Shown piece after piece: positions 1 through 56,604 of a DNA stretch of 56,604 nt. Each line of letters starts with the position of its first letter. The stretch's first letter is position 1. Below the pieces are notes generated by a model that worked only from the letters and a program-made list of their open reading frames with translations, was not told where the DNA came from and made no database searches. The stretch is taken from positions 1 to 56,604 of IMG/VR virus record IMGVR_UViG_3300045988_114323; one strand, 5' to 3'. Both the position numbers and the translations under genes were made by a program. This DNA is from a virus.

Positions 1-119
1 AAGCGCACTGAGAGGAATTGAAAGCAAGACGGTGGAGTCGTTGCAGAAGATTCAGAGCCAGACGGAAGCGTCTCAGAACAGTATCAAGCAGTCCATAGCT
101 GATGCAACCGAAAAAAAGA
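1..119. repeat. Terminal overlap, copy 1 (identical to 56486..56604)
   Basis: AAGCGCACTGAGAGGAATTGAAAGC...GAAAAAAAGA matches the window end base for base. Confidence 0.95.
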
Positions 120-2089
120 CAGAGCTTGACGGTGCTATCAGCAATGCCACGGATGCAAAAGGGAATCTGGACAAGGCTGTACAGTCGGCTGGGAATGCAA
201 AGAAAGAGCTGGAATCATCAATTGGAAAAGCCGGAGAAGCTAATACGGCATTAGACAGCGCCATTAGTTCCGCTGGAGAGAAGCAGTTAGCGTTAGACAC
301 CACGGTAGAACAGGCGAATGAAGTAGACGCATCGTTGAAAGAGCAAATCGGATCAGCCGAGCAAATACAGGCAAATGTTGAGCAGATTGCGAAGAATAAA
401 GCCGACATTAGTTCGCTAAAGGAAGATTTAGGCAACAAAATTACAAAGTTCTATGCATCGAATCAGGGCGAAACTCATCTTGCCGATTCTGACAATGGCA
501 AAATCATGGATATGATGCTGTATGGACGTAGTGAGCAGAAGCAGTATAAAGGCATAAATTTATTCCCCCCTAACACTAGACGGGGAGACTTTATAGAAGT
601 TTCGATTCCAAAAGGGACAAAAGTTTTTGCGATTACAGATGGAACAAATTTCAATGGCGGTAACTTCCGTTTTTTTAATGCGGACAAAACAGAAAATATG
701 TGGTTCGGAATAGAAAAAGATACTACTATAGCGACATATGAATTAAAAATTGACGCTAAATATGTACAAAACCTTTTAGAACCCGGTTTAGATTTTTCAA
801 AAATATGTTTAGGTATTGGAAGTGAACCAATATATGAACCCTACATTGGCGGTATCCCATCTCCATCACCGGATTATCCGCAGGAGATAAAAAGAGTGGT
901 GAATCCGACTATGAAGGTGAGGGGAAAAAATCTTGTCGATATATATGGATACAGTGCAAGCGGCATACCTAGTCCAGAAGCAGAAAAAGTATTATTTAAT
1001 ACCTATGGGACAACTATAAGTACGACAGAAAAGACGGATAAACTTATTGTGAGTCAAGAGATTATAGATGGGGCAACTGCCGATAATTATACGTCTGGTT
1101 ATTTTTGTGTTGGAATAAATCCCAAGCTTGAAGATGGGAAATATTACATCGTGACTTTTAAAATTAATGTGATTCAGAATCCATTCCATGTATCCGACAT
1201 CACTGTTATGTTTAACGGTATAGATGCTTATATGGCTCAGGTGGTAGGAGATAAAGTAAAAGTAAAAGCAAAATACAATGAATTCAGCGAAAGACAATAC
1301 GTTGAATTTAGAACCAGAGGAATGAGCCTGGAATTGAGCAATTTTATGATTACAGAAGTTGGAGAAACTGATGATTACGAACCATACACCGAGCAATCCG
1401 TCCAGCTCCCCTACACTCTCAACGCCATCCCAGTAGCATCTGGCGGCAATGTGACGATCGACGGTCAGCAGTATATTGCGGATAGAGTTGTAGAAAAAGA
1501 CGGTGTATTTGGCATCGAAAGAAATACCGCAACAGACGTACCAGTGTTAACTAAAGAACTAAGAGAAACACCTGATATGAAAGGACGGTTTATACAAGAT
1601 GGTGCATTAAAAAAAATTTTTACACCATTTTATGAAACGCTGGTAAATATCGGTTATAGCAGAAAATGGGGCGTCGCGGGAAGTGTAATTGACAAATGGA
1701 TATTCGGAGTAAATAAAGTGAATTTATACATATCGCCGCCTAAGGATCTGAATTACACTTCAGAGGATATATTTAATGCTCTAAAAGATTTAAATATAAA
1801 AGTTTATGGAGCTTTATTAGTACCGCTTTTTGAGCCTCTTCCGGGGGATATACAAGCTAAATTACGAACCCTTGTCACCAACTACCCAGTAACCAACATC
1901 TCCGTCACATCCGACCAGTTAGACGGATATACAGTATTTAACTACCCGATTAGCATGGCTAATGGATGGAACTATGTAAAACAGCAACTCAACGACAATC
2001 GTGATTATATCTACGACATGGATATACAATCAGCAGAAGCCTATGTTAACAGTGAGTACGCAGTAGCACTTACAGAATTGGAGGTATGA
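1..2089 (+). CDS. Tail fibre / BppU-like baseplate protein, C-terminal part (continues the ORF starting at 55926)
   Basis: Open frame from the window start (codon phase 2) to TGA at 2087-2089. With 56486 equivalent to 1, it is in frame with 55926..56604. Ala/Glu/Lys-rich coiled coil followed by a beta-rich distal domain. Confidence 0.8.
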   Translation, partial: SALRGIESKTVESLQKIQSQTEASQNSIKQSIADATEKKTELDGAISNATDAKGNLDKAVQSAGNAKKELESSIGKAGEANTALDSAISSAGEKQLALDTTVEQANEVDASLKEQIGSAEQIQANVEQIAKNKADISSLKEDLGNKITKFYASNQGETHLADSDNGKIMDMMLYGRSEQKQYKGINLFPPNTRRGDFIEVSIPKGTKVFAITDGTNFNGGNFRFFNADKTENMWFGIEKDTTIATYELKIDAKYVQNLLEPGLDFSKICLGIGSEPIYEPYIGGIPSPSPDYPQEIKRVVNPTMKVRGKNLVDIYGYSASGIPSPEAEKVLFNTYGTTISTTEKTDKLIVSQEIIDGATADNYTSGYFCVGINPKLEDGKYYIVTFKINVIQNPFHVSDITVMFNGIDAYMAQVVGDKVKVKAKYNEFSERQYVEFRTRGMSLELSNFMITEVGETDDYEPYTEQSVQLPYTLNAIPVASGGNVTIDGQQYIADRVVEKDGVFGIERNTATDVPVLTKELRETPDMKGRFIQDGALKKIFTPFYETLVNIGYSRKWGVAGSVIDKWIFGVNKVNLYISPPKDLNYTSEDIFNALKDLNIKVYGALLVPLFEPLPGDIQAKLRTLVTNYPVTNISVTSDQLDGYTVFNYPISMANGWNYVKQQLNDNRDYIYDMDIQSAEAYVNSEYAVALTELEV

Positions 2090-2241
2090 TTATGTTATAC
2101 AAGACACTGAAAAAATTAAAGGAAAGAAACGGTCTGACAGAAGATCTGAAGAATAAGATTGACATTTTCTTCGCCACGGGCAGGATTACTGAGGAACAGT
2201 ATAATGATCTGATGAATATTGGAAATGAAGAAATTCGCTAA
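2086..2241 (+). CDS. XkdX-family small phage protein (51 aa)
   Basis: ATG overlaps the fibre stop (ATGA) and GGAGG lies upstream. The motif ATGRITEEQYNDL is typical of XkdX-like proteins found between fibre and lysis genes. Confidence 0.6.
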   Translation: MIMLYKTLKKLKERNGLTEDLKNKIDIFFATGRITEEQYNDLMNIGNEEIR

Positions 2242-2353
2242 ATGTGGCTTTAGTGAACTAGCAGAGGTGAATACATGGAGATACGAGCAAGACCTTCGGG
2301 TCTTCTGAAAATTCTTAATGTAAAAATGAGTCAATTATAAATAGAGCAATCAA

Positions 2354-2378
2354 AGAGAGTCGTTATGGCTCTCTTTTT
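2354..2378 (+). terminator. Intrinsic terminator-like hairpin
   Basis: AGAGAG-N9-CTCTCT stem followed by a T-run. Confidence 0.5.
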
Positions 2379-2409
2379 ATGTGCGACGTCGCACAGAAAG
2401 GAGATTAAT

Positions 2410-3420
2410 ATGGCACATATATTTGTAATTGCCGGGCACGGCGCAGGGGACTCCGGTGCTGTGGGATATGGATATACAGAGGCAGAAAGGGTACGTGCGT
2501 TAGCTGGAAGGCTTTCTGCACTTGGTGGCAGCAATGTAACGGTAGGAGACACGAGTCGAAATTGGTATGCTGATAAAGGGATTAGCACCTTGTCAATCCC
2601 GAAAAGCTGGCAGATTATTGAACTCCATATGGATGGAGCTAGTCCGTCAGCAAGGGGAGGACATGTAATTATCAAATCCGGTTACAAACCAGATGCATAC
2701 GATACAGCTCTTGCACATTTTATCGCCGGATTTACACCCGGAAGAGCAAATACAATTGTTGGAAGAAGCAATCTTGCCAATGTAAACAGGGCGGCAGTCA
2801 GGGGATATAGTTATAGACTGCTTGAATGTGGATTTATTACAAACCAGACAGATCTTAATAAATTCAATAATAATCTGGATACACTTGCAAGAGGAATTCT
2901 TGGCGCATTCGGAATCGGAACAACTGCACAAGCTGGCTGGGTATCTGATAAAATCGGATGGTGGTATCGTAATGCAGATGGCTCCTACCCGAAGAATCAA
3001 TGGGCTCAGATTGGGGGTGATTGGTATTGGTTCGACAACGGTGGCTATGCTATTCGTGATACATGGAAAGAAATAAATGGACAGTGGTATTACTTCAAAT
3101 CTGACTGCCGTATGGTGAAAGGCTGGAGAAAAGTAGATGGTAAATGGTATTACCTGAATCCACAGGCCTATACGAATCATCCAGAAGGAGCTATGAAAGA
3201 TGGATGGTTACTTGACGGAAGGTTCTGGTATTATCTCAATCCAAATACTGGTGGACCTCGTGGATCTATGTGTACTGGATTCATTACGGTAAATGGTCAG
3301 ACATATTACTGCAGACCGAAAGCAGAAGCTGGTTATCCGGAAGGCAGCATGGTTACAGGAAAGAAAATGATCGACGGAAAAGAATATTATTTTGAAGCGG
3401 ATGGTCGGATGAAAAAATAA
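2410..3420 (+). CDS. Endolysin: N-acetylmuramoyl-L-alanine amidase (Amidase_3-like) with C-terminal CW_binding_1-type repeats
   Basis: AAGGAG RBS before ATG 2410. N-terminus IAGHGAGDSGAVG...ELHMDG...LLECGFITNQTD. C-terminus has repeated GW.Y....G.....W....G.WYYF units. Confidence 0.85.
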   Translation: MAHIFVIAGHGAGDSGAVGYGYTEAERVRALAGRLSALGGSNVTVGDTSRNWYADKGISTLSIPKSWQIIELHMDGASPSARGGHVIIKSGYKPDAYDTALAHFIAGFTPGRANTIVGRSNLANVNRAAVRGYSYRLLECGFITNQTDLNKFNNNLDTLARGILGAFGIGTTAQAGWVSDKIGWWYRNADGSYPKNQWAQIGGDWYWFDNGGYAIRDTWKEINGQWYYFKSDCRMVKGWRKVDGKWYYLNPQAYTNHPEGAMKDGWLLDGRFWYYLNPNTGGPRGSMCTGFITVNGQTYYCRPKAEAGYPEGSMVTGKKMIDGKEYYFEADGRMKK

Positions 3421-3814
3421 AGAATCTGAGTAGAGCATCCAGAACGATCGGTAATGACATTTGGATGCAGATTCCATCAGGCTGGATTGCTACACGATAT
3501 AATGGTAAAATATACGTAGAATAGAATTATAAATAGGTAAAAATCCACTTTATAGGTTATAGCAAAAAGGTCAGCCAATCAGCAACAGAAAGTATCTTCC
3601 GAACGCTTATATCGGCAGCTGGAAATTCTATGGCGGTCATACAACCGGATCTAATCTGATCAGATCTATCCAGAGACAAATTGGAGCGACAGCAGACGGA
3701 TACTTCGGGCGAAAATCTGTCATAAAGTTCCAGATCTGGCTTGGCGTATCGGTGGATGGAAGCATGGGACCAGCAACCGTAAAAGCATTTCAGAATTGGC
3801 TGAACAGGCAGTAG
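3420..3814 (+). pseudogene. Start-less remnants of alternative lysin cell-wall-binding domains (SH3-like tail, then PG_binding_1-like)
   Basis: One frame reads ...IGNDIWMQIPSGWIATRYNGKIYVE*. After further stops it reads ...IQRQIGATADGYFGRKSVIKFQIWLGVSVDGSMGPATVKAFQNWLNRQ*. Neither segment has a start codon or RBS. Confidence 0.5.
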
Positions 3815-3836
3815 GAGCAAAAGGAAAGGAAACAAC

Positions 3837-4556
3837 ATGGCATACATTAAATTTTTGGGAACAAGAAAAGCATACAAAGCATCTGTTATTCCAAATGGGA
3901 ATATTGTTACTTTAAAGTTTGCTAATATGAAAGAAGTGAATACTAGCGGATTTAATTTGTACCTTGATGAAAAATGCACTGTCGATATTGGCGGTGCATC
4001 TTATCGAGGATATACTACAATGTATCGGAATGACAGCGAGACAGAAGCATACAATGGATATCAGCTGTCAAATAATGGCAGTGTGTATTCTGAGCCTGTT
4101 GCACCAACACCAGATCCAGTTGTGGAGGTTACACTGGAAGAATTAAAGGCTCAGAAAATTGCAGAAATGAATGCAAAGCAGCAAGAGGCGATACAGAACG
4201 GTATCAATGTAAAGCTGTCGGATGGTGCAACACATCACTTTACCCTTACTACTAATGACCAGATTTCACTTATGGGATTACAGACAGAAGTGGAAAAGGG
4301 AACAGAGAAAATCTCGTGGCATACATCAGACCAGTCGGAACACTGCCAATATTATAGTAATAATGATATGAAAATCATTGTTGACACAGCACTTGCACTG
4401 GTAACATATCATATTACAATGTTTAGAGACTTGCGTATTTATATCAATAGTATGCAGGACAAAGCAAGTGTGGAATCTGTATATTACGGCATTTACATTC
4501 CTGAGGAATACCAGTCAGAAGTTTTGAAAGATTTATATGCCGTACAGAATGCGTAA
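3837..4556 (+). CDS. Phage protein with DUF4376-like C-terminal domain
   Basis: RBS AAGGAAAGGA. Pattern LEELKAQKIAEMN...DGATHHFTLTTNDQISL...ISWHTSD...YHITMFRDLRIYINS resembles DUF4376 as I recall it. Confidence 0.5.
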   Translation: MAYIKFLGTRKAYKASVIPNGNIVTLKFANMKEVNTSGFNLYLDEKCTVDIGGASYRGYTTMYRNDSETEAYNGYQLSNNGSVYSEPVAPTPDPVVEVTLEELKAQKIAEMNAKQQEAIQNGINVKLSDGATHHFTLTTNDQISLMGLQTEVEKGTEKISWHTSDQSEHCQYYSNNDMKIIVDTALALVTYHITMFRDLRIYINSMQDKASVESVYYGIYIPEEYQSEVLKDLYAVQNA

Positions 4557-4965
4557 GATTGTCAAGCCATTTATCCTTATTGTGATAGGTGGCTTGATTT
4601 ATACATCCATAGAAATGTTATACCGTGGTTATTCTCACTGGACAATGTTTCTTGTTGGCGGTTTGGCATTCTATATGATAGGGTGCATCAATGAGTATAT
4701 TCAGTGGGATATGCCATTGTATAAGCAGATGGCTATAGGGATGTCGATAATTACATGCTTGGAATTTGTTACTGGATTTATTGTTAATATCATTCTCAAA
4801 TGGAATGTATGGGATTATAGCAATGTTCCGTTTAATGTGCTTGGCCAGATATGCTTGCCATTCTGCGCTATATGGTATTTCCTTTCGTTGGTCGGAATAA
4901 TCCTTGATGATTATATAAGATACTGGCTATTTGACGAAGAGAAGCCAACATATAAATTAAAATAA
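4549..4965 (+). CDS. Polytopic membrane protein (DUF1113 / putative ABC-transporter type IV-like)
   Basis: Four hydrophobic segments. Motif LEFVTGFIVN...WDYS resembles that family. The start could also be 4537. Confidence 0.55.
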   Translation: MRKIVKPFILIVIGGLIYTSIEMLYRGYSHWTMFLVGGLAFYMIGCINEYIQWDMPLYKQMAIGMSIITCLEFVTGFIVNIILKWNVWDYSNVPFNVLGQICLPFCAIWYFLSLVGIILDDYIRYWLFDEEKPTYKLK

Positions 4966-4971
4966 AAAAAT

Positions 4972-4997
4972 GGAGACTGACCACTATGGCAGTCTCC
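4972..4997. terminator. Bidirectional intrinsic terminator
   Basis: GGAGACTG-N10-CAGTCTCC stem with an A-run on the left and a T-rich right flank. It lies between convergent genes. Confidence 0.7.
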
Positions 4998-5000
4998 GAT

Positions 5001-5795
5001 TTACCGGACTCCCCAGCTTCCGTCTGGATTAAGGAATCCTATTACATATCCAATTTTATCTACAATCATATCATCCGGTATGTATGCACTGTCCGTCATT
5101 AATGGCGAATACTTCCAGTGCATAGTGCCGTTTTCATATACTTTTTTCTTAATTGCAATGTGAATAGCACCGTTTTCGGTAATCACGCAACGTTCCCCAT
5201 CCAATGCCAATCTGTCCGCTGCTAAAAGCACAATTTCACCAGGCAGATAATATGGCATATAAAAATCACATGGTATTTTTAATCCGAGATATGCTCTTGA
5301 CATGACATCTTCTGGGACATCTTTTATTGTCATTGGGTCGACAGCATTTGTTGTAGCGATCACTCCATTAACTATTTGAGGGCGAAGAACAGATATATAT
5401 TTTCCCTTAGAATCAAAAGATTGGTATATTTTCTGTTGATGCCGTATAAAGTATCTTATTAGGTATATTGACTGCTCTGGCAGACCTCTTACAATACGCA
5501 CAGATTCCCTCATTTTCGGCTCCATTGTGTCAGAGCCCACTAATTCATCAATGCTTATTTCAAGTGCCTTTGCAAGGCTGATTACAGTGGATAATTTGAC
5601 ATTGTTAGAAGTTCCGTAAAGAAGAGTATTAAGCGTTGAAAACGGAACACCTGATGCTTCAGAAAGATTTTTGATTGTGATTTCTGGCGTATCTATGTAC
5701 ATACTTAAATTGTGCCGTAGAGACTCCATAAAATCACCATTTTGACAGACCGTTAAATTCGTCGAAATATCAATGCGGTTTTCTTCTCTCAACAT
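5001..5795 (-). CDS. CI-like repressor: XRE HTH plus degenerate S24 (LexA-like) C-terminal domain
   Basis: RBS AGGGGGA before ATG 5795. HTH segment ITIKNLSEASGVPFSTLNTLLYG. In the C-terminus, CDFYMPYYLPGEIVLL aligns with GDSMxPxIxxGDxVLV, with Phe at the catalytic Ser position. Confidence 0.7.
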   Translation of the reverse strand: MLREENRIDISTNLTVCQNGDFMESLRHNLSMYIDTPEITIKNLSEASGVPFSTLNTLLYGTSNNVKLSTVISLAKALEISIDELVGSDTMEPKMRESVRIVRGLPEQSIYLIRYFIRHQQKIYQSFDSKGKYISVLRPQIVNGVIATTNAVDPMTIKDVPEDVMSRAYLGLKIPCDFYMPYYLPGEIVLLAADRLALDGERCVITENGAIHIAIKKKVYENGTMHWKYSPLMTDSAYIPDDMIVDKIGYVIGFLNPDGSWGVR

Positions 5796-5962
5796 ATTTA
5801 ATTCCCCCTATCGTTGGATTACAATATAATCATCCCTTATAAGTTGAGGGTATCAAGTTCTGGCAAACGGGGATGGTGTACGGCATTTCACTATCTCCGT
5901 ATCAAATAATATATAATATATTTTACCGCTTTTTTGTGCATCCTGTCAAACGAAAATGCACA

Positions 5963-5991
5963 TTGACATACAAGAACGTACGTTCTGTAAT
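5963..5991 (+). promoter_or_regulatory. Early rightward promoter with a LexA (Cheo) box in the spacer
   Basis: TTGACA-17 nt-TGTAAT. The spacer and -10 contain the perfect palindrome AGAACGTACGTTCT (5973-5986), which fits GAAC-N4-GTTC. Confidence 0.65.
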
Positions 5992-6036
5992 TGGATTGCC
6001 GCTAAAGGATTTTTATCAGACATTGGAGGGATTCTT

Positions 6037-6204
6037 GTGGAAAGTTGTAATGAAGAAAAGGAAAATTATCGTCAGCAAATTATTCAAATGGTGAAAAATG
6101 TTGAGAGGTATGATATACTTGTTTATATCTACAAGGCGGTTTTGGGTGTGATTGACGAGAAAAAAGAAATTGTACAAAATAAATATAGTAAGCGAGGTGT
6201 ATAA
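6037..6204 (+). CDS. Small early protein (55 aa, GTG start)
   Basis: GGAGGG lies 7 nt before GTG 6037. The longer ATG-5956 version would begin inside the promoter. Confidence 0.35.
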   Translation: MESCNEEKENYRQQIIQMVKNVERYDILVYIYKAVLGVIDEKKEIVQNKYSKRGV

Positions 6205-6206
6205 TA

Positions 6207-6458
6207 TTGGCTCATTCCAGAATTGAAATCAAATCTTCCGAAGATGGTTTGCTTACAGAATTAAAGATTGACGGAAACGTGATACACGGTGTTCGCAGTA
6301 TTGAATACAGAAAAAACGCTATGAATCCTTTTCCAACGCTTACGATTGACTTAAACGCACTGGATATATCTATAGACAGTTATGCGGTTGTCCGGCAAAA
6401 AGGATACGAGCATAGCGAAATAACTTTGATCGATGGAGATTCTATTTTCTGTAATTAA
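6207..6458 (+). CDS. Small early protein, paralog family A, copy 1
   Basis: TTG start with GAGGTG RBS. Shares IEI...DG...GVRS...P.L.IDLNA.DI...QKGYE with 7467..7730. Confidence 0.6.
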   Translation: MAHSRIEIKSSEDGLLTELKIDGNVIHGVRSIEYRKNAMNPFPTLTIDLNALDISIDSYAVVRQKGYEHSEITLIDGDSIFCN

Positions 6459-6651
6459 AATCAGCTTTTAACCAGATGGGGCATTGTTCTCTTCTGCACT
6501 GGTGGTGTAGGTCGAGAGGGCAGTGCTCTATTTTGTCTTTAACAATATCAATTCCCTCAAGAGTTTCATCAATAAAGAATTTTATTTTAATAGTAATCTT
6601 TTGGTCGTGTTTATCACATAATCCATAGGACTTTTTGTATTCAATAGTCAT
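6442..6651 (-). CDS. Small four-Cys protein, family B, copy 1
   Basis: Its start lies 3 nt after the stop of 6655..6999 (coupled). Cys pattern C-x32-CP-x7-C-x4-CP resembles 7747..7944. Confidence 0.55.
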   Translation of the reverse strand: MTIEYKKSYGLCDKHDQKITIKIKFFIDETLEGIDIVKDKIEHCPLDLHHQCRREQCPIWLKADFNYRK

Positions 6652-6654
6652 AAA

Positions 6655-6999
6655 TTATTCATCCTCACTTAATAAATTTATCATATCAATAATATGTTTC
6701 TTCTTTTCATCTGATAAAAATATATACTTCTCTAATGCATTCAGCATATCTTTATCCTTTTTAACTATGTTCCACAAATCCATTTGGTCTGGCAGTTCTT
6801 TTTCTTTTTCCTCTCCGTTCACCAAATAATCCAGAGTAACATCTAAACAATCAGCAATAGATTTTAATTTATCTTGTTTTGGAATAGATTTTCCATGTTT
6901 CCAGTCGGAAAGAGTGGATTTTGCAACACCACTAATTCTTGCAATATCTGCATCTTTATAACCTTTTATTTTTTTTAATTTGCAATACCTATTGTACAT
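6655..6999 (-). CDS. XRE-family HTH repressor (second immunity module)
   Basis: AAGGAG RBS before ATG 6999. HTH segment DADIARISGVAKSTLSDWKHGKSIP. Confidence 0.7.
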   Translation of the reverse strand: MYNRYCKLKKIKGYKDADIARISGVAKSTLSDWKHGKSIPKQDKLKSIADCLDVTLDYLVNGEEKEKELPDQMDLWNIVKKDKDMLNALEKYIFLSDEKKKHIIDMINLLSEDE

Positions 7000-7042
7000 A
7001 TAAACTCCTTTCAAAAAAGTTCGGATTTTTTAACAAAAGGGA

Positions 7043-7071
7043 TTGACAAATAAAGATTCCTTTACTATACT
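7043..7071 (+). promoter_or_regulatory. Sigma-70-like promoter (rightward)
   Basis: TTGACA-17 nt-TATACT. Confidence 0.5.
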
Positions 7072-7123
7072 TAAAACAAGTTAAGAAACCCGAACAATAC
7101 ACATCTAACCAATAAGTATTATA

Positions 7124-7216
7124 TAGGATTTCCGAACTAAAATCAATATATAGTTAGGATTTATAAACAAAAAACTGTTAATGGAACAGGCAAATTTATT
7201 GCACAGAAAATCCTAA
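7124..7216. promoter_or_regulatory. Operator repeats T(T)AGGATTT (two direct, one inverted)
   Basis: TAGGATTT at 7124-7131, TTAGGATTT at 7154-7162 and AAATCCTAA at 7208-7216. AGTTAGGATTT and AAATCCTAACT form an 11-bp inverted repeat. Confidence 0.55.
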
Positions 7217-7242
7217 CTAGCGTAAAGAAAGGATGTGAGGAT

Positions 7243-7452
7243 TTGAATAAAGCAGAAAGAATTGAAAGCTTTAATAAGCTTGATGCAATAGCGAAATCAA
7301 GAGACGTTTCTTTTTATAAGATTTCAGAAGAGCTTGGGTTACCAAGAAATCTTTTTTCTGACTGGAAGTCGGGAAAGTCAATGCCTAAAACAGATAAGCT
7401 GATTAAAATTGCTGATTATTTCGGCGTAGCTATTTCTTATTTTATTGAGTAG
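7243..7452 (+). CDS. Cro-like XRE HTH protein
   Basis: TTG start after GTGAGGA. HTH segment FYKISEELGLPRNLFSDWKSGKSMP. Confidence 0.65.
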   Translation: MNKAERIESFNKLDAIAKSRDVSFYKISEELGLPRNLFSDWKSGKSMPKTDKLIKIADYFGVAISYFIE

Positions 7453-7466
7453 GAAAGGAGAATCAG

Positions 7467-7730
7467 ATGAACAAGGATAATTTTTCACATATTGAAATAC
7501 GTACTTGTAAAGAATTGGGAAGAACATTTACAGAAGTGTATTTAGATGGGAAAAAATTGAGAGGTGTTCGTTCGTGGAATTTGAGCCATGATGGGACAAA
7601 TTCAATTCCAAGATTGCTTTTAGATCTTAACGCATTTGACATTGCAGTAGATGCAGATGCTCTTGCGATGCAAAAAGGTTATGAGGGATATGGATTAATG
7701 CTTCCAGAAATGGGAAAAGAGGACGAATAG
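7467..7730 (+). CDS. Small early protein, paralog family A, copy 2
   Basis: AAGGAG RBS. About 40% identity by eye to 6207..6458. Confidence 0.6.
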   Translation: MNKDNFSHIEIRTCKELGRTFTEVYLDGKKLRGVRSWNLSHDGTNSIPRLLLDLNAFDIAVDADALAMQKGYEGYGLMLPEMGKEDE

Positions 7731-7746
7731 ACGCCCTCTCTAAAAA

Positions 7747-7944
7747 TTAAATGGTTTCCGGAAACAACTTACGTAACGGACACGGATTTTCCTTACATTC
7801 TTTTGCGAGATTCTTGTAAGGACAGGAAATTGTGCCGAGTGCGTAACCGTCAAAACCATCATCGATGTAGTTCCCATATACAGTTTCAGTCTTGCCTTGT
7901 GTAGGGCAGAAACCAGTTGCGGAACGATTTGCAGACACTGACAT
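7747..7944 (-). CDS. Small four-Cys protein, family B, copy 2
   Basis: Convergent with 7467..7730. Cys pattern C-x28-CP-x8-C-x4-CP. Confidence 0.5.
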   Translation of the reverse strand: MSVSANRSATGFCPTQGKTETVYGNYIDDGFDGYALGTISCPYKNLAKECKENPCPLRKLFPETI

Positions 7945-7988
7945 AGTATCACCTCCTTGTGAGGAATTATAACATAGAAAGGAGAGTA

Positions 7989-8714
7989 ATGAGAGAAATA
8001 AGCATTTTTAACAGTGAAGAGTTCGGAGACATCCGGGCAATTGAAATTGATAATGAACCGTGGTTTGTAGGAAAAGATGTTGCTACAGCGTTGGGATATT
8101 CCAACACTAGAAAAGCTATCGGCGATCACGTTCATGAAGATGATAAGGGCGTAACGAAATGGGACACCCTTGGAGGAAAGCAGGATTTAACCATTATCAA
8201 CGAATCCGGTTTATACGCTTTAATCTTCGGTAGCAAGCTGGAATCAGCCAAGAGATTCAAACATTGGGTAACATCAGAGGTTCTTCCAGCGATTAGGAAA
8301 ACTGGAAATTATAATATTCCGATGACCATTGAAGAACAGTTGCAGATCGTGGCGAAAGGAACACTGGAAGTCAAGGAAGAAATCAAGCGAGTTGATAATG
8401 ATTTGCAGAATTTCAAAGAGGACATGCCGTTGCTTGCGCTGGAATGCCAGAGGATTACTAGGGCGAAGAATCAGAAAGTGGTTCCGCTGATGGGTGGTAA
8501 GAAAGCTCCGGCATACAAGAATAAGAGTCTGATGCATAAGGTCTACAGTGATGTGGACGCTCAGCTCAGAAGAGAGTTCGGAGTAAACACATACAAGGCA
8601 ATCAAACGCAGTCAATGTGATTTGGCGGTGAAGATTATCGAAGACTATGTTCTTCCGATGTATCTGAAAGAAGAGATTGACGCAGAAAACAGCCAGTTGA
8701 GTTTTGGGCTGTAA
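7989..8714 (+). CDS. Antirepressor (Bro-N domain family)
   Basis: AAGGAG RBS. N-terminus FNSEEFGDIRAIEIDNEPWFVGKDVATALGY is a typical Bro-N/ANT sequence. Confidence 0.7.
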   Translation: MREISIFNSEEFGDIRAIEIDNEPWFVGKDVATALGYSNTRKAIGDHVHEDDKGVTKWDTLGGKQDLTIINESGLYALIFGSKLESAKRFKHWVTSEVLPAIRKTGNYNIPMTIEEQLQIVAKGTLEVKEEIKRVDNDLQNFKEDMPLLALECQRITRAKNQKVVPLMGGKKAPAYKNKSLMHKVYSDVDAQLRREFGVNTYKAIKRSQCDLAVKIIEDYVLPMYLKEEIDAENSQLSFGL

Positions 8715-8747
8715 GTTATCTATATAAATAGGAAGGAAGTGAGTTGA

Positions 8748-8870
8748 ATGTATATTAATCCATTTTTAGCAGGAGTGCTTGCAACTATTGGAGTTGAGAT
8801 TATTTCTATTATTCTTTTTGCAATCGTCTACAGCGGTAAAGGAAAGGATGATAACGATGAAACAAAGTAA
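8748..8870 (+). CDS. Small membrane protein (40 aa)
   Basis: ATG after GGAAGGAAGTGAG. One hydrophobic helix. Below the ORF-track size cut-off. Confidence 0.4.
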   Translation: MYINPFLAGVLATIGVEIISIILFAIVYSGKGKDDNDETK

Positions 8871-9024
8871 GAAACCTAAACGATGGCAGAAAGAATGTTT
8901 GTCGGCACACGGTCTGAAAGTTGATGATTGGAGAATTGTTGGCGAAACAGATATGTCGCTGATAATCATTAACAAAAAAGGTATACAGAAACGAGTAGAC
9001 AAGTTCAGGAGGTTGAGATGGTAA
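8857..9024 (+). CDS. Small basic protein (55 aa, DUF6906-like)
   Basis: RBS AAGGAAAGGA. KKPKRWQKECLSAHGLKVDDWRIV pattern. Confidence 0.45.
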   Translation: MKQSKKPKRWQKECLSAHGLKVDDWRIVGETDMSLIIINKKGIQKRVDKFRRLRW

Positions 9025-9191
9025 GAAAAGCGGGAATAACGATGATAATTGTTGGCTGGTTTTGCATGGTCGGAACTGTCGGAGCAACGGAAAATGCGAC
9101 AGATGACAACCTTTTTTCATGGATTATCAAAGGATTTTTCTGGACGACTGTGTTTATGATTGGATTTTTAATTAAGGAGCGTGCGGAATGA
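9018..9191 (+). CDS. Small membrane protein (57 aa)
   Basis: GGAGG RBS and two hydrophobic segments. Confidence 0.4.
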   Translation: MVRKAGITMIIVGWFCMVGTVGATENATDDNLFSWIIKGFFWTTVFMIGFLIKERAE

Positions 9192-9508
9192 ACGAAGAAA
9201 CGTGGGAAAGAGTTGGCTTGTTGATTGCCAAGCGGTTAGCTGAGTTGCAAGAACTGGCAGAGTTTTACGGAATTGACAGTCTTCATGTCAGCATACCAGG
9301 AAGCAACTTGGTTACAAGAAAAGCAGAAGCGTTCTACGTGACGGACAAGCTTGGAAAAGTTGATACGAAGTCTGTAGAGGTTTGGGAAGATGGTAGAATC
9401 AGAGTCAAATATGACGGGAAGATGATTTACGACAGATTACAGATAAGAGAACCTAATAGGATGGATTTGGAAGAGTGGTGGAGAAGACACAATGGAACAA
9501 ATACCTAA
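9188..9508 (+). CDS. Hypothetical early protein
   Basis: ATGA overlap with the upstream ORF. ORF track, 106 aa. Confidence 0.55.
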   Translation: MNEETWERVGLLIAKRLAELQELAEFYGIDSLHVSIPGSNLVTRKAEAFYVTDKLGKVDTKSVEVWEDGRIRVKYDGKMIYDRLQIREPNRMDLEEWWRRHNGTNT

Positions 9509-9665
9509 TTATGATGAATGGAAATTAGATTCTGGACAGGAAGTAGAGCCGGAATGCTATTGCAACGGATGTGGATGCCCTTTGTACGAGGGAGATGTTC
9601 TCTACACGTTGGATGGTGGAATCTGCGAGGATTGTCTGGATGCGGAATACAAGGAGGTTTTGTGA
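9492..9665 (+). CDS. Small Cys-rich (zinc-ribbon-like) protein (57 aa)
   Basis: CYCNGCGC...CEDC pattern. Overlaps its neighbours in operon style. Confidence 0.4.
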   Translation: MEQIPNYDEWKLDSGQEVEPECYCNGCGCPLYEGDVLYTLDGGICEDCLDAEYKEVL

Positions 9666-9835
9666 TGGATAAAGTACCAACAATTACTATACCAAGCGCA
9701 ATGTTTTTTGATCTTATGGAGGAAAGAGCAAAAGTTGTGGCTGTGCGTGCGGTGCTTAAAGCTAATGCATTTGATTCGCTTAAAGCTATCAGAAGCATCT
9801 TGGAAGAAAGCGAGGATAAAGAATGCCTGGAATAG
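9665..9835 (+). CDS. Small hypothetical protein (56 aa)
   Basis: AAGGAGG RBS before ATG 9665. Confidence 0.45.
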   Translation: MDKVPTITIPSAMFFDLMEERAKVVAVRAVLKANAFDSLKAIRSILEESEDKECLE

Positions 9836-10635
9836 CAATGAGCCAGAAAGAGTATCGTGCACATCCGGCTATTAGTAAATCTGATTTGTTTAAGATAACC
9901 AAGTCACCGTTACATTTTAAATGGTCAATGGAAAATAAAGAAGAACCGACTCCGTCACTGATTTTTGGTAGTGCATGTCATAAGTATATTCTCGAACGTG
10001 AAGATTTTGACAATGAATTTGCAGTGTACTCGGATATTGACAGAAGAACAAAAGCTGGAAAAGAAGAGTATGCACGGTGGCTATCTGAAAATGAAGGAAA
10101 ATCCATAATTTCTGCTGATGATATGAACAAGATTATGGATATGGCAAGGGTCATTGATGGTAACAAATTTGCTAAGAGACTTTTGGATGGAGTACATGAG
10201 AGAAGCTTCTTTTGGACAGACGAAGATACCGGAGAAGAGTGTAAATGTAGACCAGATTGTATTTCTGTTGTTGGAGGACAACATATTTTAGTTGATTACA
10301 AAACAACTGATAATGCGGAAACAGAAGCGTTTAGATCATCGGCAATTAAGTATGGTTATGACTTGCAAGACGGAATGTACTACGAGGGATATAAAGCTAA
10401 TACCGGGCATGATGCAATATTTATATTTATTGCGCAGGAAAAGAAGCCGCCATACGCATTGAATATTCTTCAAGCAGATGAATTTATGCTACGAGAGGGT
10501 AACCAATTATTTCATGATCTTCTTGGAATATATCACGAGTGCAAAGTTACTGGTAATTGGTATGGATATATGGGTTCAGATGGAGACATTCAGAATCTTG
10601 GATTGCCAAGATGGTTGCAGAAAGAATTTGAGTAG
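9823..10635 (+). CDS. PD-(D/E)XK exonuclease (RecE/DUF3799-like)
   Basis: Motifs GSACHKYILE and ILVDYKTT (D..(D/E)xK-type core). Sits next to a recombination protein gene. Confidence 0.65.
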   Translation: MPGIAMSQKEYRAHPAISKSDLFKITKSPLHFKWSMENKEEPTPSLIFGSACHKYILEREDFDNEFAVYSDIDRRTKAGKEEYARWLSENEGKSIISADDMNKIMDMARVIDGNKFAKRLLDGVHERSFFWTDEDTGEECKCRPDCISVVGGQHILVDYKTTDNAETEAFRSSAIKYGYDLQDGMYYEGYKANTGHDAIFIFIAQEKKPPYALNILQADEFMLREGNQLFHDLLGIYHECKVTGNWYGYMGSDGDIQNLGLPRWLQKEFE

Positions 10636-10644
10636 GAGGTTAAT

Positions 10645-11502
10645 ATGTCTGATAAAGAAAAATTGAAAGAATATCCGATTGAAGTAAAGACGATACCTGT
10701 AGGAAACTATGAAAATGTGAATCAGGGAACGGTGGCTATTGAAGCTCACAGAGCGATTACAGAAGCTCAGGGAAAGTTGCTTCTTGCCAAGCAGTTTCCA
10801 AGAAACTATCTACAGGCTTATGCAAAAGCATTGGAAGCTTGCAAGAGAAAGGGATTTGCGGAAAAAGCATTTTTTAGTTATCCAAGAGGTAGAGAGACGG
10901 TTAGTGGTGTGACAATAAGATTTGCGGAAGAAATGGCGCGCTGCTACGGAAACATGGATTACGGAATTAAAGAATTATCTCATGAAGAAGGAAAATCTGA
11001 AATGCAGGCGTATGCATGGGATTTAGAGACCAATACGGTTTCAAGCCAGAACTTTACGGTTGAGCACATTAGAGAGACAAGACAAGGAAATAGCAGACTT
11101 ACATCACAGAGAGATATTTATGAAAAAACCGCGAACGATGGAGCAAGACGTTTGAGAAGTAGGATTTTGGCTATTCTACCTCCAGATTTAGTTGAAGATT
11201 GCATTGCAGAGTGTAAGAAAACACTTGCTGGATCAAATGACATGCCACTTTCTGACAGGATTAAACAGTTGGTTGTCTATTTTGGTAAAAAAGGCGTTAC
11301 TCAGGAAATGATTGAGAAAAGACTCGGTCACAAAATCGAAGCTATGACACCGGATGAAGTGGCTGATTATATCGGTATTTACAATGGAATTAACCAGAAA
11401 GAGACAACTGTTTCTGATTGGTTTGAACAGCCTAAGACGGCAAGCCAGATTTCGGAACTTATGAAAGAGGAAGAAGAGAAAGCCGAAAAAGCAGATAAGT
11501 AG
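10645..11502 (+). CDS. Putative recombination / ssDNA-annealing protein (family unresolved)
   Basis: AGGAGG RBS. Assigned by position after the exonuclease. I could not place the sequence in RecT, Bet or Erf by eye. Confidence 0.4.
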   Translation: MSDKEKLKEYPIEVKTIPVGNYENVNQGTVAIEAHRAITEAQGKLLLAKQFPRNYLQAYAKALEACKRKGFAEKAFFSYPRGRETVSGVTIRFAEEMARCYGNMDYGIKELSHEEGKSEMQAYAWDLETNTVSSQNFTVEHIRETRQGNSRLTSQRDIYEKTANDGARRLRSRILAILPPDLVEDCIAECKKTLAGSNDMPLSDRIKQLVVYFGKKGVTQEMIEKRLGHKIEAMTPDEVADYIGIYNGINQKETTVSDWFEQPKTASQISELMKEEEEKAEKADK

Positions 11503-11510
11503 GTGGTTGA

Positions 11511-11918
11511 ATGAAATATGTTGTAACTATTAATGGCAAGCATGGTAATTTCCCAATCAAAGGATTGAATGAGTTACTTGGTGGCAGGATTTACGACAGA
11601 CGGACGAAAAAATATCGGAATGCTGTGAAGAGTGCAAATGATTTAGTTTGCAGAAAGGCAATTAGGGCGAGTCTGAAAGGCGTGAAACTTAATACACCGA
11701 TTAAATGTACTTATTACCTATATGCCAAGAACAGGATGCATGACAGAAGTAATCTGTATTCTTCGTGTGAAAAATCATTCTTAGACGCATTACAACAGGA
11801 GAAGTCAATTGCTAATGACGGGTGGAACGATGTTTATGACAGCGAGTTTCATACATATTTAGATTCGATCAACCCAAGAGTTGTTGTGGAGATTGAGGAG
11901 ATGGGTCTCAATGAATGA
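11511..11918 (+). CDS. rusA: RusA-like Holliday junction resolvase
   Basis: Size is about 135 aa. Pattern DRSNLYSSCEKSFLDALQQEKSIANDGWNDV resembles the RusA acidic catalytic region. Confidence 0.6.
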   Translation: MKYVVTINGKHGNFPIKGLNELLGGRIYDRRTKKYRNAVKSANDLVCRKAIRASLKGVKLNTPIKCTYYLYAKNRMHDRSNLYSSCEKSFLDALQQEKSIANDGWNDVYDSEFHTYLDSINPRVVVEIEEMGLNE

Positions 11919-12609
11919 TACCAAAGGGTGGATAAAACTTCATCGGAAAACTCTGGAAAACAATGCTTGCGTTAAGGATGCAGATCACTTGGCAATATGG
12001 TGTTGGATTCTGCTGAAAGCCTCTTATTCTTCGGAAGAACAGTGGTTTGGTGGTGAACTTATCAATATATCGGAGGGTCAATTTTTGACTACGTTAAGAG
12101 AGATAAGTGACAGCTTGAAAATAAATCCAAGTAAAGTAAATCGAGTATTACATTTTTTAGAAAGTGAAAAGCAGATTGAAAAACGGTCTAGTAACAAAAA
12201 AACGCTTATTACCGTTGTTAACTGGGATAATTACCAGTTAAAAGAAAAACAATTTGAAAAAAAAGAAAAGCCAAAAGCATCAGAGAAAACGGCAAAGCAC
12301 AGGCATGGAGAATATGGTCATGTTCTTCTGACGGTCAAGCAGTTTGACAAACTGGTATCTGATTACGGTGAATCAAAAACACAAGATGCAATAAAATTTC
12401 TTGATGAATATATTGAGATGAAAGGCTACAAGGCGAAAAACCACAATCTTGCAATGAGAAAATGGGTTTTTGATGCTGTTGAAAGAGATAAGAAAAAAAA
12501 TGCAGGATATTCTTCGAGAGATTTCAACAAGCAAGAATTTCAGCTTGATTATTTACTTGGCAGCATCATGGAAGACGAGGAGAATGAGAATGACATTAAA
12601 GGAAACTAA
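11911..12609 (+). CDS. Replisome organiser / replication initiator (wHTH N-domain, Phg_2220_C-like C-terminus)
   Basis: N-terminus GWIKLHRK...GQFLTTLREIS. C-terminus GHVLLTVKQFDKLVSDYGESK...EYIEMKGYKAKNHNLAMRKW. Confidence 0.65.
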   Translation: MNDTKGWIKLHRKTLENNACVKDADHLAIWCWILLKASYSSEEQWFGGELINISEGQFLTTLREISDSLKINPSKVNRVLHFLESEKQIEKRSSNKKTLITVVNWDNYQLKEKQFEKKEKPKASEKTAKHRHGEYGHVLLTVKQFDKLVSDYGESKTQDAIKFLDEYIEMKGYKAKNHNLAMRKWVFDAVERDKKKNAGYSSRDFNKQEFQLDYLLGSIMEDEENENDIKGN

Positions 12610-13246
12610 AAAGATATTGGCAACTATTATGGTTGCGTATCCTAATTTTAAGCTAGTAAACGTGGATGCGACCGCAAATATTTGGTTTGATGCATTAAAT
12701 GATTTTGATTATTCTTTTGTATCCATGGCATTGAAAAATTATATAAGGTCTGATGAATCTGGATTTGCTCCTAGTATCGGACAGCTTGTCAAACAAATAA
12801 AAATTATATCAGTTCCAGATCATCTTAATGAGATTTCAGCGTGGTCGTTTGTAAGTAACGCAATTAGAAATAGCGGATACAATTCTGTTTCGGAATTTGA
12901 AAAGTTGCCGGAATTGGTACAAATGGCTGTAGGTTCACCAGGGCAGTTAAGGCAATGGGCGTTGGATGAAAATTATAACGAACAGGTTGCGTCGTCAAAC
13001 TTTATGCGTACATACAGAGCTGTTAAAGAGAGTTCGGTGAATAATTCAAAGTATTCCGACAATGTGAAGGCATTGATTGATAACGTGAACTATGGTTCAG
13101 ATACAACGAAACTTATTCAGAAAAATAGAGAGCTGATTGACAAGAAGAAAACTTTGATTGAGGAAGGGCAACGCGAATCTGAGGAAATGTCAGAGAAAAC
13201 TGCGAAGTTATTAGGAGAGTTGATGGATGATCTTAGAGAAAGTTAA
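12590..13246 (+). CDS. G39P-like helicase loader/inhibitor
   Basis: N-terminus TLKETKKILATIMVAYPNFK...WFDALNDFDY...APSIGQL matches the SPP1 G39P pattern. GAGGAG RBS. Confidence 0.6.
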   Translation: MTLKETKKILATIMVAYPNFKLVNVDATANIWFDALNDFDYSFVSMALKNYIRSDESGFAPSIGQLVKQIKIISVPDHLNEISAWSFVSNAIRNSGYNSVSEFEKLPELVQMAVGSPGQLRQWALDENYNEQVASSNFMRTYRAVKESSVNNSKYSDNVKALIDNVNYGSDTTKLIQKNRELIDKKKTLIEEGQRESEEMSEKTAKLLGELMDDLRES

Positions 13247-13318
13247 AAAGCCGGGTAATATGAATGCATTTATATATTCTGGCAGTAAAAAGAAGAGAAA
13301 GAAAATAAAGAGAGGTAA

Positions 13319-13933
13319 ATGATTATGAAAAAGGATGCATTATCTGTAGCAAAAGAGTTGGTTAAAATCTTGGAAAAACTGCATGAAAAGAATTTTGTTA
13401 TGCTTGCAGATCTTAAACCAGGCGATAAATTTTCAACAGGAATTGGAAATTTTATTGTTCTGGAACAGAAAGAAGATTGTGCTGTAATTATCACTGAGAA
13501 ATTGTATATGGAAGCCGAGATATTCGATGATAGTTGCAATGATTACAAGAAGTCATCATTAAGAGAAAAGTTCGATGGAGAAATTCTCGATGAGTTCATT
13601 GCTGAATTTGGAGAAGAAAACATTTGTGAAAACGAAGCTGGACTGGTAACAGTTGACGGACAGGAAGTTTTTGGAAAACTTTTGAATAAAGTAAGACCGC
13701 TGACATTTGATGAAGCACGCGAATATAATGATTTGTTGGTGAATGAAAAGTTGACGGATTGGTACTGGACATGTACGCCTTGGAGCACGAAAGAAAGAGT
13801 ATATGGATGTACTGTTGCAGTTGTTTCCCCGCGTGGCAATTTCAGCAACTATAATTGCAGCTTCTATATCGGGGTGCGCCCGGTTTGTATCTTAAAATCT
13901 AATCTCTTTGTATCACGAGTAAAGGAGGATTAA
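13319..13933 (+). CDS. DGR target protein 1 (C-terminal variable region, CLec-type / WW..TP...GVRP motif family)
   Basis: C-terminus WYWTCTPWS...VVSPRGNFSNYNCSFYIGVRPVCI contains VR1. It is a paralog of 13936..14526. Confidence 0.85.
   Translation: MIMKKDALSVAKELVKILEKLHEKNFVMLADLKPGDKFSTGIGNFIVLEQKEDCAVIITEKLYMEAEIFDDSCNDYKKSSLREKFDGEILDEFIAEFGEENICENEAGLVTVDGQEVFGKLLNKVRPLTFDEAREYNDLLVNEKLTDWYWTCTPWSTKERVYGCTVAVVSPRGNFSNYNCSFYIGVRPVCILKSNLFVSRVKED
13820..13881 (+). repeat. DGR variable repeat VR1
   Basis: Gap-free 62-nt alignment to the TR. All 8 mismatches fall at TR adenines. Confidence 0.9.
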
Positions 13934-13935
13934 TT

Positions 13936-14526
13936 ATGATGACGTTAACCGAATTTGGTAAAAAGCTTGAAAAATTAAATGAAGCATATGAACAGCTTAG
14001 AAAGAAATACCAGAAACCGGAAGTTGGAAACACAGTAGAAGTAGCCGGAATCAAATGGCTGGTACTGGATAAGTTGGAAAAAGGATATCTTGTGATTTCA
14101 GAAGATTTTTACGGAGAATATAAAGAATTTGATAATAGTAAAAATGACTGGAAAACCAGTAGCCTTAGAAATTACCTTAACACGAAACTTCGAAAGGAAA
14201 TTGAAGAGGATGTTGGACAAGATGCACTTGTCAAGTTTGATCGCGATTTAACTTCAATGGATGGGCAGACGGAATACGGAATTTGCGAAGACTATGTTTC
14301 TATTATTACATTTGATGAATATAGAAAATACAGAAATTTACTTGCAAATACAGAAGAATACTGGTGGACGCTTACACCTGATAGTACGTCTTGTAACGAT
14401 GATTCTCGGTGGTTGCAAGTTGTTTCCCCGCGTGGCTTTATCAACTTCTATATTTGCGTCTTCAATTTCGGGGTGCGCCCAGTTTGTATCTTTTCTTCTT
14501 CAATCTTTGAATCAGAACAGGAGTAG
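13936..14526 (+). CDS. DGR target protein 2 (paralog of target 1)
   Basis: AAGGAGG RBS. C-terminus YWWTLTPDS...VVSPRGFINFYICVFNFGVRPVCI contains VR2. Confidence 0.85.
   Translation: MMTLTEFGKKLEKLNEAYEQLRKKYQKPEVGNTVEVAGIKWLVLDKLEKGYLVISEDFYGEYKEFDNSKNDWKTSSLRNYLNTKLRKEIEEDVGQDALVKFDRDLTSMDGQTEYGICEDYVSIITFDEYRKYRNLLANTEEYWWTLTPDSTSCNDDSRWLQVVSPRGFINFYICVFNFGVRPVCIFSSSIFESEQE
14419..14480 (+). repeat. DGR variable repeat VR2
   Basis: Gap-free 62-nt alignment to the TR. All 12 mismatches fall at TR adenines. Confidence 0.9.
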
Positions 14527-14529
14527 AAA

Positions 14530-14901
14530 ATGTCAGATAGTGAATTAAGGGTAATCTTGAAAGCTAAAGAACTGGCTACTCATACATTGAGATTAACCAG
14601 CAATGCAAATAGATATCCTAAAAAATATAGATTTTCATTAGTGGATAAGATGCAGAATAAGTCAATGGAAATATATGAGATGCTGTTTGAAGCAAATAGA
14701 ACGGATATCAGAGATTACAAAAGAGACAGACTGGAACTACAGACAAAAGCAATTACATATTGTGATGAATTACTGTTTTATATAGAAATGTCGCATGATT
14801 TAAATATTTTGAATGGGAAAAGCATGGAATATTGGTCAAAAATAGTATCTGATGTGAAACATATGGCGATTGCTTGGAGAACTAAAGACAGAAAAAGATA
14901 A
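14530..14901 (+). CDS. avd: Accessory variability determinant (Avd; four-helix-bundle / 23S rRNA IVS protein family)
   Basis: 123 aa, basic and predicted helical. Lies between the VRs and the TR, as in canonical DGRs. Confidence 0.75.
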   Translation: MSDSELRVILKAKELATHTLRLTSNANRYPKKYRFSLVDKMQNKSMEIYEMLFEANRTDIRDYKRDRLELQTKAITYCDELLFYIEMSHDLNILNGKSMEYWSKIVSDVKHMAIAWRTKDRKR

Positions 14902-14931
14902 ATATGTTTTAGGTTTTCTTTTGTAAATTTG

Positions 14932-14993
14932 GTTGTTTCCCCGCGTGGCAATATCAACAACAATAATTGCAACAACAATAACGGGGTGCGCCC
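14932..14993 (+). repeat. DGR template repeat (TR)
   Basis: GTTGTTTCCCCGCGTGGC AAT ATC AAC AAC AAT AAT TGC AAC AAC AAT AAC GGGGTGCGCCC. Non-coding, located about 105 nt upstream of the RT. Confidence 0.9.
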
Positions 14994-15098
14994 ATTCTGT
15001 ATTACAGGCGGTAAGAGTAGGCGTAAAGCCGAAATCAGAATAATAGATACAAAAAGAAAGAAGACCTTCCTCTCAGAGGTAAATATAAAGGAGTACAA

Positions 15099-16124
15099 AT
15101 GGATAAGGATGTTGTCGCAGATTTTGACAATCTGTATAAGGCTTACCGAAAAGCAAAGTCTGGTAAGGGATTTAATACAAGCACTGCTAAGTTTTCAACA
15201 ATGGCATTAGATGGAGTTTCTTTGATAAAAGAGCAGTTGGAAAATCAAAGTTATAAAGAAGACAATTTAAACAGGTTCAAAATATATGAGCCGAAAGAAA
15301 GAGTGATAGAATCGTGTTCTTTTAAAGATAAGGTTGTGCAGCATTGCTTCTGTGACAATATCTTGCATCCAAAATTAGATAATTTGTTTGTCAAGTATAA
15401 TTCGGCCGGACAAATTGGAAAAGGAACGTTATTTGCAATAAATGGATTGAAGAATCACATGGAGGAATTTTATAAAATTCATGGCTGTGATGGTTGGGTA
15501 TTGAAATGCGATATACGTCATTTCTTTTATGAAATAGATCACGAATTACTGAAAAATATTCTTGATTATTATTTTGATGAAGATTTTACGAAATGGCTTA
15601 ACAGATGTTTTATTGATAATTCGGACAATCCGGGACTACCTCTTGGAAATCAAGTGGCACAGGTTTATGCATTGTTAATGCTTGATGGCATGGATCACAT
15701 GATTACCGGGGAACTTGGTATTGATTTATACGGTCGGTATATGGATGATTTTTATTTAATCCATCATAACAAGGCGTATTTGAAGTTTTGCCTGGAACAC
15801 ATAAGAGAAATGATAAATACACTTGGATTGGAATTGAATGGTAAGACACAAATTGTTCCTATCCGTAAAGGAATTAGATTTCTTGGTTTCCATCATTATA
15901 TAACCGATGACGGAAAGTATATTAGAAAGCTTACAGGAGAAAACAAAAGGAAAATCCGAAAGAAAATAAGAATATGGGTGAAATTAGTTAAGTCTGGAAG
16001 AATGCCCGAAAAGAAATTTTATGAGAAATATGGAGCATGGAAGAATCATGCATCACACGGAAATTGTATAAAACTGATACACGGCATGGATTTATATGTC
16101 GAAGAGCTGATGAAAGGAGAATGA
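15099..16124 (+). CDS. DGR reverse transcriptase
   Basis: RT motifs IRHFFYEIDH, LPLGNQVAQVYALLML and YGRYMDDFYLI (YMDD). Adjacent to the TR. Confidence 0.9.
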   Translation: MDKDVVADFDNLYKAYRKAKSGKGFNTSTAKFSTMALDGVSLIKEQLENQSYKEDNLNRFKIYEPKERVIESCSFKDKVVQHCFCDNILHPKLDNLFVKYNSAGQIGKGTLFAINGLKNHMEEFYKIHGCDGWVLKCDIRHFFYEIDHELLKNILDYYFDEDFTKWLNRCFIDNSDNPGLPLGNQVAQVYALLMLDGMDHMITGELGIDLYGRYMDDFYLIHHNKAYLKFCLEHIREMINTLGLELNGKTQIVPIRKGIRFLGFHHYITDDGKYIRKLTGENKRKIRKKIRIWVKLVKSGRMPEKKFYEKYGAWKNHASHGNCIKLIHGMDLYVEELMKGE

Positions 16125-16126
16125 CG

Positions 16127-16441
16127 ATGAGAGTAATTAGCCAAGATGGACGCTATGACATCCCTTATGGTCAAGCTATGTTATTGAGATACGGAAGCAG
16201 TATATACATTATGAGCCAGAACTTTTCTGGTGTCGAAAGAATTATAAGCGATCCAGTAATTGCGGAATATTCCACCGAAGAAAAAGCAATTAAGGCTATG
16301 GAGATGTGCAGAGAGAAGTATCTTTCGAGAATGGAGCTAGATGGTGGGCATGACGTTGTAAACGGTTGCTACGTGCAACCTAATTACTGGGTATTGCCTA
16401 AGGTATTCCAGTTTCCGGCAGATGAGGGTATAGAGGTATAA
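16127..16441 (+). CDS. Small hypothetical protein (distant paralog of 35532..35810)
   Basis: AAAGGAGA RBS. Shares MR(V/I)I.Q and Y.(S/T)EE(K/R)A with the other copy. Confidence 0.55.
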   Translation: MRVISQDGRYDIPYGQAMLLRYGSSIYIMSQNFSGVERIISDPVIAEYSTEEKAIKAMEMCREKYLSRMELDGGHDVVNGCYVQPNYWVLPKVFQFPADEGIEV

Positions 16442-16454
16442 GGAGATTTGCTGA

Positions 16455-17666
16455 ATGAAATTTATTGATTGGTTTGCCGGAATTGGTGGTTTTAGGCGAG
16501 GAATGGAGCTTGCTGGTCATGAATGTGTCGGTTTTTGCGAATTTGATAAATTTGCGACTGCGAGCTACATATCCATGCATCTGCTGACAAACGAACAGCG
16601 GAGAGCACTGCAAGAATTACCGCTGAAAAAGCGACAAAAGGAGATTTTAAAAGATGAATACAGAAACGGAGAATGGTACGCAAATGACGTTAGAAGAGTG
16701 TGTGCCGATGATATTCCGAAAGCAGACTGTTGGTGTTTCGGATTCCCATGCCAAGACATCTCAGTTGCAGGAAAACAACTTGGATTTCAAGGAAACCGTT
16801 CAAGCTTGTTTTTCAGAGTTATGTACCTTATCGGACAGCTCAAAGAAGAAGATAAACCCACTTACCTTTTCATTGAGAACGTTAAGAATTTGCTTAGTGT
16901 TAATGGAGGATGGGATTTCGCCAGATTGCTCATTGAAATGGAGCAGGGGGGGTATGATGCAGAATGGCAAGTGCTCAACTCTAAAGATTTCGGAGTGCCA
17001 CAGAACAGAGAAAGGTGCTTCATTATCGGACATCTTAGAAGCAGAGGCCCAACAGAAATATTTCCTGTCGAAAGATCAAACAGAGAAGATAGTATTCAAA
17101 TAATAGGTCACAGGGACGGTTACAGGAGAAATACACAAGTATTTTCACAGGAAGGAATCACAGAAGCATTAGACACAGCGGCCGGCGGAGGAAGAGGACA
17201 TCACGTAGAGATACCGTGTTTTATAGATTTGAGCTATCAAAAATCAGAGTTAACTAATAAGGCAAGGTGCTTACAGGCAAGATACAACAAAGGAATCACA
17301 AATCATAAAGCGGAAGTAAGTGGAGTTGCAATTCCGGTTCTTACACATGATCGAGCGAAAAAGCGACAGAATGGGCGGAGGTTCAAATTAGACACAAGTT
17401 GCAATCAGGGGATATTCGTTCAAGCGTCGGAAGAATTGACCGTATATGCAGTCTGGTATGAAAAATATCAGTGTTACATAGCAATCAGAAAACTAACTCC
17501 GAAAGAATGCTTTAGACTGCAAGGATGGACAGATGATTATTTTGATAAAGCGCAGTTTGTGAACTCTGATAGTCAACTATACAAGCAGGCTGGCAATGGA
17601 GTTACTGTCAATGTGATAGAAGCGATTGCGGAAAAGATAAGAGAGGAGATCGGACAGGATGGATAG
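16455..17666 (+). CDS. dcm: DNA (cytosine-5)-methyltransferase
   Basis: Motifs FAGIGGF (I), GFPCQDIS (IV), ENV (VI), QNRERCF (VIII) and AGNGVTVNV (X). Confidence 0.9.
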   Translation: MKFIDWFAGIGGFRRGMELAGHECVGFCEFDKFATASYISMHLLTNEQRRALQELPLKKRQKEILKDEYRNGEWYANDVRRVCADDIPKADCWCFGFPCQDISVAGKQLGFQGNRSSLFFRVMYLIGQLKEEDKPTYLFIENVKNLLSVNGGWDFARLLIEMEQGGYDAEWQVLNSKDFGVPQNRERCFIIGHLRSRGPTEIFPVERSNREDSIQIIGHRDGYRRNTQVFSQEGITEALDTAAGGGRGHHVEIPCFIDLSYQKSELTNKARCLQARYNKGITNHKAEVSGVAIPVLTHDRAKKRQNGRRFKLDTSCNQGIFVQASEELTVYAVWYEKYQCYIAIRKLTPKECFRLQGWTDDYFDKAQFVNSDSQLYKQAGNGVTVNVIEAIAEKIREEIGQDG

Positions 17667-17799
17667 CGTATATGATGACTACTGCTATGAATGCGGAGCG
17701 TATGGTGACGATTACAGAGTAGACGAAAACGGAAACTTAGTTAGCAATTGTGCTGACTGCCCATTTAATGGGGATAGGAGCGAAGATGAAGTACTTTAA
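17659..17799 (+). CDS. Small zinc-ribbon-like protein (46 aa)
   Basis: CYEC...CADC pattern. Overlaps the MTase stop. Confidence 0.4.
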   Translation: MDSVYDDYCYECGAYGDDYRVDENGNLVSNCADCPFNGDRSEDEVL

Positions 17800-18055
17800 C
17801 AACAAACAACAGGCGTATAAGCGGAACAAGGTATTAAACCGCCGTGATGCTGATAACCTTATAGTCGCATCTCATAAGCTGTTCATGATGATCGGATGTC
17901 TGGCACTGAATCAGGCGTTCGACTTCGGCGAAAAGCGTGTGGGGCGGTTTGTGGACAAGTTCCAGAGTATTTTGGACTCATACAACAGAGGATATATCAG
18001 TCTGGAAGATATTGAAACAATGCTGAAAGAAGACATAGGAATTGAGGTGAGTTGA
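17786..18055 (+). CDS. Hypothetical protein
   Basis: TAGGAG RBS. This is the internal Met of track ORF 17750..18055. Confidence 0.5.
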   Translation: MKYFNNKQQAYKRNKVLNRRDADNLIVASHKLFMMIGCLALNQAFDFGEKRVGRFVDKFQSILDSYNRGYISLEDIETMLKEDIGIEVS

Positions 18056-18310
18056 ATGAGACTAAATAACGGAATCTGTATTTCTTTTTTGCAAGATAGT
18101 GGTTGGCTACAGCGTCACGATAAAATACTTACAATGTGTGCGAAAGATACGGTTATCGATAAATTTGCAAGAAAAATCAAGAAAGAATTAGAAAATAATG
18201 CAATATACAACATGGATGCTATAAACACTATAGTTTGGCAATTGAAAGAAGAGATACTAAGTGGTGAGGAGTGTTTGACGAAAAATGTTGGTGAAATAGA
18301 TGAAAAATAG
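18056..18310 (+). CDS. Hypothetical protein
   Basis: ORF track. Its start abuts the upstream stop. Confidence 0.5.
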   Translation: MRLNNGICISFLQDSGWLQRHDKILTMCAKDTVIDKFARKIKKELENNAIYNMDAINTIVWQLKEEILSGEECLTKNVGEIDEK

Positions 18311-18749
18311 AGAGAAATACGCAGAAGAGTTATTAAACGTAGCGTGCGCAGGAAAGAGAATTGCGATTGATAAACAGACAATGCAGATTAGAGGCTGCGA
18401 AGGGCTTTCGTGCGGGAATTGTCTGTTTAGTTGCGGCGATTGCGATACAAAACTAGCAGAATGGGCAGAATCCGAATACGTTGAACCAGCAAAGATATCG
18501 AAGAAAGACAGGGCGCTTCTGGATTGTCTTAAAGAAGAATATAAGTTCTTCGCAAGAGATAAAAATGGTATGTTGTTTGTATATGAAGCACAGCCAAGAA
18601 AATTGGAAAAGTATTGGTATTTGTCCAATTATGGTTGTCTAGGCTTGAATCGGTGTTTAAATGTTGATTTTCCAATGATTAAATGGGAAGATGATGAACC
18701 GTGGCTTATCGAGGACTTGAAGAAGTTGGAGGTTGTCGATGAATATTGA
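18300..18749 (+). CDS. Hypothetical Cys-containing protein
   Basis: ORF track. Operon-style overlaps with neighbours. Confidence 0.55.
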   Translation: MKNREKYAEELLNVACAGKRIAIDKQTMQIRGCEGLSCGNCLFSCGDCDTKLAEWAESEYVEPAKISKKDRALLDCLKEEYKFFARDKNGMLFVYEAQPRKLEKYWYLSNYGCLGLNRCLNVDFPMIKWEDDEPWLIEDLKKLEVVDEY

Positions 18750-19215
18750 TAAAACTATGGAAAGCCCCGACATTCAACCAGAGAAAATAAAAGTAAGCAG
18801 TATATATGTAATAGCTAGCGAGCATTGCAACAAGCCATATTACGAAATTCGATATAAGGAAGTCGGAAATGATTTTTATAACATCGGTTATAGTTCGTTT
18901 AACTTGGAACAGGTTCTTTATTGGAGACATCGTTGCTTTGAAGTGGTTCCGGCCGATGAATATGAACGAAGAGATGCTAAAGACACAAATGTCCTTGGCA
19001 AATGGATTCCGTGCAGTGAGAGATTACCGAAGGATGGTGAAAATGTATTATGTTACGTGACAAGTGCGATGAGAGTTGGCGATGATATTGTTACTGGATT
19101 ACAGCATGATGGGTTATGGTTTATGCAGTCTGGCGTTGGAATGCAGAGCTTTGACAGAGCATGCACGGTGACAGCTTGGATGCCATTACCAGAGCCATAC
19201 AGGGAGGTGAGGTAG
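18733..19215 (+). CDS. DUF551-domain phage protein
   Basis: C-terminus WIPCSERLPKDGENVLCY...VTAWMPLPEPY is a typical DUF551 sequence. Confidence 0.6.
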   Translation: MSMNIDKTMESPDIQPEKIKVSSIYVIASEHCNKPYYEIRYKEVGNDFYNIGYSSFNLEQVLYWRHRCFEVVPADEYERRDAKDTNVLGKWIPCSERLPKDGENVLCYVTSAMRVGDDIVTGLQHDGLWFMQSGVGMQSFDRACTVTAWMPLPEPYREVR

Positions 19216-19380
19216 ATGGAAAAGAAAGAATATGAACAGATAGAAGAAACAGCAAATAGATTGCAGAAAATGGCAGATGAACGCCAGGCAAAAGCAATTA
19301 GAGATGCAAATCAGTATAGAGATGGTTACGTACAAGGTGTAGAAGATTTGCTGAAAAGCATAAGGAGAGGTGAATGGTGA
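19216..19380 (+). CDS. Small coiled-coil protein (54 aa)
   Basis: GGGAGGTGAGG RBS before ATG 19216. Confidence 0.45.
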   Translation: MEKKEYEQIEETANRLQKMADERQAKAIRDANQYRDGYVQGVEDLLKSIRRGEW

Positions 19381-19700
19381 ACAGAATCAATAGAGCAATA
19401 ACTATCCTGCTTGCAACCCTGGCATTAACCGGATGCGCTGAGAAGCAGGAGCAGGTAGAGCCGACACCGATTGTGGTGGAAAAGCCGGATATCACGCAGA
19501 CGAAAGAGTTTAAGCAGGCTGTATCTGGCCGGGTAAATGAGATCTTTAGCGGCGAAGTCAGCCTGACAGTGTACCTGGACACGGCAGAGGATTTTAATTA
19601 CATCGGAGAACTGGAGATCATCAATGATGGCTCCGACGGAACACGGCCGGTGATATTCATTCATGCGGATCACAGGACGGATGAAAGTGAGTGGTGGTAA
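19374..19700 (+). CDS. Phage-encoded lipoprotein
   Basis: Signal peptide with lipobox: AITILLATLALTGC. Confidence 0.65.
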   Translation: MVNRINRAITILLATLALTGCAEKQEQVEPTPIVVEKPDITQTKEFKQAVSGRVNEIFSGEVSLTVYLDTAEDFNYIGELEIINDGSDGTRPVIFIHADHRTDESEWW

Positions 19701-19878
19701 TGGACGGAAAATACGGAAGAACAAGAAAAGTAATGAAGATGGACGGTCAGAAACATTATAACGGGCTTGAAAAATTAAAGCCGGATTAGAAAGCAGTAAT
19801 AAATTATAGAAGACCAGCATATCCTAATATAAGTGTTGTTGATTACGTTAAGAAATGTAAGTAGTGGAGGAATGGCTT

Positions 19879-20106
19879 ATGAAGTTATCGAAACTGACTA
19901 AGCCAGAACTTGATTATTTTTTGAAAAATGCCAATTTTACAGAAGAAGAGGAAAAAGTTTTTATTCAATGCTCTAAAGGAAAATCAATACAGGAAATAGC
20001 ATTTTCTATCGGTGTTTGTGACAGAACTATAAACCGAAGAATATCTGCTATTTACGCAAAAATAAAAAGATTGGAGGTATACGCTAATGGCAATTCTGAC
20101 AATTGA
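19879..20106 (+). CDS. Sigma-70 region-4-like HTH regulator
   Basis: GGAGGA RBS. GKSIQEIAFSIGVCDRTINRRISAIYAKI resembles a region 4 / LuxR-type HTH. Confidence 0.55.
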   Translation: MKLSKLTKPELDYFLKNANFTEEEEKVFIQCSKGKSIQEIAFSIGVCDRTINRRISAIYAKIKRLEVYANGNSDN

Positions 20107-20191
20107 CGGAGAAGTAGTACAGGCAGAAGATGTGGAGCTAGATGAAGAAACGCTCCGTATGATTGCAGAAATACTTTCTCGGTCTGATTGA
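20087..20191 (+). CDS. Small acidic protein (34 aa)
   Basis: GGAGG RBS. The stop overlaps the -35 of the recombinase promoter. Confidence 0.35.
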   Translation: MAILTIDGEVVQAEDVELDEETLRMIAEILSRSD

Positions 20192-20216
20192 CAAAAAACC
20201 GTATAAAAGATAGAAT
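20188..20216 (+). promoter_or_regulatory. Near-consensus promoter of the recombinase gene
   Basis: TTGACA-17 nt-TAGAAT. Confidence 0.65.
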
Positions 20217-20248
20217 GTGTCATAATATAGGAAATATGGCACATTCTA
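20211..20248. other. 38-bp dyad-symmetric site (candidate attP / recombinase binding site)
   Basis: TAGAATGTG-N20-CACATTCTA. Overlaps the -10 element and the 5' UTR of the recombinase gene. Confidence 0.4.
20225..20242. repeat. Inverted repeat, left copy (ATATAGGAAATATGGCAC)
   Basis: Perfect 18-bp reverse complement of 21671..21688. Confidence 0.9.
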
Positions 20249-20268
20249 TTTAAAGGAGGAAATGATAT

Positions 20269-21630
20269 ATGGAATGTGTCGCATATTTGCGTGTTTCAAC
20301 AGAAAAGCAGGCAGAAGAGGGCCATGGTCTTGAAAGTCAAAAGAGAGACATCGAGAACTATTGCCGAAAAAATGAATTGATTATAGTAGATTGGTATGTT
20401 GATGATGGATATACAGGATCTAATATGGATAGACCTGAGTTCCAAAGACTTATAAGCGATTGCTATGCGAAAAGAGTAAAATGTGTTGTAGCTTATAAGC
20501 TTGACAGAATATCCAGAACAATGTTGGATTCTATTTATGTAATTGAGCGTATATTTCAGCCAAATAATGTCCGGCTTGAGTGTGTCCATGACGCTGTTAA
20601 TTACAATGATCCTATGCAACAAGCATATACTCAGATGATGGCAGTATTTGCGCAGCTAGATAAAAACACAATGATGCTTCGTATGCGTGGAGGTATACTT
20701 GAACGAGTTAAAAAAGGATACTGGCCTGGCGGTGGCATTAAGCCGTATTGCTACAGATATGACAAAGAGATCGGGATACTAATTCCAATACCAGAAAGAG
20801 CCGAAAGAGCAAGACAGGCACTAGATTTGTTTATTCAAGGATATTCCGATGAAAAAATAATGCGAATGCTTGGTTTCCGAACGGAAGGAGTAGTGCGAAA
20901 CATACTTACCGGAGTAGTAAATATTGGAAAGATTAAATATAAAGGCAATGTTTATCAAGGCAGACACGAACCAATATTTGATGTGGAAAAGTTCAATCTT
21001 GGCTTGGAGATTCGGAAGACGCGAAGCAAAGCAAGAGCATATTGCCGGACAGAGCCAAATTTACTTACTGGACTGTGCTATTGCGGTGTATGCGGCTGTA
21101 AAATGAGGTACCAAAAATGGGGTTCAGACAGGAGAAAAATGTACTGCTGTTCGCGAAACCGATACTTGGATTACTTGCCAAACTATAATCATGATTGTGA
21201 CAATTCAGTGGAATGGGCTGACAAAATTGAAGAACAGGTTGAAAGCGAGATTTTAAAAATATCCCTAAATCTTTCTAGCTATAAGCCTAAAGAGAAAGCT
21301 ACGAAGCTTGAAATCATGCAATCACAATTGGATAAAAGCAAAACTAAATTAAGACGTCTTTACGAGCTGTATGCAGATGGAAACGACATGGTTCTTGATA
21401 TGATTAGCAATCTTGAGAATGAGATTGAGATATCTAAGGAAAGAATCAAAGAAGAATCTAAAAATATCCAAAAAGAAAACAAAAAAGAATATGTTTATGA
21501 AAACATAAAAAATCTTGCCGACGTCTGGGACACGATCGACAAGACAAAGAAAAATACTATATTGAAGAGTATAATCTCTAAAGTAGTAGTTGTCAACGGA
21601 AACGTTGACATTCAATTAAAATCTTTTTAG
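20269..21630 (+). CDS. Large serine recombinase (integrase)
   Basis: N-terminal resolvase motif AYLRVSTEKQ...G.GLESQ, then a recombinase domain and a Cys-rich zinc ribbon (CYCGVCGCKM...CC), then a C-terminal coiled coil. Confidence 0.9.
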   Translation: MECVAYLRVSTEKQAEEGHGLESQKRDIENYCRKNELIIVDWYVDDGYTGSNMDRPEFQRLISDCYAKRVKCVVAYKLDRISRTMLDSIYVIERIFQPNNVRLECVHDAVNYNDPMQQAYTQMMAVFAQLDKNTMMLRMRGGILERVKKGYWPGGGIKPYCYRYDKEIGILIPIPERAERARQALDLFIQGYSDEKIMRMLGFRTEGVVRNILTGVVNIGKIKYKGNVYQGRHEPIFDVEKFNLGLEIRKTRSKARAYCRTEPNLLTGLCYCGVCGCKMRYQKWGSDRRKMYCCSRNRYLDYLPNYNHDCDNSVEWADKIEEQVESEILKISLNLSSYKPKEKATKLEIMQSQLDKSKTKLRRLYELYADGNDMVLDMISNLENEIEISKERIKEESKNIQKENKKEYVYENIKNLADVWDTIDKTKKNTILKSIISKVVVVNGNVDIQLKSF

Positions 21631-21670
21631 CATAACCTTATTACCGTCCGATGGTTGGCGGATATGCTAA

Positions 21671-21688
21671 GTGCCATATTTCCTATAT
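21671..21688. repeat. Inverted repeat, right copy (GTGCCATATTTCCTATAT)
   Basis: Perfect reverse complement of 20225..20242, 41 nt after the recombinase stop. Confidence 0.9.
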
Positions 21689-21736
21689 GTCCCAAATATT
21701 AATGTCATAAGTGTGTCGGAATTATGTCTTTTGAAT

Positions 21737-21758
21737 GTCGCTATAAGCGACTTTTTTT
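21737..21758 (+). terminator. Intrinsic terminator
   Basis: GTCGC-TATAA-GCGAC stem followed by T7. Confidence 0.7.
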
Positions 21759-21793
21759 GTGCGAAAATACAAAATAGATAGGAGGTACGACCT

Positions 21794-21970
21794 ATGTTTT
21801 CGGATGATCTATTAACTATTATATTCTCAGATAGCAGACTTTGCAATATCCCTCTTGAATTTCAATCAACAATTGTTCATGTTGTGGAAGATGCGATACA
21901 AAAAAGATTCTATACAGACACAAAAGAATTATCGAAAGAACAAATACTGGATGACGTATGTGGCAGTTAG
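21794..21970 (+). CDS. Small hypothetical protein (58 aa)
   Basis: GGAGG RBS. First gene of the accessory operon. Confidence 0.45.
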   Translation: MFSDDLLTIIFSDSRLCNIPLEFQSTIVHVVEDAIQKRFYTDTKELSKEQILDDVCGS

Positions 21971-21981
21971 GAGGGCGAATT

Positions 21982-22455
21982 ATGTACGAAAATCAATATT
22001 TTGGAAATCCATATTTTCAGTCTAATGCACAGAGGTTTCCGACAGGGCAATATCAAGCTCCGATGCAACAGCCAATCTATCAACCGCAGTTTCAACAAAA
22101 TCAGCCAGCAAGCCAGATTGTCGGAAGAACAGTAGATAGTGTTGAGATGATACAGGCAAATGATGTGCCGATGAATGCACCGTATGCACTGTTTCCAAAA
22201 TCAGATTTATCAGAAATATATCTGAAATCATGGAACCAGAATGGAACAATCCAGACGGTCGTATTTAAGCCAGAAATTCCAAAGGCTAACGATTCTATAT
22301 CTAATAGTGAAGACGGATTAAAAAGTGGCAATTCGGAGCTTACAGAGCAGATTATGAGACGATTGGACAAATTATCGTCTCAAATTGAAGAAATAGGAAA
22401 TTCCATTCCTAAAACAAGAACTTCAAAAGCAAAAAAGGATGGTGATTCTGAATGA
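21982..22455 (+). CDS. Gln/Pro/Tyr-rich N-terminus protein
   Basis: AGGAGGG RBS. N-terminus YENQYFGNPYFQSNAQRFPTGQYQAPMQQPIYQPQFQQNQ. Confidence 0.55.
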   Translation: MYENQYFGNPYFQSNAQRFPTGQYQAPMQQPIYQPQFQQNQPASQIVGRTVDSVEMIQANDVPMNAPYALFPKSDLSEIYLKSWNQNGTIQTVVFKPEIPKANDSISNSEDGLKSGNSELTEQIMRRLDKLSSQIEEIGNSIPKTRTSKAKKDGDSE

Positions 22456-22658
22456 TTAACCCGATGCAGATGATTCTTAATCAAATGATGAACAGTCCGC
22501 AGATTAAGAGTAATCCGATGGCTCAGAATGCCATGAGAATGTATCAGAGCGGAGATACAAAAGGGCTTCAAGAAATGGCAGAAAACCTTTGTAGAGAAAA
22601 CGGTACAAACCCAGAAGAAGTAAAAAACAGAATAATGAGCCAGTTTGGTTTTAAATAA
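22452..22658 (+). CDS. Small Met/Asn/Gln-rich protein
   Basis: ATGA overlap with the upstream gene. ORF track. Confidence 0.5.
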   Translation: MINPMQMILNQMMNSPQIKSNPMAQNAMRMYQSGDTKGLQEMAENLCRENGTNPEEVKNRIMSQFGFK

Positions 22659-22730
22659 ATTGTACATTTTGGGTTGCGCGCATAATAACCGGATTCCCAT
22701 TTGTAAATATTACAGATGGAGGTACAGAAA

Positions 22731-23510
22731 ATGTTCAATGGTACAAATGGAGTAAGCCTTGCTGATATCGCTGCTGTAACCGGAAACGGAAGAAACAACG
22801 ATGGCATGTGGGGCGGAGATGGCTGGTGGGCAATTATAATCTTTGCTATGATTTTTGGCTGGGGTGGCTTCGGCGGTAATGGCTGGGGTAACAACGGCGG
22901 TGGTGCATTGCAGGGATATGCTACACAGTCAGACTTGCAGAGAGGATTTGACACTCAGTCAATCATCGGAAAGCTTGACGGCATTACAAATGGACTGTGT
23001 GATGGATTCTATGCCGAAAATAACAGTATGCTCACTGGATTTAATGGCATTAACACAAACATCATGCAGACTGGATACGGAATCCAGCAGGCTATTAATG
23101 CTGACACAATCGCAAACATGCAGAACACCAATGCTTTACAGTCTCAGCTCGCAAATTGCTGTTGCGAAACAAGAGAAGCTATCCAGGGCGTAAACTACAA
23201 TATGGCAACTAACACTTGCGCATTGCAGAATACAATGAATAGCAACACAAGAGACATTATTGATAGCCAGAACGCAGGCACTAGAGCCATCCTTGACTAT
23301 CTCTGCAATGAAAAGATTTCTACCTTACAGGCAGAGAACAATGATCTCAGACGCGCTGCATCACAGGATCGCCAGAGCGCATTGCTTACAAATGCAATGT
23401 CTGCACAGACACAGCAGATTATCAATGCGGTCAATCCGGCACCTATTCCGGCATATCAGGTTCCTAATCCGAATGTTTATTACGGATGCAACACTGGTTG
23501 CGGATGCTAA
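22731..23510 (+). CDS. Gly/Trp-rich membrane-anchored, Gln/Asn- and Cys-rich protein
   Basis: GGAGG lies before the second ATG. GGDGWWAIIIFAMIFGWGGFGGNGWG is a YjcZ-like segment. The C-terminus ends YYGCNTGCGC. Confidence 0.6.
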   Translation: MFNGTNGVSLADIAAVTGNGRNNDGMWGGDGWWAIIIFAMIFGWGGFGGNGWGNNGGGALQGYATQSDLQRGFDTQSIIGKLDGITNGLCDGFYAENNSMLTGFNGINTNIMQTGYGIQQAINADTIANMQNTNALQSQLANCCCETREAIQGVNYNMATNTCALQNTMNSNTRDIIDSQNAGTRAILDYLCNEKISTLQAENNDLRRAASQDRQSALLTNAMSAQTQQIINAVNPAPIPAYQVPNPNVYYGCNTGCGC

Positions 23511-23676
23511 CCGAATGTAAAACCATACGGTTAAAAATGAATATTTTGTAACTTAATCAAGGTTTAATCAAGGTTTAGCCAAGATTTAAACAAGGTTATG
23601 TCTGCATAAGCAGTATTACGATATAAAGGGCAGATCATAACGGTCTGTCCTTTTTGAGGAAAGAGAGGTATTTATT

Positions 23677-24099
23677 ATGGCTGAATATACTGGAATCGCA
23701 TTACAGACAGTAGCACAGGGCGAAGATGTAGCGTTTACGGAAACGGCTTTTTCCGGCGGTAATTGCATCGTGCATAGACAGGGAGCAGGAATTGTAAAAT
23801 TACGTGGATTAACAAGCCAGTGCAGAGCAAGATTCCTCGTTGATTTTTCTGGAAACATCCAGATACCTACAGGCGGTACGGTTGAAGCTATTTCACTTGC
23901 GCTTGCTGTTGATGGAGAGCCATTACAGGCAACTAAGATGATCGTTACTCCGGCAGCAGTTGAAAATTTCTTTAACGTGTCTACGCAGGCGTACATTGAT
24001 GTTCCAAAAGGATGTTGCAGCACGGTAGCTGTTCAGAACACTTCTGGACAGGCTATTGAAGTTCAGAACAGTAACTTGACTGTAGTAAGAGTTGCGTAG
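23677..24099 (+). CDS. Beta-sandwich protein resembling the BclA C-terminal (C1q/TNF-like) domain
   Basis: 140 aa with an alternating beta pattern. The G..V.F...G.Y.V.F...L.L.V.G..L...I.V.N.S...I.V..S.L.V.RV layout resembles exosporium BclA-CTD/DUF3992, as I recall it. Confidence 0.4.
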   Translation: MAEYTGIALQTVAQGEDVAFTETAFSGGNCIVHRQGAGIVKLRGLTSQCRARFLVDFSGNIQIPTGGTVEAISLALAVDGEPLQATKMIVTPAAVENFFNVSTQAYIDVPKGCCSTVAVQNTSGQAIEVQNSNLTVVRVA

Positions 24100-24111
24100 G
24101 AGGTGGCAGTT

Positions 24112-24768
24112 ATGGATGTTGAAAGAATGCATGATATGATCGAAAAACTGTCAGAAGTTGCGAAGTGTGAGATTGACAAAGGTATTGAAAACGTAGATAC
24201 TTGCGAAATGGGACAAGTTGTCGATATGCTCAAAGACCTCAGTGAAGCAATGTACTACCGGAAACTCACACATGTTATGGAAGATTTTGGAGACGAAGAA
24301 AACATGGAGATGTTTGATCGTTATGGTGATGGTCGTAGATTCTACGATAATTACCGATACGCTAATGGTAGATTTGCTCCAAAAGGTCGCGGCTCACGAA
24401 GAGGTTATGAGGAACGTCCGTATTATCACATGACTCCGGAAATGTATCGTAACATGGATCCGGAGTATATGAGAGACATGGACTATGATATTGGACGGAT
24501 GTATTTTTCTGACAAGCGAAATCCGGGTATGACCGGAGCGGAAATGTCTGGAAGCAAGCATTATTATGGTGGTGATGCTCAGAGAGACCACAAAGAGGGA
24601 AAAGCTGGAATGAGCCGAAAAACATATATGGAATCAAAAGATCTACATGATCTTGAAGCATATATGAAAGATACAGCAGAGGATTTGACAGAAGTGTACA
24701 ACAGTGCAACAAATGAAGCTAAGACGATGCTGAAAGCGAAAATCCAGACACTTTTACAGAAGATGTAG
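24112..24768 (+). CDS. Met/Tyr/Arg/Asp-rich low-complexity protein
   Basis: AGGAGG lies 8 nt before ATG 24112. Confidence 0.55.
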   Translation: MDVERMHDMIEKLSEVAKCEIDKGIENVDTCEMGQVVDMLKDLSEAMYYRKLTHVMEDFGDEENMEMFDRYGDGRRFYDNYRYANGRFAPKGRGSRRGYEERPYYHMTPEMYRNMDPEYMRDMDYDIGRMYFSDKRNPGMTGAEMSGSKHYYGGDAQRDHKEGKAGMSRKTYMESKDLHDLEAYMKDTAEDLTEVYNSATNEAKTMLKAKIQTLLQKM

Positions 24769-24807
24769 TTTTATAGGGGGCGTAATGCTCCCTTTTGAGG
24801 TGATAGC

Positions 24808-25128
24808 ATGAATTTTATTATCAACGGTGTACCGTGGGTGGTTTTGATTGACAATCCCAACAGTGATGCGCTTAGAAGAAGTGATGGTAGTCTGGCGGTA
24901 GGCGTTACCGATGCTGGAAATAACACGGTTACTTTGTCAAATCTGTTAAGCGGAGAATTTCTCCGAAAAGTGCTGATTCATGAGATATGCCATTGTGTCT
25001 GCTTCTCTTATGGAATACACATACCAATCAACCAAGAAGAGTTTTTGTGTGACTTTGTGGCAAGTCATGGTGACGAAGTGTTTGATATTGTTGCTATGCT
25101 GTCTAATGTGGTCAGAAAGGCGGTGTAA
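24808..25128 (+). CDS. Small HExxH metallopeptidase-like protein
   Basis: HEICH motif in a 106-aa protein. Architecture is similar to 34302..34697. Confidence 0.5.
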   Translation: MNFIINGVPWVVLIDNPNSDALRRSDGSLAVGVTDAGNNTVTLSNLLSGEFLRKVLIHEICHCVCFSYGIHIPINQEEFLCDFVASHGDEVFDIVAMLSNVVRKAV

Positions 25129-25130
25129 TC

Positions 25131-25280
25131 GTGCTGGACGAACTATTGGAGTACATACAGAAAACTAACCCAGAAATGACCAGAAAAAAGCTTGTAGAGG
25201 AGCTTGGTCGAACTGATTCATCCACAAAGAGCATTATCCGTGAATTTATATTGATTTACAGAAAACCAGATTTTAAGTAG
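25131..25280 (+). CDS. Small protein (49 aa, GTG start)
   Basis: In operon position. The start codon and RBS are weak. Confidence 0.3.
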   Translation: MLDELLEYIQKTNPEMTRKKLVEELGRTDSSTKSIIREFILIYRKPDFK

Positions 25281-25289
25281 TCTGGTTTT
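25264..25289 (+). terminator. Intrinsic terminator
   Basis: AACCAGA-N10-TCTGGTT stem followed by Ts. Confidence 0.6.
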
Positions 25290-25362
25290 CTTGTATACAG
25301 TGACAATATTTGAATTATGTGATATGATTAATAAAGAGTTTTTTAAAGGAGGAGATTACGAT

Positions 25363-25716
25363 ATGAAAACTTGGAAATTAGTATCTGGTATATTGTCTAT
25401 TGTACTGTTTGCATTTGTGGCATTTCAATCATGCGCAGTTGGAATAGGAAACACAATGACTGACAACGGAGAAGTTGGTGGAAGTGCTGGAATCATTGTT
25501 GCTATTTTATTGCTTACGGGCGGTATTATTTCCATTGCTACAAAAAATTCTACTGGAAAAGGCGGAAATATTGCCTTGATAGTAATATTTGCTATAGGTG
25601 CCTTTCTTGGATTCGCATTGGCTGGTGGATATTCAGACCTTAAAATTTGGGCTGGATGGTGCTTGATCAACGTGATTATGGCTGTTTTGTCAATAGCCAA
25701 AAAACATAAAAATTAA
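25363..25716 (+). CDS. Four-TM membrane protein (moron)
   Basis: AAGGAGGAG RBS and hydrophobic helices throughout. Confidence 0.65.
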   Translation: MKTWKLVSGILSIVLFAFVAFQSCAVGIGNTMTDNGEVGGSAGIIVAILLLTGGIISIATKNSTGKGGNIALIVIFAIGAFLGFALAGGYSDLKIWAGWCLINVIMAVLSIAKKHKN

Positions 25717-25737
25717 TATTTTAACTTCAATTATTCA

Positions 25738-25773
25738 AAGCAACTTGCAAGGAATATTTACAGGTTGCTTTTT
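25738..25773 (+). terminator. Intrinsic terminator (arms shared with 26932..26962)
   Basis: AAGCAACTTG...CAGGTTGCTTTTT. Confidence 0.6.
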
Positions 25774-26011
25774 CAGTTGCTAAAATTTTGTAGCACTCGG
25801 ATTTGGAATAAGAGTGCTAAACCATGATACACACTTCAAACTATATAGATATAGAATAAACTCCCATTTTTCGAGTAGTTCTTTTTTAGGTGTGTTATAA
25901 TATATTATAAAACCATAAAAAGTTGCTATCTAACTGTATTGCGAAGCAACTATTGTGGTAATATGTTGTATTTGTAACAGAAGTTGTTGAGGATTATGAG
26001 AGGTATAAGTT

Positions 26012-26923
26012 ATGAAAATATGTCCAAGGTGTAACACGTTAAATGCTGATAATGCATGTTATTGTGAAAAGTGTGGGAATGATATAAAAGGCATTCCGTT
26101 GTATAACAATACAAAAGCGTCGAAGCGGTCTCCTAAGCGGCGTGTCATATTGCTTATTATTTCTTTTTGCTTAATTATTGGATTTTCTGTTTTCGTGGCA
26201 GAATCAGACAGAGACACAAAGCAAAACACAATTCGTTCAATGAATGCCGATAAAGAAAAACTAAAAGAAAAGAAAAACTATGAAAAAAAGAAAAATAATT
26301 CGTCTACAGAGGAAACAGCACCTGTTCAAAAAGAAGATGCTTTTTTAACAAATTTAAAAACAGTTCTTGACCCTACTGTATCTGAAACAGCGTATGATAT
26401 TTTGAAAAATCAAATAGGGTTCTCGAAGCTTGAATATGTCTCTAAAATGGGCGAAACATCAAATTATGAGATAAAGTGTGATGGCATAGATATGGTTCTG
26501 ACAGCTAGTGATAAAGTGTATCGTATCTTTATTCCAAGTAGTTCTTATGTGTTCTATGAGGATGACGCAGTAAAACTAACTGCAAAACAATATTCTGACA
26601 GAACTATTGATTATGATAAGCAGTCTAGGTATTATATAATAGCAACAGAGATAGTTAGCTCAGTATTAGCCGACCCAAGTTCAGCTGATTTTCCATCCGT
26701 TGTGACTAATGCCGGGGAAATTACAATGCAAAGGAATGGAAGTCTTGTGGCAATACAAAGCTATGTTGATTCAAATAATTATTATGGTCAAAAAGTTAGA
26801 AGCAATTTTACCGTTGAATTTGTTGTCACTGACATGGACAGCTTCGCTTATGAAGTAAAATATATCAATGTCGATGGTCAAACGAGTGGAGAGTTTATAG
26901 ATATAGACAGCTGGTCTGAATAA
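26012..26923 (+). CDS. Zinc-ribbon / single-TM / extracellular-domain protein
   Basis: N-terminus CPRCN...CYCEKCG, then the TM segment ILLIISFCLIIGFSVFV. Confidence 0.65.
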   Translation: MKICPRCNTLNADNACYCEKCGNDIKGIPLYNNTKASKRSPKRRVILLIISFCLIIGFSVFVAESDRDTKQNTIRSMNADKEKLKEKKNYEKKKNNSSTEETAPVQKEDAFLTNLKTVLDPTVSETAYDILKNQIGFSKLEYVSKMGETSNYEIKCDGIDMVLTASDKVYRIFIPSSSYVFYEDDAVKLTAKQYSDRTIDYDKQSRYYIIATEIVSSVLADPSSADFPSVVTNAGEITMQRNGSLVAIQSYVDSNNYYGQKVRSNFTVEFVVTDMDSFAYEVKYINVDGQTSGEFIDIDSWSE

Positions 26924-26931
26924 TATATTCT

Positions 26932-26962
26932 AAAGCAACTTACAAAAAGTAGGTTGCTTTTT
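26932..26962 (+). terminator. Intrinsic terminator
   Basis: AAGCAACTTAC-AAAAA-GTAGGTTGCTTTTT. Confidence 0.6.
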
Positions 26963-26970
26963 ATTTTCTC

Positions 26971-26999
26971 TTGACATTGAGCGCTCAATTTGGTAATAT
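26971..26999 (+). promoter_or_regulatory. Promoter with palindromic operator in the spacer
   Basis: TTGACA-17 nt-TAATAT. The spacer starts with the perfect palindrome TTGAGCGCTCAA (26977-26988). Confidence 0.6.
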
Positions 27000-27041
27000 A
27001 CAGTTGTAGCAAGAAAATAGCAATAAGAAAGGAGTGGTACA

Positions 27042-27224
27042 GTGTCTCCGAAGTTGGGACAGAAGCTTACTGATAATCCTAAAAACGTGCAACTTAATTT
27101 AAGGCTTACGAAACAAGAAGCAGAAGATATTCAGTATTGCGCCGATAAGCTTCACACGACAAGAGTTGATGTGGTAAATAGGGGAGTCAGGAAAGTAAAA
27201 GAAGAAATTGACAAAACAAAATAG
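27042..27224 (+). CDS. Ribbon-helix-helix (CopG/MobC-like) protein
   Basis: GTG start after AAGGAG. LNLRLTKQEAEDIQYCADKL is a typical RHH N-terminal strand-helix. Confidence 0.5.
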   Translation: MSPKLGQKLTDNPKNVQLNLRLTKQEAEDIQYCADKLHTTRVDVVNRGVRKVKEEIDKTK

Positions 27225-27438
27225 AGATCCACCCACCGACCAAGGAAAAATGAATCTCTAAAAAGACTTCCACAGGAAGTACCCATGCGTTATTATAACA
27301 CGGATGCTTTCTGTGGGCAAGGTAAAGTTAATCAATGTGGACAGGTAACTATTAATAATTATTATATGGCACGATTTCAGTAGCGAGTTTGACTGCACTG
27401 TTTGCATTGATTGACTTTTTGAATACAGGAGGTATTTT

Positions 27439-27579
27439 ATGAATAATCAAAGATGTATAATGATTCCAGTTGCACAGTATAACCAGATGGTACAGTCTTA
27501 TGATAAGGCTCTAGCAGAACTTGAAGAACTGCGTACAATGATTAAGAATATGACGAAAGGTGTGGCTGAGAATGAATAA
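27439..27579 (+). CDS. Small protein (46 aa)
   Basis: AGGAGG RBS. Below the track cut-off. Confidence 0.45.
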   Translation: MNNQRCIMIPVAQYNQMVQSYDKALAELEELRTMIKNMTKGVAENE

Positions 27580-27820
27580 ATTTTTTGAATTATCATTTAT
27601 AAATCACATTAGAAATAATGATGATTTATCCCTTGCATTTGATAAATGCTATGAGCCATTAGTAGAAAAGCTGAGAGAAATACTTAGTGATAGGAATTGC
27701 ACTGAGTTGGAAGATATTCTTTCAGACTGTTCCTGTAATGCTCTGCACTTAGCTGGCGTAGTAGGAATGGAACTTGCTGTTGGAGTTATGAATGGCACTA
27801 TTGAACAGACAATCGAATAG
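27572..27820 (+). CDS. Hypothetical protein
   Basis: Internal ATG of track ORF 27560..27820, overlapping the upstream stop. Confidence 0.5.
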   Translation: MNKFFELSFINHIRNNDDLSLAFDKCYEPLVEKLREILSDRNCTELEDILSDCSCNALHLAGVVGMELAVGVMNGTIEQTIE

Positions 27821-27833
27821 GGGGATAATTATT

Positions 27834-28091
27834 ATGGAAGAGTTCGCAAAGATGATATACGAACAATGGTGTAAAGGAAACGAAGACCGGGATGTATATT
27901 TAAAAAAAGGAGAAGAACTGGTAGACGAGTTGCACGAAGTATTGTCACTTAAGTTGTCAGAAAAAATTTACGAGACATTTTGTGATAGTAGCCTTGAAAT
28001 AGAGGAAAGATCATTTATTGCTGGGTTTAGTTACGCTTGCAAGTGTCTGTCAAACGGAAAAGTTGAGATTGGCGGTGGTTTGAATGAATAA
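27834..28091 (+). CDS. Hypothetical protein
   Basis: GGGGGA RBS before ATG 27834. Confidence 0.5.
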   Translation: MEEFAKMIYEQWCKGNEDRDVYLKKGEELVDELHEVLSLKLSEKIYETFCDSSLEIEERSFIAGFSYACKCLSNGKVEIGGGLNE

Positions 28092-28767
28092 TGTCGTCAC
28101 TGTAGAAAACACGGAAATGCAGATCAGAGAGTACAACGGTCAGCGAGTGGTTACTTTCAAGGATATTGATACTGTGCATCAAAACAAGGATGGAACAGCC
28201 AAGAGGAATTTTTCCAGAAACAAAAAATATCTTATTGACGGAGAGGATTATTATTTTGCAACAAGAGATTTTTCTAAAAGTCTCAATTTGTCCCCTTTGA
28301 ATATTGATATTCCTACAAGGGGAATAACGTTGTTGACAGAAACCGGATATTTGATGTTAGTTAAATCATTCCGAGATGACCTTGCGTGGAAAGTACAGCG
28401 ACAGCTTGTAAAGTCATACTTCCAGAAGCCATTGCTTAATCTGGCAGAGAAGTATAAACGACCAGTATCGAACTGTCCAGCACCACTTGCAACGGACTTT
28501 TACAACACGAATTGGGAGAAAATAAGCTGTTGCAAGAGAGCAAATTCACTTCCAGAGAGTGATATTTTGGATGTAGTCTTTGCTTATGTATCCAGGAAGT
28601 ATGATTTTGATATAGCAGAGAGGATGTATGAGGATCAAGTTGGACACAAGCCGAAAAATAGGATGGACGTTCTGGACTTCTTCCCAGAAATGAAAGCACG
28701 AGCGCAATTAGCGATTGATGGATTGTACGGAAATGCATTGAAAATGGAAGAAGAAAAAAGCAAATAA
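28084..28767 (+). CDS. ORF6N/KilA-N-like DNA-binding (antirepressor-type) protein
   Basis: IREYNGQRVVTFKDIDTVHQ...RNFSRNKKYLIDGEDYY...TETGYLMLVKSF matches the ORF6N pattern. Confidence 0.6.
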   Translation: MNNVVTVENTEMQIREYNGQRVVTFKDIDTVHQNKDGTAKRNFSRNKKYLIDGEDYYFATRDFSKSLNLSPLNIDIPTRGITLLTETGYLMLVKSFRDDLAWKVQRQLVKSYFQKPLLNLAEKYKRPVSNCPAPLATDFYNTNWEKISCCKRANSLPESDILDVVFAYVSRKYDFDIAERMYEDQVGHKPKNRMDVLDFFPEMKARAQLAIDGLYGNALKMEEEKSK

Positions 28768-28813
28768 AACAGAGGAGCCACTGCTTTGTGTAGTGGCTCT
28801 AGTTATAATATTA

Positions 28814-28963
28814 AGTATATAATGACCATTATATAAGGTGAATTATATAAGGTACATTATATAATGGGTAAAATGTGTAAAACAGTAAATACAAGGCTTT
28901 ACGAGATGTTTATACTATAATGGTCATTATATAAGTGGTATTATATAATGGCACTTATATAGG
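28814..28963. repeat. Iteron/operator array ATTATATAA(G/T)G: two clusters of three at 14-bp spacing
   Basis: Copies start at 28828, 28842, 28856, 28926 and 28940. Degenerate copies are near 28814 and 28953. Confidence 0.75.
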
Positions 28964-28972
28964 AGGTATACG

Positions 28973-29323
28973 GTGATGAAGAAGACAGCGGATTATACAA
29001 TGAATGCGATCAACAGATATAATGAGAAAAAGGATGTTGCAAAGGTGCTTTTCCCAAAAGGAACGAAAGACAGGATTAAGGCAGCAGGATATTCAATCAA
29101 CGGATTTGTCAATGAAGCGGTTAAGCGTATGCTTGATGAACTGGAAGCAGTAGAAGAAAAACCAGTTGAGGTCAAGAAAACCGGACCGGTTAATCTTACA
29201 GAATTGCAGAAAGTGTTAGACCAGAAAATAGCAGCACGGAAAATTGGCGTTGTCGATATGGAAAAGGAAAAAGTTCGGAAAGTGTCAAAGATGGAAGCCG
29301 AAAAGTTGGATAGCGAAGAATAG
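28973..29323 (+). CDS. Arc/CopG-like regulator, paralog 1
   Basis: FPKGTKDRIKAAGYSINGFVNEAVKRML parallels FPLGTKDRIKKLTGKSCNAFIKETVLNEL in 31603..31812. Confidence 0.55.
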   Translation: MMKKTADYTMNAINRYNEKKDVAKVLFPKGTKDRIKAAGYSINGFVNEAVKRMLDELEAVEEKPVEVKKTGPVNLTELQKVLDQKIAARKIGVVDMEKEKVRKVSKMEAEKLDSEE

Positions 29324-29375
29324 GATTTAAAAAGGAACTTAAATTTCGATTTGAGATTTGAGTTCCTATTTTTGT

Positions 29376-29580
29376 TTCCGCTGAAGAAGTGAAATTTTTG
29401 TAAAAAATAAAAAACTTTTAATTTTTTTCTCAAAATTCTACCAAAAAATATTGCACAATTTTTTGATACCCCCCTAGGGTGTGAAAAATTATATATAAAA
29501 GTTGATTTAGCGACTATTTCAATATTCTGATCAAAAGTGGAAAATTTTTTCTTGAAGTTCGTGAAAATTAGTTGCACGGG
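29376..29580. other. AT-rich non-coding region with four GTG(G)AAAAWTT repeats (DnaA-box-like) and a TGCAC-GG-GTGCA palindrome
   Basis: Repeats at 29389, 29481, 29537 and 29561. Their reverse complements (TTTTCCACT, TTTTTCACA) match 7 of 9 positions of TTATCCACA. Confidence 0.35.
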
Positions 29581-29815
29581 TGCAGAAAATAGACTTGCCA
29601 GCCGGAAAAGCTACAAGATGCCCGGATATGGTCAAAATGTCACTTGTTTCCGTCCGCTGGTCTTCGTTCTGCTGACTGGAGACAGCCAGCCCCAGAACGG
29701 CACAAAGTGTGTACTACTTTAAAAATAGCATATAATCACATCGCGTGTCAATATATCCGTGCGAATTTGGACAATCTGTCACCGGATCAATTGCAAAAGT
29801 CTAAAAGCGGCACGA

Positions 29816-29838
29816 GAAAAAGCCGGATACAGTCCGGC
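29816..29838 (-). terminator. Intrinsic terminator of the leftward operon
   Basis: GCCGGA-TACAG-TCCGGC stem with a T-run on the minus strand. Confidence 0.7.
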
Positions 29839-30099
29839 TTATACGCACACAAAATCGCCTTGCATACCTGTATTGATTATATATTTACCGTCTTTTTTTC
29901 TGCGGTAAACAACACCGCACCCATCAAGAGTAGACCATACAAGCCAACCTGGCTGCGTTAACGCTTCTCCGGTTTTTGGATCCATCCAAGCAAAAGCTGG
30001 ACGAATCCCGGCGCGCTCCTGTTCCTTTGCATTTTCTATTATTTCGAAAGCTGTGTATAGCTTGCTTCCGTTTCTTGTTTTTATGATATATGTTTTCAT
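29839..30099 (-). CDS. Hypothetical protein (leftward island)
   Basis: ORF track. Last gene before the terminator. Confidence 0.55.
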   Translation of the reverse strand: MKTYIIKTRNGSKLYTAFEIIENAKEQERAGIRPAFAWMDPKTGEALTQPGWLVWSTLDGCGVVYRRKKDGKYIINTGMQGDFVCV

Positions 30100-30150
30100 T
30101 TCTTTTCCTCACTTTCACAAAAACCCGGACGGAATAACCGCCCGGAAAGA

Positions 30151-30342
30151 TTATATAATATTGCTTTGGTATGCTACCCAGAAGCAGAACGCCCCGACCA
30201 GATAGCAAGCGAACAACACGCACGCAAACGTCAGTAGCTCAACTGTTTTCCGTTTGATATATCGGGCAAGCATTCGCCGCCCATGTTTTTCTACAAGCTT
30301 TACCCACTCGTTATAGGTGTATACTGTTTCCACGGTTTCCAC
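30151..30342 (-). CDS. Small protein with C-terminal TM helix
   Basis: ORF track. Hydrophobic tail LLTFACVLFACYLVGAFCFWVAY. Confidence 0.5.
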   Translation of the reverse strand: METVETVYTYNEWVKLVEKHGRRMLARYIKRKTVELLTFACVLFACYLVGAFCFWVAYQSNII

Positions 30343-30345
30343 CTC

Positions 30346-30537
30346 CTAACATGTGATAGGGTAAACGGCGTTTCGTGCCTGTTCTACCATGTACCCCAAT
30401 TCATAGAGTACATTTTTCACTTTATCAGTCTTTGTGTAAACTGGATAACCTGCGCGGAGGTCGTGCAGATCTCTTTTTAACTCTCTTTTTTCCATGCGTG
30501 AGAGCTTGTATATATAACCGTAATATGCTTTTTTCAT
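30346..30537 (-). CDS. Hypothetical small protein
   Basis: ORF track. Lies 3 nt from the downstream gene. Confidence 0.5.
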   Translation of the reverse strand: MKKAYYGYIYKLSRMEKRELKRDLHDLRAGYPVYTKTDKVKNVLYELGYMVEQARNAVYPITC

Positions 30538-30613
30538 GCTTTCCCTTTCTCGCCTGCCATCATCAGCGCAACGGGGCGAATCGTTACGGACTCCCAGGAA
30601 TGGGAGTTTCGGC

Positions 30614-30859
30614 TTATTTTATCAATTTTTTGACTTCCTTTTGTTTCCGTTCGTTTTCTTTCTTGGTTATGCTGGAATCATCAAAAGCCACGATACAACC
30701 ATCAGAAACGAGCGCAGCAGCCATTTTTATGGGGTCTATTTTTGGGAATCTGCATAAATACTCAATGACATTCATTCTTGTTTCGCCGTCCATTCCTAGC
30801 CTTTTTTTGTAATGCTCAAACATTCTATTTTCTTTTTCCTGTGCTGTTTCTTTTCTCAT
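30614..30859 (-). CDS. Hypothetical small protein
   Basis: ORF track. Same strand as the rest of the operon. Confidence 0.5.
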   Translation of the reverse strand: MRKETAQEKENRMFEHYKKRLGMDGETRMNVIEYLCRFPKIDPIKMAAALVSDGCIVAFDDSSITKKENERKQKEVKKLIK

Positions 30860-30943
30860 ACAATTTTTACCTTCCTTTCATGTTTTGCCCTGTCTCATCG
30901 GTGCAGGTAGGGCGGTTCCTACAGACGCCCGGAGGCGTTTCGA

Positions 30944-31324
30944 CTATGATATTCTCATAAAAATATCAATTGTAAGCTCTGCGGCGGCTCTTTTTCGGCC
31001 ACTCCAGTAGCCGCGCCGCTTGTTTTTCAATGCCTTGGCTGCCGTCTGGAGGCTATTAACTCCAACGTTTGCGGCATCGTTTAATTTTCTCCATTCCTCC
31101 GGGGTAACTCTTATGGCTTTGAGTGTTGCTGGGTTGATTTCGTAATTATCTTTATCTCCCGGGTGTAGGTCTTCACATAACGGAATATAGTCATGTGTTC
31201 CCATATTTTCCCCGATATTCCAGATGAAGAAATTTACTGGGATTCTTTCTACGATCTCGTACACATCGGTTTTTCCGAAATATTCTGAATAAATTTTCCC
31301 GTTTTCGATTTTGATTTTTCTCAT
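30944..31324 (-). CDS. Hypothetical protein (first gene of the leftward operon)
   Basis: ORF track, 126 aa. Confidence 0.55.
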   Translation of the reverse strand: MRKIKIENGKIYSEYFGKTDVYEIVERIPVNFFIWNIGENMGTHDYIPLCEDLHPGDKDNYEINPATLKAIRVTPEEWRKLNDAANVGVNSLQTAAKALKNKRRGYWSGRKRAAAELTIDIFMRIS

Positions 31325-31456
31325 TTCTCTTTTCCCTTTCGCCCTGTTATAATTGGGCTACCTTTCTTTTTTTGATTGGTGCCGATTGGGTTTAGTTGTC
31401 AGCTGTGCCGATCGGCTTTTTGTTATCTCGTTTCTATGGCTATATATTACATGATA

Positions 31457-31565
31457 TTAGGCACAAATACAATATGCAGAATATACAAATATTAAGCACA
31501 AATAAATATATGAAATTGTGCAATATTTATTAGGCACAAATTTTACTTGAAAATTAAGCACTAAT
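31457..31565. repeat. Iteron array TTA(G/A)GCAC(A/T)AAT, four direct copies
   Basis: Copies at 31457, 31492, 31530 and 31554. A partial inverted copy (ATTGTGCAAT) lies near 31514. Confidence 0.75.
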
Positions 31566-31575
31566 ATAATATAAT
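31547..31575 (+). promoter_or_regulatory. Promoter with an iteron in the spacer
   Basis: TTGAAA-17 nt-TATAAT. The spacer contains TTAAGCACTAAT. Confidence 0.6.
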
Positions 31576-31602
31576 GTAGAAAAAAGAACGGAGGATTTGA
31601 GA

Positions 31603-31812
31603 ATGCCAGAATATACAGAAAAGCAGAAAGAACAGCGAAGAAAAGCAGTTGCAACATATATGAAAACGGTTGATCGTGTCAATTGCCAATTCCCATTGGG
31701 AACAAAAGACAGGATAAAAAAACTTACTGGAAAGAGCTGCAACGCATTTATAAAAGAAACGGTATTGAACGAGCTAAACAAGATAGAAAGAAAAAAAGCA
31801 AAACAAAATTAA
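31603..31812 (+). CDS. Arc/CopG-like regulator, paralog 2
   Basis: GGAGGA lies 7 nt before ATG 31603. Shares the FP.GTKDRIK...N.F..E.V motif with 28973..29323. Confidence 0.55.
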   Translation: MPEYTEKQKEQRRKAVATYMKTVDRVNCQFPLGTKDRIKKLTGKSCNAFIKETVLNELNKIERKKAKQN

Positions 31813-31865
31813 GCACAAATAAATATTTAAAAACTATTGACATTAGGCACAAATAATCGTATAAT
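31809..31865 (+). promoter_or_regulatory. Two further iterons and a consensus promoter
   Basis: TTAAGCACAAAT at 31809. TTGACA(31837)-17 nt-TATAAT(31860), with TTAGGCACAAAT filling the spacer. Confidence 0.65.
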
Positions 31866-31924
31866 AATACTTGTAAGGAAGATAACTTACAAGTTACCGA
31901 GGCAAGACGGAGAAAGGAGAAAAC

Positions 31925-32080
31925 ATGGAACGAATGGGAATGACAGATAAACAATTCAACGGGTTCATAAGATTTTTAATTGACGACCTGAAAGAAGCCA
32001 AGGAAGAAGAAGACGCAGAAAAGAAAAACGCAAGGATCCAGAAGATACTGGAAAACCTGCAAAGCACTTTGGAAGATTAA
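31925..32080 (+). CDS. Small acidic coiled-coil protein (51 aa)
   Basis: AAGGAGA RBS. Downstream of the 31837 promoter. Confidence 0.45.
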   Translation: MERMGMTDKQFNGFIRFLIDDLKEAKEEEDAEKKNARIQKILENLQSTLED

Positions 32081-32195
32081 AAAAGAGCCGTATAACAACA
32101 GCTCAGACACACAAGAGAGGGCGGAGCTTGCCGCCGCTCTCAAGTAAATTAATTATAGCAGATTGGATAAAATGAATCAATTCCAAGAAAGGTGA

Positions 32196-32390
32196 ATGAA
32201 TATGAAAAGATATGAATTTGTAGGAACGAACGAGCTGACAGAAAAAGCGTTTGCTGTATATAGTGATAGCTCTTTTACATTCTGGAAAGACGGAGAAACA
32301 TTTTTCTATAGCGATAATCCGAGAAGCGAAAAAGTAAAACTCGGAACGCTGGAGGATGTAAATGAATTTCTTGAATCGTTTGCAGAATAA
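32196..32390 (+). CDS. Hypothetical small protein
   Basis: ORF track. AAGGTGA RBS. Confidence 0.5.
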   Translation: MNMKRYEFVGTNELTEKAFAVYSDSSFTFWKDGETFFYSDNPRSEKVKLGTLEDVNEFLESFAE

Positions 32391-32413
32391 AATTTAATAT
32401 CAGTCATCAAAAG

Positions 32414-32437
32414 GCGATCTTTTTAGGTCGCTTTTTT
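32414..32437 (+). terminator. Intrinsic terminator
   Basis: GCGATC-TTTTTA-GGTCGC stem followed by T6. Confidence 0.6.
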
Positions 32438-32670
32438 ATTTCTGTTTTATGCGGTTATGTAAAATAAACTGCTTTTTGAATGGTTGTGTTATGTATATCA
32501 ATTCAAGAAACGGTAAAAAATTTGTTAAATTTGGTTAACTGATTTTACTAAAAAATTAAGTAAACCAATGCAACCGAATGTATCATGCGATAAATGGCTA
32601 GAATACAACGTTTGTAAAGGTTTTTGCAAGTGATTATTTTTGGGAAAACTAGAACGCAGTCTATTGACTC

Positions 32671-32796
32671 GAAAAACGAAAAACGAAATGAAAAACAAGA
32701 CACACGCCACAAACCATTGTATTTACTGCGGTTAACGAGTTAACAGAGAGTTAACGAAAAACAAAGTGAAAACCTAATGAAAAACAAATGAAAAAC
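32671..32796. repeat. Cluster of (T)GAAAAAC repeats (about 8 copies) and three GTTAAC sites
   Basis: GAAAAAC at 32671, 32678, 32690, 32756, 32779 and 32790, with a shorter GAAAAC copy at 32768. The last three (32768, 32779, 32790) are spaced 11 bp apart. GTTAAC at 32731, 32739 and 32750. Confidence 0.7.
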
Positions 32797-32923
32797 CTAC
32801 AATTATAAAAGAAATAAAAGAAAGGGAAGAATATTATATAGCTGTTTTTTGTGATTTTGAGAATTTCTGAAAATGATATTATTATGATACAGTCAAGGAA
32901 AACACCTTTGTTTTAAAAATCTA

Positions 32924-32952
32924 TTGACAATATTGTTTATATGGTGTATCTT
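32924..32952 (+). promoter_or_regulatory. Candidate promoter of the packaging operon
   Basis: TTGACA-17 nt-TATCTT. Confidence 0.4.
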
Positions 32953-32999
32953 GTATACAAGAACTAAAGCTCAATAGCGGACTGGATAAATTAATATAT

Positions 33000-33142
33000 A
33001 TCTAGTCGATGCCCTGGCAGGATTGCCGAGGATGCCGGATAGGGTAGGCTATTGGGAGGAAGGGCAAGGACGGCAACGGGAAACCGTGAAGCATTCGCCA
33101 GCTTGTGGGATCAGATAATGGTCTTGCTTGCTGGCGTTTTTT
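33000..33142 (+). ncRNA. GC-rich structured leader upstream of terS, ending in an intrinsic terminator (class unknown)
   Basis: Local stems GCCCT/AGGGC, GGCA/TGCC and ACGG/CCGT. A long imperfect hairpin at 33096-33136 is followed by T6. Confidence 0.4.
33096..33142 (+). terminator. Intrinsic terminator 31 nt upstream of the terS start
   Basis: CGCCAGCTTGTGGGAT-loop-GTCTTGCTTGCTGGCG stem followed by TTTTTT. Confidence 0.6.
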
Positions 33143-33172
33143 ATTTGGGGAAAACGGCAGGAGGTGAACAAC

Positions 33173-33841
33173 ATGGAGCGGATCAGCGAAGAACGGGAAG
33201 AAGGTATAGAAATCTATGACGATGATATAGACCTGTACTTGGAGCAATTCAGAGAGGAGCAGAACATAGACGACTATAGAGAGATCAGTCAAAATGTTTG
33301 GAATGCTGCGCTAATGTATGTTCAGAAACATGTGTTTCCTGATAGATCAATGCTAAAGAGTACTAAGCTGACACCAGATATTGCCTGTATACCTACTACC
33401 TTCGGAGCCTATGACTATGATAAGCTTAACTCTATATGTGACAGATATATATATTTATGTGGGCTATATGATAAATTAGTAATGCCTATGGGTTTTAGTT
33501 ATTTAACAGGTGTAGGTGTAGATAATATATATAGCTGGGCTAATGGTGATAGTGGTAATCTAAGTAAGAGTAGCTCCGAGATTTTCAAAAAATTGAGAAT
33601 GTCTAGAGAGGATTCAATAGCGTCACGGCTAGGCGGTGGCAAGCAGAACCCGGTCGGATTAATTGCAATGCTGAACCACTACGACAACTGGAATATGCCA
33701 GGCGTCACAAGAGAGCTAGTAGACAGGCGGGCATTGACAGCGGATCAGCTTCCGCAGCTTGGAGCAAAAGCACCGGATGAATTGCCAGAAAAGATTGATC
33801 TAAATTATCCAGTTTCAGAAGTTGTAGACGATGACGGATAA
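33173..33841 (+). CDS. terS: Terminase small subunit
   Basis: AGGAGG RBS. GKQNPVGLIAMLNHYDNWN resembles the conserved terS C-terminal motif. Acidic N-terminus. Confidence 0.6.
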   Translation: MERISEEREEGIEIYDDDIDLYLEQFREEQNIDDYREISQNVWNAALMYVQKHVFPDRSMLKSTKLTPDIACIPTTFGAYDYDKLNSICDRYIYLCGLYDKLVMPMGFSYLTGVGVDNIYSWANGDSGNLSKSSSEIFKKLRMSREDSIASRLGGGKQNPVGLIAMLNHYDNWNMPGVTRELVDRRALTADQLPQLGAKAPDELPEKIDLNYPVSEVVDDDG

Positions 33842-34057
33842 GAGAATAAATAATATCATTGACTTGGTGGTGAAATTAATCAAAAACGCAAAGCTCTATA
33901 AGTCAAATTCGTGTTTTACGTATAGATCTATAAATGATTCAATGAACCACGTGTTGTTAATATACACCCCGGTGGGGGTCTTATGAGAATTGAAAAAGCG
34001 CACTACTAAGTCCCAAAAATATTCTCAAAAACAAAAAGGACTATAGGGAGATAAACA

Positions 34058-34285
34058 ATGTTACTTAAAATCACATTATCATTAATCGTTATAAGCATAG
34101 CTATGGTGATTGCTTGGAATGCATATTACAGAACCTTAAGTGATGTAAGAAAGCTTCTGATTTCATATGGCAAAAGTTACAAAAATGGTGAAGCAGCTTT
34201 TTTGTTTATTACGGGTATTTTTATTGGAATTTCGTTTGTTATGACGATTGTGACTGCTATCAGTTTTATTTTTAAATGCCTGTAA
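34058..34285 (+). CDS. Two-TM small membrane protein
   Basis: ORF track. Hydrophobic N- and C-terminal helices. Confidence 0.55.
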   Translation: MLLKITLSLIVISIAMVIAWNAYYRTLSDVRKLLISYGKSYKNGEAAFLFITGIFIGISFVMTIVTAISFIFKCL

Positions 34286-34301
34286 GAGAGAGGGAAACTA
34301 C

Positions 34302-34697
34302 ATGGAGAATACAGTACCAGTAATAAAAATACAAGCACAAAAGACAGTAAATGTACTCGGTACAAAATACACGATAGAGGTGCACAAACGTTCTGAGAAT
34401 AAGCTCATGCAAGATATTAACTGCGATGGATATTGTCAGGCTGATAATCACAAGATTGTGGTCGCTGACATGACGGAAAAGAAATCATTTCCATATTTCG
34501 ATGAATCGGAAGCACACGAGTATTTTAAGAAAACGCTTCGGCATGAAATCATCCATGCATTTCTGAACGAGTCCGGTTTACAGGAAAGCTCTAGCGGGCT
34601 AGAAGTTGCATGGGCGAAGAATGAGGAGATGGTTGACTGGATGGCGATTCAGATGCCAAAAATTTACAAAGCGTTTTGCGATGCTGATTCAGTGTAG
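34302..34697 (+). CDS. Small HExxH metallopeptidase-like protein
   Basis: HEIIH motif. Layout is similar to 24808..25128. Confidence 0.5.
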   Translation: MENTVPVIKIQAQKTVNVLGTKYTIEVHKRSENKLMQDINCDGYCQADNHKIVVADMTEKKSFPYFDESEAHEYFKKTLRHEIIHAFLNESGLQESSSGLEVAWAKNEEMVDWMAIQMPKIYKAFCDADSV

Positions 34698-34706
34698 GAG
34701 GTATGA

Positions 34707-34847
34707 ATGTTTAAGAAAATCAAACGGTTGTTTTGCAAGCATAAGCACACTGCACATGACCATACGGACCTTGTGTTGCAGAGCGATGGAAGTTACAAGA
34801 CAGAACATCACTGGAAATGCCGTGATTGCGGTAAAATAATTCGATGA
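34707..34847 (+). CDS. Small His/Cys protein (46 aa)
   Basis: AGGAGG RBS. C...H.H...H...C..C pattern. Confidence 0.4.
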   Translation: MFKKIKRLFCKHKHTAHDHTDLVLQSDGSYKTEHHWKCRDCGKIIR

Positions 34848-34859
34848 TAGGAGAGCAGA

Positions 34860-35249
34860 ATGTTTTTTAGAAAATCCAAAAAGCGGAATTACAAGAAAGA
34901 GCTGAATGAAGCATTATCAAAACTGAGTGATGCACTCTGGGATAACATTATGATTCGTACAGATATCGAAGAACTGAAAGAAGAGAATGACAAACTGAAA
35001 GCAGAAAAGCTGTTTGGTAATTATCCGCCAACCGAGGATGATTTACCATTTGGTGCGCCGGATGAAGATGAAAAGCCAAAAGAGGATATCACATACTTGA
35101 CTGATCGGATTGAGTACCTGGAAGAAGAGTTGGAAAAAGTTGGAGATGCTCACCAGTCAGATTTGATTACGATTAATCAGTTACAGGTTGCGCTTGATGT
35201 TATCTTGGACAAATACGAACGTATGAGAAAACAAAAGGGACTTGTGTAG
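34860..35249 (+). CDS. Coiled-coil protein
   Basis: ORF track. Heptad-rich and acidic. Confidence 0.55.
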   Translation: MFFRKSKKRNYKKELNEALSKLSDALWDNIMIRTDIEELKEENDKLKAEKLFGNYPPTEDDLPFGAPDEDEKPKEDITYLTDRIEYLEEELEKVGDAHQSDLITINQLQVALDVILDKYERMRKQKGLV

Positions 35250-35251
35250 CA

Positions 35252-35431
35252 ATGCGATATTCCGGAAAAGAAATCTCTGACGAATGTACGAAATGCGGAA
35301 AAGTGCTTGAGTGTGATTTATTCAAGCAGGGACACGGAATCAGATGTGAAAGAGAAAACGTACCCCTGATGGTCAAGTGCCAGATGGAGCATAGAGAAAA
35401 TCGTATTCATTTCGGTGATGCACCGAATTAG
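35252..35431 (+). CDS. Small Cys-rich protein (59 aa)
   Basis: CTKCG...C...C...C pattern. Starts 3 nt after the upstream stop. Confidence 0.4.
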   Translation: MRYSGKEISDECTKCGKVLECDLFKQGHGIRCERENVPLMVKCQMEHRENRIHFGDAPN

Positions 35432-35531
35432 GATAAACAATATATCACAGGAGAACTCATATGGGAAAGAAGGAGAGACCACCGCCAAAGGTGGTACTTA
35501 TCGCAGAAAATCACTTTAAAAATTACTGAAA

Positions 35532-35810
35532 ATGTTTGTCGAAAGCAGGGCGGTATTGTTTCGCAGCTATACCGTCTTTTATGAAAAAATGAGAATAATT
35601 AATCAAAAACGAAATGTATCAATTGAATTAGAAAATTACGACTTGATGGTTGACGAAAATAATGTGGTTGCGTGGCCTGTTCATTATAGTGGCAGACGAA
35701 GAATCTTAGGAACATATGACTCGGAAGAAAGAGCCATGGAAGTCTTAAGCAAAATCCACGACGACTACAAATACTATAGATTCGATATTTACGAAATGCC
35801 GATTACTTAA
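35532..35810 (+). CDS. Small hypothetical protein (start uncertain, possibly ATG 35589)
   Basis: ORF track. MRIINQ...YDSEERAMEVL resembles 16127..16441. Confidence 0.45.
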   Translation: MFVESRAVLFRSYTVFYEKMRIINQKRNVSIELENYDLMVDENNVVAWPVHYSGRRRILGTYDSEERAMEVLSKIHDDYKYYRFDIYEMPIT

Positions 35811-36170
35811 TTTTGTGGCATATATTAATTTCTCCTACCGTACTAGCTGATGCTGATTAAAGAGCCGTCAAAAGCTCGGTACGGTCTCCATGGAAGATTA
35901 CGCATCTACCATGGAAAAGGTTGTGTTTGAGTGCATATTCGAATCGGCATAAGAAATGCAACGATAAAACGACCTTGTGGTGTGCTTGACGCTATCATAG
36001 CTTACAAATGGCTATCTCACGGAATAAATAGCTTAGAAACAAATGATAGAGGGATCGTGACCTTCCACCACATTTCTGAGTTTTGCGGTTCTCAGAAATA
36101 ACCTTTTTCTGTTATTTTTTGAAACTTCCTTTCAATATTTAATGATTTGACGCGATAAAAACCGCAACAT

Positions 36171-36298
36171 GGGCGTATAGTTCAGTGGTAGAACATAAGA
36201 GTTTAGGAGATCTGGCTGTGTATACCAATGCTAGCAAAGGTAAACAGAAACTGACTGATTCGCTCTGCATGTCATGGGTTCGATTCCCATTGCGCCAT
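36171..36298 (+). tRNA. tRNA-like element with canonical acceptor, D and T arms but a 78-nt non-canonical anticodon/variable region
   Basis: GGGCGTA/TGCGCCA acceptor (G1.A72 mismatch), GTTC-AGTGGTA-GAAC D arm and ATGGG-TTCGATT-CCCAT T arm. No 5-7-5 anticodon hairpin. Confidence 0.5.
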
Positions 36299-36312
36299 TG
36301 GAGGTATAGATT

Positions 36313-36561
36313 ATGGGTAAAAATCACGTATTATCCAAACATGGATACGGCGGAGAATTAAAAGGCGCCGTGAAAAAAATTGATAAGGATAAATTCATAG
36401 AAGCATGTAATGCGTGGATGGTAGATAAGCAGTCTATCAATAAAGCTAGAAAAATTGTAGGGCTTAGCGCTCCAACATTTACCAAATATTTACGAATGGT
36501 TTTGATGCATGAACCATTGCCGGAGGGATTGTTTTTTGACGATGACGAAGAATCAGAATGA
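36313..36561 (+). CDS. Small HTH-like protein
   Basis: GGAGG (36300-36304) directly follows the tRNA-like 3' end. KARKIVGLSAPTFTKYLRMV looks like an HTH. Confidence 0.55.
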   Translation: MGKNHVLSKHGYGGELKGAVKKIDKDKFIEACNAWMVDKQSINKARKIVGLSAPTFTKYLRMVLMHEPLPEGLFFDDDEESE

Positions 36562-36700
36562 AATTAAGAAAGAAATCAATGATATGTCTGACAGAATATC
36601 TAATTGTGTGGCAAATGGCTTTACGGTTACTATCCGGCCAGCGAAAGACGGAGTGAAGATAACCAGCCACAAGGAAAAGGTAGTTAAAATCAAATATTAA
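36542..36700 (+). CDS. Small hypothetical protein (start uncertain)
   Basis: Internal Met of track ORF 36509..36700. Confidence 0.35.
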   Translation: MTKNQNEIKKEINDMSDRISNCVANGFTVTIRPAKDGVKITSHKEKVVKIKY

Positions 36701-36781
36701 TAGCTCATGACCGGATGCGGACAGAGAACAGGGGGACGCCTCTTGACTTTTTTATTTAAAGAGTTAGGAGGCGTTTTTTAT

Positions 36782-38521
36782 TTGGCAAGCGATTATCTGA
36801 TGAATACGGTCAATGGATATGAAGATTATGTACGTAGACAAGGAATCGACGAACAATTACTAGAAGCATATAAGCAAGCTATATATTTTTCAATGTACAA
36901 AGATAGAGATAACGACTACGGAGTAAAAATTGCTGGAAGAGTAAAAAACTTGTACGAAAAATTTATTTTCGATACAACTGGAGGCACATCTTGGGATTTG
37001 GAAAAATATGCATTTAAAAATAAAGCAAAATATCAGATTCTTGATGATTTGTATGAAGTGATTTTGGTAGAAGCTCAAAACAAGAATGTTGACAGCTATT
37101 TACGGTACATTGAGAAAAAAAGAGAACCAAAAGAGCGATTCTACATGCCTAGAAGAAAACAATTCTTGAAAATCGGTCTTGTAGATGGCTTACAAGGGAT
37201 GATTGATGATAAGTATGATATGATACTTATTTCCCTAATTCCCGGATCAGGAAAAACGAGTTTGGAAAAATTTTTCCTCAGTGGAGTCATAGGTTGGTTT
37301 CCAAAAGACTTCAATCTGTTCTATTCGCATAGTAGCGACATTACAAGAATGTTCTATGATGGCGAATACGACATTGTTACAAATGCAGAAGAGTACACAT
37401 GGCATGAAATATTTCCAAAACTGAAAGTAAGCGGACAAAATGCAAAAATGGAACAGTTTAACGTAGGAAAATACAAGCCGTTTCCATCTGTACAGTGTAC
37501 TTCTGTCGGAAGTAAAAATGCCGGAAAAGTACGTGCGTCTAAGTTTTTGCTAGTTGATGATATGATCGGTGGAATTGAGGAAGCGTTAAACAAAAATACT
37601 CTTGATAAATTGTGGGATAAATATGCTGTAGATGCCAGACAGAGAAAAATACAGGATACAGATGGTAATAACTGCAAGGAAATACACATTGCTACAAGAT
37701 GGAGTGTATACGACGTGATAGGACGCATACAGAAAATGTATGAAGGGAATGATCGTGTCAAGACAATTGCGGTACCTGACGTGGATCCAGTGACAGGAGA
37801 AAGCAATTTTGATTATGAGTATAGCGGATTTACGGTTGATTTTTTTGCAGACCAACAATTGCTTATGGATGACGTTTCTTATCGATGCCTGTACAAGCAG
37901 GAACCAATAGAACGAGAGGGATTATTGTTTCCGGAAGATAAAATTCGTAGGTATCTCAATCTACCGCATGGTGAACCGGAAATTATCACTGGCCAGTGCG
38001 ATACCAAGGGAAAAGGTACAGACTTTTTTGTGCTTCCTGTATTGCAGAAATACGGAGAAGATTATTATTGTGTGGATTGCGTGTGTGATAATACGGCAGA
38101 TTATGAGATGCAGTATGAAAATGCAGCAAATATTCTTGTAAATAATATGGTTCAAGAGTGCGAATTTGAGAGAAATGCTGGCGGAGACCGAGTGGCAATG
38201 GAAGTAAATAAGCGTGTTGAGCAAAAAGGCTGGATTTGCAATATTACAGATACGCCAACAGAAACCAACAAAGAAGCGAGGATTTATCAATGCTCTGCAT
38301 GGATATTACAACATGTGATTTTTAAAGATAAGTCAATGTATTCACCTAAAGAACCGTATGGAATCATGATGCAATTACTTTCTGGATATTCTGTTTCAGA
38401 TAAAAAACAACTTGATGATGTGCCGGACGTATTTTCTAACTTTGCAATAAGGGTAACATCTGGAAGCAGAGTTGCTACAGTAGAAGCAATTCAAAATCCG
38501 TTTTGGGGAGGGTATAGATAA
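36782..38521 (+). CDS. terL: Terminase large subunit
   Basis: Walker A-like LIPGSGKTS and Walker B-like FLLVDDMIGG, then a nuclease-half Asp/Glu pattern. TTG 36782 follows AGGAGG. Alternative starts are 36707 and 36800. Confidence 0.8.
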   Translation: MASDYLMNTVNGYEDYVRRQGIDEQLLEAYKQAIYFSMYKDRDNDYGVKIAGRVKNLYEKFIFDTTGGTSWDLEKYAFKNKAKYQILDDLYEVILVEAQNKNVDSYLRYIEKKREPKERFYMPRRKQFLKIGLVDGLQGMIDDKYDMILISLIPGSGKTSLEKFFLSGVIGWFPKDFNLFYSHSSDITRMFYDGEYDIVTNAEEYTWHEIFPKLKVSGQNAKMEQFNVGKYKPFPSVQCTSVGSKNAGKVRASKFLLVDDMIGGIEEALNKNTLDKLWDKYAVDARQRKIQDTDGNNCKEIHIATRWSVYDVIGRIQKMYEGNDRVKTIAVPDVDPVTGESNFDYEYSGFTVDFFADQQLLMDDVSYRCLYKQEPIEREGLLFPEDKIRRYLNLPHGEPEIITGQCDTKGKGTDFFVLPVLQKYGEDYYCVDCVCDNTADYEMQYENAANILVNNMVQECEFERNAGGDRVAMEVNKRVEQKGWICNITDTPTETNKEARIYQCSAWILQHVIFKDKSMYSPKEPYGIMMQLLSGYSVSDKKQLDDVPDVFSNFAIRVTSGSRVATVEAIQNPFWGGYR

Positions 38522-38598
38522 TGTTTTAATAATTCAAAATAATGTTTCACACAATTAATTTTATGATTTTGAAAAATATTTGAGGAGAAAATAAAAAA

Positions 38599-39063
38599 AT
38601 GAAAACGCAGGACTACTTAAAACAAATTGAAAGATTAGATAGAATGATACAGAACAAGCTTTCTGAAATTTGTCAGCTAAGGCATATGGCAACATCTATT
38701 ACAATCCCACCGAAAGAAGTAAATGTTCAAACATCTTCGGACAAGGATAGAGTTGGAACTGCGGTTGCAAAAATAGTTGATATGGAAAACGAAACAAATA
38801 AACTCGTTGACGAATATATTGATAAGAGAAAAGCAATAATCAATCAAATTGATTACATTGAAGACGCTAATATGTATCATGTTTTGCATGAGAAATATGT
38901 AATGCGAAAAGATTTAAGCACAATTGCTGTAGAAATGGGATATTCTTTTAAACAGGTTTGCAGGATTCATGGAAATGCCTTAAATGAATTTGAGAAACTT
39001 TATGGAAATGAATATTTAAACATTGAACAAAAGTGTCCAAAAATGTCCTGTAATGTCTTATGA
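38599..39063 (+). CDS. Sigma-70 region-4-like regulator (DUF1492-like)
   Basis: N-terminus YLKQIERLDRMIQNKLSEI. C-terminal HTH DLSTIAVEMGYSFKQVCRIHGNAL. Confidence 0.55.
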   Translation: MKTQDYLKQIERLDRMIQNKLSEICQLRHMATSITIPPKEVNVQTSSDKDRVGTAVAKIVDMENETNKLVDEYIDKRKAIINQIDYIEDANMYHVLHEKYVMRKDLSTIAVEMGYSFKQVCRIHGNALNEFEKLYGNEYLNIEQKCPKMSCNVL

Positions 39064-39168
39064 TGTACACTAGAAGTTTAAAAAATGATAATATATAATA
39101 TAATTGTGAGGAAAGAATAAAGTCCTTTTCATATCTCATATCCTTTTTTAAAAAGCTCAATCGTGGAG

Positions 39169-39199
39169 ATACGCCTTGCTTATGCATGGCGTATTTTTT
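39169..39199 (+). terminator. Intrinsic terminator inside the packaging/head operon
   Basis: ATACGCC-N12-GGCGTAT stem followed by T6. Confidence 0.65.
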
Positions 39200-39211
39200 G
39201 TGGAGAAAATT

Positions 39212-39406
39212 ATGGAAAATAAGACAATATACTGTCCAAAGTGCCATAGAAAAGCAGGCACTTATGATGGAAAATCAAAAATGAATAAAATATGTCGATG
39301 CAAAAATTGTAATAAACGTGTTATTTATCATTGGCTTGATGGAAAAACGGAAATTAAGCCTCTGAGAAAGAGAAATTGTAGTAGCGGAATGACTTTTGGC
39401 ATGTAG
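39212..39406 (+). CDS. Com-like zinc-ribbon protein
   Basis: CPKCHRK...CRCKNCNK four-Cys ribbon, about 64 aa, resembling the Mu Com layout. Confidence 0.45.
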   Translation: MENKTIYCPKCHRKAGTYDGKSKMNKICRCKNCNKRVIYHWLDGKTEIKPLRKRNCSSGMTFGM

Positions 39407-39415
39407 GGTGATCTA

Positions 39416-40846
39416 ATGGCAAACAAAATGTTTTTCAATGACCTTGTAAAAGGTAATTATGGAAGAAAAATTGCATATGCGGACGTAGAAGAGGTCACTG
39501 AGAACAATATTGTTAGTGTTGTTGGAAAAACGCTTGGAATCTTCAATTACAACAGAAGGATTGTTGAATATTTGTGGAATTACTACAAGGGCGATCAGCC
39601 TGTGTTGTACAGAACAAAAAGAATGCGCAATGATATAAACAATAAAATTTGTGAAAATCACGCATATGAAATCGTACAATTTAAAGTCGGACAAACATAT
39701 GGCGAACCATTACAGTGTGTTGGAGTTGTAAAAGATGAAATTAACGAATATATTGACAGATTCAACACATTTCTTCGCCAATCGCATAAACATGCGAGAA
39801 ATATAAAATGCGGAGAATGGCAGTCGGCTGTAGGTACAGGGTTTATGGCAGTTTCTTTTGTACATGACAAAAAAGCACCTATTCCATTTAGAATAACAGT
39901 CCCTACTCCGCTGAATACATATATCATTTATTCTTCGATAACGGAAGAACCGCTTGTTTCGGTTCAAGAGTTAAAAGATGAAAACGGCGAATATTATAAG
40001 TCGTGCCACACAAAAACGCATCAATGCATCATAAAAAACAGCAAAGTAGATGGATGGAAATTGCACGCATTTGGGGATGTCCCTATTGTTGAATATCCAA
40101 ATAACTTTGAAAGAATATCAGACATTGAATTAGTTATGAGTATGCTTGATGCACTTAATGAAGTTCAGTCAAACCGAACGGATGGTATTTCTCAATTTAT
40201 TCAGTCATTTGTCAAATTCGTTAATTGCACAATTGATGAAGAAACGTTTGAGAAAATGAAAATGAACGGTGCTTTTGTCGTGAAATCAAATAATGCTGAT
40301 AATAAATCAGATGTTGAAATCATGAGCCAAGAATTAAACCAGACAGAGACGCAAGTGGCTAAGCAAGATTTGATGGACAATATTTTGCAGATACTTGCAA
40401 TTCCTAAATTGGAAGGAAACACTGGTGGCGATACACAAGGTGCTGTACAGTTGCGCAACGGCTGGGATATGGCTAAGACGCGAGGAAAGCTGAAAGACCC
40501 GATTGTACAGGAGTCGGAACAACGACTTAATAATGTGATTTTAAATGTGATAAGGGTTCAGTCGAACGGTGAAAATCCATGTCCGATTGACACGAGCCAG
40601 TTTGAAGTAGTTATTAATCACAGCCCGATGGATAATATGCTGGTCAAGGCACAGTTTTTAGATTATTTGCTTAAAGACGGTGTTCATCCAAAACTTGCGT
40701 TTGAGAGAAGTACATTGTTTTCTGATAGCGAGAAAGCATATAATCTTTCGAAACCTTATCTGGATGTTTTGTATCAGACTATTGATGAAACAAATAGGAA
40801 AAACGCTCAAAACAAAAATGAAATAATTGATAATCAGACAGAATAG
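39416..40846 (+). CDS. Portal protein (SPP1 gp6-like)
   Basis: 476 aa. Assigned by position after terL and before the scaffold, and by overall pattern. Confidence 0.75.
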   Translation: MANKMFFNDLVKGNYGRKIAYADVEEVTENNIVSVVGKTLGIFNYNRRIVEYLWNYYKGDQPVLYRTKRMRNDINNKICENHAYEIVQFKVGQTYGEPLQCVGVVKDEINEYIDRFNTFLRQSHKHARNIKCGEWQSAVGTGFMAVSFVHDKKAPIPFRITVPTPLNTYIIYSSITEEPLVSVQELKDENGEYYKSCHTKTHQCIIKNSKVDGWKLHAFGDVPIVEYPNNFERISDIELVMSMLDALNEVQSNRTDGISQFIQSFVKFVNCTIDEETFEKMKMNGAFVVKSNNADNKSDVEIMSQELNQTETQVAKQDLMDNILQILAIPKLEGNTGGDTQGAVQLRNGWDMAKTRGKLKDPIVQESEQRLNNVILNVIRVQSNGENPCPIDTSQFEVVINHSPMDNMLVKAQFLDYLLKDGVHPKLAFERSTLFSDSEKAYNLSKPYLDVLYQTIDETNRKNAQNKNEIIDNQTE

Positions 40847-40975
40847 GTCGGACATTGTGAAAACGGTGTCTGGCTTTTTCTATATAATTTCGCAAAGCTG
40901 TGAGCGTAAAAAACAGCAAGTCGTTCGGTGTCGTTGCACCGTAAAAAAATCGTATGACTAATCGGAGGTAAAACC

Positions 40976-41530
40976 ATGAAACGTGAAGAACTTATCACTA
41001 TGGGAATTAGTGAAGAAAATGTAGAAAAAATTATGGCAGATCATGCGAAGGTGGTTCAGTCTGCAACAGAAAAAGCTAACCAGTATAAAGTAAAAGCTGA
41101 TAAAGCCGATGAATTGCAGAATAAACTTGATGAAATCGAGAAAGGAAATCTTACTGAGGTTGAACAGGCTAATAAGAACCTAGAAAAAGCAAATGCCAGA
41201 ATTGCAGAGCTTGAAAAAGCGCAGGCTATTGCCGTTCAGAAAAAGACTGTAATCGAAAAATTTAAGGTTACCAGCGAACAGGCGGACAAGATCGTTAAGG
41301 AAGATGGAACTTTTGATTATGACGTTTTAGGGAAAATTATTTCCGATAAAGAAACTGCTGCTGCACAGGCAAAGGAACAGGAAATTGCCAGAGGTACGAA
41401 TAATCCTGGAGGAGGAACTGGCGGCGGTAATAAACAAAAAACAGATGCAGAGAAAACGGCAGAAGCAATCGGCAAAGAGCTTTCTGGTGCTAACAAGTCA
41501 GCTGAGTCGATTGTTGAAAGTTATTTGTAG
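40976..41530 (+). CDS. Scaffolding protein (GP20-like)
   Basis: Coiled-coil, Ala/Glu/Lys-rich, with a Gly-rich linker. Lies upstream of the capsid gene. Confidence 0.7.
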   Translation: MKREELITMGISEENVEKIMADHAKVVQSATEKANQYKVKADKADELQNKLDEIEKGNLTEVEQANKNLEKANARIAELEKAQAIAVQKKTVIEKFKVTSEQADKIVKEDGTFDYDVLGKIISDKETAAAQAKEQEIARGTNNPGGGTGGGNKQKTDAEKTAEAIGKELSGANKSAESIVESYL

Positions 41531-41542
41531 GAGGTTGGTTTA

Positions 41543-41881
41543 ATGAAATTTAAAAAGTCTAGTGTGATTTCGCAGAAAGAGATTTTGAAAAGAAAGCTTG
41601 GCGGCGAGCTATTTGAAGAAATTAAGCTTGATGATTCCGCTTTTACAAACGGAGTTTGTAAGGCTGGAAATCCAATTTCAGCGGAAGGAAAGAAAGTAAA
41701 TGCGGGAACTTCTGATGGTGCTGCTGTTGGTGTTCTTTTGAATGATGTGTATGACGAAAACCCAAATGGAACTATTTTGAAAGCATTTGGTGTCGTAAAT
41801 GAAGCAAATGCAAATGCAAATGCATCAATTACGATTGCGGCAGGAGTTAAAACTGCGTTGTCTAACATCGTTTTTGAGTAA
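41543..41881 (+). CDS. Putative head decoration / small head protein
   Basis: Position between scaffold and capsid. 112 aa, Gly/Ala/Asn-rich. Confidence 0.4.
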   Translation: MKFKKSSVISQKEILKRKLGGELFEEIKLDDSAFTNGVCKAGNPISAEGKKVNAGTSDGAAVGVLLNDVYDENPNGTILKAFGVVNEANANANASITIAAGVKTALSNIVFE

Positions 41882-41996
41882 TTGATTACCGGCAAATACT
41901 TAAGAATTTGTCGCTGACCGAAAAAAGTTATCGGTAGAATTGATTACCGGCAAATACTTAAGAATTTGTCGCTGACCGAAAAAAGTTATCGGTAGA
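41881..41996 (+). repeat. Perfect 2 x 58-bp tandem duplication upstream of the major capsid gene
   Basis: ATTGATTACCGGCAAATACTTAAGAATTTGTCGCTGACCGAAAAAAGTTATCGGTAGA occurs twice, head to tail. Confidence 0.95.
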
Positions 41997-42009
41997 AAGG
42001 TAGGAAATA

Positions 42010-43080
42010 ATGAATATTAGAGATGTATATAGCGCAAGTGCAATTGCGCTCGTTCAGAATGAAGTTGCAAGTAATAAAATTGCATATCTTGGTGCTGGAC
42101 TGTTCCCTGCTAGAAAGAAAATGGGACTTGATTTGAAGTGGATTAAGACATCAAAAGGTCTTCCAGTTTCCCTGGCTCCGTCTAATTTTGATGCGGTTTC
42201 TACGCTTAGAAGTCGTGAAGGATTTTCAATGGACGAGACGGAAATGGCATTTTTCCGTGAATCTATGCTCGTAAAAGAGAAAGACGAACAGGAAATTATG
42301 CGTGTACAGGAAAGTGCAGATCCATATGCAGCAGATGTTTTAAAAAGAATCTTTGATGATGCAAATACACTGATTGACGGAGCAAACGTTGTTCCTGAGA
42401 GGATGATTATGCAGCTTTTGGCACCATCTGACGGATCGCCAAAAATTTCTATTGTTGCAAATGGTGTGACATACGCTTATAACTACGATCCAAATGGTAC
42501 TTATAAGGCAAACAACTTTGCTGATTGCACACAGACAGATACGGATAAATGGTCTGATACCACTAATTCAGACCCGATGGACGATGTTTCTACTGCTTTG
42601 GATGCCGTAGAAGCTGCGACTGGAGATAGACCTGCTATCATGATTATTTCCAGAAAGACGATGGATTATCTGAAAAAGAACGCTAAAATCAAGTCTGCAA
42701 TTCTTGCACAGAATACATCGGCTACGGTATTTATGAATGACAACAGGGTAAAAGAAGTATTTTCGTCAGAGCTTGGAATTAGCATTATTGTTTACTCAAA
42801 ACAGTACAAAAAAGAAGATGGAACCACAGCCAAGTTCTATCCAGATGGATACGCTACGCTGATTCCGAATGGACAGCTTGGAAATACTTGGTACGGAACT
42901 ACACCGGAAGAGAGAACACTTATGGGTAGTGGCGAAGCAGATGTTTCTATTGTAAATACTGGTGTTGCTGTTGCGGTATCTACAACAAATGACCCAGTAC
43001 ATACAAAAACTACTGTTTCAGAGATTGTTCTTCCGTCTTACGAAAGAATGGACAGCACCTATGTAATCAAATGTTATTAG
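42010..43080 (+). CDS. Major capsid protein (gpE-like family)
   Basis: 356 aa, with a strong RBS. The N-terminal pattern resembles the lambda gpE-type capsid family. Confidence 0.8.
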   Translation: MNIRDVYSASAIALVQNEVASNKIAYLGAGLFPARKKMGLDLKWIKTSKGLPVSLAPSNFDAVSTLRSREGFSMDETEMAFFRESMLVKEKDEQEIMRVQESADPYAADVLKRIFDDANTLIDGANVVPERMIMQLLAPSDGSPKISIVANGVTYAYNYDPNGTYKANNFADCTQTDTDKWSDTTNSDPMDDVSTALDAVEAATGDRPAIMIISRKTMDYLKKNAKIKSAILAQNTSATVFMNDNRVKEVFSSELGISIIVYSKQYKKEDGTTAKFYPDGYATLIPNGQLGNTWYGTTPEERTLMGSGEADVSIVNTGVAVAVSTTNDPVHTKTTVSEIVLPSYERMDSTYVIKCY

Positions 43081-43090
43081 GAGGTGCGGT

Positions 43091-43336
43091 ATGGTTTTTG
43101 ACCATAAAGTTAAATATAACGGAGTCTGGTATATGCCGGGAGAAGAGATTAAAAACGAGGTAGGCGAGAAGAAGCCGTCTACCTTTTCTGATATTCCAAA
43201 ATATACTAAAACAGACATTAACAGAATGAATGTTGAGTCATTGAGACAGCTTGCAAAAGAAAATAATGTTCCGAATGCAGAAAACATGACTGGACAGGAT
43301 TTGAAAACGTATTTAATTACGCTGTTTGAGTTGTAG
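43091..43336 (+). CDS. Small protein with Rho_N/HeH-like C-terminal motif
   Basis: VESLRQLAKENNVPNAENMTGQDLKTYL. Confidence 0.45.
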   Translation: MVFDHKVKYNGVWYMPGEEIKNEVGEKKPSTFSDIPKYTKTDINRMNVESLRQLAKENNVPNAENMTGQDLKTYLITLFEL

Positions 43337-43344
43337 TAAGGAGA

Positions 43345-43689
43345 TTGAACATGGGAGTGGCAGAAAAGGTTAAGGCTAAAGCAACTGCATATTTTGGAGA
43401 ACAACCAGATCTTGCGGAAGAGGCACCGTCTACTCTTTTGGTTGATTTTGTCATTGAAAAATATAAGGATTTGCGTAATTATCCATCGTCTTTTTCTGAT
43501 GAAAAAATAGAGAAAGATATAGAGAAGCACATTTCTACAATTGCAATGGCTGTAGTCGACTTGAAAATGAAAGAAGGAGCTGAAGGAGAAACTTCGCATT
43601 CTGAAAATTCAACAAGCCGAACCTATGAAAATGCTTATATTTCCAGCTCAATTTTTAAAGATGTATTACCTTATGTAGATACTTTTTAA
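43345..43689 (+). CDS. Head-tail connector (gp6-like)
   Basis: Assigned by position and size (114 aa). Confidence 0.5.
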   Translation: MNMGVAEKVKAKATAYFGEQPDLAEEAPSTLLVDFVIEKYKDLRNYPSSFSDEKIEKDIEKHISTIAMAVVDLKMKEGAEGETSHSENSTSRTYENAYISSSIFKDVLPYVDTF

Positions 43690-43781
43690 AGACGATTGTG
43701 CGTGGCTACGGCCGCAGGGTGCTTGTATTAATTGGTGGTGGGCGTGCAAGCAATTGTTAATTAAAAGAGCGGGGTGCTTAA

Positions 43782-44063
43782 ATGACAGAATGGAGTGTAG
43801 TTGGCGTCATTGTGGTTCTTGTTGGTCTATTTTTTGCGATATATACGCCAATATCGAAAAATACTAAAGAGAACACGAAAGCAATGACAGAGCTTACAGT
43901 TACAATGCGAATTATCGGAGACCAATTATCAAAGTTTGATGAAGATAATTCGAAATCGCACAAAAGAATCTGGGAACACAACGATCATCAGGATCATATA
44001 CTGAATGACCATGAAACCAGATTGCAGATTATTGAAAAAGACAGTGAAAGAGGTGAGACGTAA
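43782..44063 (+). CDS. N-terminal-TM coiled-coil protein (BhlA/XhlA-type holin-like)
   Basis: Single N-terminal TM segment VVGVIVVLVGLFFAIY followed by a charged helical tail. Confidence 0.4.
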   Translation: MTEWSVVGVIVVLVGLFFAIYTPISKNTKENTKAMTELTVTMRIIGDQLSKFDEDNSKSHKRIWEHNDHQDHILNDHETRLQIIEKDSERGET

Positions 44064-44356
44064 TGGATATTTCACAGGTTGGAACAGTACTTGCCATTGT
44101 GGTAATTACTTATTTAATTGGACTTGGAGCAAAGCTTGTTCCGGGAATCAAGGATAATTTTATTCCGGTTATTGTCGGAGTTGCTGGCGGAGCACTTGGA
44201 ATTGTTGGAATGTATGTAATCGCAGATTTTCCGGCAACAGATGTTCTGAATGCTATTGCAGTAGGAATTGTTTCTGGTCTGGCATCTACAGGAGTGCATC
44301 AGGCATATAAGCAGACAAGGAAGGTGGCTTCTAATGAGGATGCTAAACAGAAATAA
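44063..44356 (+). CDS. Holin (phi LC3 / clostridial phage holin-like)
   Basis: Three TM segments, a K.NFIPVIVGVAGGALG motif and a charged C-terminus. Confidence 0.55.
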   Translation: MDISQVGTVLAIVVITYLIGLGAKLVPGIKDNFIPVIVGVAGGALGIVGMYVIADFPATDVLNAIAVGIVSGLASTGVHQAYKQTRKVASNEDAKQK

Positions 44357-44765
44357 GCAGAGAATGAAATACTATGTCAATGGTAAGAAAGTACCGATAT
44401 ACGATACGGACGATGATGGAAATATCAAGTACATTATAGTTGACGGAGAGAGAGTCCCTGTCGAAACAGGGGAATATCAGATTGTCGATGAAAAGCTGGT
44501 TGATTTTAAAGCTAACATAAATTCAACGCTTACAGAAGCCTTTATTAAGGCGTTTGGCGTTGATGATTCCTCAGACAAGGCAACTATCGTATGCGCAAAG
44601 AATAAGCTCCCATTAAAGGTAGGGATGCGTATATGGCGCAATTCAGAAGTTGGGTATAACGAGGACGGAAGCATTGACATTGATTCTGCGGATTATGTGG
44701 TAGTAGCCGCTAATGATGAAGCACTGAATGAGGATTCATTCTTGTTGAAAAAGGTGGCGAAATAA
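44334..44765 (+). CDS. Head-tail joining protein (unassigned)
   Basis: AAGGAAGGTGG RBS before ATG 44334. Confidence 0.5.
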   Translation: MRMLNRNKQRMKYYVNGKKVPIYDTDDDGNIKYIIVDGERVPVETGEYQIVDEKLVDFKANINSTLTEAFIKAFGVDDSSDKATIVCAKNKLPLKVGMRIWRNSEVGYNEDGSIDIDSADYVVVAANDEALNEDSFLLKKVAK

Positions 44766-45298
44766 TGGGAAAGACTAAGATTAGAATGGATTTGTCTGTA
44801 GAAAGCATACAAAGTGCAATTAATCAGTTAGAACAATATAAAATAACTTTTATGCGAAAAGTTGAAGTTTTTACAGAAAGACTTGCTGAGTATGGAAATT
44901 CTATTGCACTAGAAAAAATTGCAGAGTCACCAATCGGAAAAACAGTAGTTTTGAGAAGCGAAAAAACTGTGATGGATGCTGGGTGTAAAATGGCACTTAT
45001 TGCTGTTGGGCAGACGCACGAAACAGAAGGATATGCGCCATTTAATACATTGCTTGCTATAGAGTTCGGAGCTGGTATTTATTATAATCCGATTCCTAAT
45101 CCGAAAGCTAATGACCTTGGATATGGCGTTGGTACATTCCCTGGCCAGATTCATGCGTTTGAAGATGGTTGGTATTATCTCGGATTAGATGACAAATGGC
45201 ATTATACGCATGGCGTAAAAGCTACTATGCCTATGTATAGTGCAACCGTGGCGATCATTCAAGATGTTAAAAAAATAGCAAAAGAGGTGTTCGGGTAA
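44765..45298 (+). CDS. Head-tail joining / tail completion protein
   Basis: ATGA-type coupling. Position in the morphogenesis module. Confidence 0.5.
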   Translation: MGKTKIRMDLSVESIQSAINQLEQYKITFMRKVEVFTERLAEYGNSIALEKIAESPIGKTVVLRSEKTVMDAGCKMALIAVGQTHETEGYAPFNTLLAIEFGAGIYYNPIPNPKANDLGYGVGTFPGQIHAFEDGWYYLGLDDKWHYTHGVKATMPMYSATVAIIQDVKKIAKEVFG

Positions 45299-45708
45299 TG
45301 GACAATTCATGGGCGTTTGATCTTGAAACAAAATTGTTTTCGGTTATTAAGCGAAAGACAGAAAATAAATTAAAAGTTTTATATCCCCAAATTTTTTATA
45401 CTACGACAGACAATCCAAAAGACGGAGATGTTCATTATCCTACGGTGTATATGCATGAATTGTCAGGCGCAGAGTCTGCAAGAAATACTGAGGGAAATGA
45501 AATAAATGGAATATTATATTCCATGCAAATCGAAGTAACAACAAACAAATCACAGAAAGTAGCGAAATCAGTTTTGCAAGAAATTGCATTTGCGTTTAAA
45601 AGTATGGGATTTGAAATACAAACTTTTCCAGAATCATCTAATGGAGACAACTATTACAGAAGTGTAATGCGTGTCAGAAAAATGATAGGAAGAAGCGATA
45701 CTTTGTAA
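45298..45708 (+). CDS. Tail terminator-like protein
   Basis: Lies immediately before the major tail gene. Confidence 0.45.
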   Translation: MDNSWAFDLETKLFSVIKRKTENKLKVLYPQIFYTTTDNPKDGDVHYPTVYMHELSGAESARNTEGNEINGILYSMQIEVTTNKSQKVAKSVLQEIAFAFKSMGFEIQTFPESSNGDNYYRSVMRVRKMIGRSDTL

Positions 45709-45709
45709 C

Positions 45710-45731
45710 AGAGCCAAAAGGCTCTTTTTTT
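45710..45731 (+). terminator. Intrinsic terminator
   Basis: AGAGCC-AAAA-GGCTCT stem followed by T7. Confidence 0.7.
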
Positions 45732-45753
45732 ATTACAGAAAGGCGGGAAGCAA

Positions 45754-46248
45754 ATGGCTTCAACAGGTTTTAGGGCAAGAGTTATTTTTTCTGAATTTGT
45801 AGGAAATGTAACTGATGAGATTGATTTTACCGGTTCATACAAGTTGCTTGTAAAAGCGAAAAGTATTCCTGCACCAGTTGGCGCACCGAATACTGTAGAG
45901 TCTACAACTCTTGAAGACGATGCTCAAACATTTGAAATGGGTATTAAAACATCGGATTCAAAGGAAGTAACTGGAAACCTTGAAAAAGAATATTTACAGG
46001 CTATCAATAAGCTTGCTGGTAAAAAGGTTAAAATCATACAGCTGTATGGAACTGACGGCATTGGTGGCGTTGCAAAATATGCATATATTGGACAGGTTAT
46101 TGCCACTCCATCTGATGTTGGTGGTACTGATGAAATTCTTGAAATGTCAGCAACCATTATTCCAAATAGTGTAGCAACGGATGTTACAGACAAATTGACT
46201 GTAGCTGATGATGGAAGTGGAACGTTTACAGTGACAAAGGTGGGGTAG
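45754..46248 (+). CDS. Major tail protein
   Basis: 164 aa. Lies upstream of the chaperone pair and the tape measure gene. Confidence 0.7.
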   Translation: MASTGFRARVIFSEFVGNVTDEIDFTGSYKLLVKAKSIPAPVGAPNTVESTTLEDDAQTFEMGIKTSDSKEVTGNLEKEYLQAINKLAGKKVKIIQLYGTDGIGGVAKYAYIGQVIATPSDVGGTDEILEMSATIIPNSVATDVTDKLTVADDGSGTFTVTKVG

Positions 46249-46378
46249 TAAGTTCTGCTTCTAAGTCAGCGGGAACGCAGAACTTAACAATCGATGCTGA
46301 CGATTTGATCTAGCTAATACGGGAGGGGCGGTCTACGGACTGCCCCCTTCCTAATTTTTAGAGGAAGGGAAAATTATA

Positions 46379-46870
46379 ATGAAGAAAATTAAAATTGGTA
46401 ACAAAGAATATACAATGGAATTTACTTTCGCGGCTGCTGAATGTAGGGAATGTGTTCAGAAAATGTTTTGGCTAATCTCTGGTGCATATATGTACAAGAG
46501 ATTAGACGAATCTGACGATGACAAGAAACGCGCAGAAAAATATGCAATGCTTGACGGAAGCGCGGATATGATGGCTGAGATTCCTCATGTATGTAAGTCT
46601 GCTTTTTATGCAGGTCTTATGGAAAATCATGAGGATATTACAGAAGAAGAATCTAAAAGCCTTATGAAGCAGTATATGAAAGAAAAGAAAATTTCATTTT
46701 TTAAATTATACGAAGAACTTAAGAAAGTAATGGAAGAAGATGGTTTTTTCGACCTGTCCGGTCTAACGGAAATGCTCAATACAATGGGGCAGGGAGTACA
46801 GGAGAATGCGGAAGAGAAGATCAAAAAGATTCCGCAGGATCACAAGAAGAAGTCGACTTCCACGAACTAA
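46379..46870 (+). CDS. Tail assembly chaperone (gpG-like)
   Basis: Position, acidic C-terminus and a slippery site near the 3' end. Confidence 0.7.
   Translation: MKKIKIGNKEYTMEFTFAAAECRECVQKMFWLISGAYMYKRLDESDDDKKRAEKYAMLDGSADMMAEIPHVCKSAFYAGLMENHEDITEEESKSLMKQYMKEKKISFFKLYEELKKVMEEDGFFDLSGLTEMLNTMGQGVQENAEEKIKKIPQDHKKKSTSTN
46744..46750 (+). promoter_or_regulatory. -1 programmed frameshift slippery heptamer T TTT TTC
   Basis: The zero frame reads GGT TTT TTC. The -1 frame is open from 46723 through 47241. Confidence 0.6.
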
Positions 46871-47241
46871 TATGGAAAGAATACTTGGTAGGAGCGTTGA
46901 CGATAGGCGTTGATTACGATACGTTTTGGCATCTGACACCGGCTAAGTTAGATATATTTGTTTCTGCACATAACAACAAAAAGAGACAAAAAGACTGGGA
47001 ATCATGGATTAACGGTCAATATACTCTTCGCGCGGTAAGTGTTGCAATTGACCAAGCTATGAATGGCAAGAAGTCAAAATTAGAATATTTTGGCGAACCT
47101 GTTTTATGGAAATTTATGGATGAATCAGAATTAACCGAAGAAGAGCGAGAAAAACGCGAAATGGATGCTGAGATAGCAAAAATGAAACAATGGATTGCTA
47201 ACGATCAAGCAAGGGGATTGCCAGAAACAAAAGTAATTTAA
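46750..47241 (+). CDS. gpT-like -1 frame extension of the tail chaperone (G-T fusion product)
   Basis: The track ORF 46885..47241 has only a TTG start and no RBS. Its frame stays open upstream into the gpG-like gene. Confidence 0.6.
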   Translation, partial: RPVRSNGNAQYNGAGSTGECGREDQKDSAGSQEEVDFHELIWKEYLVGALTIGVDYDTFWHLTPAKLDIFVSAHNNKKRQKDWESWINGQYTLRAVSVAIDQAMNGKKSKLEYFGEPVLWKFMDESELTEEEREKREMDAEIAKMKQWIANDQARGLPETKVI

Positions 47242-47242
47242 A

Positions 47243-47266
47243 AGAGGGTAATACCCTCTTTTTTTT
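47243..47266 (+). terminator. Intrinsic terminator
   Basis: AGAGGGT-AAT-ACCCTCT stem followed by T8. Confidence 0.7.
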
Positions 47267-47280
47267 ATGGGGGTTAAGGA

Positions 47281-50200
47281 ATGGCAGGAACACCAATAGA
47301 TAGTCTTGAACTTCAAATCCAATCAAATGCAAAAGGTGCTGCGGCCGGGTTGGATAATATGGTTTCAAAATTGCAGAATCTTGCCAGTGCAGTAGCTTCT
47401 GTTGATACTCACAGAATGTCAGGGATTGCAACTGCTGAACGAAATATTGCTGATGCTTCTGTGGGATTCAAAGGTGGACGATCAAATGAAATTCGTTCGT
47501 TAGCAAGTGCACTTAATAGCTTTGATAAAGTGAATACTGGTGCTGTTTATTCATCTGCAAATGCAATAGAAAAACTTGCTGGAAGTATGGCGCAGATTTC
47601 ATCAGTTAATTTTAATGCGCAGGGAATTATTAATGCTGCAATGGCTCTTAATAAGCTTGGCGGTGTAAAAGCTATTTCCGGAACATCAAATTTACAGTCT
47701 GTAAAAAATGATTTGATTTCGTTTGCACAAGGCCTTAATTCTGTAGGTACTGTAAATTTTGATGTTACAAATTTAGTATCTGTTATAAGTAGTGTTTCGA
47801 AGCTAGGTGGTAAAAGCGCAATAAGTGCTACAGAAAATTTGCCAAAAATAAGCAAAAATCTGTTGACATTTATTGTCAGTTTAAATCAATTGCAGTCTTT
47901 GAAGTTTGACACAACTGGAATGACAAGCCTTGTTGCTTCAATTAGTAAGCTTGGTGGAAAGTCATCAACAACAGCAATTACTACAATTCCGTTGCTAACA
48001 AAATCGCTGATGACAATGATGAATACGTTATCAAAAGCACCGACGGTTAGCAATAATCTTATTCAGATGACAAATGCGCTCGCTAATTTGGCTTCTCAGG
48101 GGAATAAGGTAGGAATCGCATCCAATAAAATATCTAGCGGATTCAATTTGATGAATAGAAGCGTAAAGTCATCTACAGGGCATTGGCGAGGGCTTGCTTC
48201 GGCTATCGGGAAATTCTATGCTACTTATTTCCTTGTAATCAGAGCAATAAGGATTCTCGGAAAAGCGGTTAATTACTCTTCGGAATTGACAGAAGTACAA
48301 AACGTAGTAGATGTAACTTTTGGCAAAATGTCTGGAAAAGTCGAAGAGTTCTCAAAAAACTCCATAAAGCAATTGGGAATGTCTGAATTGTCTGTGAAAC
48401 AATATGCAAGCCGCTTCCAAGCAATGGGTTCGGCAATGGGTATTGGCAGCAATCAGGTAGGGAATGCAAACGCCTTTTTGAACAATAAGACAAATGGATA
48501 TGTTGGATTATCTGATTCAATGGCAGATGTATCTCTTAACCTTACAAAGCTTACTGCTGATATGGCTTCGTTCTATGATGTAAGCCAGAAAGATGTTGCA
48601 GAAGATTTGCAAGCTATATTTACTGGCCAGACAAGACCGCTGAGAGAGTATGGTATTGATTTAACTCAAGCAACATTAAAAGAGTGGGCATTAAAAAATG
48701 GTCTTGATGCGGATATATCTTCAATGTCTCAGGCAGAAAAGACCATGCTTCGTTATCAGTATGTATTAGCAAATACAACTGCCGCACAAGGAGATTTTGC
48801 AAGGACAAGTGATACATGGGCAAACCAGATAAGGATTTTAAAACAACAATTCCAGCAATTAGGCCTTGTGATTGGAAAAGGAGTTATTGCAGCATTCAAA
48901 CCGTTTATCAGAGGTCTAAATAGCGTACTTGGGAAAGTTATTAGCTTTTCAGAAACTGTGCTAAATGCACTTGGACAGATTTTTGGATGGAAATTTGAAA
49001 TTTCTGCTGGTGGAATTACAGATGATATTGATGACGTTTCGTCTGGAATGGATGATTTATCAGATGGTGCTGGAAACACGGCATCTGGAATTAAAGATGC
49101 TACAGACGCCGCAAAGAAATTCAAATCTGTTGTTCTTGGAATTGATGAATTGAATTTGAATGAACCAGATAACGATACCGGAAGTGGTTCTGGTGGAAGT
49201 GGAGGTTCAGGAGGCGGTGGATCTTCTGCCGGTTCATCTTCTGGTGGGCTGACAACAAAGATGGAAGCGTCTGACGGAATACTAAAAGCATATGAGAGTA
49301 ATATTAAGACGCTATATCAGTTAGGGTCTTATATATCAGGCACAATTGCAGATAGTTTAAATGCTATTGATTGGAATAGTGTTTATGAAAAGGCAAGAAA
49401 TTTCGGAAGCGGACTTGCAGATTTTTTGAATGGTCTTATTACACCTGATTTATTTGGAGCTGTTGGGAAAACAATAGCAAATTCACTAAACACAGCAATT
49501 TATGTGGCACTCTCGCTCGGAGAAGGGATTAACGCATACGGATATGGTGAATCTGTTGCAGAAGGGATAAATCAGTTTTTTAAAAACTTTGATTTTAGTT
49601 CTCTTGCAGAAACATTAAATGTATGGGTGGACAATTTAGAACTATTCATTAAAGGATTTGCCGACAAAATCGAATGGAAATATATATTTTCTGGGATTAG
49701 AGACTTCTTTTCTAATCTTGAAATAGACACTGTTGTTGTTGCGATTGGAGCGATTGCTTGGAAATTTGGCGCTTTTAGTGCCATAAAAACAGCTTTGCTT
49801 ACACCAATCACAACAGCAGTTAGCCAAATGAGCTTTCAATCTGTTGCGATTTTGATTAGAGACGGTATCAAGAATGGGTTGTCAAAGCTTAGTGGAAGTG
49901 TAATACCAAATTTGGCTGAATTTCTCGGAATATCAGCCGGAGCAGCAACTGTCGTAGTTGCTGTCGTTGCTGCGATTGGAATTGCAATTAAAGATTTGTG
50001 GGATACATCGGAGTCGTTTAGAAATAGCGTATCCGATATGTGGGATAATATAAAAGAAACCATATCAAATGCATGGACAATCATATGGGATAACACATTA
50101 AAGCCTGGATTTGAAGATGTACAAAATTTGTTTGATAGTTTAGGTAAATTGTGGAGTGCTATTTATGAAGCATATGAATCTAGTGGAGCAAAAGCTTTAT

Positions 50201-51885
50201 TTGAAAAAATAGTTGTGTTTTTAGGGAATACGCTTGTAATGGTTTTCAAAACTAATATTACTATGGCGGCTACTTTTATTCAAGTGATAGGAAATGCCGT
50301 AGGAACAGTAATCAAAGTTATTACCGCTGTAATAGATTTTATTACTGGCGTATTTAGCGGAGATTGGCAGACTGCATGGCAAGATTTGAAGACATCAATT
50401 ATTACAATATTTTCTCCAATTACTGATTGGTTTTCAGAAAAATTTAATGCGGCATACAATGCGATTAAGAGCGCATGGGCGTTCGTTGGAACTTGGGCAA
50501 GCGAAAAATGGAATCAGATTAAAGCGCCATTCAAAAGTGTAAAAAAATGGTTTTCTGATGCATTTCAAACTGCATACGATTCTGTGAAAAAAATTTGGAA
50601 AGGAATTGGAAAATTCTTTTCTGGTATCGCAAATGATATAATTTCTCCGATTGGAAATGCAGTAAATGGAATTATTAGCGGTGTGAACTGGGTGCTTTCA
50701 AAAGTTGGGTCAAAGACAAGGCTAGACAAGTGGAGCGTTCCTAGATTTGCTAGTGGTGCGGATGGACTTCCGCAAGATACTGTTGGTATGGTTAATGACC
50801 AACCTGGCAACACTTACAAGGAAATGATTGTTCCAAAAAATGGAGAACCGTTTATTCCAAAAGGAAGAAACGTAGTTCTTCCAATGGAAAAGGGAACAAA
50901 AATTATGCCGGCAGACCAGACTAAAGCGTTGATGCAAAGTGTTGGCGTCCCTCGTTTCGCTGGTGGTATCGGACAATTCTTTAACAATGCGTGGGAGTCT
51001 GCAAAGGACATTGCAGGCGGTATTGCTGATTATATTTCCCATCCAGATAAATTATTGCAGATAGCACTTAATAAATTTGTTGATATATCAAATTTTGTGC
51101 ATCCGATATCTGATATTGCTGGTGGCGTAGTAAAGACTACATTCAATTCCATTAAGGACTACATCAAGGGAAAACTGGATGCATTCGTTCCAAAAGTAAC
51201 GTATTCACCATCAGGTGGTGTTGAGCAATGGAGAGCTGTTGCTACACAGGCATTAAGGATAACCAATCAATTAAGTGATGCAAATATTAATGCATTACTT
51301 AATCAGATGAAACATGAGTCTGGTGGTAACCCAAATGCTATAAACAACTGGGATATAAACGCAAAAAACGGAACTCCGTCAAAAGGATTGATGCAGGTTA
51401 TTGACCCTACATTTAGGGCATATGCTTTAGCGCCGTATAATACTAACATTTACGATCCGTTGTCCAATATGATTGCTGCTATTCGCTATACTGTATCTAG
51501 GTACGGAAGTCTGTATAACGGGTGGACTAAGAGGGGATATATCGGATATAAAACTGGTATCGGTGCAATTTCATTGTCTGATTTACCGAAATATTCTGTT
51601 GGTGGATTTCCGGAAGATGGATTGTTTATGGCAAACAGAAAGGAACTTGTCGGACAGTTTAATGGAAGAAATGCTGTTGTTAATAATTATCAGATTGAAT
51701 CAGGAATTGAGAAAGCGGTATATAATGGCTATATGAGAGCACATGCACAAGATACAAGAGAAGTATCTGTGCTTGAAGAGATTCTAACAGCAGTTAGAGA
51801 GGGAAAGACAATATCTATAGATGGTCGTGAGATTGTACGTGTGTACGATTCCAGAAAGGCTAGAAATGGATATGCATTTACTTAG
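47281..51885 (+). CDS. Tape measure protein with C-terminal lytic transglycosylase (SLT) domain
   Basis: 1534 aa, with helical repeats, TM segments and a GSGGSGG linker. The SLT motif is MKHESGGNPNAIN...GLMQV. Confidence 0.9.
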   Translation: MAGTPIDSLELQIQSNAKGAAAGLDNMVSKLQNLASAVASVDTHRMSGIATAERNIADASVGFKGGRSNEIRSLASALNSFDKVNTGAVYSSANAIEKLAGSMAQISSVNFNAQGIINAAMALNKLGGVKAISGTSNLQSVKNDLISFAQGLNSVGTVNFDVTNLVSVISSVSKLGGKSAISATENLPKISKNLLTFIVSLNQLQSLKFDTTGMTSLVASISKLGGKSSTTAITTIPLLTKSLMTMMNTLSKAPTVSNNLIQMTNALANLASQGNKVGIASNKISSGFNLMNRSVKSSTGHWRGLASAIGKFYATYFLVIRAIRILGKAVNYSSELTEVQNVVDVTFGKMSGKVEEFSKNSIKQLGMSELSVKQYASRFQAMGSAMGIGSNQVGNANAFLNNKTNGYVGLSDSMADVSLNLTKLTADMASFYDVSQKDVAEDLQAIFTGQTRPLREYGIDLTQATLKEWALKNGLDADISSMSQAEKTMLRYQYVLANTTAAQGDFARTSDTWANQIRILKQQFQQLGLVIGKGVIAAFKPFIRGLNSVLGKVISFSETVLNALGQIFGWKFEISAGGITDDIDDVSSGMDDLSDGAGNTASGIKDATDAAKKFKSVVLGIDELNLNEPDNDTGSGSGGSGGSGGGGSSAGSSSGGLTTKMEASDGILKAYESNIKTLYQLGSYISGTIADSLNAIDWNSVYEKARNFGSGLADFLNGLITPDLFGAVGKTIANSLNTAIYVALSLGEGINAYGYGESVAEGINQFFKNFDFSSLAETLNVWVDNLELFIKGFADKIEWKYIFSGIRDFFSNLEIDTVVVAIGAIAWKFGAFSAIKTALLTPITTAVSQMSFQSVAILIRDGIKNGLSKLSGSVIPNLAEFLGISAGAATVVVAVVAAIGIAIKDLWDTSESFRNSVSDMWDNIKETISNAWTIIWDNTLKPGFEDVQNLFDSLGKLWSAIYEAYESSGAKALFEKIVVFLGNTLVMVFKTNITMAATFIQVIGNAVGTVIKVITAVIDFITGVFSGDWQTAWQDLKTSIITIFSPITDWFSEKFNAAYNAIKSAWAFVGTWASEKWNQIKAPFKSVKKWFSDAFQTAYDSVKKIWKGIGKFFSGIANDIISPIGNAVNGIISGVNWVLSKVGSKTRLDKWSVPRFASGADGLPQDTVGMVNDQPGNTYKEMIVPKNGEPFIPKGRNVVLPMEKGTKIMPADQTKALMQSVGVPRFAGGIGQFFNNAWESAKDIAGGIADYISHPDKLLQIALNKFVDISNFVHPISDIAGGVVKTTFNSIKDYIKGKLDAFVPKVTYSPSGGVEQWRAVATQALRITNQLSDANINALLNQMKHESGGNPNAINNWDINAKNGTPSKGLMQVIDPTFRAYALAPYNTNIYDPLSNMIAAIRYTVSRYGSLYNGWTKRGYIGYKTGIGAISLSDLPKYSVGGFPEDGLFMANRKELVGQFNGRNAVVNNYQIESGIEKAVYNGYMRAHAQDTREVSVLEEILTAVREGKTISIDGREIVRVYDSRKARNGYAFT

Positions 51886-51917
51886 AGGGATGGCGTCAAA
51901 ACCATCTCTCTTTTTTT
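51885..51917 (+). terminator. Intrinsic terminator
   Basis: GAGGGATGG-N8-CCATCTCTC stem followed by T7. Confidence 0.6.
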
Positions 51918-51930
51918 AGGAGGTACAGAC

Positions 51931-52317
51931 ATGGCATTATCATCTTTTTTAAATGTGAATGGATATGATTTCCCACCTCCAAGACGAGGATTTTCGTGGA
52001 CAATTTCTACTACTGTAAATGCCGGAAGAAATGCTAACAATGCAGTTATTGGAGATAGAGTAGGAAGAGATTTATATAAATTAGACAATATGGAATGGGT
52101 TGGGCTTACTCCAAAGCAAAGAGAAATGATGCTGAAAGCAATCGAACCATTTTATGTGCCGGTTACATTTGAAGATATGAAGAAGCCGGGGCATCCAATT
52201 ACAATTATCATGTATCCAGGAGACAGAAGTGGAAGCCCTCTATTTGTAGATAAATTGACACATATGGTGTTACAGGATGAAACTTTGAAATTCAATCTCA
52301 TAGATACTGGGCGGTGA
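51931..52317 (+). CDS. Small distal-tail/baseplate protein
   Basis: Position directly after the tape measure gene. 128 aa. Confidence 0.5.
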   Translation: MALSSFLNVNGYDFPPPRRGFSWTISTTVNAGRNANNAVIGDRVGRDLYKLDNMEWVGLTPKQREMMLKAIEPFYVPVTFEDMKKPGHPITIIMYPGDRSGSPLFVDKLTHMVLQDETLKFNLIDTGR

Positions 52318-52321
52318 TGGT

Positions 52322-54550
52322 ATGCAGGCAGTGAGTGACGCTTATATTGAGTCAATGATTGAACCTTTTCGTAATAGGGGATATATTAAAGGCTCGATAG
52401 GGATTATCAACTCAGAAGCGCAAAATAACGCTGTGGCAGATGATAAAAACAATAATTTTACGTATTTTTCAAATGCAAAAAAACCATTTACGTCTTATTC
52501 GGTAAGCCAGTTATACGCTACAACAGAACAGGATTTTTCAAAATTGGACGGATCCATGTATTTTTTGCCAAAAGAAGATTCGGGACTTACATTTTATAAC
52601 AACGGAATGGTCACGGAAGATTTGCTTGGTGCTATTCGAATATCGTTTGGAGAATATGATTCTCTGGATATTAAAGGAATGACAATTAATTTTGGAGCTT
52701 GTTATCCGTCAGAGCTTACGATAACAAACGGAAAAGTAAGTCATGATTATACGAATGACAATAAATTGTTTGTAACAGAAGACGTATTTGACGATACATC
52801 ATATATTGTGATACAGCCTAAGAAAATGGTAAATGGTCAAGGAAGACTCAGAATTTATAAGATTGAATTTGGAGTTGTGGATTCATTTGGAAATGATGAA
52901 TTAATCTCTTGCTCAATTAATGAGTTTGTGTCTTCGACAGCAGAAACATTGCCAAGTAAAGATGTTGAGATTATCCTTGATAACCAAAATTCATACTATG
53001 ATGTAGATAACGAATCAAGTGCTATTGGATATTTGGAGCTAGGACAGGAAGTGAAAATTGCATTTGGGTATGATGTTACCGGAAATGGTGATATTGAGTG
53101 GCTACCTGAAATGCTGACATATCTGAAAAGTTGGAGTGCAAGTGATACGCAAGTACAATTTATCTGCACTGATCTGTTCGACAATATGGAAGGTACTTAT
53201 TATAGAGGACTTTATAGACCGGAAGGTATTTCTCTATATGACCTTGCAGTGGATGTATTTAATGATGCTGGATATAGCATTGACCAGTATTACATTGATG
53301 GGTATCTAAAGAATATTTTAGTGTACAATCCGATGCCAGCAGTTAAGCATTCAGAAGCGTTACAGATTATAGCAAATGCAGGAAGATGTGCGTTGTATGA
53401 TGACAGAGATGGAAGAATCCATTTACAAGCATCGTTCATACCGGATATGGCTGCTACATCCAATGGAGAGACGGTATATAGCAAAATATCAAATGTATTG
53501 ATTGATAGCAAAAAAACGGCGTATGCGGTAACAAGTAATGATTTTTCAGTGCTTGACGGTAGCGTATTGTTTATGCCAGAAGATAAACAGGAGTATGCAG
53601 ATAATACCGGATATGTCAGCAATCAGTGTGCCGATGAAAACGGAGATTTTGAAGAAAGCCCGGTTATTACCATTAATTTGGAATCTGGATTTGTAGCATA
53701 TGGACTAAAAATAGATTTTAGAAGTGTGATCCCACAAGAGTTTAAGGTTACAACGTATTATAACGGAGTAAAAGTAGAACAGATTACAGAAAAACCGACA
53801 GGTGTTCATTTTGAAACTCAGAGACGATTTGAAATGTTTGACAAGATGGAAATTGAGTTTTTCAAAGGATATCCAAACAGTCGAGTATTCATCGATAATA
53901 TTAAGGTCGGAGATGTTACTAATTATCATTTGAAAAGAGATTTCTTGTTAGATTCTCCGACTGCAACCAGACAAGATAAGCTAAAGTCTATTTCAATTAT
54001 CAGAAATATATATTCCGAATCTACAGAAGAAAAAGATTTGGCACAAGAGGATGTTGATTTGAGTGTTGGAAATACCACTCATATAGTATATTTCAATGAT
54101 GCATCTTACGGATTGTCTGCTACTGTTGAGGAAAATCAAACAATAAAAGCAACAATTACAGAAAGCAGTAATTATTATGCAGTAATATCTTTTAGTGGTG
54201 TCACTAAAGACGTAACGGTAAAATTGAAAGTGACTGGAAGAGAGTATTCCGTAGAAGAAAATCCATACAGTGTTAATCATAATAAAAACGGAACAGATAT
54301 GGAATGGAACAATCCGCTTATAAGTACGATTCCACAAGCACGAGATTTGGAAGAATGGCTTGCGGAGTACTATCTTGGACGTGTTGAATATGAATTTAAC
54401 TGGCGTGGCGACCCAAGAACAGATGCGAACGACCTGTTTTATTTTGAATTAAAAGATGGTAGAGAGCAGATGATTCGTGCCTATGAAAATAGCTTATCAT
54501 TTAGCGGAGCATGGTCTGGAAAGATAAAATCAAGGGCGGTGGTGATATAA
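52322..54550 (+). CDS. Tail-associated / baseplate structural protein (Tal-like position)
   Basis: 742 aa. Second gene after the tape measure gene. Confidence 0.6.
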   Translation: MQAVSDAYIESMIEPFRNRGYIKGSIGIINSEAQNNAVADDKNNNFTYFSNAKKPFTSYSVSQLYATTEQDFSKLDGSMYFLPKEDSGLTFYNNGMVTEDLLGAIRISFGEYDSLDIKGMTINFGACYPSELTITNGKVSHDYTNDNKLFVTEDVFDDTSYIVIQPKKMVNGQGRLRIYKIEFGVVDSFGNDELISCSINEFVSSTAETLPSKDVEIILDNQNSYYDVDNESSAIGYLELGQEVKIAFGYDVTGNGDIEWLPEMLTYLKSWSASDTQVQFICTDLFDNMEGTYYRGLYRPEGISLYDLAVDVFNDAGYSIDQYYIDGYLKNILVYNPMPAVKHSEALQIIANAGRCALYDDRDGRIHLQASFIPDMAATSNGETVYSKISNVLIDSKKTAYAVTSNDFSVLDGSVLFMPEDKQEYADNTGYVSNQCADENGDFEESPVITINLESGFVAYGLKIDFRSVIPQEFKVTTYYNGVKVEQITEKPTGVHFETQRRFEMFDKMEIEFFKGYPNSRVFIDNIKVGDVTNYHLKRDFLLDSPTATRQDKLKSISIIRNIYSESTEEKDLAQEDVDLSVGNTTHIVYFNDASYGLSATVEENQTIKATITESSNYYAVISFSGVTKDVTVKLKVTGREYSVEENPYSVNHNKNGTDMEWNNPLISTIPQARDLEEWLAEYYLGRVEYEFNWRGDPRTDANDLFYFELKDGREQMIRAYENSLSFSGAWSGKIKSRAVVI

Positions 54551-54961
54551 ATGGCTTGGATTAATCCAAAAACTGATTGGACAAAAAATGATAGATTTAA
54601 CTATTCTGATTACAATAGAATAAAAAATAATCTTAATTATTTGCATGAAAAAACAGAACAGCTTGTTAAACCTGTAGATATAGGAGATATGGGAGAAGAT
54701 ATCACATCTTATTTGAGCTATTGGGATGTAAATGTATTTAATCTTTTTGAGAAGAATCTTGATGCAATAGCAAAGGCTTCTTATGGAAAAGATTATGGTT
54801 ATTCACAGACGTTTTATCCAAATGGTGCTTTTATCAAATATGATGAATTAAATCGTATAGAGTCCGCCTGCATTGATATATATAACATGTTAATGGCACA
54901 AGAAGCTGGGCTCAGAAAGATACCGTTTGTTCTTGGAAGATTTAGGGAGGTGCGTATTTAA
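54551..54961 (+). CDS. Baseplate/fibre-associated small protein
   Basis: Coupled start (TAAATG). Confidence 0.45.
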   Translation: MAWINPKTDWTKNDRFNYSDYNRIKNNLNYLHEKTEQLVKPVDIGDMGEDITSYLSYWDVNVFNLFEKNLDAIAKASYGKDYGYSQTFYPNGAFIKYDELNRIESACIDIYNMLMAQEAGLRKIPFVLGRFREVRI

Positions 54962-55530
54962 TGGCAAAACAAACATTGCCAACAAATTACAAAGATGATG
55001 TTCTGGCAACGTCGATGGGCAAAAAAAGGCGTTACAATCTTATTCAAAACGATGACAGAACGATATCACTTGAAGATGCAACTGAGTATACTCAAGTGGG
55101 CGATAATTATGGTGCAGCTCAGTTAAATGCTACAAATCAAGCGGTTAATGAAAGCGTTGACCAGGCTAAAGTAATCGATTCTTTGGATGATATATCAGCT
55201 AACACTCAGCCAGGAATGGTTGCAGGAGCGTTGGCGGTTGCTGAGTTAAAGGGCAAGATTGACGAGCAAAAGTACAAGGTTGGAACAGTAACGCTTGGCT
55301 ATTATGATGCTTCCTATCTATATGCAACTATAGATTTTGGCACTGACAAGTGGAATGGTGGTGTTGTTTTTACATCAATGTTTTCTATTCGTAATACTCC
55401 TTACGAACAGGTTATTTCGTTTTCGACGACAGAAGTCCAAGGCAATAAAGTTACAATTTGGGCAAGAGGTAGCGGTTTTGTCAAAGGACATTCGCTGTTG
55501 GTAGGTTATTTAATCATTCCGAAGAATTAA
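54961..55530 (+). CDS. Tail fibre / receptor-binding protein with a switchable C-terminal domain (expressed orientation)
   Basis: 189 aa. Residues 93-100 (VAELKGKI) are encoded by the left inverted repeat. Confidence 0.6.
   Translation: MAKQTLPTNYKDDVLATSMGKKRRYNLIQNDDRTISLEDATEYTQVGDNYGAAQLNATNQAVNESVDQAKVIDSLDDISANTQPGMVAGALAVAELKGKIDEQKYKVGTVTLGYYDASYLYATIDFGTDKWNGGVVFTSMFSIRNTPYEQVISFSTTEVQGNKVTIWARGSGFVKGHSLLVGYLIIPKN
55237..55260. repeat. Inverted repeat, left (GTTGCTGAGTTAAAGGGCAAGATT)
   Basis: 21 of 24 positions match the reverse complement of 55837..55860. Codon-aligned in both ORFs. Confidence 0.8.
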
Positions 55531-55563
55531 CGTACATACAAGCTAGCAAGTGTATAAAAATAT

Positions 55564-55872
55564 TTAAACACAAATGTATGTTCCGGTTATGAACAGTACA
55601 TTGCCGGAATGCGCTTTGCTTATATAGAGAGTTCCGTCCGTATTCAATACCGCCCAGTTTCCGTTACTTGGTGTGCCAGAAAATCCAACACCGCACCAAG
55701 TCTTTATTATTGGTTTAAACGGCATCGTGGCAATTTCCTTGCCGCCATTTGCAGTATTGATTTCTGCTGAGAATGTAACTACATTCCCAATTTTGACATA
55801 GTGAATCGTTCCGCCGGTAGCGACCACAGATCCTTTAATCTTACCATTTAATTCAGCAACTTTATCGGGCAA
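55564..55872 (-). CDS. Silent alternative C-terminal cassette for 54961..55530 (no ATG or RBS of its own)
   Basis: The frame opens only 12 codons before the repeat. The only start is a TTG without an SD. It begins ..VAELNGKIKG, homologous to VAELKGKIDE. Confidence 0.5.
   Translation of the reverse strand: MPDKVAELNGKIKGSVVATGGTIHYVKIGNVVTFSAEINTANGGKEIATMPFKPIIKTWCGVGFSGTPSNGNWAVLNTDGTLYISKAHSGNVLFITGTYICV
55837..55860. repeat. Inverted repeat, right (reverse complement GTTGCTGAATTAAATGGTAAGATT)
   Basis: See 55237..55260. Confidence 0.8.
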
Positions 55873-55925
55873 ATCTTTGTTTTTTATAGTAAATCGGACA
55901 TGTTTTTAATAAAAGGAGTGTAAAA

Positions 55926-56604
55926 ATGGAGACAAAAATAACTACAGTAAGTCTTGCTGCGAAAGAAGATAAATACTATGCGGATAAAACACTGTACCAA
56001 TGGAACTATGGTCAGATACTACGGATTGTAGATGCAGACCTTCCAATGGCTGTTGAAATCGGATTTTCAACTACAGAAAAATCAGGAGATTCAGACGTGC
56101 GGGTTGGATCCACTAACAACGGTGTTACTACGGTAGCAATTCCGAATAAGTTATTTGAAGAAGAACGGAGTACTGATTATAGTATTTATGCATTTGTGTA
56201 TGTTACTGATGAAAATTCTGGAACAACGGTGCATGAGATAGTCATTCCAGTAAAGGCAAGAGCGAAACAGGGTGACCCGTCAGAAGACCCAAGCATAGAT
56301 CCAAGCATTTTTAAAGATGCTATTAATGCGGTAAATGCATCTGCGGAGCGTGCTGAAATAGCTGAAAAGTCAGCAAAGGAATCAGCGGATAAAGCAAAGG
56401 AATATGCCGAGAGTGCCGGGAAAAGCAAAGGAGACGTAGAAAAAGCAAGAGATAATGCAATCTCAGCTATCGGTATAGAAAAAGAAAGCGCACTGAGAGG
56501 AATTGAAAGCAAGACGGTGGAGTCGTTGCAGAAGATTCAGAGCCAGACGGAAGCGTCTCAGAACAGTATCAAGCAGTCCATAGCTGATGCAACCGAAAAA
56601 AAGA
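55926..56604 (+). CDS. Tail fibre / BppU-like baseplate protein, N-terminal part (runs off the window and continues at 1..2089)
   Basis: AAGGAG RBS and ATG 55926. No stop codon to the window end. LYQWNYGQILRI resembles the BppU N-domain. In frame with 32..2089 across the 119-bp overlap. Confidence 0.8.
   Translation, partial: METKITTVSLAAKEDKYYADKTLYQWNYGQILRIVDADLPMAVEIGFSTTEKSGDSDVRVGSTNNGVTTVAIPNKLFEEERSTDYSIYAFVYVTDENSGTTVHEIVIPVKARAKQGDPSEDPSIDPSIFKDAINAVNASAERAEIAEKSAKESADKAKEYAESAGKSKGDVEKARDNAISAIGIEKESALRGIESKTVESLQKIQSQTEASQNSIKQSIADATEKK
56486..56604. repeat. Terminal overlap, copy 2 (identical to 1..119)
   Basis: Direct comparison with positions 1..119. It lies inside the tail-fibre coding frame. 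Confidence 0.95.

Follow-up and report, generated by a model that had tools for sequence, protein, structure and literature searches.

The prototype of the diversity-generating retroelements (DGRs) is that of BPP-1 (mtd-avd-TR-brt). It has the gene order target-avd-TR-spacer-RT, adenine-specific mutagenesis acting on AAY codons, and a GC-rich block that closes both repeats and is followed by an IMH at the VR and an IMH* at the TR. A DNA stem-loop or cruciform downstream of the VR enhances homing in BPP-1, but this feature is not universal. A model of the Bordetella DGR RNA is available (bioRxiv 2023.10.23.563531) and is the basis of the comparisons with its "cPRT Stop" duplex made below. Pairing between primer and IMH has been proposed (Naorem et al. 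2017). Two-target DGRs and small DUF6273 targets are published for gut phages (PMC10743442, PMC11792537, bioRxiv 2024.10.15.618418).

We have analyzed a DGR in a 56,604-nucleotide stretch of viral DNA, referred to here as the window. The phage genome is circular, temperate siphophage-like and complete at 56,485 bp, and its host is probably a member of the Lachnospiraceae. We hold with high confidence that the element is intact, recently active and probably active at present. It shares with BPP-1 all of the features of gene order, codon design and repeat ends listed above and belongs to a well-documented kind of system; its unusual point is a location beside DNA-replication genes, not tail genes. 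The layout is compact, with a 63-nt TR, a 105-nt spacer and two targets in 2.8 kb. A megablast search of the cassette against GenBank phages gave zero matches, and it is thus without an annotated close relative there.

Repeats and genes of the element

The features of the element are collected in Table 1. The initial annotation described a complete DGR with the canonical order target1-target2-avd-TR-RT. The order is indeed that of BPP-1, and completeness is borne out by the adenine specificity, the RT, the Avd homologue, the gene order and the IMH/IMH* pair; the boundaries given for avd and for the RT with its YMDD motif also stand.

Table 1. Features of the DGR, with positions in the window
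Feature	Position	Strand	Description
Target gene 1	13325..13933	+	202 aa; longest ORF from 13319; N-terminal helix and DUF6273-like domain; VR1 at 3' end
VR1	13820..13882	+	8 substitutions in 62-nt core, all at TR adenines; additional position 13882 is A-to-G
IMH of VR1	13883..13892	+	GTTTGTATCT; inverted repeat I1; complementary to spacer RNA 15045-15054 at 9/10 positions
Target gene 2	13936..14526	+	196 aa; DUF6273 protein; VR2 at 3' end
VR2	14419..14481	+	12 substitutions, all at TR adenines; additional position 14481 unchanged (A)
IMH of VR2	14482..14491	+	GTTTGTATCT; inverted repeat I3
avd (accessory variability determinant)	14530..14901	+	123 aa; phrog_3206 "Avd protein of DGR", E 8e-21
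Upstream strand of long-range RNA duplex	14912..14922	+	GGTTTTCTTTT; pairs with spacer; analogue of Bordetella avd:Sp "cPRT Stop" duplex
TR	14932..14994	+	A-free flanks of 18 nt and 12 nt around 32-nt centre with all 19 core adenines; A14994 also copied
IMH*	14995..15003	+	TR tail TTCTGTATT; predicted template-side strand of template:primer RNA duplex; not transferred to VRs
Conserved spacer stem-loop	15020..15030	+	GGC-loop-GCC in AGUAGGC..GCCGAAAUCAG; stem invariant, loop variable; matches 5' hairpin of Rfam RT-2
Spacer primer strand	15046..15054	+	GATACAAAA; A15054 is predicted priming nucleotide, by analogy with Bordetella Sp47-56 and A56
Spacer strand of cPRT-Stop-like duplex	15056..15066	+	GAAAGAAGACC; pairs with 14912-14922
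Stem-loop CCTC-TCA-GAGG	15069..15079	+	Followed by A-rich stretch UAAAUAUAAA; matches second hairpin of RT-2
DGR reverse transcriptase	15099..16124	+	341 aa; YMDD; Pfam RVT_1; phrog_1423, E 3e-96

The gap-free alignment first proposed between the TR (14932-14993), VR1 (13820-13881) and VR2 (14419-14480) was recovered both by re-alignment and by an adenine-masked pattern search. Tabulated by TR base, all 20 mismatches (VR1 8, VR2 12) fall on adenines, in a TR core of 19 A, 17 C, 13 G and 13 T; such a placement has a hypergeometric probability of ~5e-13. The 43 non-A positions are identical in both VRs, as had been claimed. The TR, VR1 and VR2 are the only three matches to the masked TR in the 56.6-kb window (0 in 100 shuffles), and the same search found no remote third VR in the 56-kb genome. 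The copied tract is, however, one base longer than earlier stated: A14994 is A in all 11 TRs of the related loci described below, and A, G or T in the 22 VRs. The codon reading given for the repeats was confirmed, since both VRs begin at a codon boundary of their ORFs and the TR comprises nine AAY codons, one ATC and one TGC. The AAY codons and ATC cannot mutate to stop codons, and VR1 and VR2 lie in frame 17 and 15 codons ahead of the stop, respectively.

The same five-part cassette is found in related loci (11 loci, with unrelated flanks). Of the VR substitutions counted across the family, 251 fall on TR adenines and 5 on other bases. Where the TR itself differs between loci at non-A positions, both VRs differ with it: the TTTCCCCG of the window, for instance, is replaced by TTTCGCCG in all three repeats of locus L001.

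The GC-rich block GGGGTGCGCCC is common to the TR and VRs and is itself a weak palindrome, the only such near the VRs. Folding of the 90 nt of DNA past each VR (z -0.54 and +0.04 versus shuffles) revealed no DNA stem-loop there. The tails that follow the block are as first read, ATTCTGTATTAC at the TR and GGTTTGTATCTT and AGTTTGTATCTT at the VRs. The TR tail reads ATTCTG.AT.. in 11 of 11 loci, and the VR tail NTTTTGYATCTT in most, with G at the second position in the window lineage and in one VR of L005. The IMH/IMH* distinction drawn earlier is therefore consistent in all loci, and pairing with the spacer RNA, considered below, may provide its mechanistic rationale by analogy with BPP-1.

The RT matches the Bordetella enzyme bRT (PDB 8ub7) with E 9e-28 and 100.7 bits over residues 4-321. 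The best group II RT reached E 9e-11, and group II and other RTs scored at most 44.8 bits, the value of that best match. By this profile comparison the Bordetella DGR RT appears to be the closest relative of solved structure, rather than group II intron or retron RTs, in agreement with the original identification. The protein holds equivalents of bRT R74 and Q187. It has the motif LGNQVAQ where bRT has IGSLTSQ, and this LGxxxAQ form departs from the usual [ILV]GxxxSQ by S to A. Besides the match in Table 1, Avd was matched by NCBIfam DivGenRetAVD (E 6e-11, 42.6 bits, under the cut-off of 80) and Pfam bAvd (E 4e-5, under the curated cut-off).

Spacer RNA and a proposed route of homing

The 11-bp duplex between the segment upstream of the TR and the spacer displays compensatory changes in 7 of 11 pairs, with 99% of cells paired (10 loci). 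Next to it in the spacer, the TR tail (14995-15003) can pair with 15046-15054 at 8 of 9 positions, one of them a wobble. This template:primer duplex has six invariant pairs, one constant C·A mismatch, one compensatory change (in L007) and a pair that is broken in two loci. Because of the mismatch, the single compensatory change and the broken pair, priming at A15054 is put forward as a prediction by analogy with Bordetella. RNAalifold also reports a local hairpin in the TR tail, UCUGY-AUU-RCAGR, that competes with the TR-tail:spacer duplex, and the L007 change fits both structures.

Of the two local spacer stem-loops, the one at 15020..15030 is a candidate Avd- or RT-binding element. In the other, at 15069..15079, two of four pairs covary, with six double changes; together with the A-rich stretch that follows, it resembles the stem-loop and adenosines of the Bordetella cPRT Stop. 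In a promoter scan the frequency of matches was no higher than in shuffles.

The spacer primer strand is complementary to the IMH at 9 of 10 positions and to the IMH* at 7 of 10; in BPP-1 the corresponding values, re-derived from the BPP-1 sequence, are 9 and 6 of 10. We had considered that this better fit to the IMH might be new, but BPP-1 displays the same and Naorem et al. (2017) had already stated it, so that it is presented here as corroboration.

These elements can be combined into a proposed mechanism. A single transcript, covering roughly 14912-15085, would contain the end of avd, the TR and the spacer. Its fold, with 14912-14922 paired to 15056-15066 and the TR tail 14995-15003 to 15046-15054, would set A15054 of the spacer as primer and A14994 or C14993 of the TR as first template base within an RT-Avd complex. 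The RT would then copy the TR toward its 5' end, faithfully at C, G and U and with misincorporation opposite A. The cDNA would remain joined to the spacer RNA, a segment of which is a better complement to the VR-side IMH (TTTGTATC) than to the TR-side IMH*, and could then replace VR1 or VR2, but never the TR, through the two A-free homology blocks. This integration route, like the biochemical activity of the DGR, is modelled on BPP-1. Such a system could generate up to 15^9 x 4, or ~1.5e11, versions of the 10-codon patch of either DUF6273 paralogue, with stops impossible.

Target proteins, genomic setting and recent diversification

Both targets appear by profile similarity to be members of DUF6273, a family already known for its DGR target domain. 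Target 2 exceeds the gathering score of Pfam PF19789 (23.5 bits) with 29.6 bits, its residues 113-185 aligning to model positions 103-169 of 172, and target 1 stays below that score with 19.1 bits. The two are 36% identical paralogues, and both match phrog_9958 (target 1, E 1e-34; target 2, E 1e-43). The start of target 1 is probably 13325 and not 13319, because its homologues are 202 aa long. A first AF2 model built from 35 sequences was unusable (pLDDT 44) and was discarded; the model used was built from 142 sequences and has a pLDDT of 80. Foldseek searches with the AF2 model of target 2 recovered DUF6273 proteins only, among them BFVD proteins (E 1.8e-7) and the DUF6273 N-terminal domain of PDB 9qa6 (E 2.4e-4). 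The classical C-type-lectin DGR targets Mtd and TvpA were not recovered, and hhalign found no similarity between target and Mtd (probability 0.1%). Thus neither structural nor profile similarity was found that would place the targets in the C-type-lectin-fold class (Mtd, TvpA, FGE-sulfatase type). A search with the target profile against PDB sequences gave S100 matches only, at E 0.005 or weaker, which were rejected as spurious.

On balance, and with some reserve, we favour the classical phage role, in which the targets would be virion-associated receptor-binding or adhesion proteins like Mtd, the gut-phage "tgt2" or Hoc-like decorations. DUF6273 targets of other gut phages have been read as receptor-binding proteins (PMC10743442; bioRxiv 2024.10.15.618418), target 1 weakly matches a Hoc-like head decoration family (E 4e-5), and the structural neighbours in BFVD are multi-domain DUF6273 phage proteins. 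The predicted N-terminal helix could act as an attachment or oligomerisation handle. The targets are, however, without a recognisable tail- or capsid-binding domain, and the setting of the cassette also argues against a virion role. The DGR genes are placed amid replication genes, and the terminase gene follows ~20 kb downstream. Genes for replication proteins (a DnaD-like protein with a G39P-like loader, a primase/helicase, SSB, a replication initiator and a DnaB-like helicase) stand immediately before the cassette in six unrelated backbones, and in none of the six do tail genes adjoin it. The downstream gene, where it can be named, is a DNA methyltransferase or PAPS-reductase-like gene; in the window the RT is followed after 330 nt by a C5 methylase.

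Since the cassette follows replication genes, a non-structural role is possible, and we raise it tentatively: the targets may be intracellular binders that are made with the early or middle genes and act in counter-defence, exclude superinfecting phages or recognise a variable host factor. The conserved position, with a DNA-modification gene downstream where one can be named, is consistent with this, and there is a precedent in the non-structural DGR target found among methyltransferases in Quimbyvirus (PMC8008677). Neither target sequence shows a signal peptide or membrane segment, although virion proteins likewise are without signal peptides. Position alone must be interpreted with caution, because DGR cassettes behave as mobile modules, and no homology to known anti-defence proteins was found. 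The cassette occurs only at the junction of replication and DNA-modification genes, in early regions that are otherwise unrelated, and for this reason the targets may not be virion receptor-binding proteins. A more speculative extension, which we consider rather unlikely, is that the tandem DUF6273 pair are intracellular, early-expressed hypervariable binders of, for example, host defence or superinfection factors that themselves diversify, and represent a class of DGR-driven intracellular arms-race proteins that is widespread among phages of gut Lachnospiraceae. If the targets are non-structural, phage DGR biology reaches beyond tropism switching.

The initial annotation had suggested that homing is probably ongoing. 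In support of this, variation among close homologues across the databases is limited to the ten codons that contain A, and we used it as a proxy for mutagenic retrohoming. The A-coded codons have an entropy of 2.95 bits among 49 close homologues of target 1 and of 2.89 bits among 38 homologues of target 2, compared with 0.24 and 0.30 bits, respectively, elsewhere. Homologues in the database number in the thousands. Those with backbones 98-100% identical differ at 7 to 10 of the 10 A-coded codons. The protein P0121, for example, agrees with target 1 at just 1 of the 10 A-coded residues but at 192 of the 192 others. Because unrelated VRs occur on backbones that are nearly identical, homing must have taken place within the divergence time of otherwise ~100% identical proteins.

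This finding makes it improbable that the TR/VR pattern merely records past mutagenic homing by an element that no longer works in this genome. Relics do exist in the lineage, as the close relative L011 has an RT truncated at codon 75 and VRs that are still diversified, but the window keeps the RT, avd, TR, both VRs, the A-free homology blocks and the covarying RNA helices intact. A reading without a retroelement, in which ordinary mutation and selection on a binding loop drove apart two paralogues and a pseudo-copy, has in its favour only that the variable codons specify a surface patch on which selection is likely to act. It is effectively refuted by the TR/VR alignment, the masked pattern search and the family-wide counts: substitutions are restricted to adenines of a third copy that is non-coding and affect both first and second codon positions, the unchanged non-A positions include third codon positions, the pattern recurs in the 11 loci, and an RT and Avd adjoin the repeats.

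Comparison with known systems

A parallel to the genomic setting is Quimbyvirus ("Quimbyviridae"), which also has a DGR target far from the structural module and adjoining DNA methyltransferase genes. Quimbyvirus has a structural target as well, whereas here both targets lie outside the structural module; it also differs in its RT split over three frames, its Bacteroides host and its targets annotated as C-type lectin.

The targets themselves can be compared with those of the DUF6273 gut-phage DGRs, namely nd4 and nd12 (tentaclin and small "tgt2") and the Faecalibacterium phages Lelie, CP11, Roos, Pioen and Toutatis. The shared features are a VR at the C-terminus of the DUF6273 domain, two targets served by one TR, small single-domain targets with short flanking helices, and an origin in human-gut Bacillota phages. 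The published pairs consist of a large Ig-domain protein and a small protein, or have a remote second target; in this element both targets are small tandem paralogues directly upstream of avd. In Toutatisvirus the DGR lies between tail genes and integrase, and here after replication genes.

The spacer (15003-15145) aligns to Rfam RT-2 (RF03077; Weinberg et al. 2017, PMC5737381), with which it shares AGUAG-hairpin-GAAAUCAG, the second hairpin and UAAAUAU upstream of the RT gene. Covariance-model scores were 23.5 bits for the window, 35.0 for L005 and 27.9 for L012, all short of the 40-bit gathering score. The element lacks the large 3' helix of RT-2, and the RT-2 model is without the long-range pairing to sequence upstream of the TR that is present in this element. 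By these comparisons the spacer RNA is a diverged relative of RT-2 and not a certified member.

The element differs from BPP-1 in its targets, repeats, location and host. BPP-1 has a single 381-aa tail-fibre target with the C-type-lectin fold of Mtd, a TR of 134 nt, a DNA stem-loop after the VR and a location in the tail region. This element has two adjacent small targets with a DUF6273 domain, a TR less than half as long, no such stem-loop, a location in the replication region and, probably, a Gram-positive gut anaerobe as host. Its small size makes it attractive for reconstitution or engineering, and rich comparative data accompany it. The RTs are homologous, and in both systems the upstream:spacer duplex adjoins the TR-tail:spacer duplex, which is a predicted one in this element; the gap between them is 2 nt in BPP-1 and 1 nt here. 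That the spacer primer strand fits the IMH better than the IMH* supports the primer-IMH hypothesis of Naorem et al. for directional homing. Together with the covarying upstream:spacer duplex, this preference provides independent support, from a distant lineage of Gram-positive phages, for the cryo-EM model of the Bordetella RNA.

The template repeat and its two targets

We consider it very probable that the cassette in this genome is a diversity-generating retroelement (DGR) that functions now or did so until very recently. This was the interpretation of the initial annotation, and it is now supported by the reverse transcriptase (RT), the Avd protein, the DUF6273 (Pfam PF19789) targets, related loci and RNA covariation. 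The region 12800-16600 was read and its three repeats were re-aligned. The template repeat (TR) aligns without gaps to the variable repeats at the 3' ends of target 1 (VR1) and target 2 (VR2), exactly as had been described. All 20 mismatches (8 in VR1, 12 in VR2) lie at the 19 TR adenines and 0 at other bases, while the non-A positions are the same in VR1 and in VR2 (43 of 43 in each). The probability that 8 + 12 random mismatches would all land on the 19 A positions is ~5e-13. When the entire window was searched with TR adenines masked to N and up to 3 mismatches allowed, only the TR, VR1 and VR2 sites were matched; 100 shuffles gave 0 matches. Both VRs start at a codon boundary, and in frame the TR reads AAT ATC AAC AAC AAT AAT TGC AAC AAC AAT AAC, flanked by A-free blocks of 18 nt and 12 nt. 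Two details of the earlier description are revised. For target 1 the most likely start is 13325 rather than 13319, because its homologues are 202 aa long, and the copied tract is one base longer: position 14994 holds A in each of the TRs, whereas the VRs of related loci have A, G or T there.

Features of the DGR and its genome (window coordinates)
Feature	Coordinates	Strand	Remarks
Repressor-like gene	5001-5795	-	opposite strand
VR1	13820-13881		
GC-rich palindrome, VR1	13868-13884		CGGG-GTGCG-CCCG
VR2	14419-14480		
avd	14530-14901	+	phage family "Avd protein of DGR", E 8e-21
Duplex, upstream strand	14912-14922		11 bp with 15056-15066
93-aa ORF	14929-15210	+	spans TR and spacer into RT gene start (MVVSPRGNINNNNCNNNNGVRPFCIT...)
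TR	14932-14993		
GC-rich palindrome, TR	14980-14996		
TR tail	14995-15003		UUCUGUAUU
Spacer strand facing TR tail	15046-15054		GAUACAAAA
Duplex, spacer strand	15056-15066		
Stem-loop	15069-15079		covarying
RT	15099-16124	+	YMDD; Pfam RVT_1 match
Large serine recombinase	20269-21630	+	phrog_95 integrase, E 4e-100; amid early and middle genes
Possible tRNA-like element	36171-36298	+	128 nt; Rfam tRNA match above gathering score (36.1 bits); just upstream of terminase gene

The spectrum of changes in this genome (13820-13882 and 14419-14481) is strongly skewed: over the 62-nt cores, 17 of 20 are A-to-T and 3 are A-to-G, with 0 A-to-C, yielding patches rich in Phe, Tyr and Ile. A-to-G dominates the VRs of several relatives, unlike this genome. 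Selection or a misincorporation bias of the RT could produce the skew. At the end of the TR and of both VRs, the GC-rich block forms a short palindrome, which a terminator scan flagged; as the block encodes Gly-Val-Arg-Pro, its conservation may be purely protein-level. Because the frame of the VRs is preserved in the TR, the 93-aa ORF is open there; it coincides in part with structured RNA and does not merit annotation as a gene.

The best solved relative of the RT is that of the prototype DGR of Bordetella phage BPP-1 (bRT, PDB 8ub7; E 9e-28, 100.7 bits, residues 4-321). RTs of group II introns match far more weakly (E 9e-11 or worse). Equivalents of bRT R74 and Q187 are kept, and the DGR motif is LGNQVAQ, with A at the site of the bRT S. 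The avd product has further matches to NCBIfam DivGenRetAVD and Pfam bAvd, both under curated cut-offs.

Related loci and evidence for recent homing

RT-based scans identified 11 IMG/VR loci and one Lachnospiraceae MAG. The gene order target 1, target 2, avd, TR, RT is found in all loci covering the region, with spacings of ~600 and 510 nt. Between loci, non-A TR positions shift jointly with both VRs, as repeated TR-to-VR copying predicts; for example, TTTCCCCG becomes TTTCGCCG in all three repeats of the closest relative, L001. In 22 TR/VR pairs, TR adenines account for 251 substitutions and other positions for 5, of which 3 are at the extreme 5' edge. Several VR1 copies (L001:2718-2784, L005:121-188, L012:2790-2851) lack one codon (3 nt) relative to the TR, and the VR2 copies have the full length; in-frame deletions thus seem to arise now and then, during homing or afterwards.

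The five-part cassette is common to L001-L012 but its flanks are not, and it therefore acts as a mosaic module. The nucleotide similarity of L001 to the window (95%) ends precisely where the RT gene does (window 16118-16124, L001:5020) and resumes ~1.5 kb further on. In another close relative (L011, IMGVR_UViG_3300045988_089576; 95% nucleotide identity), the RT is truncated at codon 75 (L011:4001-4228), and ~3.9 kb comprising the remainder of the RT along with orf104 and the methylase is swapped for 1.5 kb of unrelated genes. Since its two VRs retain differences from the TR, at 14 and 12 adenines, L011 is a frozen, decayed DGR. Decay thus occurs in this lineage, yet all DGR parts are intact in the window.

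Variation among database homologues served as a proxy for the population test proposed in the initial annotation. At E <1e-5 there are 2,284 protein relatives of target 2 and 5,278 of target 1, mostly in singleton clusters. Variation is concentrated at A-templated positions: mean entropy is 2.89 bits at the ten A-containing codons vs 0.30 at all others in 38 close homologues of target 2, and 2.95 vs 0.24 bits in 49 homologues of target 1. The nearest target 1 homologue shares 192 of 192 residues outside the A-coded set and 1 of 10 within it. It follows that homing has occurred faster than ordinary divergence.

RNA structure and predicted priming

The 105-nt spacer between TR and RT gene scores 23.5 bits against the Rfam RT-2 motif, under the gathering score of 40; two relatives score 35 and 27.9 bits. 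Ten loci were aligned over the stretch that begins 25 nt before the TR and ends at the RT start. An upstream:spacer duplex shows compensatory changes at 7 pairs and pairing in 99% of cells, well above shuffled and slid controls. Directly after its spacer strand come the stem-loop and then an A-rich stretch. The Bordetella "cPRT Stop" element has the same layout, with an avd:spacer (Sp) duplex, a stem-loop and A-minor adenosines revealed by cryo-EM (bioRxiv 2023.10.23.563531).

One nucleotide upstream of the duplex strand, the spacer can pair with the TR tail, much as Sp47-56 pairs with TR118-129 in Bordetella. By analogy, this pairing would set A15054 where Sp A56 primes, with A14994 as the first template base. 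The predicted geometry fits the VR transfer boundary, 14994 being mutagenised and 14995-14997 not transferred. The TR-tail:spacer helix has one compensatory change, a broken pair in two loci and a constant C·A mismatch, and is less well supported than the upstream:spacer duplex; a local hairpin of the TR tail is an alternative to it. The spacer strand of the proposed helix complements the 3' tail of the VRs (IMH; TTTTGTATC, 9/9 in most loci) better than the differing tail of the TR (IMH*), as in BPP-1 (9/10 vs 6/10). Primer-IMH pairing has been proposed to guide RNA-linked cDNA to the VR (Naorem et al. 2017). DNA folding downstream of each VR found no stem-loop after VR1 or VR2.

Genome, target proteins and comparison with known DGRs

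Bases 1-119 of the window recur exactly at 56486-56604 (a 119-nt terminal overlap), so that the assembly is circular and complete and comprises 56,485 unique bp. The genome is temperate and siphophage-like; the serine recombinase and repressor-like gene indicate a temperate lifestyle. Some target homologues lie on 280-356 kb contigs, which would fit integrated prophages. ARAGORN predicted zero tRNAs anywhere in the window, and the Rfam match may represent a tRNA-like element that is interrupted or degenerate. The DGR, ~20 kb upstream of the terminase gene, is preceded by genes for endolysin, repressor, exonuclease, recombinase, RusA, a DnaD-like protein and a G39P-like loader, and followed by those for C5 methylase, serine recombinase, terminase, portal, capsid and tape-measure. 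In relatives with non-homologous flanks the cassette directly follows replication genes (primase/helicase, SSB, replication initiator or DnaB-like helicase), and the downstream gene, where nameable, is a methyltransferase or PAPS-reductase-like gene. This conserved position weakly favours a non-structural role for both targets.

The targets are paralogues (36% identity; phrog_9958 common to both). Target 2 matches DUF6273 above the gathering score; target 1 falls slightly under it. An AF2 model of target 2, built on a 142-sequence alignment (pLDDT 80, pTM 0.78), has low confidence only around the VR. By Foldseek it matches phage DUF6273 proteins (E 1.8e-7) and, among solved structures, solely 9qa6, an IgA peptidase of Thomasclavelia ramosa with DUF6273 as its N-terminal domain. 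Neither profile comparison with Mtd nor Foldseek with the target 2 model matched Mtd or other C-type-lectin DGR proteins. Some database homologues (P0019, P0035, P0036, P0037) join a target 2 body to the target 1 C-terminal tail (..CILKSNIFVS.VKE.), which follows the VR; this suggests that the paralogues have recombined at their common VR/IMH sequence.

This element is a textbook example of a DGR that brings useful comparative RNA evidence, but specialists would not find it surprising. DGRs with two targets account for ~13% of cassettes; DUF6273 has been described as a target domain of DGRs, including small single-domain DUF6273 targets in gut phages (PMC10743442, PMC11792537, bioRxiv 2024.10.15.618418); and Quimbyvirus has a non-structural phage DGR target beside methyltransferases (PMC8008677). 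Elements of this kind are therefore already known.

Follow-up and report, generated by a model that had tools for sequence, protein, structure and literature searches.

Small DUF6273 proteins as paired targets of a diversity-generating retroelement in the replication region of a temperate Lachnospiraceae phage

Phage diversity-generating retroelements (DGRs) are usually read as tropism-switching devices that act on tail fibres. [quoted passage not shown] The cassette family described here raises the question of what a phage DGR diversifies when both of its targets lie in a replication operon and no structural target accompanies them. The DNA analysed, IMG/VR virus record IMGVR_UViG_3300045988_114323, is 56,604 nucleotides long and is referred to below as the window. 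Both of its ends carry the same 119-nt exact repeat, so the source genome is circular or complete, and the host of the DGR is a 56.5-kb temperate tailed gut phage of Lachnospiraceae. According to the original prediction, the element diversifies two small early-region proteins that do not look like virion components.

The locus is a complete DGR, with the gene order target 1, target 2, Avd, template repeat (TR) and reverse transcriptase (13319-16124; Table 1). A 3-copy direct repeat (family D1) ties VR1, VR2 and TR together. The two target ORFs are as originally described, and diversification of both is borne out by the mismatch pattern: within the 62-nt cores, all 8 differences between VR1 and TR and all 12 between VR2 and TR fall at TR adenines (hypergeometric P = 2e-5 and 2e-8, respectively). 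The TR core carries nine AAY codons and one ATC around a fixed TGC, and the TR translates as VVSPRGNINNNNCNNNNGVRP. Its 19 core adenines occupy codon position 1 in ten cases and position 2 in nine, never position 3, and about 1.5e11 peptides are possible for each target. Both VRs lie within the last ~115 nt of their target ORFs. A GC-rich 3' element, GGGGTGCGCCC, is present in exactly three copies in the window, as against 0.14 expected by chance, and resembles an initiation-of-mutagenic-homing (IMH) site; immediately 3' of the element, the VRs read (A/G)GTTTGTATC and TR reads ATTCTGTATT, and these differences are of the non-adenine kind. Neither a third VR nor a second TR was found within the window, and a third target was rejected because the tail genes contain no hidden VR.

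Table 1. Features of the DGR cassette and of the two genes that flank it (window coordinates)
Feature	Position	Strand	Description
G39P-like helicase-loader gene	12470..13246	+	Pfam Inhibitor_G39P 5.7e-8; directly upstream of cassette
Target gene 1 (TGT1)	13319..13933	+	204-aa ORF; DUF6273 / predicted C-type-lectin-fold protein
VR1	13820..13891	+	62-nt mutable core 13820-13881, then 3' stretch with non-adenine differences from TR
Target gene 2 (TGT2)	13936..14526	+	196 aa; TGT1 paralogue, 33% identity
VR2	14419..14490	+	62-nt mutable core 14419-14480
Avd-like accessory gene	14530..14901	+	123 aa; between target 2 and TR
Template repeat (TR)	14932..15003	+	72 nt; between Avd and reverse transcriptase; core 14932-14993
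GC-rich 3' element GGGGTGCGCCC, IMH-like	VR1 13871..13881; VR2 14470..14480; TR 14983..14993	+	exactly three copies in window
Reverse transcriptase	15099..16124	+	341 aa; Pfam RVT_1 3.2e-15
C5 cytosine DNA methyltransferase	16455..17666	+	Pfam DNA_methylase 8.6e-63; downstream of cassette

The Avd assignment is weak by score but consistent in position. The ORF matches Pfam bAvd (3.9e-5) and 23S_rRNA_IVP (2e-4), both below the curated cut-offs; its sole NCBIfam match, DivGenRetAVD (6e-11), is likewise below the curated cut-off, and orthologues of 72-84% identity are found at this place in related loci. The reverse transcriptase (RT), which begins 95 nt downstream of the end of TR, carries YMDD and the motif-4-like stretch LPLGNQVAQ. 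NCBIfam and PADLOC yielded generic RT matches alone, below their cut-offs; orthologues of 64-72% identity come after Avd in 66 loci.

Each target is an acidic protein of 23 kDa. TGT1 probably starts at ATG 13325, giving 202 aa, since its homologues measure 202 aa; TGT2 is preceded by a strong ribosome-binding site (AGGAGG). Both proteins are predicted to consist of a single DUF6273 / C-type-lectin-fold domain preceded by an amphipathic helix at the N-terminus. Relative to the Pfam DUF6273 cut-off of 23.5 bits, TGT2 scores above (29.6 bits) and TGT1 below (19.1 bits); phrog_9958 matches both along their full length (TGT1, 1e-34 over residues 29-202; TGT2, 1e-43), and NCBIfam and PADLOC match neither. 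The C-type lectin fold that had been proposed is recovered by an AlphaFold model of TGT1, computed from a 66-sequence alignment of three subfamilies (pLDDT 89.7; N-terminal helix at residues 5-21). This model replaced an earlier one of TGT2, built from 32 close homologues, that had a pLDDT of 68, fell below 50 in the VR region and gave weak Foldseek matches except 9qa6. The best Foldseek match of the TGT1 model is also 9qa6, the DUF6273 N-terminal domain of an IgA peptidase (E = 1.6e-5), followed by 8q4e, the C-terminal domain of Legionella Lcl (probability 0.99), and then by many C-type lectin domains with weak E-values and low TM-scores (0.3-0.56). The VR is predicted to form a beta-hairpin at the C-terminal end of the lectin fold: its residues 171-182 fall in the modelled strands E173-177 and E182-184, and the family profile aligns to 9qa6 across the VR-equivalent stretch.

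The beta-rich N-terminal region that was originally set apart from the variable C-terminus is actually the first half of this single fold. A separate N-terminal domain was rejected, as phrog_9958 spans residues 23-195 and, in relatives, the DUF6273 profile is covered from its position 6 to 171. Searches of Pfam, PHROG and NCBIfam found no attachment domain (beta-prism, beta-sandwich or other) before the lectin fold, in agreement with the absence of fibre-attachment homology on which the original prediction depended; a helix of ~20 aa stands there instead. The hydrophobic heptad positions of this helix are kept in TGT2 (L4, F7, L11, L14), while its sequence belongs to the protein's more variable stretches, and a sequence-conserved docking motif was rejected because conservation is limited to those positions. 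By a Kyte-Doolittle heuristic, neither target has a signal-peptide-like or membrane-spanning segment, as first noted, and the same scan found an export-like segment in none of 150 family representatives. There is no other DUF6273 match among the tail proteins of the window, and a literature search for virion proteomic data on the target family found none. A Pfam scan of ten longer homologues for fused domains returned DUF6273 alone. By eye, the homologue P0127 has an N-terminal extension with a zinc-ribbon-like CxxC...CxxC motif, P0168 has a short Lys/Val/Gly-rich N-terminal stretch, and the C-termini of some homologues are acidic. A repeat protein of 6979 aa (P0140) would be consistent with extracellular DUF6273 contexts.

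The Pfam matches of the flanking genes confirm that the targets lie between a G39P-like loader and a methyltransferase. Exonuclease, RusA and DnaD-like genes are located farther upstream than the loader. Genes for terminase, portal, capsid, tape measure and tail proteins occupy 36.7-55.5 kb and 0-4.5 kb, which agrees with the proposed distance of the targets from the tail genes in a circular or complete genome. The terminase gene is 22 kb and the beginning of the tape-measure/tail block more than 32 kb downstream of the targets; the closest tail-related gene (3837-4556, a weak tail-fibre PHROG match) is ~8.8 kb away. The targets are thus encoded neither inside nor adjoining the tail module, unlike Mtd-like receptor-binding tail proteins. 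They belong to a putative lytic early operon, with the repressor gene on the opposite strand, and the cassette precedes a small LuxR/GerE-type regulator at 19864-20106. Genes downstream are tightly spaced, with no plus-strand terminator-like site exceeding a 13-nt stem-loop before 21737. Promoter and terminator scans gave counts no better than shuffled sequence and yielded no evidence of a promoter belonging to the cassette itself.

Of 104 related loci, mostly Lachnospiraceae prophages and IMG/VR contigs, 66 carry the whole two-target cassette. Prophage copies occur in MAGs assigned to gut genera including Dorea, Mediterraneibacter, Roseburia and Agathobacter, and at least 384 IMG/VR contigs encode a TGT2 relative; a search of 50,697 phage records with the cassette DNA gave a single match, an unannotated 5.6-kb faecal fragment. 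Sequence comparison indicates that both VRs are diversified throughout the phage family in natural populations. In the 66 complete loci, adenine accounts for 1321 of 1477 TR-VR mismatches; of the 132 VRs, 104 depart from TR at adenines alone and none is identical to its TR, with a median of 11 differing positions out of 60 nt in VR1 and 10.5 in VR2. The highest-entropy columns of both orthologue groups are the VR columns, and relatives that are 80-96% identical differ mainly there.

Within the ~10 kb of flank available per related locus, the cassette is always found among replication, recombination and methylase genes. Its commonest neighbours in 102 loci are a DnaD/HTH_36-type replication initiator, RusA, SSB, AAA_23, ERCC4 and RecT; a DnaB-like helicase, DUF4317, C5 and N6/N4 methylases and GIY-YIG are also represented. 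Homologues of the structural proteins of the window were absent within ~9 kb in 100 of the 102 loci and within ~8 kb in all of them. The four-gene unit is conserved, its flanks being several non-homologous replication modules, and the target genes stand upstream of putative late regulators in replication operons of several unrelated types. In loci L108 and L109, a small DUF6273 target is still in the early region with no RT within 10 kb. The early-region placement on which the original prediction drew holds in about 100 related loci and three other phage lineages.

Small DUF6273-only proteins have been described as second DGR targets of the gut phages nd4 and nd12 (nd4_tgt2 and nd12_tgt2; Baykov et al. 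2023, PMC10743442). Like the targets here, these have a single C-type-lectin-like DUF6273 domain with short helices (on both sides in the nd type) and a 3'-end VR that forms a beta-hairpin, and one TR serves two targets; nd4_tgt2 is also encoded among replication genes. In tblastn searches, TGT2 shows 30-34% identity to the nd4 and nd12 sequences (E = 2e-14 and 7e-14). Proteins of the nd4_tgt2 type measure ~200-300 aa and have one lectin-like domain between short helices and a 3'-terminal VR; the targets here, of 196 and 202 aa with one helix, then one domain and a 3'-end VR, fit this description. The partner target in nd4 and nd12, however, is a large tentaclin with Ig-like domains and a VR near the 5' end, whereas the cassette here has two small tandem paralogues directly upstream of Avd and no large target. 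Predicted hosts differ as well, one nd4-like prophage being in Flavonifractor and the present family in Lachnospiraceae. In tentaclins, the DUF6273 domain is N-terminal, its VR is close to the 5' end, and Ig-like or Fn3 domains come after it (Baykov et al. 2023, PMC10743442). A tentaclin identity of the targets was rejected: they have no Ig-like or Fn3 domain, the lectin domain ends the protein, and their VRs are 3'-terminal.

FP_Toutatis gp24 and Lelie orf58 of Faecalibacterium phages (PMC11792537; bioRxiv 10.1101/2024.10.15.618418) are likewise small stand-alone DUF6273 proteins with a C-terminal VR, ~29-30% identical to TGT2 and encoded among methylase and replication genes; gp24 lies between methylases and the replication initiator, upstream of antiterminator Q. 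These phages differ in having a single small target, ~17 kb from TR, together with a Hoc-like tentaclin, and in the location of the Avd-TR-RT unit, which occupies a hotspot flanked by tail genes and integrase instead of the replication module. The second DGR target of Quimbyvirus, encoded in a methylase-rich island, was proposed to be non-structural and to act in phage-host conflict (Benler et al. 2021, PMC8008677). It resembles the targets here in its C-type lectin domain, its distance from the structural module and its proximity to DNA methyltransferases, but Quimbyvirus has a Bacteroides host, a target of another family on the opposite strand, a frameshifted RT and a first target adjoining tail-fibre genes, whereas here both targets are early.

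BPP-1 shares with the present cassette a C-type-lectin-fold variable protein with a C-terminal VR, the order target-avd-TR-RT and adenine-specific mutagenesis with AAY codons. As described in PMC10743442, Mtd has 381 aa and uses an N-terminal beta-prism and beta-sandwich for trimerisation and fibre attachment. It is encoded with tail genes, in contrast to the ~200-aa targets here, which have a 20-aa helix before the fold and lie in a replication module. Intracellular DGR targets of bacteria (PMC10907252; cited in PMC8008677) place C-type-lectin/FGE domains on putative antigen sensors and kinases. These too are diversified lectin folds without export signals, proposed to bind variable ligands inside the cell; they differ in being large multidomain cellular proteins with effector or signalling domains, whereas the targets here are phage-encoded and single-domain, with no effector.

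The novelty of the locus is modest, because small DUF6273-only DGR targets were described in 2023-2024 (PMC10743442, PMC11792537, bioRxiv 10.1101/2024.10.15.618418) and a non-structural role for a phage DGR target had been put forward in 2021. The service of two paralogues by one TR, pointed out in the original prediction, is real (two VRs, one TR), but it is known and common: the same architecture occurs in the 66 complete loci, and DGRs with several VRs are familiar from the literature (PMC5758913 as cited in PMC11792537), so the pairing was rejected as a special feature. The agreement of the Toutatis/Lelie, nd4 and L108/L109 cases with the present family points to a rule: a DUF6273 target that is small and stands alone is encoded in the early region, with or without an adjacent RT. 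As small targets remain early where the RT is distant, the travelling of a target with its cassette does not account for the position.

Because the targets have no attachment domain and no export-like segment and are located in the early region, we tentatively favour, at somewhat short of an even chance, the reading that both are early- or middle-expressed, non-structural soluble binders rather than built-in tail parts. They may be oligomeric via the heptad-patterned N-terminal helix. In the version that we prefer, they would operate within the cell just infected, on variable proteins of the host or of rival elements, and a binding variant would directly benefit its own encoding genome; in a weaker version, they would act as free lectins after lysis. 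A more specific proposal, which we regard as unlikely, is that the pair constitutes a phage-borne library of hypervariable intracellular binders, somewhat antibody-like, under selection to bind variable proteins of host defence or rival elements and neutralise them. Such a library would be expressed with replication and anti-restriction genes, the DGR would drive counter-defence and not tropism switching, and the stand-alone small early-region DUF6273 proteins of unrelated Firmicutes phage lineages would form one functional class.

Several facts weigh against the non-structural reading. Lysis brings phage proteins outside the cell without a signal peptide, and receptor-binding genes can lie outside tail modules, as in the case of phage T5 pb5. 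The heptad helix and lectin domain of the targets recall collectins, extracellular multivalent binders with a trimeric neck and a carbohydrate-recognition domain. DUF6273 is otherwise known from extracellular settings, among them the secreted, wall-anchored IgA peptidase ThomasA (PMC12402451) as well as tentaclins and tail-fibre fusions (PMC10743442, PMC11792537).

It appears only somewhat unlikely that the targets are virion add-ons, that is, accessory receptor binders, oligomerised by the helix and docked on a tail fibre or baseplate, similar to Mtd in function, so that DGR variation would retune host or glycan recognition. Receptor binding is the role that Baykov et al. (PMC10743442) favour for nd4_tgt2 and nd12_tgt2 and that Egorov et al. 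suggest for small DUF6273 targets, including that of Toutatis. The predicted C-type lectin fold with its variable hairpin, as in Mtd-type targets, the fusion of DUF6273 relatives to Ig-like and tail-fibre domains, the conserved heptad positions and the strong TGT2 ribosome-binding site are all in line with this view, and Foldseek matches in BFVD include DUF6273 proteins named receptor-binding or tail proteins. However, the N-terminal helix through which docking would occur is poorly conserved in sequence, no recognisable attachment domain precedes the lectin fold, none of the 102 loci has a homologue of the structural genes of the window within ~8 kb of the cassette, and the genes precede putative late regulators inside replication operons of several unrelated types.

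An improbable alternative is a role outside the particle: the targets would be lectins produced in lysogeny or on infection and set free by lysis or in vesicles, and they would benefit the lysogen or the phage population by binding variable glycans of bacteria, mucus or host cells, for instance in adherence or receptor masking. The predicted lectin fold suits such a role, and the export signal that the targets lack would not be needed for release by lysis. Moreover, a DUF6273 tentaclin of Mushuvirus is reported to be expressed in lysogens and found in extracellular vesicles, and its DGR to be active during lysogeny (2026 preprint, bioRxiv 10.64898/2026.05.08.723808). Up to 18 related loci retain targets with no RT within at least 3 kb downstream, which suggests that the targets are useful on their own. 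On the other hand, the vesicle precedent is a large Ig-domain protein unlike the small targets here, the promoter scan gave no support for expression in lysogeny, and the genes are in a putative lytic early operon on the strand opposite the repressor gene. A free soluble protein also provides a weak genotype-phenotype link, so selection on DGR variants would be hard to explain.

There is similarly little probability that the position is uninformative and the cassette a mobile unit that came to rest in a permissive region of accessory genes: the conserved four-gene unit amid several non-homologous replication modules and the presence of the Toutatis-type Avd-TR-RT unit in a hypervariable hotspot (bioRxiv 10.1101/2024.10.15.618418) would suit this explanation, but the neighbourhood is of the same type in 102 loci, the RT-less L108 and L109 are placed alike, and Toutatis gp24, a core gene present in 98.8% of those genomes (bioRxiv 10.1101/2024.10.15.618418), and Lelie orf58 are early in spite of their distance from TR.

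Should the early-region rule have a functional basis, receptor binding would not be what some phage DGRs diversify, and the interpretation of DGR prevalence in gut viromes would change. If, instead, the targets are detachable receptor binders, host-range determinants can hide outside tail modules, which matters for host-range prediction. Either way, this cassette family offers a convenient system for a question that has stood since 2021.

We identified a single family of direct repeats, with three copies, in the window: the variable repeats VR1 and VR2, in target genes 1 and 2 (TGT1 and TGT2) of a diversity-generating retroelement (DGR), and the template repeat (TR), in the non-coding stretch between an Avd-like gene and the reverse transcriptase (RT) gene. 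The Avd-like gene, the TR stretch and the RT gene are on the same strand as the targets, with gaps of only a few bases. Over a 62-nt core with the 3' end GCGCCC, VR1 has 8 mismatches to TR and VR2 has 12, every one of them on a TR adenine (P = 2e-5 and P = 2e-8, respectively). The two ORFs that the original prediction took for DGR targets are real. All 19 adenines of the TR core occupy codon positions 1 or 2. The TR translation is VVSPRG-NINNNNCNNNN-GVRP, in which nine AAY codons and one ATC flank a fixed TGC, and about 1.5e11 peptides are possible per target. The GC-rich element GGGGTGCGCCC forms the 3' end of VR1, VR2 and TR and has no other copy in the window. The bases 3' of it are common to VR1 and VR2 and differ in TR at non-adenine positions, the pattern that would be expected of a site for initiation of mutagenic homing. 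No third VR or second TR was detected in the window, and the only additional match of the target-family profile to its six-frame translation was TR itself. The RT matches Pfam RVT_1; for the Avd-like protein, the DGR Avd model is the sole NCBIfam match, with a score under the cut-off. Translation of TGT1 probably starts at the second ATG (13325) rather than at 13319, because its homologues have 202 aa.

Features of the phage genome and its DGR cassette
Feature	Position	Strand	Remark
Tail-associated ORF, endolysin	0-4.5 kb
Repressor	5001-5795	-
BRO-N/ORF6C protein, exonuclease, RusA, DnaD-like protein, G39P-like loader	8-13.2 kb
DGR cassette	13.3-16.1 kb	+
TGT1	13319-13933	+	ORF call, 204 aa as called
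VR1	starts 13820	+	in TGT1
TGT2	13936-14526	+	ORF call, 196 aa
VR2	starts 14419	+	in TGT2
Avd-like gene	14530-14901	+	123 aa, ORF after TGT2
TR	starts 14932	+	non-coding stretch
RT	15099-16124	+	341 aa, RVT_1 match
phrog_25456-type small gene	16037-16441		probable start near 16127
C5 methylase	16455-17666
LuxR/GerE-type regulator	19864-20106		80 aa, just upstream of serine integrase
Large serine recombinase/integrase	20269-21630		phrog_95 integrase, 4e-100
Mostly unknown-function genes	about 21.9-36 kb
Terminase, portal, capsid, tape measure, tail genes	36.7-55.5 kb

The first and last 119 nt of the window (1-119 and 56486-56604) are an exact direct repeat, so the assembly is complete, either circular or terminally redundant, and one unit measures 56,485 bp. 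The module map places the targets among early and replication genes and away from the tail genes, as originally predicted. The serine integrase gene, located mid-genome, separates the early region from a 15-kb block in which most genes are unknown. Several PHROGs without known function occur in this block, as does one weak match to a superinfection-exclusion family (26012-26923), and an anti-repressor-like protein (28084-28767) is encoded some 20 kb from the BRO-N/ORF6C protein (7959-8714). A scan for plus-strand terminators, which overall performed no better than on shuffled sequence, revealed from the cassette to 22 kb only a 13-nt stem-loop at 20582 and a site with a T7 tail directly after the integrase (21737-21751), which looks stronger than any other match past the cassette within the scanned 8-22 kb; inside the cassette, matches were found at the GC-rich element of VR1 (13868) and in the RT gene (15704).

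TGT1 and TGT2 share 33% identity, and both match phrog_9958, a PHROG without known function, over nearly their whole length (1e-34 and 1e-43, respectively); TGT2 scores over the cut-off of Pfam DUF6273 and TGT1 under it. The TGT2 structure predicted with close homologues was of poor quality. For TGT1, an alignment of 66 sequences from three subfamilies gave a good model (pLDDT 89.7, pTM 0.82), which consists of a helix at residues 5-21 followed by a single compact alpha/beta domain, with the VR (residues 171-182) as a beta-hairpin. In a Foldseek search against PDB, its top match was the DUF6273 N-terminal domain of a Thomasclavelia IgA peptidase (9qa6, E = 1.6e-5), followed by the C-terminal domain of Legionella Lcl (8q4e, probability 0.99) and, further down, by many C-type lectin domains with weak scores. 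These results support the C-type-lectin fold that had been proposed; the supposed separate N-terminal beta-rich region is instead the first half of that fold. The hydrophobic heptad positions of the N-terminal helix are conserved (L4, F7, L11 and L14 in TGT2) and the intervening ones are variable, a pattern more suggestive of packing or oligomerisation than of a sequence-specific docking motif. No attachment domain was found in either target. As predicted, a hydropathy heuristic detected no signal peptide or membrane-spanning segment in TGT1 or TGT2, nor in any of 150 family representatives.

The target family is large: at 90% identity there are 2284 clusters for one query and 5278 for the other, and at 50% identity the number is 1189 (median length 207 aa among the top 150). 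Relatives of TGT2 are present in at least 384 IMG/VR contigs; prophages in MAGs of Lachnospiraceae (Dorea, Mediterraneibacter, Faecalimonas, Roseburia and Agathobacter among others) also carry them. The complete order TGT1-TGT2-Avd-RT was seen in 66 of the 104 fetched loci, most others being cut by contig ends, and the targets fall cleanly into two orthologue groups, one for each target and always in the same order. In the 66 complete loci no VR is identical to its own TR; the median difference is 11 of 60 nt for VR1 and 10.5 of 60 nt for VR2, with 1321 of 1477 differences at TR adenines. Given this adenine bias, and an entropy that is far higher in the VR columns than in any others, both targets are diversified throughout the family. 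Up to 18 of the 104 loci (L003, L008, L015, L053, L080, L086, L087, L096-L098, L105 and others) retain one or both targets, and at least the next 3 kb downstream contain no RT; either the targets have outlasted a lost DGR, or the ORF calls missed a disrupted RT. Four cluster representatives (P0121, P0135, P0143 and P0147, 355-411 aa) consist of the small protein twice over, fused in tandem, and in P0121 the first copy has apparently lost the GVRP motif. The sole GenBank phage record with DNA similarity to the cassette (67% over 447 nt) is MT839962.1, an unannotated 5.6-kb human faecal 'Bacteriophage sp.' with two matches to the target protein.

The early-region arrangement is family-wide. When all flanking ORFs of 102 loci were clustered and the commonest clusters annotated, the upstream genes included a replication initiator of the DnaD/HTH_36 type, present in 52 loci and usually at positions -1 to -3, as well as an AAA_23 ATPase (33 loci), RusA (32 loci), ERCC4, RecT and DUF1351. 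Two SSB clusters (45 and 26 loci) were upstream or downstream, and DnaB-like helicase, DUF4317, C5 methylases (23 and 15 loci), N6/N4 methylases and GIY-YIG were downstream or adjacent. Several non-homologous types of replication module are represented, and in one locus SSB and a DnaB-like helicase flank the cassette. Within the flanks examined (medians of 9.4 kb upstream and 8.4 kb downstream), 100 of the 102 loci contain no homologue of the structural or lysis proteins of the window. The phrog_25456-type small gene, which in the window overlaps the 3' end of the RT gene, has downstream or adjacent relatives in 66 of the 102 loci, often two per locus and often directly after RT, and may travel with the cassette.

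Small DUF6273 targets of other phages are similarly placed. FP_Toutatis gp24 (L107, 11505-12152), a published small target that 98.8% of Toutatis-like genomes carry and that is about 17 kb away from its TR (bioRxiv 10.1101/2024.10.15.618418), lies between DNA methylases and a replication initiator, upstream of the antiterminator Q gene. Its orthologue Lelie orf58 (L025, 40024-40671) likewise adjoins methylase and replication genes, and nd4_tgt2 (L106, 30965-31669) lies among replication genes. None of the three sits with tail genes; the papers examined that describe these three do not comment on this placement. In a distant subfamily (31% identity; L108, 10001-10651, and L109, 10001-10624), the target heads the early operon, upstream of YqaJ, DUF1351, RecT and SSB genes. 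No RT is found within 10 kb of it, yet among close relatives nearly all differences lie in the VR-equivalent stretch, an indication of remote DGR targeting. The same placement with the RT elsewhere indicates that early-region location is a property of the small targets, independent of the position of Avd-TR-RT. By contrast, published large DUF6273 targets adjoin tail or lysis genes, as in the tentaclins (which also carry Ig-like domains), the Pioen target, whose N-terminus resembles a tail fibre, and a 407-aa protein in phage FP01 (PMC10743442, PMC11792537, PMC13432834).

The DGR anatomy and the fold are secure. As to where the proteins act, we tentatively favour, at somewhat less than even probability, early-expressed, non-structural soluble binders that would act inside the cell. 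Consistent with this are the early-region placement, conserved in four lineages and independent of the cassette, the position of the targets upstream of putative late regulators, and the lack of an attachment domain and, across the family, of export signals. The original interpretation is supported in part: it stands as to position, fold and export, and not as to a separate N-terminal domain. An extracellular or virion role has points in its favour as well: DUF6273 is otherwise found on secreted or virion-linked proteins; Mtd, the sole experimentally studied phage target, is a receptor binder; the helix-then-lectin layout is reminiscent of collectins, with their trimeric neck and recognition domain; and lysis makes export signals unnecessary. 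That TGT1 and TGT2 are virion add-ons is somewhat less probable than the favoured reading, if still a serious competitor. That they are released lectins we consider improbable, and that the early-region position is simply uninformative seems just as improbable. These four readings overlap in part.

The locus is a DGR with stand-alone DUF6273 targets, a kind already known. Small DUF6273-only targets were published in 2023 (PMC10743442) and 2024 (PMC11792537; bioRxiv 10.1101/2024.10.15.618418), with the authors leaning to receptor binding. A Quimbyvirus DGR target outside the structural module, adjoining methylases, was proposed to be non-structural in 2021 (PMC8008677), and a DUF6273 tentaclin is reported to be expressed in lysogens and present in vesicles (2026 preprint, bioRxiv 10.64898/2026.05.08.723808). 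The global survey of Roux et al. sorted viral targets into structural and unknown ones and noted that 71% of main target sequences have no recognisable domain beyond the VR region. Literature searches yielded no paper describing the Lachnospiraceae cassette family or an early-position rule for small targets. What is added here is that the arrangement holds throughout the family and that, in one lineage after another, small DUF6273 targets are located in the early region. This makes the question of non-tail DGR targets open to experiment.
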